Both the position numbers and the translations under genes were made by a program. Positions 1 through 64,000 of a stretch of 64,000 nt of DNA are shown here, in pieces. The first letter of the stretch is position 1, and every line of letters starts with the position of its first letter. The notes under the pieces are model-generated. The model saw only the letters and a list, made by a program, of their open reading frames with translations, was not told the DNA's origin and ran no database searches. Origin of the DNA: Narcine bancroftii (taxonomy: Eukaryota); the NCBI RefSeq assembly GCF_036971445.1, contig NC_091474.1:124000001-124064000 (forward strand), read 5' to 3'.

Positions 1-36
1 ACCAGGACTCTCTTCCTTGCTACCCACACTTCCCAT
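1..36 (-). CDS. gag: Start of endogenous retrovirus gag (partial, runs off the left edge)
   Basis: The minus strand reads ATG GGA AGT GTG GGT AGC AAG GAA GAG AGT CCT GGT = MGSVGSKEESPG, an MGxxxS myristoylation-type start. It lies downstream of the LTR, the PBS and a GGTAAG splice donor. The paralogous sequence at 13647 continues into a gag matrix-like peptide. Confidence 0.65.
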   Translation of the reverse strand, partial: MGSVGSKEESPG

Positions 37-240
37 ATTGATAGGCAAGTAAAATTCCTCTTACCGAGTTCCAGTAGCAATGCTCTAGCGTGCTTCCTTC
101 CGTCGTTTGTTCTCAATGCCTCTTCTCGGATATCACTCGCTTCTTCCACTGACCAGCCACCCGTCGTCCGTGAGTCCAGCTGAATCAGCTGGGGTGCACC
201 TACTCTCGTCGTCAGGCACCCTGTCAGTGGAGGGAGTGTG

Positions 241-258
241 ATCCCGGACGAGCCCCCA
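241..258 (-). promoter_or_regulatory. Retroviral primer-binding site, tRNA-Pro
   Basis: The reverse complement is TGGGGGCTCGTCCGGGAT, the 18-nt PBS-Pro used by MLV-type retroviruses, 2 nt after the LTR end (...TAACA). Confidence 0.9.
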
Positions 259-260
259 TT

Positions 261-1029
261 TGTTACAAACAGAATTACCTTTAAAGAAATTGCTCGAGAC
301 AAAAATTGAGAACAAAGTACATTTATTATACAACAATGCAAAATTGGGTGCTTCCCCTTACCCTGGGAATACACACATACACTGCGGCTCACCCAACTTT
401 TATACAGCTTATCTCAGTATAGGAATAACCCCCCCCCCTTACATTCTTCTGCCTCCTGCTGGAGAGGTTTGGCATTAGGCAATCCTGCCTACGTGCTGTT
501 TCTGTGCACTTGGAGGACCAGGGGGTATCCTGTCGGTGTCTTCTCATGTCATTATCCCCATTGTCCTTATTCACAACCTTGCCCTTGTCCCCATTCACAC
601 CTTTCCTACTCTCAGAGCAGTCCCTTCATATACAGAGTTCGCTAATCCTGTCTAGGGTTTACTAATTAAATATGCATAACTTGATAAATCTGTGTATGGC
701 TTACTAATTATATATGTAGAACTGGCTAATACTGTCTAAGGTTTTCTAATTATTTATGCAAGCCTTGCTAATTCTATCTGGGGCTTGGAGACCCTTATCT
801 CGTTCAGACTAACTCTACTTCTATCATCAATTGTCTGTCCTTATCTCCTTCAGTTAGTGAACTTGCTGATTCTCTAGGAGATTCTTATCTTACTCAGACA
901 GTGTCAGCTTCCTGCCTTCTAATATCCATGTCTCATGTTGTTTGTACTGGCTTCATTCATTTACTTATGTATCAATTTTATTTTCTTCATTTCTTCATAT
1001 TGCAATATCAATTTTTCTCATCTCTCACA
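261..1029 (-). mobile_element. 5' LTR of a class I (gamma/epsilon-like) endogenous retrovirus
   Basis: TG...CA ends on the minus strand and a TATA box (CTGTATAAAAG). It is followed by PBS-Pro and has a near-identical inverted copy at 12842-13615. Confidence 0.85.
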
Positions 1030-3160
1030 CAGCCAAGTCTAATGAAACAGGAACAATAATCCTTAAGGCATTGCAAACATGATCACTTTCATTACATCTC
1101 CCTTTCTTAAAACAAAAGTAGCTTACTTTTAACTAACATGTTTTTTTTTGTGTAACTCTGCAATTTTAACTTTAACACCAGGATCTTACATTTTCATTAT
1201 TATCAACATTGTTAACATTTTAAAACTTGTTTTGTGTATTCACATTTACATACATTAAAACATAGAGTGAATAAGATACCTCTGAATCGGTTAGGAGGAT
1301 TCATGTGTCTTGAAGATCTCCTGATTGATTGTTCTTGAATTCGAGTTGTTGCCTCAGACAATGTCTTCTTAGCTGTGTATTCAGGTTGTTCAATATTAAC
1401 CATCTTTCCATCGACTGTGGCTGGTCCCATTTGAAGATCTTGACGATCTCTTTGTAGAACACCACCTTCGTCTGGCTGAATGGTGCAATATTTTAGTTGG
1501 ACTTCACTAAGGACAGCTTCCTTCTGAGTCCATAAGCTTGTTTTGTCTTTTAGCCTTACTTGGTCACCAGTGTGCAGTTCTGGAAGGTTTTTTTGTTCCT
1601 CTGTCAAAGTTAATATTTTTGCTTTTCTTTACATTGTACTTTGAATTTCCTCACCTTCTTCCCCTCTTGTTTTTAGGAAGTTCTCCTGAATGGGTAGGTT
1701 TGATCTTAGCCTACATCCCACACTCGAGCGGCGTGGTGTAGTATACTAGCATGCTCTGATAGAAGTTTGTTCCACTGTCTTTTACCTTGTACATCAGTCT
1801 TTTCACTGTCTGTACTGAATTTTCCATTCAACCATTGGACTGTGGAAAATGAGGACTTGAGGTGGTGTGTACAAAATCCCACTCTTCGGCAAAATGTCGG
1901 AACTTTAAAGTACAAAACTGTGGTCCATTATCTGTTTAGACCTCACTTGCCACACCATGTCCAGATAATATGGCTTTCATACCTGTTATTACAGCATCTG
2001 CAGTGGTGATATTCAGTCGACACACCTCTGGATACAGGGAGTAATAGTTTGTGATTACAAGATAGTCCTTCCCTTGACATTTGAATAGGCCAGTGCCTAC
2101 CTTCTGGTACAGTCTGTATGGTGCTGGGTGAGGCTTTAGTGGTTTTGCAGGATTGATTGCTTTATATTTCTGGCGTATTGTATAGTTTGACACTTCATTT
2201 GTTATATCATTGTTGATTTTTGGCCAGTTCATCACCTCTTGTGCTCTTTTCTTTCACTTTTCGATTCTGAGATGTCCTCCATAGATCATTTTTAGCATCT
2301 CTTTTCTCAGACTCTTTGGGATAAGGATTTTAATTCCATTGTAGATGATGTCTTCAACCTCTGATAGTTCCATCCTGCTGTTCCAGTACACTGAAACTTT
2401 AGGTGAGCAGTCCTGCTTCATGTTGGGCCATTCATCCAAGAAGTTTTTCTTCAGTGTTTCATCTTTGTTTGTCTCTGACTTCATGAGCTCCATTTTTGGA
2501 TCTGATATGGGCATTACACTTATGATCATGTCCACGAACGCATTCACCTCTTCATCCATTTTGGTGCCTGTGGACTCTCTCGTGTTATCAGCTCTAGACA
2601 ACGTGTCTGCTTTGTACATTAGCTTACCTGGAGTGCATGCCACATTCAGTGTATTCATTCTTTGTATTTTAAGTGGACATTCATTTAATGGCTTTTGGAA
2701 CAATGCAATCAAGGGCTTATGGTCAGTCTCTACACTGATTACTTGTCCTGACACAAACTAATGAAACCTTTTACAGGCATATGTGATGCTGAGCAGCTCC
2801 TTTTCAATTTGAGCGTATCGTGTTTCCGCATCACTCCGTCATGCTTACGCAGTGGGTTTCCACTCATCATATTTTTTCGGGAGAACTGCACTGAGCCCAC
2901 TATGTGATGCATCTGATGATATCTTGATGGGTCTCGCTGGGTCGTAAAACCTCAGAACTGGTTCCTCTGTGAGCAATTTCTTTAGTTCCCTCCATGACTT
3001 TTCATGCTCATGATCCCACTCCCATTCAATGTTCTTTTCTGTTAGTCTTCTCAATGGAGCCATCTTTTCTAAGAGGTTGGATATGAATTTACCCATATAG
3101 ATGACCATTCCATTAAACCTCTGTATGCCCATTTTGCATGTGGCCTTGGCATGTTCCCAA
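1030..3160 (-). mobile_element. Gypsy LTR retrotransposon remnant (RT end, RNase H, integrase, PPT, start of 3' LTR)
   Basis: ORF fragments include SSDASHSGLSAVL, VETDHKPLIALF, GHLRIEK, WPKINNDI and VITNYYSLYPEV. A polypurine tract AAGAAAGGGAGA is followed by TGTAA at ~1096. There are many stops and frameshifts. Confidence 0.9.
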
Positions 3161-5040
3161 TGGTGGACACCAATCGAGGGTATGAATGAAAGGGTGTGCA
3201 GTCATCAGGGATTGCTCTATGTATGACGCTGCTATCAAGGCATTGAAGGCTAGGTACCTGAATTTGCAGAACGAGGTCCTAGTGAGTCACTGACTCACCC
3301 TATGTTACCAGCGGCCAGGAGAGACCATCAATGACTACCTGCTGGATCTGTGTACATTTGCCAATAAATGCAGGTATGAACCAGATACAGGCTGCATTCA
3401 TGAGGAAGAACAGATCTGGGACACTCTAGTCACAAGGGTACACTCGAGGTACATGAGGCAGCGACTGCTCAAGTTGGGAACGAAGGACCTGGCTAGCCAC
3501 GTCGAGCTGGCCAAGAACGACGACCTCAAAGCCAGTGATCTTGCTCACCCAGCTGAGCCTTTCCAAGGACTGGCTGCTCATGCTACTCCTCCCCTAACAG
3601 CTGCCGCTTCCCTTGCCAGGGAGTGCTTTTTCCTGCAGCAAGAGCCAGCATCCCCGATCTCATTGCCTCACAAAAGTCTCAGCGTGTTCCCGTTCTAGCA
3701 AGAAAGGACATTGGGTGAAGATTTTCCACATGAGGGGAAGCCTGGGGAAGTCCGCGGCCTGCACCACTCCTGGATCCGATTCCAGTCCCAAGCAATCTGC
3801 CCCAAATTCACCTGATCCTGTTTGCTGCACGACACGCCAACAGAGGATGGCGGTGAGAAAATGGGTGAAAAGGCACGGTGGCCATCTTGCCGTTACCCGA
3901 ATTCAAACTCGGTGCCCTCATTGTCAGTGGAAGAAGGAGGGCGGCCATCTTGCTGTGCCACAAGGTCGACAACATCTTGCCCACGTAGGGCAACCCAGGA
4001 TGGTGGGGACCACTCAAGTGAGGAGCATGGACTCTCCAGGTACCAGGAGACAATAGTCCTAGATCGGGTCAGACCTTGCCAGATCAGCAACTATATAGTT
4101 ACTGTAAAGGTAAATGGACATTCCACTAAAAGCCTAATCGACACGGGATCTACTTAAAGCTTCATAGACTCAAGAACTGTGCAAAAATACATATTGAAGA
4201 TGTATCCTTCTAATTACTGCATATTTCTTGATTCTCCATCGCATTCAACAACATTGTATGGTAAACCTGTCATTTGAGGGGGGTGGATTTTTGTAAATTT
4301 CACTTGTATATTCTTGATGAACTGTGTGCTCTGGTGTTTTTGTGATTGGACTTCCTGTGTCACCTTAAAAGTGTGACTATGAAGTATTCTGCTCCCCTCC
4401 CCCCCATGTAATGGTTCAGAAGGGAGGGCCCCTAAAATCAGAACCCACAAGCAGCCTCATCGCACTGAATATCGACTCCCCTCCTCTATTACCAAATCGG
4501 TCTCCAGACTGTAAGCCCTTTGCTACTAAGAGCAGGAGGTACAGCACAGCAGACCGAGAGTTTATAAAAAGCTGGATGAAGGTACCATCGAACCTAGCAC
4601 CAGCCCATGGAGAGGGCAAGTGGTAGTGGTAAAGGGGGGAAACAAGTCCAGGCTAGTAATTGACTACAGCCAAACTATTTTCAGTACATATTCCTGGAAG
4701 CATACCCCCCTCCCTTGTATTTCGGACAAAGTGAATGATATCACGCAGTATCGAGTCTGTTTGACCATCGACCTGAAAGCTACCTATCACCAGCTGCCAA
4801 TCCGTTCTGAGGACTGTCCATATATGGCATTTGAGGCTAACGGTTGTCTCTATCAATTCCTTTTGGTATTACGAATGGGTTCCTATCTTCCAGAGGCAGA
4901 CGGACAGATAATGTCAACATCTGTGACCACACCTTGGAAGACCATGATGCTAACCTCCAGAGTTTTCTCCATATAGCAAAAGCCCTGAATCTCACTTATA
5001 ACTCCAGCAAGAGCGTGTTCAGGACTAAACAGCTGGCTAC

Positions 5041-6580
5041 TTTATGTTAAACTTTATATTGTATGTAGATATGTTTTATGGAAGATAAAATGTGGCAGGT
5101 TTCTTTAGCTTAGGTCACATATAGATACAACCACTTCAAAACAAATCTTATTAAAAATGCTGGAGCTCTGTTCAAGCCAGACAGGCCAGCTCTGAGTGCC
5201 TTTGCAAAATCTTTGAAGAGTGCCTATAGGGACTTCACTAATGAATTTTTGTTTGGAAAGCAACAGGTGAAATAACTTAGAGGATTAGGTTTGGAGTCAC
5301 AGTCTGTCAAGTTCAGTAGGCTGTTCTAAGAGGGTCGTTTGGGTTTGCCAGCAGAGAGAGTGAAACAGGCTTTTCTCTGAGAGAGGGAGAGAGAGAAAAT
5401 TCAATTCTATTGTTCACCAGCAGCAGTTTGGACTGGAACAGGACAAGCTGGCAAACTTATGGAAAATCCCATTTGGAAGATGGGTTGTGACAGCGTAGTT
5501 CAGCCTGGTCAAAACCCTTGTAGTTCATGCAAGTGGAGAGGATTGGCTGCCTAATGTTTCACTTGAAATAAGCGAAGCTAAAAGGAACTCTGTGGTGACC
5601 TGAAAGAAAGAGGTTTTCATCTGGAAACCCCTGATGGGGTGTCTTGGGTAAACATTTTAGATTGGTCAGTGTTTGAGCTACCAAAAGAAAATAGACACAC
5701 ACACACACACACACCAAGAGCAGTTCAATTTATACAAGTCTTTATTACTAAATCTAAAGCTGAATTCACACTACAATATGCAAGCCCTTCCCAATTATAC
5801 TTATCAATGCCTGGACTCGTCCCAACTGCCGAAGCGAGGCAATGACTGCACACTTGTAGTAGGTTGTCAGGGAGCCAGTAGCAGCTTCTCCACCTCCCTC
5901 GACTGGGACGTTAGCTGGACTCTAGAAGTTCTTCTTCTTGCTGAGAGATTTTGTCACCTCTCGGAGACTCTCAAACTTTAGCAGTGGGACCATGGCTTAT
6001 ATTACCCAAAAGTTGTTTACTTCATAGCTTATCTCTTTGAACAAATGATTTAATTATCTTCAAGGTCTCCTGACAGTCTGTGACCAACTGCATCTCTGGG
6101 CCTCATGGTGGATAGATGTGTTTACTAATTGATATGCATCCCTGGGCCTCATAGTGCAAATTAGATTATGTCTGAACTGCATCCTGGGCCCCCATGGTGG
6201 AATTTAGGTGTGTCTACTAATTCATATGCATCCTGGGCCTCATGGTGTAAATTAGATTATGTCTGCTGATTCTAAAAACAAAGCAGGTTCTAAGCCTTGC
6301 AGAAGCAAAGGCTGCAAAAGTAAGAAACACGGTTTAAATCTTCCATTGCATGGGGCAAGTTTTTTTGGCAAGACATTGAAGTGGCTGATCTGAGATTGGA
6401 CAGTGAACCAAATAACTTTTCTGAACTTATACCTACATTACATGCACGTGTGCTTAGAATTAGAAGGGGGTTAAATAATAAGTTAAAGTATGATCCTGTT
6501 TTCATGTTTAAAGATAATTAAAAGCAACTTTTGTTTAAATAACCATTTGTCTTGGTGAATATCTATTACTGTTCATAGCA
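5041..6580 (+). mobile_element. Solo LTR inserted in the Gypsy RT (same family as 44891-45933 and 48335-49400)
   Basis: It splits the RT codons (QLA|ILGYVV) and has near-TSD CTAC/CTAT. Its 3' end matches the reverse complement of 44920-45060. Confidence 0.7.
5640..6350 (-). mobile_element. Solo LTR nested inside another solo LTR
   Basis: TG...CA ends with a perfect 5-bp TSD TGGGG, AATAAA on the minus strand, and an internal ~50-bp tandem repeat (GCATCC..GGGCCTCATGGTG) in four copies. Confidence 0.8.
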
Positions 6581-8389
6581 CTATCCTTGGCTATGTGGTG
6601 GAGAATGGTATCAATGGCCCCCAATCCCGATAGGATGCACCCGCTGTTAGAGCTTCTCATCCCCAGGACCACAAAGGCTTTGAGGAGATGCCTAAGGTTT
6701 TTCTCATATTACGGCCAGTGGATCCCTCAGTATGCTGATAAGGTTCACCCTCTCTTAAAAACCACTAATTTCCCCCACTTGGCCTGAAGCCCAAACGACT
6801 TTTAACTACCTTTGGAACCACATTGCGAATGCTGCCATGCACACGGTGAACGAGAATGTACCTTCCCTAGAGAAAAGTAATGCTTCGGATGGTGCCCTTG
6901 TTGCTACCCTCAACCAGGCAGGCAGGCTGATTGCATTCTTTTCAGGGATGTTACAAGGCCACGAGCTCCAGAACCCATCAGTGGAAAAGGAGGCTCATTG
7001 TAGAAGCCGTAAGGCACTGGAGACACTACCTGGCTGGTAGAAGATTCACGTTCCTCACTGACCAGTGCTCAGTCTCATTCATGTTCAATAATGTCAATAG
7101 GGGAAAAATCAAGAATGACAAAATTGCTTGGTGGAGGATCAAACTCTCCACCTACAAATATGACATTGCCTATTGGCCAAGAGCCCTTAATGACCTTCCA
7201 GATGCCTTATCCAGATGAAGCTGTGCCTCTGCACACACTGGCCAACTGCAGTCTATGCATTATGAACTCTGCCATCCAGGGGTTACCTGGATGGCTCATT
7301 TTGTCAAGGCGTGCAATCTGCCCTACTACAGGGAAGACGTCAGGGAAATGACCAGGCTTTTCCAGGTCTGCACGGAGTGCAAGCCGCACTTCTACCACCC
7401 TTTAAAGGTGCACCTGATGAAGTCATCCAGGCCCTTAGAACGGCTTAGCATTGATTATAAGGGACCTCTCCCCTCCACGAATGGGAACACCTTCTTCCTC
7501 TCTGTCATTGACAATTACTCCCACTCCCTGTTTGCCATACCATGCCTGGATACGAACACCTCATCAATTATGAAGGCCCTGGACTCCATTTCCCCTCTGT
7601 TCAGGTATCCCAGCTATATTCAAAGCAATCGGGGCTCATCCTTTATGAGTGTCGAGCTGCATCAGTACCTGCTGGTGAGGGGCATCTCATCCAGCTGGAC
7701 TACTAGCTACAACCCTCGGGGGAACGGGCAGGTTGAAAAGGAGAATGTTTGGAAGGCTGTCAAACTTGCCCTGAAGTCAAAAGGACTCACATTGGCAGGA
7801 TGTCCTCTTCATGGCGCTCCATTTCATCTGGTCACTACTATGTACCGCGACCAGTGCTACTCCTCACGAGCTCCTATTCACTTTCGAAAGAAGGTCGGCA
7901 TCAGGATCTACACTCCCAGTCTCGATCACTACTCCTGGTCCAGTCCTTCTAAAAAACTACGCGAGGAGAAGCAAGACTGACCCCCTGGTGGAAATGGTGA
8001 AAATGCACCACGCTAATCCCATGTACACCTACCTGGAGTGCCTGGATGGCAGGGAAGACACCATCTCCATCAGGAACCTATCACTTCCAGAACAGATCAT
8101 CCATCGCCTCAGGTGTCCCTTTTTTTCTGAAAGCATGTTCTCTGTCTTCATTCACAGACCCTAAATTCTACAGGAAGGGTTGAATGCAGTGAACTGGTAT
8201 TCACTGGTTGGGTGTTGTGCTGATGGCTGGCCCCACCTCCTGGCTCTGCCCAAATCTAACCCTGGTTTCCTGCCTAAACCCAGATCCCTTCTGAAGACTA
8301 CTGTTGAAACCTACCCTTAGTTATGCTAAGTAAAGTGTTTGTTCTCCCTTCAGTCATGAGAGCTTTTATTCAAGCCACATGGTGTTAAT

Positions 8390-8900
8390 TGGATATGATA
8401 AGGGGAGAGGTGAAAATTGATTATATCTGTGCAAAAGGAGACAGGGACAAGGGAGAGAGACAGAGCTGGGGGGAAGGTGACGGGGGAAGAAGTGAGGGGG
8501 GCGTTTAACGAAAGCTACAGAGGTCAATATTAATGAAACCTGTTTAGACAAGTGCGCCCAGTTGGAAGATGAAGTGTTGTTCCTCCAAATTGCAGGTGAT
8601 CCGTTTGAGAGTGCTTGAGACCGTGGACAGACATGTCGGCAAGAGAATGGTGCGGGGTAATTAAATGGGAGGCCACTGAGAGATACACATTTTGTTAGAC
8701 AGAGCCAAGATGATCAACAAGGCAATCTCACAGTCTATCAGTTGAAGACGCCCTGCAGATTCACAAGTGAAAGGCTCTTCATTTGAAAGGACTTTTCTGG
8801 GACCTGAATGGTGGTGAGGGAAGAGGTGTGGGAGAAAGTGCATCTCATGTGGTCACAAGGGTAGGTCCTAAGGGAATGATTGGTGAGGAGAGAAGAGTGA
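8390..8900 (-). mobile_element. Penelope-like element 3' fragment (GIY-YIG region)
   Basis: The minus-strand peptide CTFSHTSSLTTIQVP..FTCESAG resembles the TSSLTTIQGPKQSFQV..FTCES pattern of elasmobranch Penelope elements (recalled, not searched). Confidence 0.55.
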
Positions 8901-9056
8901 ATAAGATACAATACAGTAACTGATTTACAAGACAGTATCGTCACTGTGCAGTGACGGTGGTAAAAGACTGTTTCCTTGCAGGACAGAGACATTTGTAAGG
9001 GTCTATGACTATTCTAAAGGTTTTTATACTTGTTGGATAGGTCTGTGCTGCCACAG

Positions 9057-9284
9057 TGTGATAGACCAATGTATATAGTTACAGTATCTAGAGTGTAATG
9101 ACTGTGCTTACAGCGATTGGCTGAGAGCTTAGCCACACCTTCTGTCTGGGCCTTAAAGGGCTGTGTCCCTAGCCAGGTCGGATCATTCCGGACTGGTCGG
9201 CCACCTGTGAAGAGCTCCTGTCTTTTGCTAATAAAAGCCTTGGTTTGGATCAACAAGTCTTTGGTTCTTTTGATGAGCTCTACA
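9057..9284 (+). mobile_element. Short solo LTR (228 bp)
   Basis: TGTG...TACA ends with a perfect 5-bp TSD CACAG; contains ATTGG and AATAAA. Confidence 0.85.
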
Positions 9285-9609
9285 CACAGTTCAGTAAATG
9301 TTGTACATGTCTGTGTTCTTGCAATGCAGTGATTGTTTTACAACAGTATGTCCGAACAGTGTAGTAACTGTTTTAAAACTCTGGGTCTTTTTAGTAGGGT
9401 GCTTCCAAGGCACCAACACCAATCCTCCTATGGGAAGGATAATTGGCGAAGCGGCAGGCTCTGCCGGTGCACCTGAATGTGCAGCCGCTTAGGGATAGGC
9501 TGATGACGTCGCAATGATGTTGTCAGCCTGAGACGCAGTAGGACGAATTTTAAAACACTGACAGTGTGCAGGCAGAGCATTGTAGACATGCTCTCATTTT
9601 GGTATAGAT

Positions 9610-9990
9610 TGGAAGCTTTCAGTGAAATCAGTGAGCTTAAGAGGATCAGGATAAAGTTCCACACAGTGCTGGATCACAACAGGAGGAGTAGCAGCAGATG
9701 TTTGGAGTGACAGTACTTCAAGCAATGCCACAATATCTGGGGTACTAGCTGCTCAGCAACACACTTGAGCATAGTTACTGCTCTGGAGAGCCCTGATTCC
9801 CCAGTGTCCATCGCAGAGTCATCTCAGGCTGTAACCAGCAGCACTGTTGGAGGAGACGCACAGGTCGAGGAGGTACAAGTCACCGCTGATAATTCCACTG
9901 GCATGGATACGGATGTCCCGGAGAGAGACAACAGAGAATTCATTATCCGTGGAAGAGCAAGGCGGGACTGTCACCAGAGCAGACAGGTAT
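9610..9990 (+). pseudogene. Harbinger Myb/SANT-like DNA-binding ORF remnant
   Basis: The peptide LKRIRIKFHTVLDHNRRSSSRCLE*QYFKQCHNIWG followed by a Ser/Thr-rich tail resembles the trihelix C-terminal pattern of Harbinger second genes. Confidence 0.45.
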
Positions 9991-11049
9991 ATTATCATTG
10001 AGATTTTATGTATTGAAAAGCACATAATTCTAATGTTGATGCCCTTTTCCTGATATGACCCACAGTCCCCAGTCCCAAACACAAGCGTCAGAGGTTGAAA
10101 AAGGCTCAGCATCTCTCTAAGGAGTTGGAAAGTATGATGACAGCACTTGACAAGGAGGATGTATAGAGAGATCACCCCTGTGTGCAGAGATGACGCTGGA
10201 GCAGGAGAGAGCAATGCTTGCCAATCTGAGGGAAGCGGAGGATTCAGTGTGCTGGTCAGAAGAGGACAAGCAGGTTCAGGCGGAGACTGGGTTGTCATCT
10301 GCGCAGATGCAACTCAGTGTTGCAATGGACAGGCAGTCCTCCATTTTCTAGAGAATGGTCATGAGAATGGAGACTCATCAGCACTAGTACTTGCAGCCCT
10401 ACAGTTCCCCTCATCCCATGTACCAATCCCCTGCCATCAGCATGCCGCATCATTCCACACTGGCATATTATGGAAGTCGCCACATGGAGTGTAGTTAAAT
10501 GGCAGCGTCAATTAATGGTTCCCCCCCCCACCACCTCATTCCTCTCAATGCTTGATGTGTTTGTCCGATGTAACTACGAAAGGGAGTAATGTTAAAGTGC
10601 GTCATTCTTGGAATGAAACACTGATTTTTGCAATGTGCTGAACAATATATAAAGGATTAATGCACTTAGCAGTGCGATATTGTGGGGCCAGGTTGAGGTG
10701 TTACTTTTTTGCACTGGGTTTTTGTCCATTCAATAGTTTACAGCTAGTTAGTGGAATAGATTGAATTGTTATGTCAAGTTATTATCTTCCTCGAATATTT
10801 ATGAAACCAAACAAGTGCCATGGAAAACAATTTTTATTAAATTTCGAACAGGCCGAGAAGCCTCTTGCATTTCGTTTCAATCGCATTTGCTTCATGAGCT
10901 TACAACAGATAAGACGCTAGGCTGCAGGATCATGTCACAGCATTTGGTGTGGTTGTGGGTTTGGTGGGTGGGAGGGGCATACCCCAGTGACAGTGGCAAC
11001 CCCTGAGACCCCTCTCCCCTTTACAGGATGGAAATAATCACAGCACGGA

Positions 11050-12128
11050 TGGTCTAGTCTGGTGTCCATGGCCCTACTGATCATTACAATTCTGGCAAGT
11101 GGGTGCAGGGGGAACTATTTGAACAAATGTCCACTCTGGCAAAAAGTTATCCTTGTTAAGCTCACATATATTGTGTAGTACACAGCAGGTAAACACAACA
11201 TCTGGAACAAAAGCAGTAGAAATACCAAGATGCTTGGACAGGCACTGCCAGTGGCCTTTTAGACGAGCAAAGGCATGTTCCACCACTATCCTTGCAGAAC
11301 TCAGGGCTTTGTTAAATCTTCAGTGCTGTGGATCCAGTACTCGGTGTGCGTGAACCCCTTCATCAGCCATGTTCTGAGGGGGTATGCCGTGTCGCCCTTA
11401 AGATGTGCTTGGACCACAACTCCATTAACATCTTGGGACACCTGTGGTCACAAAAATGCAGATACGTAGTTAGTTCACCAATCTGGGTACACACTGATCT
11501 CCATGCTGCATGCCTGTGCATCTTGGGACCTTCCAGTGTTACTTTACACCGCTGTCCGCTGCTGTGGCCTGTGGCAACAGCCACATGTGGCAACAGCCAC
11601 ATGTCCATTGATACTAGAAGCATGACGATAAGGGGCTTTGAAGGGTGCACACTCATGTCACGTGGGAAGAGATATCCGGCTTGGTCTTCTGCCTTTCTGT
11701 ACAGGGGAGAGTTGGCAAACACTTATGTATCAAGTATGTGGTCAGGCCAACCTGCAAGCACATCTGTTAAGCTGTTACATGGAAAACAGAGAGTAATTAT
11801 GGACATGAAGATGTAAGATGACAAATGTCAATGGCTTAAACGCACCAGAATTTGTGGTCAATAACTGCATGCAGAACAACTGAGTGCCACCCTTTGCGAT
11901 TGTAGTAGGTCGCAGTGTCCACAAGGGGGGAAATAATGGGAATATGAGACCCGTCAATTGCACCAGCACACATTGGGTAGCCTCTTTGCACCAAGCCATC
12001 ATTTGTTTCCTGGAGATGTGTTCCACTTGGCAGGGAGATGAAACGCTTACCGAGGACCTTCCTCAAAGCTCCCGTCACCTGCCACACCACCATGCACACA
12101 GTGCTGACACCTTTTCCAAAGATGGTAC
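11050..12128 (-). pseudogene. Harbinger (HARBI1-like) transposase pseudogene with two introns
   Basis: Motifs GYPMCAGAIDGSHIPI, YYNRKGWHSVVLHAVIDH, DVLAGWP, GDTAYPLRTWLMK, VEHAFARLKGHW and CCVLHNICE. A GT..AG intron lies at ~11773-11845 and a second with a decayed donor at ~11444-11656. Confidence 0.85.
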
Positions 12129-14030
12129 TATGAGAGATGAGTAAAACTAATATGAAAATATGAAAGATGAAGAAAACTAGTATGGATATATGTGTAATGA
12201 ATAAAGCCAGTATGAATAGGATAAGGGTAGATAATAGAATGTAGGAAGTAAAGCTAGTCTGAATAAGATAAGGGTCTTCTAGCCTTAGACAGAATTAGCA
12301 AGTTCAGCATATAAGAAGTTAGTAAGCCCTGAGAGTCGGGAAGGTGCGAATAAGGACAATGACATGATGGGACACCGACAGGATACCCCCTGGTCCTCCA
12401 AGTTCACAGAAACAGCACGTAGGCAGACAGGATTGCCTAATGCCAAGCTCATCCAGGAGGCAGAAGAATGTAAGGGGGAGGGTACTTCTACACTGAAATA
12501 AACTGTATAAAAGTTGGGTGAGCCCCAGTGTATGTGTGTATTCCCAGGGTAAGGGGAAAGCACCCAACTTTGCACTGTTGTATAATAAATGTTCTTTGTT
12601 CTCAATTTTTGTCTCGAGCAATTTCTGTGAAGGTACTTCCGTTTCTCACAAATAGGGAATCGTCCGGGATCCCACTCCCTCCACTGACAGAGTGCCTGAC
12701 GATAAGGGTAGGTGCACCCGGGCTGATTCAGCTGGACTCATGGATGACGGGTGACTTGTCAGTGGACGAAGCGAGTGATATCCGAGAAGAGGCATTGAGA
12801 ACAAATGACGGGAGGACATTAAGGAAGTGTGCTAGGAATAGTGTGAGAGATGAGAAAAAACTGATATTGCAATATGAACATGAAGAAATGAAGAAAATAA
12901 AATTGATACATAAGTAAATGAATGAAGCCAGTACAAACAACATGAGACATGGATATTAGAAGGCAGGAAGCTGACACTGTCTGAGTAAGATAAGAATCTC
13001 CTAGAGAATCAGCAAGTTCACTAACTGAAGGAGATAAGGACAGACAATTGATGATAGAAGTAGAGTTAGTCTGAACGAGATAAGGGTCTCCAAGCCCCAG
13101 ATAGAATTAGCAAGGCTTGCATAAATAATTAGAAAACCTGAGATAGTATTAGCCAGTTCTACATATATAATTAGTAAGCCTTACACAGATTTATCAAGTT
13201 ATGTATATTAAACTAGTAAACCCTAGACAGGATTAGCGAACTCTGCATATGAAGAGCCTGTCTGAGAGGTGGGAATGGGGACAAGGGCAAGGTTGTGAAT
13301 AAGGACAATGAGGATAATGACATGAGAAGACACCGCCAGGATACCCCCTGGTCCTCCAAGTGCACAGAAACAGCACGTAGGCAGGCAGGATTGCCTAATG
13401 CCAAACCTCTCCAGCAGGAGGCAGAAGAATGTAAGGGGGGGGGGGGGTTATTCCTATACTGAGATAAACTGTATAAAAGTTGGGTGAGCCCCAGTGTATG
13501 TGTGTATTCCCAGGGTAAGGGGAAGCACCCAACGTTGCATTGTTGTATAATAAATGTTCTTTGTTCTCAATTTTTGTCTCGAGCAATTTCTTTAAAGGTA
13601 ATTCTGTTTCTAACACAAGTAAGAGGAATTTTACTAACCTGTTAGTTTGGGAGGTGTGAGTAGCAAGGGAAATAGACCTAAGGAAGGACGGGACGATCAG
13701 ATACCTAAGCAAAGTCCGTTAGGATTAATGCTATCTGATTGGGGTGCGGGGAGAACCCGCGGGAAAGACAAACAGACCATGGTCAGGTATTACTGTCTGG
13801 AATTGGTTAAAAATACCCGATAAAAGGGAATTCGGTACATTGGCCAAAGTTCGGATCCGATGAGGACTGGATGAGTTCCAGTACGAAGTGAAAGGTACCA
13901 CGCGACATACAAAAGTGTCTCCTCCACTTGTTATCATCAAATTTGGATCCCCTGGGATCTGTCTAACTGCCGTAGAGTGCAATTTGATCCCCTGGGATCT
14001 GTTTAACCGCCGAAGAGTGCAATTTGTTAA
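12129..14030 (+). mobile_element. Truncated endogenous retrovirus: LTR 12129-12650, decayed PBS-Pro 12653-12670, leader, gag 5' fragment 13647-13875
   Basis: The PBS TAGGGAATCGTCCGGGAT has 3 mismatches to PBS-Pro. The leader is homologous to the reverse complement of 37-240. The gag-like peptide reads SPLGLMLSDW...KDKQTMVRYYC...HWPKFGSDEDW with a frameshift. Confidence 0.8.
12842..13615 (+). mobile_element. ERV LTR inserted in the leader of a related provirus
   Basis: TG...CA ends, TATA and AATAAA; near-identical inverted copy of 261-1029. The leader sequence resumes after it. Confidence 0.85.
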
Positions 14031-14783
14031 CAGAGCTATTTGGCTGAGAAGCAGTGTTCACCATTGTCAGCGGTGCCTATGCTCTGCATCCCTTTCCACC
14101 TCTAATTGCCACCTTCCTCTCCACAATCTCTGCAGAAACCATTTCCTGATCGCAATACGAATGTCAGGCCTCATGGAGGAGATCAGAGTTTCAACAGCAT
14201 TAATAGCCTTACCAAGGATTTGGTGTATTTCAGCCTGAACACCGACACAGGCTCATAACATTATATGTATTTCCTTTGCCTGCTCAAGATCTCCCATAAT
14301 CCTGGGCTCTTCTGCTTTGCCCACTTCAATTGACGCCATGTCAGTGGGCAGAGCTATGGCTCCAGTTGGCCATCGTCCATGTGCTGCCAGGCACCTCTGG
14401 TTGAATAGGCCCTTTCAGGTGGACCAGCCAACAGGGATGACACCTGAAAGGTGAGTTAGCACTTTAAAATCCACTTCTGCCACCAGCCTCAAGGTGGAGC
14501 GTCCTCCTGAAAGTGTCGACCTTGACTGTTCTAAGGACCCTAATGTTTATATGACTTCTTATATCTTACAGAGGGTTATCTGCTCTAACAGGTTTATAAT
14601 TGGCGGTTGCGGCCGGGAAACGGGGCGGAGCTGGGAGATGAGAGGCCGCTCTCTGTGCTCCGCCGTCACTCGGACTCGGACTCCTCCCCTCCTCTTGGCT
14701 GCGCGTATCTCGGGCAGGTCGGGGCGCTGCATAGAAAAGCAGACAGTAGCAGCGACTGTGTTATTGAGCAGAGAGCGGAGTGA

Positions 14784-15104
<321 letters not shown>

Positions 15105-15135
15105 ACTGCCTGCATTGTCCCTGCATCAACACAAA

Positions 15136-15151
15136 GGCTCTTCTCAGAGCC
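15136..15151 (+). promoter_or_regulatory. Histone 3' stem-loop (H4)
   Basis: GGCTCT-TCTC-AGAGCC followed by ACCCA and a purine-rich HDE-like GGAGAGAGC. Confidence 0.9.
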
Positions 15152-15502
15152 ACCCACCCCCTCACGGAGAGAGCAGCCCCTCGCCACGTTGGCATGAAAT
15201 TCATTTCCTGTCCTCGTTCTCTGCCCTTGCCCATAGATTTCCCTTCATTGCTGCTTGTCAGGGCTCGTCTATTTTACAAACGTGACCTTCGGCCGATAGA
15301 CTTTCTCTTTGGAAATTACTAAGATGATGCGCGAATCCGTCGACACCGGTTACCCCCCCCCCCACACCAAACTCTGGTCCGGGAACACTCGCTTGTCTCG
15401 TCTCCGGCTGAGCTGAAGCCCCTCAAATCGGCTCCGTATATTCACACACAGAGCTGGGGATATAATTAATCGACATTTCCAATGGTATTTATAAGAACAA
15501 AT

Positions 15503-15757
15503 GGGCCGCACGGTTGGCGAAGCGTTGAGCGCGACGTCTTGACGGCGCCAGCGATCGGGACGCGGGTTCGAATCCCGCGCTGTCTGTCAGGAGTTGGAAC
15601 GTTCTCCCCGTGTCTGCGTGGGTTTTCCCGAGGACTCCCGTCTCCTCCCTCCTTCTAAACGAACCGGGCTGCAGGGTAATTGGGTGTAAATTTGGTGACA
15701 CAGACTCGTCGGCCGGAATAGCCTGTCACTATGCTGTATGTTTAAATTAATTTAAAA
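15503..15757 (+). mobile_element. tRNA-derived V-SINE (HE1-like)
   Basis: A-box-like TGGCGAAGCG, B-box GGTTCGAATCC, V-domain GTTCTCCCCGTGTCTGCGTGGGTTT, a CR1-like tail and an AT-rich end. Confidence 0.8.
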
Positions 15758-15774
15758 TATTCAGCGAAACTCTA

Positions 15775-16040
15775 GATTCCCTGAAATTGGCGGGCGGTTT
15801 GAAAATAAAGAGCAGCCAATCAGACTGCAACCTCTGAGCCGCGTGATGGCGGAAGTCTGACCCGCTGTCAAAAATATCCAAATGTGGCCAGAGATAACAT
15901 TGCCCGGCCGCCCCAGATCTTCAAACTCTCTCCTTTCTATCCAGTTGATGACAGGATGCAGCCAAACGCTGCCTTAAAATGTATAATTGTAATCTGCTGA
16001 TGTCAATCAGAATTCCTGGGCGTATTGAACATGGAACAAC
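15775..16040 (+). promoter_or_regulatory. Orphan H3-like promoter (E2F/CDE-CHR plus CCAAT) with no downstream gene
   Basis: TTGGCGG-GCGG-TTTGAA at 15787-15803 followed by CAGCCAATC; homologous to the H3 upstream region 23360-23485. Confidence 0.6.
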
Positions 16041-16889
16041 ACAGCGGAGTTCAGGCCCTTCGGTCCTCGATGTTGGCAAACAAGTCAGCAAAAGGACGCA
16101 AGGTTGTTCCGAACAGGATACAGACGGTGATGGAGGGATGACGGGCTTGCGATGGAACGTCACTTCACAGCAGGGGACCGCAGCAGCCGCCCTAGATCAA
16201 CGCTTGGATATGTGATCAGGGAGCTTCCAGCCAATGCCAGTATTGATAGGAGTCGAGACATGAGATGGTAATCAGTTGGTATGTCGGGGACAGCATTGTC
16301 CCATGGAATTTAATCCTAGTGAGTCCATGCGCATATATTTTTTGGAGGAGCAGAATGGCCCTGACGGATGAACAGAGGGACCTTGGCTTTGAAGTCAATG
16401 ACCATATTTCCTAGAATAGATCCAGCTGCGTGAGGGATTATGGGCAGGGAAGACAGACATGGCTCTGCAGAGTTTTAAGACGCAGAGAGCGGACGTGAAG
16501 GCCGAAGCGGACTGTTGAGGTTGTCAGCCCGCACCGGTGGCCCGCTGACGGCTACCACTGTCCTGTCGGCTCCCGCCGCCCCTGCCTTGAGGGGTCATGG
16601 AGGGAGAGGGGTGAACGGGGAGATGGGTCACAGGCTGACGTCGTCATCAGACGCCCCTAACCTGCCGCTTGGAGCGGCTGGATAATTATAAGTGACGGAG
16701 GACCTATCCCCGAGAAGAGTTGCAATTGGTACATTCAGAAAGCCTTGTCTCTAGGTGAAAGGGCGGAGACTTTGTCTCGGGTAATTTCTTGCTTGAAAGG
16801 GAATGATTCTCTCCTGTAGATTCTTCAAACTCGGTGTTTCCGCATTCAAGGCAGGGACTGCCTTCTGTTACTGGAGGCGGTCGGGGTCT

Positions 16890-17025
16890 GTGATTGGTGG
16901 CTGTGACATATCCAATGAAATTGTTTAGAGGAAACTCTTGCTGTTCATTCGCCAAATGGACCAATGATACACGTTGCGTCCCCATTCCCTTATTAGCATA
17001 GCATGAGGGCTCTGCCTATTTAAAC
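16890..17025 (+). promoter_or_regulatory. H2B promoter
   Basis: Several CCAAT/ATTGG boxes, an octamer-like ATTAGCAT (~16992) and TATTTAAA (~17017). Confidence 0.75.
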
Positions 17026-17076
17026 CACACTCGTTCTTTCTTAAGTTTATTTCTGTGTGTGTAATCGAGAGAAGAA

Positions 17077-17448
17077 ATGCCTGACTCGAAACTAGCGTCC
17101 AAGAAGGGCGCCAAGAAAGCGGTGTCTAAGCCAACTGGCAAAGGTGGCAAAAGGCGCAGAAGGTCGAGAAAGGAGAGTTATGCCATCTACATCTACAAAG
17201 TGCTGAAGCAGGTTCACCCCGACACTGGGGTCTCCTCCAAGGCCATGAGCATCATGAACTCGTTCGTCAACGATATTTTCGAACGCATCGCGGGCGAAGC
17301 TTCCCGCCTGGCCCATTACAACAAGAGATCGACCATCAGCTCCCGGGAGATTCAGACCGCCGTGCGCCTGCTGCTGCCCGGGGAATTGGCCAAACACGCC
17401 GTGTCGGAGGGGACAAAGGCGGTGACCAAGTACACCAGCTCCAAGTAA
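17077..17448 (+). CDS. H2B: Histone H2B, replication-dependent
   Basis: 123-aa H2B with a canonical core; stem-loop GGCTCTTTTAAGAGCC at 17488-17503 and HDE GAAAGAG. Confidence 0.98.
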
Positions 17449-18286
17449 AGCCCCCACCAAGTGCCGACGACTCGAACCGAAAACAACGGCTCTTTTAAGA
17501 GCCACTTCCAGTCTCACTGAAAGAGTTCTCCGAATCCCCCTGCGTGGAATTGGAGCAGAATGGGCTCTGGTTCTATTTGTTTCCGGGTTTGTGGAATTGC
17601 CGACGTGTTTGGGAGGCTGGTGTCACTGGCGATCTCATCCTCGTATCGCTCCTGATTTCCTGCCCCCTGGACTGACGGTAAATTAACCCTCTACTGATTT
17701 TGAAATACTTTACCCACGTTTTTACAACCAGAGCCGATTAATGCAACTAAAAGTTGTTGATAACGTTATTAATTGCTGTGTTGGCGACATTTTAACTGGA
17801 TTTCCCCGTATTGTAACAGCTGATCAGATTTCTACTCGGGAACATTATTGGATTGAACCTGAGAGTCTGTAGGTGCTGTTATTGCATTAAAAACATGAAC
17901 CCGTTGGAGTAATACAGCAGGTCTCGCAGCGTTCACAGCAGGTAAAGGTATAACCAACATTACAGGCTTGAGTCCTTCAATATGCGAGTAAAAAGCAGGC
18001 AATGTCTTGGCGCTGCCGTCTCGGATCCGCCTGCAGTTTGTAAACAGGAGGTGTGTTTGGTGGGGGGGGGGCGGAGGGCGGATGCGCTCATTTTCCGGAG
18101 AAATTGTGGGTATCGAGGTCTGAAGCGGGCCAGAGACAAATATTAATTCAATTAAGGGAGGCCGTGGGGGACGGTGGTGAAGGAGAAACATGAGAAGGAC
18201 AGATCCAATTTATTCTGCGCTACAAAGAGAATGGGGTGTGACAAATGCACTCCCACAGCTGCCGTTCGTCCTTCCACACACTGAGT

Positions 18287-18703
18287 GGCCCTGAAAAGAG
18301 CCTTTCGGTCTCCGATCGATGATTGTCCGCTTTGCTGCTCTTGGGGCTGGCGGCTCCGCTGCCTTCCTTGGACAACAGCCCGGTCTGGATCTTCAGCAGC
18401 ACCGCGCCCTGAGCGATGGTCACCACTGCCAGCAGCTTGTTGAACTCCTCGTTGTTGCAGGTGTATCGGGGTGATGCGGGTCTTCTTGTCTGGGGCCGTG
18501 TTGCCGGCAGCTCGAGAATTTCAGCCATCAGATACTCGAGCACAGCACCCAGATAGACCAGGGCTCTGGCGCCCACCCGCTAGGCAGCGTTCCCCTTTCT
18601 CATGAGCCTGTGAACATGGCCCACTGGGGAACTGCAGTCCGGGACGAGCGAGACTTTGCCTTGGACCAAGTTTTGCCTCCTTTCCCTCGTCCCACACAGG
18701 CAT
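18287..18703 (-). pseudogene. Histone H2A pseudogene (copy 1)
   Basis: H2A motifs [28 protein letters not shown] and [20 protein letters not shown] are broken by frameshifts, an in-frame TAG and deletions. The stem-loop is retained at 18287-18302. Confidence 0.93.
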
Positions 18704-19639
18704 TTTCGTGAACTCTTGCAAAATGAATGAGGGAATCCTCCCGCACTTGCCCTCCCTGCAGGTTCGTTGGGGAAGGGGGTAGAATACGGAGTGCGCTGCT
18801 GATTGGCGGAGCAACACTTCATCTCATTGGTGACCGGCGGCTCATTCACCAATGAAAAGTGAACACACAAAAAAAAGTAACCGGCGGAAAATAAGCACCA
18901 ATGACCAAAGGACATGAAATTTCAAAATGTCGCCAAAGTAAAACTGAAAAATAGGGCCGAAAACACCAAATTCCTGACAGATATATTTGAACATGAAATC
19001 CCTACTTCGCCGGGCGTTCGCTCCGGACCCACTCACAAAACCTACGGAGGGAAAGAGATAAACTGTGGGAGCCACAAGTCCCCCCCACCCCGTTCAGAAA
19101 CAACTGCTGCCCCTCAACAACAAATTCAGTCAGAAACTTAAGACTCTTACTTTTGTACGTTAGTGATTTTTTTTCTCAGTATTCCATGTCTTTATTTGTG
19201 GAGGGTTGAGTCAATTTTTTTTGCATTACCAATACATTGTATTGCCTTGTCCTCAGGAAAAAGGATCTCAGGGTTATGTGTAATGTCATGAACGCCCTCT
19301 GACAATAAATCTGAATCTGAGCCTGAGTTCATTCTGAGATGAGAGATGCCGCAAATTTCATTTCCCATTTCTTTGAACATCTACAAAGACCGGAAAGAAT
19401 GCCAACTCACAGAATATGGTTGTGGTCAATCTTTGTGGCAATGGAATTAGATTATAGACAGAATGCTCTTCACGGGACATTGATGTCACACTGAATCTCC
19501 TCATGAAGTATATCCGCCGGTGAGCCTTTTCATGATTATATCGACAAGGAGGCACCGGGTCTGATCATCAGAGATGTTGATACCAGTAAATTCATAGTTC
19601 TTTCTCTCCATTGATGATCACTCAATGAGGCCTGGGTAT

Positions 19640-22070
19640 GTTCTTGTTTTCTCCTGCAGGAAAGGTTCCACAGAAGGTGAAGATGGTATTGACTGTACTG
19701 ACTCCAGGGCTGAGGAACATCTAAGGTGAGTTCCAGCAGCTGGGGTCAGGAGGGCAACGATAATTATTGGATAATAATTGGAGATTGTTGACAGTGAGGA
19801 GGGAAGCTGGGTATTGATGGGCTTGGCAGGTGAACAGACAGGAGGTAGTTCAATCTAGAGAAGAGATGTGATGAAGGGAGAGGCCAAAGAAGGCCAGTAG
19901 ATACCCATGAATGGTAAGGTGTCATGGAGTGCAGAGGGACAGTGGGAATCTGCAGAGAAAACTCATGTATCTCTGAGGGAGTGGAATGAGTCAAGTGAAC
20001 ACACTACACCTGGGTTCTCTGGAGGGCAAGACAGAACACTAGTGCAAGGATGACCTGTTGGAACTGGATAAGCACACGTGAGCCACAGTGACAGAAGTGG
20101 GAAATTAAGGATGATGGGTGGAAGGAAAGAAGGAGCTAAGGAAGTTGTTATTTGATGGCTGGGACTCTGAATCTCAATGCTTGAGAGGCCAATGGAGGGA
20201 GATTTCCCAACACCAGAGCTAGAGGAGCATCTGATGATCCCAAATCAACTAGGCTATTGGCCAACAGTGTGGAGGGGGGGGGGGTGCATGGGGTGAGGGC
20301 AGAAATATGTGTGAACAGCAGGGTGCTGCAGACTCAATGGCCTTGCTCTGTAGTGGAAAATGCCAGACTATAATTCTCAGGATTCTTTCAATTAACTTTG
20401 TTAATTTAGACAACCACATCTGCTATTTTCCGATCGTAAAGCACCTCTTGTATGACCAAGGAGGACTCAAATATCATAGCCATTGCCCTAACTATCTCTT
20501 TCCTCCATTCCACACCCACCTAGGGTTATCGCGTCCAGCCCTGTGGACTTATCAACCTTAATGTTTTTAAGAAGATCCAACATTCCTTCTTCCTTCATTT
20601 TGTCTCCTTTATATTTAAGCAGTGCCACCTTCATTTTTGTCTTCCTCTTCTTCATATACTCTTTGAATGCCTTGGGGTTCTCCTTAATTGAATTTGTCAA
20701 TGCTTTTCATGCCCGCTTCAAGTTCTCCTACGTCCTTTCTTAGCTCCTTCCTTTCTAGTACATAATTCTCAAGAGCTCTTTGTGCTTTCTATTTCCTAAA
20801 TATAATGAATACTTCCTTCTAATTCTTAATCACCTATTTTGTCAAACACGTTGTCCTTTTCCTATAATCTTTTCCCTGGTTTAATGGGACAAACCTATCC
20901 TGAACCTGATGCAAGTGGTCCTGAAACATCCTCCAGGCTTTTCCTGTGCTTTCTTCCATGAACATCTGTTCCCATTTTAATCCCCCTAGTTCTTGTCTCA
21001 GCCCATTATAATTAGTCTTTACTCAATTGAACACTTTCCCCATTTTACCTGCTTTGTCCTTGGCCATAGCAATGCAAGTTCAATGTGTTTTTGTCATTAT
21101 CACCAAAATGCTCCCCCTCAGAGAGTTCAGGCACCTGAGCAAGTTCATCACCCAGATCAAGATACAGTATGGCCCCTCCTCTTTCTTTCTTTCTTTTTAT
21201 TATTATTATAATTTATAAACACATACAGTTCAAAGAGATATGAAAAATACATAGTAAATAATGAATTAATACAGAGATATTAAACAATAATATTGCAGAA
21301 TAAACCCCTCCTCTAGTCAACAGTTCCAGATACTGTGTCAGAAATTTTTCTTGGACTTAGCTGACAAATTCTGCCCCATCTCTCACTCTTGCAGCCAGTC
21401 AACATGAGGGAAGTTCGTATCTCCCATAACAACAACTCTGTAATTTCTGCACCATTCCAAAATCTGCCACCTTATCTGTTCCTCAGGGTCCTGAGGGCTA
21501 ATTAGGGCCTATATACCTCTTATTTTCCCCCACACCAACTCAGTTGACACTCACTCTGCAGCATCCTCCTTTTCTAAAGCGGTGATACTATCTCTGACCA
21601 GTAAAATACTATTCCCCCACCTTCTCTCTGACCTCCCATCCAATTCCTTTTAAAACACTTAAACCCCATTACCTGCATCAGCCAATCCTGTCCTTCATCC
21701 AGCCAAGTCTCTGTAACAGCTTCAACATCATATCTCCGCATGCTAATCCATTCTCATTGTCTTCTTTATTCCCAATACTCCTTGTATTGAAATAAACACA
21801 TTTCAAACCCTCCACTGACTCCATTAATTTTGTCTCCCAATTGAACCATCCTTTCCAGCTTCTGCCCTATTCTCTGCCTTTGCATTCTAGTTCCCACCCC
21901 CTACCAAATTAATTTAAATCTTCCCCAATAGCTCTAGCACACCTGTCTGCCAGGGTATTGGTCCCTCTCAGGTGCAGCCTGTCTTTTTAGTACAGCTCAT
22001 ACCTTCCGCAGAAGAGATCCCAATGATCCACTGTACCTGTACCAACTCTTCAGCCATTTAAAAACAACTC
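19640..22070. mobile_element. Cluster of degraded CR1 LINE fragments (both strands)
   Basis: CR1 ORF2 peptides IKENPKAF and IKVDKSTGLD on the minus strand, plus CR1 3'-type sequence on the plus strand. Confidence 0.7.
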
Positions 22071-22170
22071 TTCTACTTTTCCTCTCAGATTCGATAACCT
22101 GCCAGGGAGCTCATTTTAATCCATCCAAACTCAGTTAGTAATTAGAGAGAGTTTGTGCAGTGTCACTGAC

Positions 22171-22680
22171 ATGACCAAGATGGCAGCGTCTGAAGCAGCT
22201 CCTGCTGCCAAAACCAAGGCTCCCAAGAAGAAGATGGCTGCCCAGTGCAGGACAGCTTGTCCCATATTGGGTAATCTGATCAATAAAATTGTGACAGTGT
22301 GCTGCGATTTCAGAGGCATGTCCTTCTTCACCTTAAAAAAGGCTCTGGCTGAGTCATGCACATCAAGATGAACATCAAGTTGAATTTGGAAACTGGTGCC
22401 TTGGTTTAGATACTTAGTAGTATTGTTGGCCCACTTCAAGGGAAGTAAGAAGGAAACAAACATGACAGTTCAAAAGAAACCAGTGGCCAAGGCATCGAAG
22501 ACCAGGAAGGCAGTAGCAAGAAACTGGCCAAGAGACCAGTGACCAAGAACTCTCCGTCAAAGAAACCTGCAGCTAAAAAATCTCCCACTAAGAAACATGG
22601 CACCAAGAAAGCAGCAGCTAAGATGGAATAGAAGGACAATAGGCTGGAAAAGGAGTGCCAATCAACCGGAATCCAAATAC
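22171..22680 (+). pseudogene. Histone H1 pseudogene
   Basis: MTKMAASEAAPAAKTKAPKKK, globular-domain remnant RGMSFFTLKKALA and a Lys/Ala/SP-rich tail (KNSPSKKPAAKKSPTKK), with stops and a deletion. Confidence 0.85.
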
Positions 22681-23364
22681 AAGAAACTTTCAGTGACTGG
22701 GGCTCTTTGAAAGACCTTGCCCTCGGTCCCCTCTTGAATCCTTTTTCTGATACCTGATGGCTATCAGCCAGTCTCCAGCTCCCCACAGCTTAGCCCCATG
22801 CTAGTCTGCTACCATGGTCACCTTCCTGTAGAATTGTCTCCCAGTCTGTTCCTTCTCAGTGGGGATGTTCTCTCCTTTCTGCTGCCCTGCACCATCAGAA
22901 TATACAACCCCTCATACTTCCCTACCCAGCATTGAGATTATCATGTAATTAATTGTGTTTTCGACATTTGTCGACCATGTATCTCATGTTAACTCAATCT
23001 CTGATGATCAGAGGTTGCCTGATGAGGAAGGGCTAGGTTCAGCCATTGAGGTTTTAAAAATTGTGGGTTGATTCCAGCCAGCAGTTATTCTCAAGATGAT
23101 CTCCGTTCTCTTACCCGCATAACTCTATATTAATGCAGGAACAGTAAAATGAACTGGAAACCCTCTGGGTATAGTTGTTTATCCTCAACCTCAAGTAGAG
23201 TGGAATCCCCACAACTCTAGCAATGGTTCAGGAAAATTGCACTGCATATTCAGACACGGTGGTGTAATCTGAAAATTGACTGGTAATTAAATGAAGTTGA
23301 CATGATCTGAATAATAGTCAGGAATGTCTTAATTTATAAAAAAATGTTATCCTCCAACAGTTTT

Positions 23365-23580
23365 CTGAAATTGGCGGTCGATTTGAAAATAATCTGCAGC
23401 CAATCACACTGCAGCCTGTGAAGACTTCAGCTCCAGTAACAAATTTGGGCATAGATAATATTAACCCTGCCCGCCTCAGATCTTCTGATTCCGCCAATCG
23501 CAGCTCTGGGACACGATGATTGCCATCTCTGTTCCAGCCATTCAGAGACATGGGCGGAGCCTCACGCATTCTTTATAAAC
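23365..23580 (+). promoter_or_regulatory. H3 promoter with CDE-CHR, CCAAT boxes and TATA
   Basis: TTGGCGG-TCGA-TTTGAA at 23371-23387, CCAAT at ~23400 and ~23494, a GC box GGGCGG and TTTATAAA at ~23572. Confidence 0.75.
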
Positions 23581-23612
23581 CGGCGCTGAAGCTAAGTTTT
23601 TGCAGTTGCTGA

Positions 23613-24053
<441 letters not shown>

Positions 24054-24804
24054 ACTTGATCGCACCGAGGACCACAAACGGCTCTTTTCAGAGCCATTAT
24101 CCAAGCAGAGGAAAGAGCTGTACCGTGGCTGTTCGTTGTCCTGTATTCATCGCCTGGCCCTAATTTTCTATTTCCCTCCAAAATTTTCTGCATAAACATT
24201 ATTTTCAAGAGCACGTCACGTAATTAGTCGTTTTGTGGTAGCATTACCCACGCAAATATTCATTACAAACGCATGTATTTAAAACTTTCATCTAGTTTTT
24301 TCTTCACGCATAACGAGATGAGATAAGCAGCTTTTATCTTTGAATGCAATCAACTTATCTACAAAATAAAGCAAAGATAAACAAGGTAAATGATAATCTC
24401 AGACTAATACCATAAGTCGACAGGTACAAAGTACAGAGCAGGTTGTTAAAGAGAAAAAAAAGGTGACCATGTAATTCAGTGATTGTAGGAAAGGTCTATG
24501 TCATAGTAGTACAGTGACTTGTAAGTCTGTGGCCTCACAGAACAGTGACTGTGTCAGGGCCAGGGTCCCTTGAGTACAAGGACTGTTGTAAAGGGACCGG
24601 ATGGCCGACTCCAGCTCCTCATTCTCATGTTTTTATGACGACTTCACATCTTACAGAGGGTTCTCTGCCCTAACAGGAACATCACCGTCGGCTCATTGTC
24701 AGGGAGCTCATTTCAATCCATCCGTATTGAGAAAATCCTCTCAAATAAACCGCGTGCATTATTCTCGGACACAGTTTCGGTTTGAGTGCTGATAAACGGT
24801 AGTT

Positions 24805-25990
<1,186 letters not shown>

Positions 25991-27529
25991 TCACTGCGTT
26001 GAACTGTGTGATTGACATCTACTTTACCAATCAGAATTTCTGGGGCGTATTGAACATGGAACAACACAGGCTCTTCGTGTCGCCATCTACATATTCTAAC
26101 CAAAAAACTAAACTGTTCGTACCTCGTAACCCTCCATTTGCCTGTCTAAATGGGTCTTAATTATCCCTAAAGTTTCAGCAAGCATCACCATCCTTGGCAA
26201 TGCATTCCAGGCATCCACAAGTCTCAGAAGACAGGACAAATAATAAAAAGCTGTGTTAGAGCTCATTTTAGGTCCAGTGATCATGATCCCATTTGTTTGG
26301 ATAAGGATAAATCTGGTTCTCAAGTTGAGATTCTAAATTAGAGGAAGGGATCTAGAAAGTATGGAATAGTTTAGGTTGTTTTCTGGCAAGGGTGTGCTTG
26401 GTAAGTGGAAGGCCTTCAAAAGTTACATTTGTCGAGTACAGAATTTTTATGTTCCTTTCAGAATTAAAGGCAAAGTTAAAAATCACTATTTATTAATTTT
26501 TAATGTTTTGAGCAAGAAAATTTATGTTTTAGTGCATATGTGAAATTAAAGATGAAATTAGCAGGGAGAGGGATTCATGGATGTGGAGGGATATTGAGTA
26601 TCACATTTAGAAGAATAAAGAGGGATCTGGAAGTTTTTGGGCTCTTGGACCTGCATGATGTGGTTATAAACATGAATCGTTTCTCCATGATAATCTACAA
26701 ATTATCGTCAATATCTTTAACTTGGCCTGTTTTAAGAAACTCCTCCCAAACTATGACCAGCACATAAACTGCTGTGACAGAGGCCCCAGCTGATTGTGAG
26801 GTGAGAGTGCACCCAACTTCTCTTTGAGACCACATCCCAGGGAATCAGGCAACAATGAAGTACAGGGGTATGGGCCAAAGACTGTACTGACCTCCAATCA
26901 GATGCTTTGCAGCTACTGTCGCCCACTTTCTATTGTTCTCCAGTGGAATGTTGTTCAAGGTTTAAGATTCCTTTATTTTCACGTTAATAAAAACAGTGCA
27001 ATATCCTATAGAATTTGCTTTCACATGCCGAAAGGCAGACAAATTTGCCATCAGCAGAAACTGACAGAAATGCCTCTTTCAAAGAAAGAGAAGCAAAAGA
27101 GTCCCCTCAGTATCACTGAATGTAGATTTGACTACAATGCTCCTGTACCTCCCACAGCCACAGAGAATCCAGTCTAAAATATCAGTAGCACAAGCTGCAG
27201 ATCTGAACCTCCAACACAATCAGGAAACCTTCAGTACCTTTGGCACCCACATGCATCCCCATTCTTATACGTGGGACCCCTTCAACTAGTCTGGAGCCAG
27301 CCTTCAGATGACCGCAACCTGGTACAAATCGCAGTTGCCAGCAGCCTGCACTGTTTCCTCATCTTGTCTGTGTGCTCTTCAGCCACAGGACTCCTCACTG
27401 ATCTGCCACCATGGTCACCAACCCAGGGGTCATCGAATCTGCTTCTTCTTCTCAAGTAGGTGGTAATATCCGCATTAGGAAATCTCCGCTTCCCCAAAGT
27501 CTGTAACACCATGTGAATGAGCCAATCAT

Positions 27530-27950
27530 TTGCAGCCATCTTGGGCCAGATACTATGATGGTGGCTGATAGCCTTGGTCTCCTTAAGCTCCTCAGGATGT
27601 GTAGGTGCTGCCATGCCTTCCTGATCATCTCCTTTGTCTTGTCCACATTGAGACTCAGGTTGTGGCTCCTGCATCACAGTACAAGCCTTTCAATCTCTTC
27701 CCTGTGGGCTGACTCATCACTGCTCACCATGAGGCCAACTACCATTGTGTTACCCACAAACCTAATTATTTTTTTGGAGCTGGCAGCAGAATCATGAGCT
27801 AGCAACGTGAATAGTAGTGGGTTGAGCACATAGCCCCGTGGAGCGCCAGTGTTGCATGATGTGACTTGAAGTTTTGCTGCCAACCCAGTCAGACTAGTTT
27901 TTCAATCAACAAGTCCAGGATCCAGCTGTGGAGAGGAATACTCAGACAAT
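27530..27950 (-). mobile_element. Rex1/Babar-like LINE RT fragment
   Basis: NTGAPRGYVLNPLLFTLL...IIRFVGNTMVVGL, a degenerate GAPQGCVLSPLLF / KFADDTTVVGL. Confidence 0.65.
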
Positions 27951-28549
27951 TTGTTCCTGATTGCATCTGGCCTCTAGATGAAATCAAAACCTAATTTCCC
28001 CTCAAACTTCCTCCTCAGCCTGCACCTACAGGCTTAACCCTTTTTGTTGTGAGGAAAGATTTCTCACTGCCCACTCTCACTGTGCCCCTTACAATCTCAT
28101 CACCCTCTCTCAGGTACTCCTCGGCCTCCTCCATTCCAAGGAAAACAAACCCAGCATATCCAGTCTCCTACCCACTCAAAGGCACCATTCCAGGGAACAT
28201 TTGCATGATGTTTTCGTGACTATTACTTCTGATCCTGGTAAATCCACCCTGCTTCCAGTCCACTGCAGTCATGGCCTTCCTACAGTGTGGTGGCCAGTAT
28301 TCTACAGTTCTCCAGTTCCATCAGAACTATTTTGATCAGGATGGTGCTAAACACCTCTTTTTCAACATGCTCGCTCTTTATTTTCCATCACTGAACCCAG
28401 TCTCTGTCCAAGACTCGCTGAGCACAGCTTCCTCCATAATTTTATTTCTGATGGCAACATTAACTGCCCATTTCACACATTTCTGGCTATTAATCATTTT
28501 CCTTCTTTGTCTGGGATATAGATAGGCCAGTTAGAAGAGAGAGTAGAAA

Positions 28550-29335
28550 GATGGAGTTTAATACCGAGAAGTGTGAGGTGCTATGTTTTGGTATCAATGA
28601 TCAGCAAAGGTCATGGTAGACAATTGAGGAGTGTAGTAAAACAAAGGGATTTAGGAATTCTGGTACGTAATTCCCTGAAAGTGGAGTCACCTGTAGATAG
28701 GGTGGTGAAGAAAGCTTTTGGTATATACTCCTTCATAATTCAAAATATTGAGTACAGGAGTTGGGATGTCATGTTGAAGTTGTATAAGGCATTGATAAAG
28801 CCAAACTTGGAATATTGCATGCAGTTTTGGTCACCGCATTATAGGAAGGATGTCAACAAAATAGAGGGCAGAAAAGATTTAAAAGAATGTTCCCTGGGTT
28901 TCAGGGTCTGAGTTATAGGGAAAGGTTAAACAGGCTAGGACTTTATTCCCTGGAGCGTAGAAGATTGAGGTGTGATTTGATAGAGGTATTTAAAATTATG
29001 AGGGGGACATATAGAGTAAATTTGGTAGCCTTTTTCTATTGAGAGTGGGGAAGATTCAAACAAGAGAATATGGATTGAGATTGAAGGGGAAAAAGTATAG
29101 GGGAAACATGAGGGGGATTTTCTTCACTCAGTGGGTGGTGGGAATGTGGAATGAACTTTAGGCAAAATTAGTATATGCAGGCTCAATTTTAATATTTAAC
29201 GAAAAGCTGGATAAGTATAAAAGCTGAGAGGTATGGAAGGTTATGGCCTGGGCGAGGGTCAATGTGACTAGGGAGAAAATGTTCGGCAAGAACTCGAAGG
29301 GCCAAACTGGACTGCTTCTGTGTTGTAATTGTTAT
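28550..29335 (+). mobile_element. CR1 LINE 3' fragment
   Basis: QRDLG...LYKALIKPNLEYCMQFWSPHYRKD with a short repeat tail (GTTATATG). Confidence 0.85.
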
Positions 29336-29449
29336 ATGGTTATAAGGTTTATTGGATTCATTTGTCGGTGTTTTATTCGGTTACAATTTATCTCTCTCTT
29401 CCCCGGTTGCAGATTTGACCTGGGAATGTCTCTGTGAACCCCTGTGCGC

Positions 29450-29770
29450 AGTGACTGCCGCTGCTGCTCCTCTGATTGACATTTCCCTCCGGAACTCCTC
29501 CAGGCTGCCGCTCCTTTGATTGACAGCTGCCTCCTCCTGGGCAACCTCTCCTTCGACAGAACCATCCGCCCCTCCTCCCGGGCTGCTGCTCCTTTAATTG
29601 ACAGCTCTCTCCACCCCTCCTTGGGCTGCCGCTCTTTTGATTGACAGCTTCCTCCTCCTGGGCAGCCTCTCCTCTGATTGTCAGCTCCATTCGCCCCTCC
29701 TCCCGGGCTGCCACTCTTCTGATTGACAGTTCCCACCCTTCCACGCTGCTGCACCTGATTGACAGCTCCT
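29450..29770. repeat. Minisatellite with a GATTGACAGCT core, units ~38-45 bp
   Basis: Repeated GCTGCCGCTCCTTTGATTGACAGCT..CCTCCTCC motif, about 7 copies. Confidence 0.75.
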
Positions 29771-30545
29771 TGTGATGATACGATAGGGGCTGTGCTACGT
29801 CAGTGAATGACGACCCTCAGCAACAGGCCGGCCCATGGTCTGGTGTGGGTGATCAGTGTGGTAGTGAAGGCAGATCCTAACCTGTAAGGAGGGGTCCAGG
29901 ATGGTGTGTTGCCTCTTTGGGGCCAGGGGTCATGGATTTCTCACAGCAGCTCAGGAAATCCTGAAAGGGGAGAAGGAGCAGTTGGAGGCCTTGACCCATC
30001 TCAGGGCCATGGTCACAGGCAGGAAGGGAAATGATGTCCAAAGAGCAGGTTGTGGTGGGATCCATGCATCAGGGACAGGGACCCCTGAACTGGAGGGGCA
30101 CCAATATCTTGTTGAGATTTGCTGGTGCTCGTTTGGAAAGTGGTGAGGCTGATTAAAAAAGAGTAAAATAGAACACAGTTAATAGAGTGGACAGGCTGGG
30201 ACCAATGGATGAGCAAGGAGGATATGATTCTCCAAACTGCATTTATTTATATGTTAAGAGTAAAACAGGAAAGTCTGCAGACTTCGTGATGGAGATGAAA
30301 ACATAATGCTGGAAAAACTCAACTGTTTGAGCTGCTGAGTTTCTCCAACAAAGTGAATTGTGATTACATTTTCTCTCATGTTGAAAAATGTAAAGCTAGA
30401 GGGAATGTTTCACCTGAGGGGCAACCTTTACCCACAGAGGGTGGCCTGAATATGGAAGTGGCTTCCAGAGGAAGATATAATGGAAGGGACAATTGCGTCC
30501 ATGAAGGGACATTGAGACAGGTTCATGGATAGGAAAGATTTAGAG

Positions 30546-31569
30546 CACACATGTCAAACTCTGGCCCGTGGGCCAAATTTGGCCCGCGATATAATTATAT
30601 TTGGCCCGCAAGATCATTTCAAAAATGTATTAGAGGTGGCCTGCTGGCCGCCGCGCCAGTATAGAGCATGCACAGTAATACAACAAATCCCAGAATGCAT
30701 TGGCGTCAGCCCGCTAATCACCCCCACCTCCTCTGTTTACGTTGCAGGGTCTCACCATGGACTCTGGTTTTGGGGCCTGGCCGGTGTCAGGGGAAGCCAA
30801 GGCCGCTTCCCAGTGCCCGGAACCGGAGTCCTTGGGCCTGACCTCGCCAGGACCGTTGCCCACTCCCCCTCCCTGCCGCAGGCCGACCCGCGACTCACGG
30901 TGACGGGGACGCTGATCCACCGAGATGCCGCCCTGCAGCGAGAGCCGATGCCCCCGCACTGTCGTTGTCCAACCCGATCGCCCGCAAACCCCGCCCTCCC
31001 GCACACAGGCCTGAGTTAGGATTATGAACTTTAATCTCAGGATAAAACGATCTTCCAATAGTTTCATGTCACAGTGATAAATATATTCCTGGTTAAGAAT
31101 GGTCCTGCACCTGGATACAAGCTCATTAGGCATAAAACTTGAAAAGTGTGTAAATCAAAGGATATCTGTACCAATGGAAAAAGGGCATGGCAAATAACCC
31201 TGCTAGAGTTCATGCCCACAATCAATCACCCATTTGATTGTTTCAGGAATCATGTTATTCTCCCACATTCTCAATAGCCCTCAGATTTTACTATTCGACA
31301 GCACACTAGCAACATTTCACAAATCCTCTACAGAGAAATATTATTTATTGAATATTTTATTTCTCATTTGTTAATGCTTCTGGAAAGAGTTTATCCAAAA
31401 CTATTATTAAACATTTATTTTAATAAGAAAAAGTTTAACATTACATATGTTGAAAGAAGAGAAAACATGCAGATGTTGTTGAAAATTTTCAATAAATATT
31501 TAGTTCGGCCCTTGACTTAGTCCAAGTTTTTAATTTTGGCCCTCCGTGAATTTGAGTTTGACACCCCTG
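30546..31569. mobile_element. hAT (Charlie-type) non-autonomous element inserted in a CR1 tail
   Basis: TIRs CACACATGTCAAACTC / GAGTTTGACACCCCTG, subterminal GGCCC repeats and an 8-bp TSD ATTTAGAG/GTTTAGAG. Confidence 0.85.
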
Positions 31570-32934
31570 GTTTAGAGGGATGTGATCCATATGCACATAA
31601 ATGGGACTGACTCAGAAGGGAACCTTATCAGCTACATCAGATCCCATGGACTGGGAAGGAGAAGCATTGACGAGACTCTAATTGAACTGAAAGGGTCAAT
31701 GCAGAGAAATGATTCTTTACAGTTGCTCATTCAAACACTAGCAGAATGGGGGCTCAAAACTAGTGATAAAGGCAGACCATTTTGGAAACATTCAGTGTTC
31801 AGTCACTGTCTCCAGCGTGAGAAGGAGATATTTAGATCCATTTGCAACTCTGTTTCTCATTTTCTCAGACACTGCCTGAACTGCTGAGGATTTTCTGTCT
31901 TTATTTCATATTTCCAGCATCTGCAGGTTTGTTTATTTTCCATCCAAAAACAGAGCCTGAGTTGAAGGCCTGAACTCAAGTGAGGTCAGTCTTTACTTGG
32001 TGGTGCTTAGAAGGATGAGAGGTGAACTAATCAACTTCTCATGTGGTTTACAGATGCATATAGAGCGATGGAGAAGGTGGTGATTGTGTCAAACCAGCTG
32101 ATTCTAGCACTCAGCTAACCCCGTGTGTATCCGTGAACCTGACTCGTGGGCCTGGCTACTCGTCCAGTGAGAACATTGATGTCGTCTCTTCCTTCCTGTT
32201 GGGCATTAAACAGTGAGTGTCTGTTAGTGCCTCACTCCTCCAGCTGACAATGTACGGAGTTCACAGTAACAACTGCCGTGCAGAGAAAAGACTGATTCAG
32301 CAAGAAGGCACAGGTCAGGTCAACTCATGGATTTTTCCTCTTTTTTCAGAAAGAATAGTGGGAATCAAACCTGTTCAGGTGTATATACCTCTTACAGAAT
32401 ATCAGGGAAGCCATCAGTGTCCCTGCTGTCTTCATCTGCGAGAATTGCATGCAATTGTAGCTCCTTGCAGATTGTGTTAGGAAACTGGAGCTGGATAAAT
32501 GCCGGATCATTCAGGAGGCTGAAGGGGTGAGACACAGGAGTTACAGGGATACATTCACACCAACGAGGCAGGAGGAAGGGATCAGGCTGATATCAGAAGA
32601 GGGAAAGGGGATATGCAGTAATTGCAGGGTACCTCTCTGTCTTTTCCCTCAAAAAATGTATATACCATTTGGATACTGTTAAGGGAGACAGCTTACCAGT
32701 ACAAGCCACGGCAGTCAGATATCTGGCACTCCAGGGATTCAATAGCTTGGAGAACAGATGAAAGGTTTGTGGACAAGATTGAGACAACATGTTGCCTCTC
32801 AGGTATCAGATCGAACCACTGAATTCTCAAGAGAGAGTGTGAGCAGCCAGATATCATGATCCATGTTGGGACCAGTGACATGTGTAGGAAGGGAGATGAG
32901 TTGAAGGGAAGAGGATAATGCAGCTTCATTCTTA

Positions 32935-35900
32935 GCAGATGAGATGGTGCAGGAAGGATGGTATACCTGTCAGAAGGTTGGGTGGGTGGGGGGCGGGGTG
33001 TTCAAATGCTCCCGCATGTGCCAGGTTCCAGATAGACACAGTGTCCTCACACCCATCTGGGAATGCCATATAGGCATTCTGTGGGTTCGCATGGAGCAGC
33101 TGGACCCACTCGACCAGAGGTTCAGACTTGTGTGTCCTCATGCCTATGGATTAATACTGGGCCTGAGGAATGTCAGCCAGGTGGGTAAAGTGGTTCCTGA
33201 CACTGATCTCCGTGGGAATGTAAACAGTCTCTCATGAGTTATCATGGTGGCCGTATGCAGGAGGGACCGGATAGTGTGGAGCACATCTGGGAGGACCTCT
33301 TGCCAGTGGGGGATGGGGAGGCCCTTGGACTTTAATGACAGTAGTACTGCCTTCCAGATCATGCCACTCTCCCGCTCCATTTGGCCATTCCCTTTGGGGT
33401 TATAGCTGGTGGTTCAGCTAGAGGAGATTCCCTTGGATAGCAATATTGACGCAGCTCGTCGCTCATGAAGGATGAACCCCTATCACTGTGGTCATAGCAG
33501 GGGTATCTGAAAATGGTGAACAGATTTTTCAGAGCCTTTATGACAGTAGCTGCAGTCATGTTCAGGCAGGGGATGGCAAAGGGGAACCACGAGTATGTTT
33601 CAGTCATGTTGATGAAGTACATGTTGCGGATCATGGAGGGTAGGGGTCCTTTGAAATCCATACTTAGATGTTCAAATGGGCAAGTGGCCTTGATCGTGTG
33701 CCCAATCAGGTGTGACCAGTCAGGCTGGTAGAAGTGCATAGACCTGGCAATTTCTGATCAGCGTCCTAATGTCCATGAAGAAGTAAGGAAGATTATGGGC
33801 CTTGATGAAGTGGAAAAAAAAACAGGTGGTCCTGCAAGGGGGGGGGGGGGGTGGGTAAGAGGTCATTGTGAAGTTACTGCAGGTGATCCATCTGTGCATT
33901 GGTGCAAGTCCCCTGAGATAGGGCATCTGAGGGCTTGTTGAGCTTTCCTGGCTAGTACAGTACATCATAATTGTAGGTGGAGAGCTTGATTCTCCACCTC
34001 AGGATTTTATCGTTTTTGTATTTATTCCTGCTGCTGGTTGTTGAACATGAAGGTGACTGCCCGTTGGTCAGTCAGCAGAGTAAAAATCTTACCGGCAAGA
34101 TAATGTCTTCAGTGCCGTATCGCTTCAATGATAACTTCGGCCTCTTTCTCCATGGAGGAGTGCTGGATCTCGGGGACCTGGACGGGTGTGAAAAGAATGC
34201 TACAGGCCAGTCCGCCTGGTTAAGTGTGGCGGCCAGGGCAAAGTCGGATGCATTGCTCTCCACCTGGAGCAGGTTGGATTTGTCCATTGTGTGCACTGAG
34301 GCCTTTGCCATGTCAGCTTTGATATGGTCGAATGCCTCGTAGGCTTCTGCCGACAGGGGGAACATGGTGGCCCTGATGAGGGGTTGTGCCTTCTCTGTGT
34401 AGCTGGGGACCCACTGAGCATAATAAGAGAAAAAGCCCAGGCACCTTTTCAAGGCCTTGAGGCAGTGGGGGAATGGTAGTTCTAGCAGGAGGAGCATGCG
34501 GTTGGGGATGATGTCTCCATTTTCCACAATGCAGCCAAGTATAGCCAGGTGATGTGTGCTGAAGACATACTTCCCTGTGCTATACGTTAGATTTAGGCAT
34601 TTTGTGGTGTGGAGGAATTTCTGAAGGTTCCTATCATGGTCCATCTAGTCATGGGTGCAGATGGTGACATTATTGAGGTATGGTAAAATGGTTCGCAGCC
34701 CATGTTCATCTACCATCTGATCCATTTGCCTCTGAAAGACTGAAACTCTGTACGTGACTCCAAAGGGGACCCTCAGGGAGTGGTAAAGCCAGCAATCCGC
34801 CTTGAAGATTGTATGCTGGTGGTCTTCAGGGTGAATGGGGAACTGGTGGTAGGTGGACTTAAGTCTATGGTGGAGAACACCTTGTACTGTGCAATCTGGT
34901 TCATTATGTCGGTTATGTGGGGCAGGGCGTATGCATCCAGCCGGGTGAACCTGTTGATGGTCTGGGAGTAATCGATGACCATCTGGTGTTTCTCCCCACT
35001 CTTCACCACCATGACCTGGGCTCTCCAAGGGCTCGTACTCTGTTCTTATTACCCCCTCAGTGAGGAGGTGTCTCATTTCTGACTTAATAAATGCCCTGTC
35101 CCTGGTGCTATATCGCAGACTTTTAGTGGTAATACAGTCTGGTGAGATTGGTGAACGGGGTTGGGGAGAGATCCGGAGCATGGAGAGACCATATGTAAGA
35201 CACGGTGGTTGGGTTTGGGACGGATGGTCGGCCACATGGTGAGAGGAGGGTGGGCGGTTTAAAAACTGCTCATTGCAGACCGTGAGAGGAGGATGGGGCC
35301 CATTGTACTCCAAGGTGATGCTCTTCATGTTACACTGGAAGTCTAATCCCAGTAGGATGGGTGCACAGAGCTGTGGTAGTACAAGGGGATTAAAGTCTCG
35401 GTATACTATGCCCCAGACAGTCAGTGTTACTGTGCAACTGCCAAGAATCTCTGCTGAGCGAGATTTGGACGCCATGGAAAATCAATGGCTCGCGGGCTTC
35501 ATCCCAAGGGAGTAGTGCTGCACAGTTTCCAGGTGAATGAAGCTTTCAGTGCTTCCACCGTCGAATAGGCAAGTGGTGGGACGGTTGTTTACATGGATGT
35601 CCATCATGGATCTGGAGAGTTGATGAGATTTGTCCTGATTCAGGGTCACCAATGCCAGCATCGGTTTGTTGTCTGAGGAGTTCCATTTGGCTGCTGGTGG
35701 TCTGGAAGTGGTATCATCATGGGTGGTGGTCTTCATGGTGCGCATGCATGGCTATCCCAGCTCGGATGATGTGGTGCTGGAACTCTGGACTGGTTTGGAC
35801 TTACAGATCTTCGCAAAGTGTTCTTTCTTCCTGCAGTTGGAGCAGATGGCATCCCTGGCAGGGCAGTGTTTCCTAGGGTGCTTAGGCTGCCCGCAGAAGT

Positions 35901-35955
35901 AGCACTTCAGGTGTTTGCTAATGGTAGTGGTGGTCAGCTCAGAGTGGGAGTAAAC
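32935..35955 (-). mobile_element. Degenerate Gypsy element (same family as 3170-8379)
   Basis: Zinc knuckles CYFCGQPKHPRKHC / CSNCRKKEHFAKIC, protease LFDGGST, RT VIDYSQT...YLNNVTIC and integrase LSMDFKGPLP...HSDRGSSF. Confidence 0.9.
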
Positions 35956-36062
35956 TTGCAATGCCTCCTCCCAAGATGTTTAAGAAGCAAAGGATTGAGT
36001 ACAGTGTCCTGTGGAGACAACACACCACAGGCATTACACTTTGCCATGGACATTAATATGGT

Positions 36063-36305
36063 TAGGACAGCATGGTTAGCATAGTGGTTAGTGCAAATGC
36101 TGTTACAGCACCAGTGACCTGATTTATCATTCAGCACTGTCTCTCAGGAGTTTGTTTATTCTCCCCGTCTCTGTGTGAATTTCCTCCAGTTGGTCCGGTT
36201 TCCTGCCACCCTTCAAACATATGGGATGGGATTTGGAGGTTAATCGGTATATTTGGGGCAAACGGGCTTGTGGGACAGAAGGGCGTGTGTCTAAATTTTT
36301 TTAAA
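36063..36305 (+). mobile_element. V-SINE (HE1-like), degenerate
   Basis: tRNA-like head, TTCTCCCCGTCTCTGTGTG V-domain and the same tail as 15503-15757. Confidence 0.65.
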
Positions 36306-36741
36306 AAAGTTATATTTAAACATTCTGTCATGCTTGGGCTTGTCAAAAGTCTTGAAAGAATTAAAGTAGGCTCTCATTACTTGGTAAAAATATTTAATGA
36401 TAAATCAAACAGCCTCTTCCCTTCATCAATCCGTACTGACTATCATCTGTGGCTTTCAATATACAGTTTTATATTGTCTCTTAGAATTGGGTCCAATAAT
36501 TTGCCCATCACTGAAGTTAAACAAACATGGTTCAGCCCTTCCTCCCATTTTTAAGCAATAATGCAATGTTCAACAGTAACTCCTCCAATCTTACTATTCC
36601 TGCAACCAGGGACTGTTGAAAATCAAATATCAGAGTCTGGAATAGTCTTGGCAATTGGAGTCAGGTGATTCAGGCAAATGGAGTTGAAAAATTCAGATCA
36701 GCAGGAAGCTGATTGGGAAATAGAGATCAAGTGATCGAGGG

Positions 36742-37068
36742 AACAATTCTGGTTGCTACCTCGGTAACTGTGTTACACTCACCTCTGCAACAATTCTGGT
36801 TGCACCCTCTGTAACAGTGTTACGCTCACTTCTGCAACAATTCTGGTTTCTGCCTCTGTAACAGAGTTACGCTCACCTCTGCAACAATTCTGGTTGCTGC
36901 CTCTGTAAGAGTGTTACGTTAACCTCTGCAACAATTCTGGTTGTTGTCTCTGTAACTGTGTTACGCTAACTTCTGCAACAATTCTGGTTGTTGTCTCTGT
37001 AACAGTCTTACACTAACCTCTGCAACAATTCTTGTTGTTGCCTCTGTAATTGTGTTACGCTCACCTCT
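36742..37068. repeat. 47-bp tandem repeat, 7 copies
   Basis: AACAATTCT recurs at 36742, 36789, 36836, 36883, 36930, 36977 and 37024. The unit contains GTAAC-NNN-GTTAC. Confidence 0.95.
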
Positions 37069-40000
37069 GTTAGCCTCTATGATAATCATGTCACCCCAAT
37101 TATGGAAGGGATTTCAGGATACTTCAAAAAGTTCAAAACCTATCTTGCTGCAGTTTATCAGGATGACCATGGGGGGGCATCAGAGTGCCAAATTGTGTCA
37201 ACCTGAATATATTTGTAGTGCCTTCTCTTTATTGGAGTTCCTATTCTTTGGAGTTGAGGAGAAATGAGATGGTGTTGAGATGTTTCCACTGGTGAGAGAA
37301 TCTCAAATAAGGATCAGCAATATAAGGTTTGGGGAACTCATTTAAACCTGATCGTGTACTATCCCACCAAGGCCACCCATAACTTGGAAGAATTACCTGA
37401 TTTTCTATCTGGTGCTCTCCAGCTGGATGGTATTAACATAAACTTTTCCGGTTTCTACTAACCTGCTCTCCCTTACCTCTCCCTTCCCTTCTCCTGTCTT
37501 TCCCTCAGCTCTTCCACCTTTCTCTATTCACGTAGCCATCCTTCCTTCACTTGCTGCTGCGTCCTCCTTCCCTCCTCTACCTATTACCTCCTACCTTCGG
37601 TACCAGACCTCTGCCTTAACCTTTTATGCTGAGGCCTGCCGATGTTTGTCAATACCTTAATGAAGGGCTCAAGCCCAAAATACCGGTTGTATATTTTTAT
37701 CTTTGCTTTATAAAGGACACTATTTGACCTGCTGAGTTTCTCTGGCATTTTGTGTTTTTACTTCAACCACAGTATTTGCTGACTTCTGCATTTTACTTTC
37801 AATTTAAAAGCTGTATTCAGCTGCCTTGGTCTCTTTTTTTTATCTCCTTTAACTTCAATTAACATGAAGAAATGTGAATTTGGGTCTTTCTGCACAGTCC
37901 TACACTGCCGGAAGGTTTAGGAGATCTAGGATTGATGAGAATGAGGAAAATACACCAAGACTGTTAAACAAATAGGTGGAATAAAATTCCAATAATCCGG
38001 CACACTGGGCCCTTTGATGGTGCTGGACTGAGTGATTTTTCTGGATTATTGGATGTTTAATATTATGGGCTGTGGGTATGAGGTTGGGAAGGTGAGATTG
38101 ATGGTGGATGGTGGCACAACATTATGGTTGAAAAGCCTGCATAAGCTGTGATGAGGGATCAAGTTTGAAGGATTCCAAGTAGGACAATCCTCCACATGTT
38201 CGTAGTGAACTGTAAAATTTATTTACAGGCTGGAGAAATTACAACAGAATGTACACATACCTGATTCGCAAAGAAATACAAATCTAGCTATAATATGCAA
38301 CAAGTGAGACACAAGTCTCTCCCACACGTATGGCATAAATAGCTCCCACCCTTTACTGGCAAATACCTAGCAATTAGTCCTCCAATGTTGCACATGGCTC
38401 ACAACCTAGAGTGGAGCTCAGGGATGGTCGTAAGGGGAACAGAGTGAATGAGCCCACATGCTAGGTTTTATACTGAGCCGGATAGAAGGTAGACCCATGT
38501 TACTTTAGGTAGAGAAGGGGACCAATTGGAAGGTGTCTTTCCCTGTGTGTAGGTCTGATCTTGATTGACATGATCCTCCAGTTGCTGTTCCATGTTCTAA
38601 TAACCCAACACATTTAATTCACTTATGACATTACATCATGTCTTCCTGTGAACCCAATGAGCTTAAAGGGAGCAGAAAATCCACAATCCTGGACCATCAG
38701 GATTTCCAAACAGTTGGATGCCAGATTGTTGGAGCATTATTGGTGTGATAAATCATTTTCTGTGACAGCCCACTCTGAAACAAAATCTTGCATGCTTTTC
38801 TTTGTTAATTCCACAAGGTGGTGCTGTGGACAGTCAAGTTCCCAATCACTGACATTAGACCCTGAGCTTGTGCAGGTAAAAACAAAGGTGGAGAAACTCA
38901 ACAGGCAAGTGGTGTCCTTTAAATAGCTAAGGTAAAAATACATAACTGGCATTTCGGGCTTGAGCCCTTCAAGGTATGGAAAAAATGTTGGTAGGTGTCT
39001 GAACAAAAGAGGGGGGGGGGTGGTTGCAAAGGCAGGAGGTGATAGGTGGAGAAGGGAGGGAGTGAACAGCAGTAATCAAGGGGAGGTGGGATGGGAGGGG
39101 GAAGGGATGGAGGAGAACTGGAAAGGGGAGGGGGAAGAGGAGAGCAGGTTATTTTACACTGCTTGACCTACTAAGTTTCTCCAGCTATGTGTTTTTAACT
39201 TCACCCACAGTGTCTTCAGATTTTCGTGTTTCATTCCTGAGCTTCTGCAGTTTGATGCATATAAACTCAACAACTCAGTGGTTCCTTTTTTAAAATTAGG
39301 GGTATGTGACTTCAGTGAGTCACACCGTGATCTCGGCCAGTGTGGGGTGGGGTGTTAGAAAATGGTGGTACTGCTGGTGGTGTGGACCCGGGAGAGTGGT
39401 ATCAATGGTGCTGTGAAGGGTTCAACCACCAAATTCTAATGCTAGCAGCTCTGTACAGGCTTTAAGTGGCCTGTTAAAGGAGCAGAAGATGTATGTGCAT
39501 AAAGTCCTACCACCTTGAGGTCTGTGCCCAAGATGGTGACAGCTGTGTTGAGCAGTGGCTATGAAAGGGTGTAGACTTCTGGGGAGCAGCAGACTGGTGC
39601 AGGACACCAGAAACAGAGAAAACACCCTGTGTTGGGAAGGAAAAGCAGAGGAGATGACCCTATGGGGAAAGTGACCATAGCAATGAACTAGGGAGGGGCT
39701 CAGTAGCTGAAGGATCCCCTCAGGCTGCTGGCGACTGGTTCATTTGAACCAGGTATTGGAACTGGGATTCAAGAGTGTGTCACAACAAGAAAGGCTCCCG
39801 AAGGTCCTTGGGCACTGAAATATTCCTGATCGTGTTGGAGGTTTGTATCTGAACCTCAGGTTGTGAATGGATCGAACAGGAATCTGTGTGGCTGCACAGG
39901 CTGTGGGAGCACTGGAGGTGAATCCACGGACACTCAGTGACACTGAAGGGACTCTTGCTTCGCTTCCTCTCGTACTGTAAGGGATGCCAGATGATACTAA

Positions 40001-40369
40001 TAGCCTCTCTCTGTCTGCCTTATGGCAGGTAGGAGGAAATTTTGTGTAATATTACATTCTGTACTATTACATGACAATAACCTATCTTGAATCTTGCAAC
40101 TCAAAAAAAATGTGTCTGGTTCTGTATTGTGAATCGTACATTGAAAGGTTTGACCACCAGCAGTGACAAGAATAAGACATTTTTACAAGCAGTAAACACA
40201 GGCCAGTGAGTAACTTCCCTTTGATATGGGGATTTAGAGTAAGTGTTGGAACTGTAGACCAAAGCTGTAACCATACTTTGTTTCAATTTGATGTCCTTGG
40301 TAATGATGCTTTCCTTTAAACAGCAGATACTAAAGCATTAACAGCATTATTTAACAAGCAGGTTGAAGA

Positions 40370-43213
40370 TGTGGCGGCCCGCAATTGCGGAGATCAGGCC
40401 GGCACATCGCGCAGCAGCAGACGCGGACAGAGATCACTAAAGCGACTCCCAGGACAACAAACCAGCAGGGGTAGAAGGTGGGGCAGCATCAGACCAACAA
40501 ACCTAAAATGGCGTTGGTCAAGTTGCCCAGCTAACTCAGCAGAAATAGGCTGGAGAAGAAAGGCATTCATATGTATGGATGTTCCCATCCGCTATTGTTA
40601 TTCATATGGATGACTCAGAATCAGCAAAAATGGCAGGAACTTGAATAGTATAAAAGCAGCCTTTCCAGCTCTAATAAAGGAGTGAGCTTCCAGATTCAGG
40701 GCATCAAAGCAGAGACGACCTGGTACTACCATGTGGTCAGCGCGCTGGATCCACAGACTGAAGACAGAGTGGCCAACTTTATACACAGGCCACCATTGGA
40801 AGGCATTTACACTGCCTTCAAAGAGCTATTAACCGAGACATTTGGACTCTCGCGGCAAGAGTGAGGAGCATGTTTGCCCCATCTGAATGGGCTTGGAGAC
40901 AAATCCCCATTGGCACTCATCAACGAGATGCTGGCCCTCCTGGGAGATGAGTAGCCCGGCATCATGTTTGAGCAGGCATTCTTGGAACGGATGCCTGAAG
41001 ACATCCAACGGCTCCTGGCAGATTTCACCGACCCTCAGAAAGTCACAGCATGAGCAGACATTCTGTTGAAAAAGAAACAGAAGTGCTCGGCTACCGTGGG
41101 GCTCGTAAAGAAGTCCTGCAATCAGACCAGAGCAGTCCTAAGTGAGGAACAGCAGACGAGAGGCAGGAGCGAGTCCAGCGACAGATAGTGCTTCTACCAC
41201 CGGAGATGAGGCACCGAGGCCCGCTGATGCCAGTCCCTCTGCGAGTTCCAGGGAAACAATAAGGCCAAGCCGTCGCTGATGGTCATGATGGTTGGCCACC
41301 AAGAGAGCCTCCTGTATGTTTGGGACCACCTATCTGGCAGACGCTTCCTGGTGGATACAGGAGCAGAATGTTAGGGTGATACCCCCGACTGGGTTGGACA
41401 ATAGGTGCAGGCTAGCGAGACCCACGTTGAGGGCTGCCAACAACAGTATAAGGACCTATGGCACTCGTAGGGCTGAGCTGCAGTTCGGGGGCAGTCAGTT
41501 CTCATAGGAGTTCACGCTGGCCGCAGTGGTACAGCCACTCCTCAGAGCGGATTTGCTGTGAGCCCACAGCCTTCTAGTGGACCTTAAGGGCAAGTGACTT
41601 GTCCACACTGAGACCTACCAGACCATCGCACTGAGGGGTACTATGTTTCCAGCAATGCATCTGGACTCCTTCCATAGTTCGGAGGATAAGTTTCCCAAGG
41701 TGCTAGCGGGATTCCCAGCAATCCTTTCCCCTCAGTTCAACCTATATTCCCAACAGCATGGAGGTGACTCCATCCATGGGCTGGCACACCCATCCATCAG
41801 GACTATGGACCAGCTGGTGGCCAGCAAGTACGTGTGGCATGGATTGCAGAAACAAGTCCAGGGGTGGGCCAAGGCATCTACACAGTGCCAAACAACCAAA
41901 GGGCAGCGACACACCAAGGTCCCCCCACAGCCTTTCGAGCCAACAGAACAGGTTTGACCACATTCACGTGGACATAGTGGGACCCTTGCCAGTCTCTCAG
42001 TGTTTCTGTTACCTGTTCACAGTGGTTCACTGCTTCACCTGGTGGCCAGAAGCAATCCCCGTGGCCAACACATCCACCAGGTCCTGTGCCAAAGCACTCC
42101 TCTCATCCTGGATTGCAAGATTCGGACTTCCACAGCCCATCATTTCTGACCAAGGCGGATAGTTCACCTCCAGTTTGTGGCCCGACATTGCCAACCTGTG
42201 GGGTACTCAGCTACACCATACAATGGCAAACCACCCGCAAGCCAATGACATGGTGGAGTGTTTTCACAGACACCTTAAGACTGCCCTCATGACCAGATTC
42301 AAGTGCCCCAAATGGGTGGATGAACTGCCATGGGCACTACTGTGCATCTGAACAGCACCGAAAGAAGACCTCCACACATCCTCCACTCAACTCATCTACG
42401 GAGCCCCACTCACAGTTCCCGGGGATTTTGTTCCACAGGCCAGAGGACAGCAGGAGGAGACAACCACCTTCCTGCTCAGGCTGCACAAAAAGGTCGGTAA
42501 CCTGGCTTCGATCCCACCCTCCAGACACGGTCAAGCCAAGTCCAACATCCCCAAAGAACTCAAGGACTGTGAATACGTGTTTGTATGCAGAGGACCCCAC
42601 CATTCATCACTGCAGAAGCCATACATAGGTCTCTTTCAAGTCATCTGGAACAACGGAGCCACCCTCGAGCTGGACATCAGTGACAAACCAAAGGTCTTCA
42701 CTACAGATATACTCAAGCCTGCCCTCACGGACCCTACAAAACCCATGAAGTCACCAACACCTCGATGCAGAGGCAGACCACAACAGACTTTGGGGCCTAT
42801 ACCTATGGACATTATAGACTGTAACATCATTTTTGGGGGAGGGTCATGTGGCGGCCTGCAATTGCTGAGATCGGGCCGGCACATCGCACGGCACCAGATG
42901 CGGACAGAGATTGCTAAAGTGATTCCCAGGTCTATGAACCAGTGGGGGTAGAATCTGGGGCAGCATCAGACCAACAGCCCTAAAATAACATTGGTCAAGG
43001 TGCCCATTTAACTCAGCAGTAACAGGCTGGGGAAGAAGGGGATTCATATGCATGGACGTTCCCGCCCGCTATTGTTATTCATACGGCTGACTCAGTCAAT
43101 CAGCAAAAATGGCAGGAACTTGAACAGTATAAAAGCAGCCTTTCCAGCCCTAATAAAGTAGTGAGCTTAACCTGCCATACTATGTGTGTGTTTCTTTGCA
43201 GCAGTCGGCTACA
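40370..43213 (+). mobile_element. Internally deleted Gypsy element with two LTRs (40370-~40690 truncated; 42847-43213)
   Basis: Homologous LTRs starting TGTGGCGGCC, PPT GGGGGAGGG, gag remnant, protease FLVDTGA and integrase HGLAHP..C..C and HIHVDIVGPLP. RT/RNase H are absent. Near-TSD AAGA/AAGG. Confidence 0.9.
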
Positions 43214-44083
43214 AAGGTATAATTCTCCAGTACAATGCTCACCTATCCTTCAAACATTGTAATAAGCCCATAACATGGGAGCAGAAATAGGCTTTTCAGC
43301 CCATTGAGTCTGCCTTGCCATTTAATCATGACCTGATCCATTTTACCACTCAGCCCCACTGCCTGGCCTTTAACCTTTGAAGTCTTGGCTAATCAAAAAC
43401 ATCAATTTCTCCCTTAAATACACCTAATAGATGCAGGAGAAGGCCATTCAGCCCTTTGAGCCTGCACCACCATTCAATACAATTGTGGCTCATCATGAGA
43501 CCTCAGTACCCTATTCTTGCTTTCTCTACAGACCCTCTGACCCCATTAGGCAATAGGGCCATGTTCATTTCCCTTTTGAATATATCTAATCAAATGGCCT
43601 TGACAATTCTCTGTGGCATGGAGTTCCAGTAAATGGCTTCTACCTTATTCTGAAACTTTGGCCTCTTTTTCTGCATTTCCCCAACATCAGGAACATCCTT
43701 TTCACATCTAACTCATCCAGTCCTGTCAGAATTATATATCTGTATATCTCAATGAGATCTGCACTCATTCTTAAATTCCAATGAGTATAACCCTATTCGA
43801 TCTAGTCTTTCCTCATCCATCCTTCCTGCAATCCCAGGGATCAGTCTGTCAAACCTTCATTGCACCCGTCAATAATGTCACACCTCAGGTTACAAGAGCA
43901 AAACTGTGTAATACTCAAGGGATGGTTCAAATCATAAGATTGACAAGCTCTAGAAGTCCTAGTGGATGTAAGCCTTGTTCATGTGTTAGCAAGCATAGGG
44001 TAATATAGCCAGACCAGTGACATTCCAAAACAGGTGGCATTCCTTTCCATTCGCTGGCACATGGTTCTTGAATATCAGTCAGT

Positions 44084-44121
<38 letters not shown>

Positions 44122-44779
44122 ATGTTAAGCCCTCATCCACACACTTGCACATTCCTTTCCCTGTTTGCACTTTCACAATGCCATCTGCCTTCATGCCCAC
44201 AAGTCCTGTTCACAACCCTGCACCCACTCTTGGTATACTTTGAAGGGTAAATGCTTATCTCTAAACTCAAGCAGTGCAAGATATCTTATATCTATTTGAA
44301 TCTAAAATAAAAATGCTGGAAATCCAAAATGATTGTCCTCCATTTTGAGTAAGAAAAGTTTATATTGTCGACAGCTGAGGAGATCTGATGAGTGTTTTTC
44401 GCTTTTTACCCCCTATGTGAGGAAGTCTTAAATCAGTGCTTTGCAACAGGTTTCTGCTCTATTGTCACATTGCAATAAATGCCTTTCCTGCAACACAATT
44501 ATGTCCTGCATCTGAAAGTGGATGTGATGTAATGTTGGATTAAACAGCTGGGGAAGGTGGGGGTGGGAGCGGGAGAGGAGAACAGATGAGAAAAGTGGGC
44601 CAAACCCCTTCATCCTTGAGGGAGATTCACAATAAACTGGGAAAGAGTAGGGAGATCAGCTGTTGATAATATTTTGTAGGAAATTGTTTGGCTTCAATAA
44701 ACTCAATCTTGTGATGCTGAGGGGTAGCTCTCTGATAAATAGTTTGTTTTCTCTGAGATGTTTGATGCTAACTTGTACA

Positions 44780-45529
44780 TAGTTAATGGTAGGGATTATT
44801 TAACAGTGTGGAGAAACAGAAATCTTAGGGTCCAGGTCAATTAATCCCTCACGGTTGTGGTGTAAGTCGATAGGGTGGTTAAGAAGACATTGTTATGGGC
44901 TAAGAGGACCCCCAAACTCAGCAGCAATAGAAATTCACCAAGACAAATGGTTACTTAAACAAAAATTGCTTTTAATTTTCTTTAAACATAAAAGCAGGAT
45001 CAAACTTTAACCTATTACTATTAATTTAACTCCCTTCTAATTCGAAGTGCATGTGTATGTAATGTGTACAAGTTCAGAAAAGTTGTTTGATTCACAGTCC
45101 AATCTTACTTCTCACTCCTCCAAGTTCACCGGTATCAGGCAATTCTTATACTGTGCACAGAATTTAACATTTATGAATTTTCACCAAGCTGTGGTGCTTA
45201 AATGGTTACTGCTCAGGAATGTTCTTGTTTGTTTCAGAGAGAGATTTGTTGCTCATTGGACACAAACACAAACTGATTCCCTCTGATCAACCACTTCAAT
45301 GTCTTGCCGAAGAAACTTACCCCAGCAAGGTTTTCCAAATGATAACCTCTTCTTATGCAGGTCACTACGGAGTTCCTTTTGTTTTCCTTATTTCAGATGA
45401 AACACTTATGCTAGTCATTTCCTCTTGTGTGAACCTCAAGGGTTTTCAACAGGCTGAACTCAGAACTGACAAGCCATCTTCAAAATGGGGTTTCAACAAG
45501 CTGCCAGCTTGCCATGACTGCAGAAACCA

Positions 45530-45589
<60 letters not shown>

Positions 45590-46480
45590 AGAAAGCCTGT
45601 TTGATCCCTTCTCACTCTCTGCTTGCAAAACCAAATGACTTTCTTAGAATAGCAAACTGTAACCAGATAGGTTGCGGCACCGGACCCCAACTTCTGAGCC
45701 ATTCAACTATTGCTTTCAAAACAATAATCCATTACTCCACATCATGTCCAATTAACACCTGCTTGTCAAGTATCTATTGGCATTCAGAGCCTGGACTGTC
45801 TGGCTTGAGCAAAGCTCTAAATGAGGTCTATTTTGTGGTGTTTGTGTTTGTTTGTGACTTACACTTCCCCCACAATCTATCTCCTTCAAAAACATATCTT
45901 TATACAATATAAAATATCATATAATCCATCACAATATGGTGTGTTAGCCTTCATTAGTTGGTGGATTGAGTTTAAGAACCATGAGGTAATGTTGCAGCTC
46001 TATAAAACCTTGGTTAATCCATACTTGGAGTATTATGTTCAGTTCTGTTTGTCTCATTATTAGAAGGATGTGGAAGCTATGGAGAGGGTGAAGAGGAGAT
46101 TTACCAGGATGTTTCCTGGATTGAAGAATATTAGATGAAGCAAGGTTGACTGGGCTAGGGCTTATCAGTGGAATGACAAAGGATGAGAGGTTACCTAATA
46201 GAGGTGTATAAGATTATGAGCTGCTTAGATTGGGTGGAAAGCCACCATTCTTTTTCAGGGACAAAAATAACAAATACCAGAGTACATCTGTTTAATGTGG
46301 GAGGAGGAAAATCTAGAGGAGACATCAAATTTATTTTTACAGAAATGGGTGCCTGGAATTGACTGCCAGGGGTGGTGGTGGACACTCAAAAGGCTCTTAG
46401 ACAGGCACATGGATGGAGGGTTATGGGTGTAAGGTAGGGAAGGATTAGATTGTTGGGAAGTAGATTTACACAAGTCAGCA
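44780..46480 (+). mobile_element. CR1 LINE 3' fragment split by a solo LTR
   Basis: DRVVKK | GVLAFI...LYKTLVNPYLEYYVQF continues across the insertion. Confidence 0.8.
44891..45933 (-). mobile_element. Solo LTR (~1 kb) containing a (CT)n microsatellite
   Basis: TG...CA ends inside CR1 with near-TSD ACAT/ATAT; homologous to 5041-6580 and 48335-49400. Confidence 0.8.
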
Positions 46481-46989
46481 CCACACATTTGTTCCATTTG
46501 ATTGAAACAAGCCCACGCTGCATTACTTTTTAATTTTTCAAGTGATCTTCACCAACTGGAATTTTGCATCTTTTCATCAGGTTCAATGTAGTTGACCTCC
46601 AATTAATTTCACTTCATGAAATGTAATTTCAAGCATACAGTGCATGAAGTGACAATTTGTAAAACTTGATTGAAGTGGAAGGGGCAGTGGAGAATGATTG
46701 ATTTAAATTTAGACATGCAGCATGGTATGAGGCCATTTTTGCCCAAGAGTCTGTGCCATCTAATTTACACCCAATTAACCCACACCCCTGGTACGTTTTG
46801 AACAGTGAGAGGAAACTGGAGCCCATGGGGAAAACCCATTGGGAGACAGTACAAAGACAGTGTGGGATTTGAACCCCAGTTACGCTACCTGCTCTGCTAA
46901 CTGTGCTGGCCCATCTGAGTGATCAGTACAGTTCTGACATGAGATTTAATTTCCATGACAGCTGATACAATAATTAAATGATTTATAAA

Positions 46990-49927
46990 AATAAACATTA
47001 GCAATCTTGTAGTTAAAGATCCTCTTGGAAAGAGTGATTACAGTATGATTGAGTTTATCATACAAATGGAGGGTACTATAGTTTGGTCTAAAACCCGTGT
47101 GTTATGCCTCAGCAAGGGAAACCTATAGGGGATGAGAAAGGAGTTGGCCAGGGTATATGAAGGGATGGTTGCGGAACAGTGGAGGACTTTCAAAAATTTT
47201 TCATGGTCCTCAATAAAAGTATATTCTAGGTTAAAAAAAAGAACAGTAAGGGTGGGGCAGCCAGCCTTGGCAATCTAAGGAAATTAATGAAGGCATCAAA
47301 CTAAAAGCTCGTGTGTATAAAGTTACAAAGAGGCTTGGGAAAGTAGAAGACTGGGGAAAACTTAAAAAAGCAATAAGGGGCTATGAAGCGAGCAATAAAG
47401 AGAGGGAAGGTAAACTATGAGAAAGGATTAGCATAAAATCTAAAAATGGACAGTAAAGGTTTTTATAATTATTAAAAAGTGTAAAGGGGTGGTTAAAGTG
47501 AAGATTGGTGCCTTGGAGTATGAGAGGGGAATTGATATTGGATCAAGTGGAAATGACTAAGGTTTTGAATAACAATTTTGTGTTGGTGTTCACAGTGGAG
47601 GACATGTCAAACATGCCAAAGGCAGATGTTATGGATGTGATGGGAGGTGATGACCTAGATGTAATAGTTATTACTAAAGAGGTCAATCTCACAAAACTCA
47701 AGTGTCTAAAGATAGATAAATCCCGTGAATCTGATGGAATGCATCCAAGGGTATTGAAAGAAATAGCAGAAGATATAGTTGAGGGTTTGGTGATAATTTA
47801 CTAAAATTCTCTGGACTCTGGGCAGGTCCTGATGGATTGGAAGACAGTGAATGTCACACCGGTATTCAAAAAAGGATGTAGACAAAAGGCAGGGAATGAT
47901 AGGTTAGTTTTAATGTCTGTAGTTGGGAAAATGCTTGAAACTATCCCTTAAAGAAGAAATAGTGAGGTATCTGGAGCAAAATGGATCCATCAGCAGATGC
48001 AGCATGGATTCAGCCTAGGCAGGTTCTGTTTGACGGAGAGACTACAGAGAGATATAGATTGGTTAGGTGAGTAGGCAAGAGTCTGGCAGATGGAGTACAC
48101 TGTTGGCAAAATGTGGGGTTATCTACTTTTGAAGGAAAAATGGATGATCAGAATATTATTTAAATAGCAAGTGATTGCAGCCTTCTGCCTCGCAGAAGGA
48201 ATCACAACAGGTTGGTTTACAGGTGCAGTGGGCTATCAAAAAGGCAAATGGAATGTTGGCTATCATTGCTAGAAGGATGTAATTTAAAAGCAGGGAAGTT
48301 GTGCTGCAGCTGTACAAGGTTCTGGTGAGGCTGCTGTTAAGAGCCCAAAGGACCCCAAAACCCAGCAACAACCAACATTCACCAAGCAAGTGACTTTCAA
48401 AACAAAAGTTATTTTTAATCAACTTCAAACATGAAAATAGAATCAAACTTAACTCTATTCTTATACTATGCTCTATACCTATCCAAATTACCCCCTTCTA
48501 ATTCTAAGTGCACGTGTATGTAATGTGTGTATAAATTTAAGAAAAGTTCTTTGGTTCACAGTTCAATCTCACTTCTTCTTCCAAGTTCTCTGGTTTCAGG
48601 CAATCACCATACTGTGCACAGAATTTAACATGTATAAAGTTCACCAGGCTTGGTGCTTGAAAGGTAAATGTTTACCACTCAGAAAGGTTCTTGTAGGGTT
48701 TGCAGAGAGAGAGAGAGATATATATTTGTTGCTCCAGAATTTCCACAACTGAGGTGCCACCACTAGTCACCTCAGGGTCTCGCTGATGAAACTTTCCCCC
48801 TCAGGGTCTTCTAGATGGATGATCAGAATATTCTTTCTTAAAGCTACCACAAAGTTCCATTCCTTCCTCTATTTCAAGAGAAACATCAGATAGATAGCAC
48901 TTCCAGTCATCTACTGCTCTGGAACTTGCTTTCATCAGTTTCAAACAGTTTTCCCTGGATTGCACTTTTCAGTTACTTGCCAGTGTCCCACACACTGACC
49001 GACTGACTGACTAAGCTGTTAACTCTCTCTCTTTTCCAACTGAAACTCCAAAGAGAGTATGTGACTCACGTCTTGCAAAACCCCCATCTTCTCCAGCAAA
49101 CAACAGGAGTTATTTCTTCTGCTCCATCTGGTGTTATCTTAAGTAAACAATCCAGAATTGACCTTTCTGTGAGCACTTTGCAGAAAGGGTACTGATAGAC
49201 AGCATGACTCCAGCAAGACAATGGTCAAGCATTTTATGACGTCAGTTCAATTAACACCTACTTGTGAAAGGTGCTTACATTCTCCAGAGATCTTGCAATG
49301 TGAATTCTTCAGTCTGTTTTAAGATCTGTTTTAAAATATGTGTATGTATGCAACCCACTCTAAATCTTATAAATTCTCCCCAAATATTAATATTGTTACA
49401 CCGCATCTGGAGAACTGCATCCAGTTCTGGTCTCCTTACTTGAGGAAGGATGAACTTACTCTCTTTGGAAGCAGTGCAGAGGAAGTTCACCAGGTTAATT
49501 CAAGAGATGAGGGGGTTAGCCTATGTGGAGAGATTAAGAATAAGAAGGGATCTCATAGACAAATATAAAGTTATGAAAGGCATAGAAAAGATAGAGGTAG
49601 GTAAGTTGTTTACATTGTTAGGGGAGACCAGAACTAGGGGACATAACCTCAAAATTCTGCTTTAGGACAGAGATTAAGTGAAACTGCTTTTCCCAGAGGG
49701 TGGTGAATTGTGGAATTTACTGCCCATTGAAGCAGTGGAGGTGACCTCAGTAAATATATTTAAGACAAGGTTGGATAGATTTTTACATAGAAGGGGAATA
49801 AAGGGATATGAGGAAAAGGCAGGTAGGTGGAAATGAGCCTATCATCAGATTAGCAATGATCACATTGTATGGCAGAGGAGGCTCGACTGGCTGGATGGCC
49901 AACTCCTGCTCCTATTATGTTCTTATG
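46990..49927 (+). mobile_element. CR1 LINE fragment (internally deleted) split by a solo LTR
   Basis: DGMHPRVLKEIAEDI, QHGF and PHLENCIQFWSPYLRKD, ending in a TTATGTTCTTATG tail. Confidence 0.85.
48335..49400 (-). mobile_element. Solo LTR
   Basis: TG...CA ends with a 4-bp TSD CTGC/CCGC (CpG decay), interrupting the CR1 LVRPHLE codons. Confidence 0.85.
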
Positions 49928-50009
49928 AGATGTGAACTTGGCCAGCGGCATCACAAGCATCAGTATTAACCTCATCAAGGACATTTAGAAGAGACAGTGT
50001 TTTAAAAAG

Positions 50010-53000
50010 GCAGAGGTGCAGAAAGAGGTGTGGAAATAGAGGGGTAAAAACAGAGGTGGGGAAAAAGTGGTGTGCAAACACAGGGGTGAAACCAGAAGGG
50101 TGGAAAGAGAGGGTAGAAAAAGCTGGGTGGAAATGGAGGAGTGGAAATGGAGGAGTGGAAATAGAGGGGTGGAAATCGAGGGGTGGAAATCGAGGGGTGG
50201 AAACGGAGGGGTGGAAACAGAGGGGTGGAAATGGAGAGGTGGAAATGGAGGTGTGGAAACTGGACTAGAATCAGAGTTGGGGAAATAGAGGTGTAGAATC
50301 AGAGGGGTGGAAATAGGGGTAGAAACAGTGCAGGGGAGACAGAGGTTGGGAAACAGGGTGGAAATGGGTAGAAAAAGAGGGGTGGAAACAGAGGGGTGGA
50401 AACAGGGGGTGGAAACAGGGGGTGGAAACAGGGGGTGGAAACAGAGGGGTAGAAACAGATGTGGGGAAACAGTGGGGTGAAAATGGAAGGGTAGAAATGG
50501 AAGGTGGGAAACTGAAGGGGGGAAACAGAAGGGGGGAAATAGAAGGGGGGAAACAGAAGGGTACAAGTAGAGGGGTGGAAAAAGAGGAATGAAAACAGGG
50601 GTGGAAACAGGATAGAAAAGAGGGGAGGAAAGAGAGGGGTAGAAGCATAGGTTAGGAAAGAGAGGGGTGGAAAAAGAGGTGGGAAAACAGGTGGAGAAAG
50701 AGAGGTCTGGAAATGGGTGTAAACACAGGGGTAGAAATAGTACAGGGGAAACAAGTTGGGAAACAGAGGATTGTAAACAGGTGGTGGAAACAGAGAGGTA
50801 GAAACAGTAGGGTAAAAACAGAGGTGGGGAAAAAGAAGTGTGCAAACTCAAGGATGGAAACAGAGGGGTAGAAAGAGGGTAGAAATTGTTGTGTAGAAAC
50901 CGGGTTGAAAACAAAGGGCTGGAAACAGAGGGGCAGAAACAGTGGACTAGAATCAGAGTTAGGGAAACAGAGGTGTAGAAACAAAGGGGTTGAAACAGGG
51001 GTAAAAACAAAGGTTGGAAAACAGAGGGATGGAATCAGAGTTGGGGAAACAGAGGTGTTGAAACAAAGGGGTAGAAACAGAGGGGTATAAACAAAGGTTG
51101 GGAAACTGAGGGGTTGAAACAAGAGGTGGAGAAACAGATGAGGAGAAAGAGAGGTATGAAAAATGAGTGGTGTGAACAGAAGGGTAGAAACAGTGTAGGG
51201 GAAACAGATGTTCAGAAACAGAGGATTTGAAATGGGATGTTGAAACGGAGGTGTAGAAACAGGGGTAAAATCAGAGGTGGGGAAACAGAGGGCTGGAAAC
51301 AAATAGAGGGCTGGAAACAAAAAGAGGGTCGGAAACAAACAGAGGGGCGGAAACAAACAGAGGGGCAGAAACAAACAGAGGGGTGGAAACTGAGGGGCGG
51401 AAACTGAGGGGTGGAAACTGAGGGGTAGAAACAGTGGAGGGGAAACAGAGGTGGAGAAACAGATGTGTGGAAACAGGTAGATGCAGAGGGGTAGAAGCAG
51501 AGGGGTAGAAGCAGAGGGGTAGAAGCAGAGGGGTAGAAGCAGAGGGGTAGAGGCAGAGGGGTAGAGGCAGAGGGGTAGAAGCAGAGGGGTAGAAGCAGAG
51601 GGGTAGAAGCAGAGGGGTAGAGGCAGAGGGGTAGAGGCAGAGGGGTAGAGGCAGAGGGGTAGAAGCAGAGGGGTAGAAGCAGAGGACTAGAATCAGAGTT
51701 GGGGAAACAGAGGGGTAGCATCAGAGGGGTAGAATCAGAGGGGTAGAAACATAAGTTGGGAAACAGAGGGGTGGAAACAGAGGGGTGGAGCAGAGGGGTG
51801 GAGCATAGGGGTGGAGCAGAGGGGTGGAGCAGAGGGGTGGAGCAGAGGGGTGGAAACAGGGCTGGAATCAGAGGGGCAGAAACAGAGGGGTAGAGCAGAG
51901 GGGTGGAAAAAGTGGACTAGAATCAGAGTTGGGGAAATAGAGCTGTGGAATCAGAGGGGTGGAAACAGAGGGTTGGAAATAGACGTGGGGAAATAGATGG
52001 GCAGAATCAGAGGTGGGGAAACAGAATGCTGGAAACAGACGAGTGGAAACAGACGAGTGGAAACCGATGTTGGGAAATATGTGGATGGAATCAGAGGGCT
52101 GCAAAAGGAGGAGTGGAGACAGGGGAAATAGAAGAGTGGAAACAGATGGCTGGAATCAGAGGGGTGGAAACAGTGGTGGAGAAAGAGAGGGGTGTAAACT
52201 GAGAGGTAGAAACAGTGCAGGGTAAACAGAGGTTATGAAACAGGATTGGAAATAGGGTGGTGGAAACAGAGGGGTAGAAACTGATGATGGGAAATATCTA
52301 GGTGGAATCAGAGGCATGCAAACAGATGATTGGAAACAGAGGGTTAGAAAAAGAGGTGGGGAAACAGAGGGTAGAGTGAGAAGGGTGGATCCAGATGGGT
52401 GGAAACAGATAGGTGTAAACAGAGGTGTGGAAATCATATGTGGAAAGAGAGGGGTGGAAACTGAGGAGTGTAAACAGAGGATTGGAAACAGAGGGGTAGA
52501 AACAGATGTGTGGAAACAAAGGGGTGGAAACAGAGGGGTGGAAAAAGATGTGTGGAAAGAGAGGAGTGGAAATAGAGGGTAGAAATAGAGGGGAGGAAAC
52601 AGGTGTAGAAATAGCGGGGTAGAATCATAGGTTGGGAAAAGAAACAGTGCAGGTTAAACATAGGTTGGGAAACAGAGGATTGGAAATAGGGGGATGGAAG
52701 CAGAGGGGTAGAAACAGAGGGGTAAAAAGAGAAGTGGGGAAACAAAGGTTGGGAAACAGAGGGGTGGAATCAGAGGTGGGGAAACAGGGTAGAGTCAGAG
52801 CGGTGGAAGCAGATGGGTAGAAACAGTGGATAGAAAAAGAGGGGAGGAGACAGAGGTGTAGAAACAGAGGGGTAGAAACATAGGTTGGTAAAGAGAAGGG
52901 GTGGAAACAGAGTGGAGAAAGAGGTGTAGAAACTGAGAGGTGGAAACAGTGCAGGGTAAACAGAGGTTATGAAAAAGGATTGGAAACAGGGTGGTGGAAA

Positions 53001-56000
53001 CAGAGGGGTAGAAACAGAGGGATGAAAACAGAGGTGGGGAAACAGGATTAGAAACAGAGGGTTAGAAACAGAGGTGGGAAAACAGAGGGTAGAGTCAGGA
53101 GGGTGGATGCAGATGGGTAGAAATAGGTAGGTGTAAACAGAGGTGTGGAAATCATATGTGGAAAGAGAGCGATGGAAACTGAGGGGTAGAAACAGACGAC
53201 TAGAATCAGAGAAACAGGGGTGGAAACAGAGGGGTGGAAACAGAGGGGTGGAAACATAGGTTGGTAAAGTGAAGGGTGGAAACAGAGGGGTGGAAGCAGA
53301 GGGCTGGAAACATAGGTATGGAAACCAAGGGGTGGAAACAGAGGGGTGGATATAGAGGATAGAAAAAGAGGGGAGGAAACGTGTGGCAACAGAGGGGTTG
53401 AAACATAGGTTGGGAAAGAGAGGGGTGGAAACTGATATGTGGAAACAGAGGTGTGAAAATAGAGGGGTGGAAACAGTGGGAGAAACAGTGCAGGGTAAAC
53501 AGGTAGGGAAACAGAGGATTGGAAACGGGAGGTGCAAACAGAGCGGTAGAAACAGAGGGGTGGAAACTGATATGTGGAAACAGAGGTGTGAAAATAGAGG
53601 GGTGGAAACAGTGGGAGAAACAGTGCAGGGTAAACAGGTAGGGAAACAGAGGATTGGAAATGGGAGGTGCAAACAGAGCGGTAGAAACAGAGGGGTGGAA
53701 ACTGATATGTGGAAACAGAGGTGTGAAAATAGAGGGGTGGAAACAGAAGTGTGGAAACAGAAGGGTAGAAACAGTGCAGGGGAAACAGAGGTTGGGAAAC
53801 AGAGTGGTTGAAACAGAATGGTAGAAATGGAGGTGTGGAAACAGAGGTGAAGAAAGATGTGTGGAAACAGAGCAGTGTAAACAGAAGGTTAGAAACAGTG
53901 CAGGTTAAACAGAGATTCGGAAACAGAGGATTGGATACAGTGTGTTGAAACAGAGGTGTATAAACAGAGGGGTAAATACGGAGGTGGGGAAAAAGAGGTG
54001 TGGAATCACAGAGGTGGAAACAGAGAGGTTGAAAGAGAGGGTATAAAAAGATGGGTGGAAACAGAGGGGTATAAACATAGGTTGGAAACAGAGGGGTGGA
54101 AATGGGTAGAAACAGTGCAGGGGAAACAGAGGTTGGTAAACAGGGTGGAAAGAGGGGTAGAAAGAGGGGTGGAAACAGAGGGGTAGAAGAAGAGGGGTGG
54201 AAACATAGGGGTGCAAACAGTGGATTGGAAACAGATGTGGGGAAATAGCATGGTTGAAACAGAGGGCTGGAAGCAGAAGGGTGGAAACAGAGGAGTACAA
54301 GTAGAGGGGTAGACAAAGAAGGATGAAAACAGAGGGGAGGAAACAGGGTAGAAAAGAGGGGAGGAAAGAGGGGTAGAAAAGAGGGGAGGAAAGAGAGGTA
54401 GAAGCAAACAGGTTGGAAAACAATGGATTGTAAATGGGAAGTGGAAACAGAGGGGTAGAAAGAGTGGGATAAAAACAGAGGTGGGGAAAAAGAGGTGTGC
54501 AAACTCAGTGATTGAAACAGGGGTGGAAAGAGAGTGTAGAAAAAGTTGGGTGGAATCAAAGGTGTAGAAACAGAGGGTTGAAAACAGAGGGGTGGAAACA
54601 CAGGGGTGGAATAGAGGGCTGGAAACAGAGAGGTGGAAACAGTGGACTAGAATTAGAGTTGGGGAAACAGTGGAGTAGAAACAGAGGGGTGGAAACGGAG
54701 GGGTGGTAACAGAGGGGTGGAATAGAGGGATAGAAACAATGCAGAGGAAACAGGTTGGGAAACAGAGGATTGGAAACGGGTGTTGGAAACAGAGAGGTAG
54801 AAACAGAGGGTTGGAAACAGAGGTTGGGAAATAGATGGGTGGAATCAGAGGTGGGGAAACAGAGGACTGGAAACAGACAAGTGGAAACAGAGGGGTAGAA
54901 ACAGATGTTGGGAAATTATGGGTGGAATCAGAGGGCTGCAAAAGGAGGAGTGGAGACAGAGGGTTAGTAATAGAAGTGTGGAGACAGAGGCGGGGAAAGA
55001 GATGTGTGGAAACAAAGGGGTGGAATCGGATGAGTGGAAACAGAGGTGTTGGAACAGATGGGTGGAAACAGAGGGGTGGAAACAGAGGTGGGGAAAAAGA
55101 GGTGGGGAAACAGGTGGGGAAACACTGAGGGGGAAACAGGTGGGGAAACACTGAGGTGGAAACAGGGGTGGAAAGAGACAGGTTGAAACAGAGTGGTGGA
55201 AACTGAGGTGTGGAAACAGGACAGGAAACAGAGGTGGGGAAACAGAGGGGTGGAAACACAGGTGTTGAAACTGAGGTAGGGAAACATAGGTGTGGAAAAA
55301 GAAGGGTGGAAACAGAGGAGAGGAAGCAGATGGGTGGGAACAGAGGTAGGAAAACAGAGGTTAATAAAGTTAGTGGTGGAAACTGAGGGGTAGAAACAGA
55401 GGTAGAGAAACAGAGGTGCAGAAATAGATGTGTAGAAACTGAGGGGTGGAATCAGAGGTATAAAAACAGAGGTGGGGAAACAGAGGTGGGAAACAGAGTT
55501 GTGGAAATAGACGTGGAAATAGAGGGGTGGAAACAGAGGTGTGGAAACAGAAGTGTAGAAACTGAGATGGGGAAACAGAGGTGTGGAAATAGAAGGGCAG
55601 AAACATAGCGGTGGAAACCAATGGGTCAAAACAAAGTGGTTGAAACTGAGGTGTGGAAATTGAGGTATGGAAACAGAGGTGCTGGAACAGATGGGTGGAA
55701 GCAGAGGTGGAGACACAGAGGTGGTGAAACAGTGGTGTGGAAACAGACATGGAGAAATCAAGGAAGGGAACTAGAGGTGTGGAACGAGATGGGTGGAAAC
55801 AATGGTGTAGAAACATAGGAGGTGAAACAGAGGTGTGAAAACAGGTGTTGAGAAAGAGGAGTGGAAACAGATGTGTGGGAACAGAGGTGTGGAAACAGTG
55901 GAATGAAAACAGATGGATGGAAACAGATGTGTGGGAATAGAGGGCTGGAAACAGGTGTGGAAACAGATGTAGAGAAATTGAGGTAGAGAACTAGAGGTGT

Positions 56001-58545
56001 GGAACCAGATGGGTAGAACTATATGGGAGGAAACAATGGTGTAGAAATATAGGTGTGAAAACAGAGGTGTTGAGAAAGAGGAGTGAAACAGATGGGTGGA
56101 AACAGATGTGTGGGAACAGAGGTGTGGAAACAGATGGGTGGAAAAAGAGGTTTGGGAACAGAGTGGTTGAACTGAGGGGTGGAAATAGAGAGGTGGAAAC
56201 AGAGGTGGGGAAACAGAGGTGGGGAAATAGAGGTGGGGAAACTGAGGTGGGGAAACTGAGGTGGGGAAACTGAGGTGGGGAAACAGTCGACTGCAAACAG
56301 AGGAGTGGGAACAGGGGGCTGGAAACAGGGTTGGAAACCCTTTCTACACATCTGTTTCTACCCTTCTGTTTCCACCCCTCTGTTTCCACCCCTCTGTTTC
56401 CACCCCTCTATTTCCACCCCTCTATTTCCACCCCTCTATTTCCACCCCTCCGTTTCCACCCCTCTGTTTCCACCCATCTGCTCCAACTCCTCAGTTTCTC
56501 CACCTCTGTTTTCACCCATCTGTTTCCACTCACCTGTTTCCCTACCTAGGTTTAAACACCTCTGATTCCACCTCTGTTTTCACATCTCTATTTCCGCACC
56601 TGTTTACACCCGTCTGTTTCCATATGTCTGTTTCCCTACCTCAATTTCAAAACCTCTGTATCCACCCCTCTGTTCACACATCTCTTGTTTCCCCTCCTCT
56701 GTTTCCACTCCTCAATTTCCCCACCTCTGTTTCCACCCGTCTATTTCCACACCTGTTTCCCCACCTATGTTTCTATACCTCTGATTTCACCCCTCTGTTT
56801 CCAACCCTCTGTATCCCTTCCTCTGAGTCCACCTGACTGTTTCCACCTGTCTGTTTCCAGACCTCTGTTTCACCACCTTAGTTTTCATCTGTCTGTTTCC
56901 ACTCCTCATTATCCACCCCTCTATTTCCACACCTGTTTCCCCACCTTATTTGTCCACTTCCATACCTCTGATTCCACCCCTCTGTTTCCCCACCTCTGTT
57001 TCCACCCATCTCTTTCCACTCCTCTGTTGCAACCCCTCTGTTTCCACACCTTTGTTTCCCTACCTCAGTTTCAACACCTGTGTTTCCACCCCTCTGTTTC
57101 TAAACCTCTGTTTCCCTACCTCAGTTTCTGCACCTCTGTTTCCACCTGTCTGATTCCACAATGCTGTTTCTCCACCTTACTTTCCACTGGTCTGTTTCCA
57201 CTCCTCTTTTTCCACCTCTCTGTTTCCACACCAGTTTCCCAACCTTTGTTTCTACCACTCTCTTTCCACTCCTCTGTTTCCACATCACTGTTTCTTCAGC
57301 TCTGTTTCCACCATCTGTTTCTCCACCCTGTTTCCACTGCTCTGTTTACACCAATCTGTTTCAACACTGCTGTTTCCCCACTTCAGTTCTCCACCTCTTT
57401 TTCCTCCCCTCTGTTTCCACCCATCTGTTCCAACACCTCTGTTTCCATCAGTCAGTTTCCACTCCTCTGTTTCCCTACCTCGGTTGCTACACCTCTCTTT
57501 CAACCCCTGTTTCCACACCTATCTTTACATCCCTTTGTTTCCACACATCCCTTTCAACCACTCTGTTTCGACCCAAATGTTTCCACCCCCTCTATTTCCA
57601 CATGTCTATTTCCACACATCTACTTCCCCACCTCTGTTTCACCACTTCTGTTTCAATACCTCTGATTCCACCCCTTTATTTCCACTCCACTGTTTCTTTA
57701 CCTCTGTTTCCACCACTCTCTTTCCACCCCTCTGTTTTCCCACCTCTCTTTCCATCCCTCTGTTTCCACACCTGTTTCAACCCCTCTGTTTCAACCCCGC
57801 TGTTTCAACTCCATGGTTTCAACCCCATGGTTTCAACCCCACGGTTTCAACCCTGCTGTTTCCACCTGTTTGTTTCACCACCTTAGTTTCCACCCTTGTT
57901 TCCACTCCTTTGTTGCAACCCCTATTTCCACCCCTCTGTTTCCCTACCTCAGTTTCAACCCGTCTGTTTCCACCCTTGTGTTTCAACCTGTTTCCACACC
58001 GCTGTATCCCCACCTCTGTTTCTACACCTGTGTTTCCACCCATCTGTTTCTACACCTTTGTTACCCCTCTACTGTTTATACCCCTCTGATCCACCCCTGT
58101 GTTTCCATCAATCTATATCTACCCCTCTGTTTCCTCCCTTCCGTTTCCCCTCCTCTGTTTTTACCCCTCTGTTTCTACCATTCTTTTGCCACCTCTCTGT
58201 TCCCTCCTTGTTTCCATTCCTTTGTTTCCCCACCTCTGTTCTCTCCCCTCATTTTCTACCCTTTCTTTCCACCCCTTTCTTTCTCCACCTGTTTCCACCC
58301 CTCTATTACTACCCCTCAGTTTCTATCTGTTTCCACACCTCTGTTTCTACCCATTTATTTCCACCCATTTGTTTCTACCCTTCTGTTTCCTCCTCTATGT
58401 TTCCACCCCCTGTTTCCATTCCTCAGTTTCCCCATCTGTTTCTCCTGCACTGTTGCTATTCCTCTGTTTCCCACCTCTGTTTCCAAACCTCAGATTCCAC
58501 CAATCTGTTTCCACACCTCAGTTTCCACACCTCTGTTTCCACCCC
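50010..58545. repeat. G-rich satellite, ~14-bp unit GGAAACAGAGGGGT, with an internal strand switch at ~56337
   Basis: Purine-rich on the plus strand from 50010 to ~56337, then the complementary TTTCCACCCCTCTG form to 58545. Confidence 0.97.
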
Positions 58546-59296
58546 TTAGATATATTTCATGAGGAGAATCAGTGTGATACCAATGTCCAGTGAAGAGCAT
58601 TCTGTCTTTTATCTAATTCCATTGCCACAAAGGTTGACCACAACCATATTCTGTGTGTGGGCATTCTTTCAGCTCTTTGTAGATGTTCAAAGAAATGGGA
58701 AAATGAAATTTGCGGCATGTCTCATCCCTCAGTGAACTCAGGCTCAGATTCAGATTTATTGTCAGAGGACATACATGCATTACACATAACCCTGAGTTCC
58801 TTTTCCCTGAGGACAAGGCAGGATTACCATGTATTGGTAGTGCAAAAATAAATCGACTCAACCCTCCACAAATAAAGACATGCAATACTGAGATACAATA
58901 TTACAAACGTACAAAAGTAATAGCCTTAAATAAGTCCCTGACTGAGTTTGTTATTGAGGGCTAGCAGCTGTTTCTGAACCTGGTGGGGGGGGGGTTTTGT
59001 GGGTGGATCCAGAGTGAACGCCTGGTGAAGTAGGGATTTCGTGTTCAAATATATCTGTCAGGAATTTGTTGTTTTTCAGCCCTATTTTTCAGTTTTACTT
59101 TGGCAACCTTTTCAAATTTCATGTCCTTTGGTCATTGACGCTTATTTTCCGCAGATACTTTTTTTGTGTTCGCTTTTCATTGGTGAATGAGCTGCCGGTC
59201 TATTAGGCCTTTCACCTATGACCAATGAGATGACCTGTTGATCTACCAATCAGCAGCGCTCTCCCTATTCATCCCCGCCCCACGAGCCTGCAGGGA

Positions 59297-60231
59297 TCTG
59301 GATGTGGGGATTGGATGTAATATCTCCAAATTTGCAGATGACACTAAGCTAGGAGAGGTTGTATGCATGGAAGAGGGGGTCAGGAAGCTCCAGTGCAATT
59401 TGGATAAATTGAGGGACTGGGCAGATACATGGCAAATGCACTACAATGTGGATAAATGTGAGGTTATCCACTTTGGTAATACAAACCGGAGGGCAGATTA
59501 CTATTTGAATGGCAATAGATTAAGAGATGGGGAAGTGCAGAGAGACCTAGGGGTACTTGTACACCAGTCTCTGAAGGCGAGCATGCAGGTACAGCAGGTG
59601 GTTAAAAAGGCAAATGGTATGTTGGCCTTCATATCAAGAGGGTTTGAGTATAGGAACAAGGATACCTTACTGCAGCTGTACAGGGCCTTGGTGAGACCAC
59701 ACCTGGAGTATTGTGTGCAGTTTTGGTCACCTTATCTAAGGAAGGATGTTCTTGCAATGGAGGGAGTGCAGAGGCGATTCACCAGGCTGATACCTGGAAT
59801 AGCAGGAATGACTTATGAGGTTTTGCTCAAATTGGGATTGTACTCCCTGGAGTTTAGAAGATTGAGAGGGGATCTCATAGAGACATATAAAATTCAGGCA
59901 GGACTGGACAGAATGGATGCAGATGGGATGTTTCCAATGATGGGAAAATCCAGAACCCGGGGCCATGGTTTGAGGATAATAGGCAAACCATTTAGGACCG
60001 AGATGAGGAGGAATTTCTTTACCCAGAGGGTGGTGAATCTGTGGAATTCATTGCCACAGAGGGCAGTAGAGGCAGGTTCATTAAATCTATTTAAGAGGGA
60101 ATTAGACATATTTCTTCAGTATAAGGGTATTAAAGGTTGCGGAGAGAAGTCAGGGACGGGGTACTGAACTTTAAGATCAGCCATGATCTCGTTGAATGGC
60201 CTACTCCTGCTCCTATCTTCTATGTTTCTAT
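59297..60231 (+). mobile_element. Young 5'-truncated CR1 LINE inserted in the pseudo-H2A promoter
   Basis: Uninterrupted ~290-codon RT C-terminus (SKFADDTKLG...LEYCVQFWSP...RVVNLWNSLP) with a TTCTATGTTTCTATG tail; absent from the other arm. Confidence 0.95.
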
Positions 60232-60265
60232 GATTCCCTCATTCATTTTGCCAGAGTTCACGAAA

Positions 60266-61129
<864 letters not shown>

Positions 61130-61423
61130 ACTCAGTGTGTGGAAGGACGAACGGCAGCATTTGTCACACCCCATTCTCTTTGTAGCGCAGAATAAATTGG
61201 ATCTGTCCTTCTCATGTTTCTCCTTCACCACCGTCCCCCACGGCCTCCCTTAATTGAATTAATATTTGTCTCTGGCCCGCTTCAGACCTCGATACCCACA
61301 GCCCATTTCACTCCTTTTCCCCTTTCGTACAATTTCTCCGGAAAATGAGCGCATCCGCCCGCACCGCCCCCACCTCACCTCCTGTTCAGAAACTACAGGC
61401 GGATCCGAGACGGCAGCGCCAAG

Positions 61424-61696
61424 TCAGGTGAAGGAAAGGATAGAATTTTTAAAGTTGTGATAAAATGGGTGGCATGTGTCAGCCTCCAAGCCTTGCATAA
61501 TGCACTTTCAGGTCGACTCCCAGCAATTCCTTTTGAATCTATTCAAGCACTGGATGTTGTGATGAGACATCTCCCATCCATGACATACACTCCAGTAGGC
61601 CGTTCATTCTTCACGCCATCCGAGGGATGCTCCAATCCACTGGGTGGGGGTAGGGAAGTCTGGTTTGGATTTCATCAGTCTGTCCGGCCTTCTAAC
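61424..61696 (+). pseudogene. AGO2: Inserted fragment of Argonaute-2 coding sequence (N-domain/L1 region)
   Basis: 89 open codons [89 protein letters not shown], matching vertebrate AGO2 (SEGCSNPL is AGO2-type). Absent from the other arm. Confidence 0.93.
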
Positions 61697-62214
61697 CCTG
61701 CTTTTTACTCGCATATTGAAGGACTCGAGCCTGTAATGTTGGTTATACCTTTACCTGCTGTGAACGCTGCGAGACCTGCTGTATTACTCCAACGGGTTCA
61801 TGTTTTTAATGCAATAACAGCACCTACAGACTCTCAGGTTCAATCCAATGTTCCCGAGTAGAAATGTGATCAGCTGTTACAATACGGGGAAATCCAGTTA
61901 AAATGTCGCCAACACAGCAATTAATAACGTTAGCAACAACTTTTGGTTGCATTAATCGGCTCTGGTTGTAAAAATGCGAGGGTAAAGTATTTCAAAATCA
62001 GACCAACTGCCGTCATCCAGCGGGCAGAAATACAGGAGAGATCGGAAGTGAAACCAGCCTCCCAAGCACGTCTGCAATTACACAAAACCGGAAACAAATA
62101 GAACCAGAGCCAATTCCACGCAGGGGGATTCGGAGAACTCTTTCAGTGAGACTGGAAGTGGCTCTTAAAAGAGCCGTTGTTTTCGGTTCGAGTCGTCGGC
62201 ACTTGGTGAGGGCT

Positions 62215-62586
62215 TTACTTGGAGCTGGTGTACTTGGTCACCGCCTTTGTCCCCTCCGACACGGCGTGTTTGGCCAATTCCCCGGGCAGCAGCAGGCGCA
62301 CGGCGGTCTGAATCTCCCGGGAGCTGATGGTCGATCTCTTGTTGTAATGGGCCAGGCGGGAAGCTTCGCCCGCGATGCGTTCGAAAATATCGTTGACGAA
62401 CGAGTTCATGATGCTCATGGCCTTGGAGGAGACCCCAGTGTCGGGGTGAACCTGCTTCAACACTTTGTAGATGTAGATGGCATAACTCTCCTTCCTCGAC
62501 TTTTTGCGCCTCTTGCCGCCTTTACCAGTTGGCTTAGACACCGCTTTCTTGGCGCCCTTCTTGGGCGCTGCTTTCGAGTCAGGCAT
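62215..62586 (-). CDS. H2B: Histone H2B, replication-dependent (second copy)
   Basis: 123-aa H2B with a stem-loop at 62160-62175 and the same promoter elements as copy 1. Confidence 0.98.
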
Positions 62587-64000
62587 TTCTTCTCTCGATT
62601 ACACACACAGAAATAAACTTAAGAAAGAACGAGTGTGGTTTAAATAGGCAGAGCCCTCATGCTATGCTAATGAGGGAATGGGGACGCAACGTGTATCATT
62701 GGTCCATTTGGCGAATGAACAGCAAGAGTTTCCTCTAAACAATTTCATTGGATATGTCACAGCCACCAATCACAGACCCCGACCGCCTCCAGTAACAGAA
62801 GGCAGTCCCTGCCTTGAATGCGGAAACACCGAGTTTGAAGAAATTACCCGAGACAAAGTCTCCGCCCTTTCACCTAGAGACAAGGCTTTCTGAATGTACC
62901 GATTGCAACTCTTCTCGGGGATAGGTCCTCCGTCACTTATAATTATCCAGCCGCTCCAAGCGGCAGGTTAGGGGCGTCTGATGACGACGTCAGCCTGTGA
63001 CCCATCTCCCCGTTCACCCCTCTCCCTCCATGACCCCTCAAGGCAGGGGCGGCGGGAGCCGACAGGACAGTGGTAGCCGTCAGCGGGCCACCGGTGCGGG
63101 CTGACAACCTCAACAGTCCGCTTCGGCCTTCACGTCCGCTCTCTGCGTCTTAAAACTCTGCAGAGCCATGTCTGTCTTCCCTGCCCATAATCCCTCACGC
63201 AGCTGGATCTATTCTAGGAAATATGGTCATTGACTTCAAAGCCAAGGTCCCTCTGTTCATCCGTCAGGGCCATTCTGCTCCTCCAAAAAATATATGGGCA
63301 TGGACTCACTAGGATTAAATTCCATGGGACAATGCTGTCCCCGACATACCAACTGATTACCATCTCATGTCTCGACTCCTATCAATACTGGCATTGGCTG
63401 GAAGCTCCCTGATCACATATCCAAGCGTTCATGTAGGGCGGCTGCTGCGGTCCCCTGCTGTGAAGTGACGTTCCATCGCAAGCCCGTCATCCCTCCATCA
63501 CCGTCTGTATCCTGTTCGGAACAACCTTGCGTCCTTTTGCTGACTTGTTTGCCAACATCGAGGACCGAAGGGCCTGAACTCCGCTGTGTTGTTCCATGTT
63601 CAATACGCCCAGGAATTCTGATTGACATCAGCAGATTACAATTATACATTTTAAGGCAGCGTTTGGCTGCATCCTGTCATCAACTGGATAGAAAGGAGAG
63701 AGTTTGAAGATCTGGGGCGGCCGGGCAATGTTATCTCTGGCCACATTTGGATATTTTTGACAGCGGGTCAGACTTCCGCCATCACGCGGCTCAGAGGTTG
63801 CAGTCTGATTGGCTGCTCTTTATTTTCAAACCGCCCGCCAATTTCAGGGAATCTAGAGTTTCGCTGAATATTTTAAATTAATTTAAACATACAGCATAGT
63901 GACAGGCTATTCCGGCCGACGAGTCTGTGTCACCAAATTTACACCCAATTACCCTGCAGCCCGGTTCGTTTAGAAGGAGGGAGGAGACGGGAGTCCCCGG

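Follow-up and report, generated by a model that had tools for sequence, protein, structure and literature searches.

An intron-less AGO2 fragment in a histone-cluster spacer of the Narcine bancroftii genome

The locus and its insert

The window analysed here is a 64,000-nucleotide stretch of Narcine bancroftii DNA (NC_091474.1, positions 124,000,001 to 124,064,000). It carries an inverted duplication (15199-19514 versus 64435-58549), in each arm of which an H2A pseudogene and an H2B gene converge on a spacer. The inverted arms agree with the histone-cluster duplication described in the earlier note, but not with a duplication of two arms only, since at least eight related spacer copies are spread over ~200 kb. 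The right arm has 273 bp (61424-61696) in place of the 6 bp ACATTG of the left arm (18005-18000, minus strand). The features are as follows:

18000..18005, minus strand: ACATTG, the empty site of the inverted paralogous arm, its first base derived
59297..60231, plus strand: 5′-truncated young LINE with a weak RVT_1 match (E 0.039), a microsatellite tail, a 15-bp target deletion and no TSD
60232..61154, plus strand: H2A pseudogene pointing toward the insert, with a decayed stem-loop at 61109-61154
60480..60943, plus strand: solo LTR with TG..CA ends and a 5-bp TSD, 97-98% identical to many dispersed copies
61424..61426, plus strand: target bases TCA, of which the CA at 61425-26 is also source sequence (2-nt 5′ microhomology)
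61427-61692: AGO2-derived part, 266 bases, 262 of which match the source exons
61427..61584, plus strand: AGO2 exon A part, in sense orientation, differing from the source at 61429, 61499 and 61584
61585..61692, plus strand: AGO2 exon B part, fused directly to exon A without the 6,222-bp intron, stopping 29 nt before the exon end
61693..61696, plus strand: 4-nt filler TAAC, unlike the source and unlike the target
61697..61845, plus strand: older, 5′-truncated dispersed repeat with a decayed hammerhead-like motif, common to the empty paralogues
62215..62586, minus strand: intact H2B ORF pointing toward the insert, with a histone stem-loop at 62136-62180

The LINE, which we take to be CR1-like, was placed in the H2A 5′ region, 1.2 kb upstream of the insert, and has an open 290-codon frame. 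The solo LTR is present only in the filled spacer copy and belongs to a recent high-copy family (1,634 candidates); TATA-like and AATAAA words are found on its plus strand. The insert sits at the 5′ edge of the dispersed repeat, which by resemblance is presumably Penelope-like. Among the 34 matches listed, this remnant is 72-81% identical to dispersed copies in 33, and 89% in one short match. A custom hammerhead core motif was found in 8/40 loci of the repeat, and the four loci searched against Rfam gave no hammerhead match at E≤0.1. Co-insertion of the AGO2 piece with the Penelope-like remnant was rejected, the remnant being common to paralogues down to 74-83% identity.

Source gene, other AGO2 copies and support for the junctions

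The earlier note had assigned the encoded peptide to about G121-S209 of AGO2, and it did align with PDB AGO2 chains over residues 121-209 (E 1.5e-52), as well as to Pfam ArgoN/ArgoL1. Its 89 stop-free codons do form an open frame, but this is no signal, given that 85% of 20,000 trials with four random substitutions stay open. A search of the fish's own genome returned six matches from six candidates: the insert, two AGO2 exons on contig C5 (99% identity) and three exons of other Argonautes (72-79%). The donor on C5 is an intact multi-exon AGO2 gene, and the source exon shares 98% identity with AGO2 proteins of sharks, pointing to an elasmobranch. Exons A and B, which we take to be exons 4 and 5 by human numbering, are separated by a GT-AG intron of 6,222 bp (3′ boundary of exon A ...ATGAG|GT, 5′ boundary of exon B AG|ATACACT); AGO2 exon 3 was absent from the 10 kb upstream of them. 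The intron named in the earlier note is thus present in this genome, and the insert reads straight through its position, skipping it exactly, which requires an RNA template. An RNA origin is near certain. The match to the source crosses the exon-exon junction, as expected of an internal piece of spliced AGO2 mRNA, and a source within a single exon, the DNA-level possibility raised earlier, does not fit an insert that spans this junction.

The insert differs from its source by a synonymous change at 61429, D>N at 61499, R>T at 61584 (the final base of exon A) and a synonymous change at 61681, the sole one in the exon B part; both synonymous differences are A>T. Shark AGO2 proteins keep D and R at the positions changed at 61499 and 61584, so that D>N and R>T arose on the insert side. 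Divergence between insert and source is 1.5% (95% CI 0.4-3.9%). Between the flanks and the nearest empty copy there are differences at 8/754 bases, a depth equal to that of the insert and of the neighbouring solo LTR. Three of the four insert-source differences (61429, 61584 and 61681) are base-to-complement changes; they are common to the public contigs.

A whole-protein search of the genome, with a stricter first look, gave 53 matches, all of them in the multi-exon genes, in the insert or in a single duplicated exon close to AGO2. A second copy of one AGO2 exon (query residues 429-476) lies at G000:C5:353586981-353587124, ~120 kb beyond the last exon. The left-junction 22-mer is unique in the genome, and no further AGO2-derived pieces were found in the window plus 20 kb. 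Carriage of the piece by a multi-copy transposon, another possibility raised earlier, failed on this single-copy result.

Twenty-four public runs were listed and four examined, as Logan contigs, which are neither raw nor long reads. Part of the insert was found in 4/4, and among the runs carrying it none is recorded as RNA. In X1 (study P1) both junctions are bridged, the left by 33 nt into the insert, with no differences and with the private alleles present. In X3 (P1) the right junction is bridged, and in X4 (P2), which may be the assembly's own sample, the left junction appears with 30 nt of flank, one short of our bridging rule. In X9 (organism B, P3), a 190-nt contig of depth 2.2 shows no difference from the exon junction through the filler to 29 nt of flank. 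The derived allele of the left arm is also found in organism B, which is hence a very close relative or the same species. The junctions or private alleles recur in contigs of three studies, under two organism labels, so that the insert is no assembly chimera, a possibility that the earlier note had raised. A contig of X3 was read as spliced AGO2 mRNA with source alleles, crossing the same exon junction; it is called spliced because the shark protein reads RDRVELE. Another X3 contig runs from the right-arm flank into an empty site, via a 31-nt shared word and with a paralogue allele. In X3, an otherwise right-arm-like contig that goes on into an empty site has a 3-base variant at 61242-61244, and would be either a graph mosaic or an empty allele.

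These data bear on one alternative to direct capture of RNA, namely a DNA-level copy from an existing processed AGO2 pseudogene or circle, or a chimera. Some room for it is left by the genome searches, which give lower bounds (the whole-protein search had a stricter first look), and by junctions known from contigs, not raw reads. Against it, only one spliced copy was found within those bounds and no other AGO2 retrocopy; the proximal AGO2 3′ UTR (1.5 kb tested) is single-copy, and junction contigs with insert-private alleles occur in X1, X3, X4 and X9. We consider this reading largely refuted and highly improbable.

Target site and mode of integration

Seven other spacer copies on contig C15 are empty: four read TCATTG, two TCGTTG and one, the left arm, ACATTG. 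Seven empty paralogues make the insertion the derived state, and the four TCATTG copies indicate that TCA is target and that TTG was lost, so that three target bases disappeared, not six. The earlier note had taken the left arm to preserve the pre-insertion site; that arm is indeed empty, and 273 bp do stand against its 6 bp, but ACATTG is not the best pre-insertion state, its first base being derived.

Three marks of end joining were observed: the 3-bp target loss, the CA microhomology at the 5′ end and four untemplated bases at the 3′ end. The microhomology, which the earlier note had proposed to look for, is at chance level (0.05) when its 2 nt are taken alone. The filler TAAC has no convincing local template (only 4-6-nt matches, the best 5-6 nt), and its length equals the number of replaced bases. 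Base for base, it complements ATTG, the four bases in whose place it would stand; we know of no mechanism for such a filler. As stated earlier, the insert ends bear no poly(A), no splice site and no TSD of 5 bp or more (at most 3 nt), nor a poly(A) signal; the TT/AAAA target of an L1-type processed pseudogene or class 1 TSIP is likewise absent. An RNA structure fixing the ends was rejected, because the insert, folded as a proxy, gave a z of -0.14 with 82/200 shuffles folding equally well, and its 5-bp terminal pairing is at chance level.

At the 3′ break the AGO2 source reads TCATT, in register with TCATT of the empty target, and the filled site retains only TC of this word. The probability of such a match by chance is ~0.0012 at a fixed place, perhaps 0.01-0.02 allowing for post-hoc looks; it occurs at 2/315 positions of the two exons. 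This match suggests that a target end, from a nick or a break alike, may have primed on the RNA, and it speaks against a purely random patch.

The neighbouring LINE provides a local baseline. The 15 target bases that it removed are still present in the left arm, in another paralogue and in four outgroup H2A loci. Its family has at least 40 scored copies, with a TTTCTATG-type tail and mostly without a TSD, and includes copies of 98-99% identity. The baseline consists of the 20 top matches to this one family, with TSDs judged without empty sites. Poly(A) was seen in 0/19 copies with a tail anchor, and the element's own tail was kept in 19/19 copies with a visible 3′ end. Where both ends were in view, TSD candidates of ≥7 bp were found in 2/15 copies and of ≥5 bp in 4/15 (null 23/210), and 6/15 had none. 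As local LINEs ordinarily lack poly(A) and mostly lack a TSD, those absences do not diagnose endonuclease independence. TPRT can also yield target deletions, as parts of PMC2881922 describe. The remaining distinction between the insert and the local LINEs is that the insert has neither an element tail nor an mRNA 3′ end.

The earlier note had argued for endonuclease-independent repair rather than LINE retroposition. That proposal remains plausible, although the footprint it relied on is shared by the young LINE. We lean slightly toward an AGO2 mRNA patch end-joined into a pre-existing double-strand break. Spliced AGO2 mRNA would have been reverse-transcribed in the germ line, either by a repair polymerase or by the enzyme of a retroelement (the genome has young LINE and LTR families), and the cDNA piece joined as a repair patch into a break that no retrotransposon endonuclease would have cut. 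Neutral decay after insertion could then explain the 4/266 differences, two of them non-synonymous. The insert starts and stops within coding sequence and includes neither 3′ UTR nor element tail, and the combination of microdeletion, microhomology and untemplated bases resembles the class 2 pattern discussed below. The preference is only moderate because the young LINE family also lacks poly(A) and mostly TSDs; in addition, the neighbouring LINE itself lost target bases.

A tentative alternative, which we think possible but doubtful, is endonuclease-dependent TPRT in which a resident non-L1 element, a CR1-like LINE or a Penelope-like one, acted in trans; AGO2 mRNA would have been primed internally via TCATT and the 3′ junction altered during or after resolution. 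It would make sense of the in-register word and of a filler as long as the replaced bases; the local LINEs leave no poly(A) and a short or no TSD, and their family is similar in age to the insert. Cartilaginous fishes have 14,081 retrocopies according to the portion of bioRxiv 10.64898/2026.06.26.734816 drawn on here, and in an anole the enzyme of a Penelope-like element cleaves ATT and initiates internally (parts of PMC11167929); the present site has ATT beside a Penelope-like remnant. However, the primer bases ATTG should survive, whereas TAAC is found in both organisms A and B, and the same passages of PMC11167929 have the enzyme starting at a non-homologous site in its own RNA. Furthermore, the sections of PMC5322556 cited here give tail-less retropseudogenes TSDs of 8-35 nt by definition, link these pseudogenes to relaxed L1 and report none in chicken or platypus. 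PMC2912911, of which only a part is drawn on, is a further source bearing on this mechanism.

It is unlikely that the insert is what remains of a longer 5′-truncated retrocopy, or of an element-mRNA chimera, after a later deletion had removed the 3′ part, possibly from one TCATT word to the other. Microhomology-mediated deletion would also account for the TCATT match, and the cluster is rich in indels and conversion. Such a history needs a multi-kb deletion ending ≤3 bp from the original site within ~1.5% divergence; no other AGO2 piece lies nearby in the window plus 20 kb, and the 3′ junction is identical in organism B.

Comparison with known captures, and possible transcription

The proposed end-joined capture of an AGO2 mRNA patch has close counterparts. 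In the part of PMC4516963 consulted, Cas9 breaks captured internal, intron-skipping mRNA pieces (Pcnt, Inadl) without poly(A) and with short microhomology. The insert is likewise an mRNA piece cut at both ends, with an intron skipped and one-sided short microhomology, and at 266 nt it compares with 310 nt for the Inadl capture. It differs in that those captures followed Cas9 cleavage in mouse zygotes, and the examples of natural origin given there were MuERV-L pieces, whereas here a host-mRNA piece is natural and inherited in a cartilaginous fish. Microdeletion, microhomology and untemplated bases are class 2 TSI/TSIP features in the text of Onozawa and Aplan (PMC5110952) used here. Like class 2 TSIPs, the insert has no TSD, poly(A) signal or tail, shows these three marks and has an intact donor, and its length falls inside the 73-414 bp experimental range of class 2 insertions. 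Four features of class 2 TSI and RMDR are found together in it: a distant template with an intact donor, a skipped intron, no TSD or poly(A), and end-joining marks. Class 2 TSIPs are human polymorphisms contrasted with L1, a contrast that is weaker here because those marks are missing from the local LINEs as well.

Tailless retropseudogenes (Noll et al., PMC5322556, in part) are also 3′-truncated, without a tail and possibly base-paired internally with the target; here TCATT is read in source and empty target and is not kept in the filled site. Unlike the insert, they have 8-35-nt TSDs and an L1-like A-rich target. With processed pseudogenes, common in cartilaginous fishes (bioRxiv 10.64898/2026.06.26.734816, in part), the insert shares an intron-less copy of host mRNA, but it has no mRNA 3′ end and both its ends lie inside coding sequence. 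The event belongs to an already known kind, with no new mechanism and no sign of function. A literature search, with most subscription papers outside its reach, found no prior report of this insert. Most documented mRNA patches that skip an intron come from engineered breaks or are known as insertion variants in humans; the insert adds a clean, naturally arisen and inherited example from a cartilaginous fish, with seven empty paralogues that fix the target to the base. It also brings a caution: 'no poly(A), no TSD' is not diagnostic of endonuclease-independent capture where LINEs are not L1-like.

The insert is likely to be without function. A coding role was rejected: the 170-codon open frame has no Met ahead of the insert, and 2/4 changes are non-synonymous, at shark-conserved positions. 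In X4 (DNA), the empty-site joint has a depth of 38.5 versus 9.5 for the filled junction; X1, RNA by our guess, has no empty-site joint listed and the filled copy throughout, and X3 has both forms. These uncontrolled contig depths give a weak hint that the filled copy is transcribed. The contrast is not evidence of expression, because contigs drop variants and give no strand, and there is no silent control stretch. Transcription from the H2A pseudogene or the solo LTR would be sense to AGO2, and H2B read-through antisense. It would be a long shot that H2B read-through, running past the stem-loop at a distance of 440 bp, selectively transcribes the filled copy into a 266-nt antisense RNA with 98.5% complementarity to AGO2 mRNA; if true, an accidental repair patch would be a source of small RNAs against the slicer itself.

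Several other observations were made around the cluster. The H2B upstream region (15199-16790 versus 64435-62838) is 99% identical between the arms, the spacer 94% and the outer parts 86-89%; this uneven identity suggests, as far as sequence can tell, patchy gene conversion or nested duplication. The left-arm H2B (17077-17448) is unlike the right-arm H2B in its N-terminal tail. Adjoining the right arm, 50010-58550 is a degenerate short-period repeat of ~8.5 kb (~70% self-identity) whose strand flips near 56340. At L020:1363-1509 the dispersed repeat occurs twice in inverted order, as a long hairpin with many sub-threshold miRNA-model matches.
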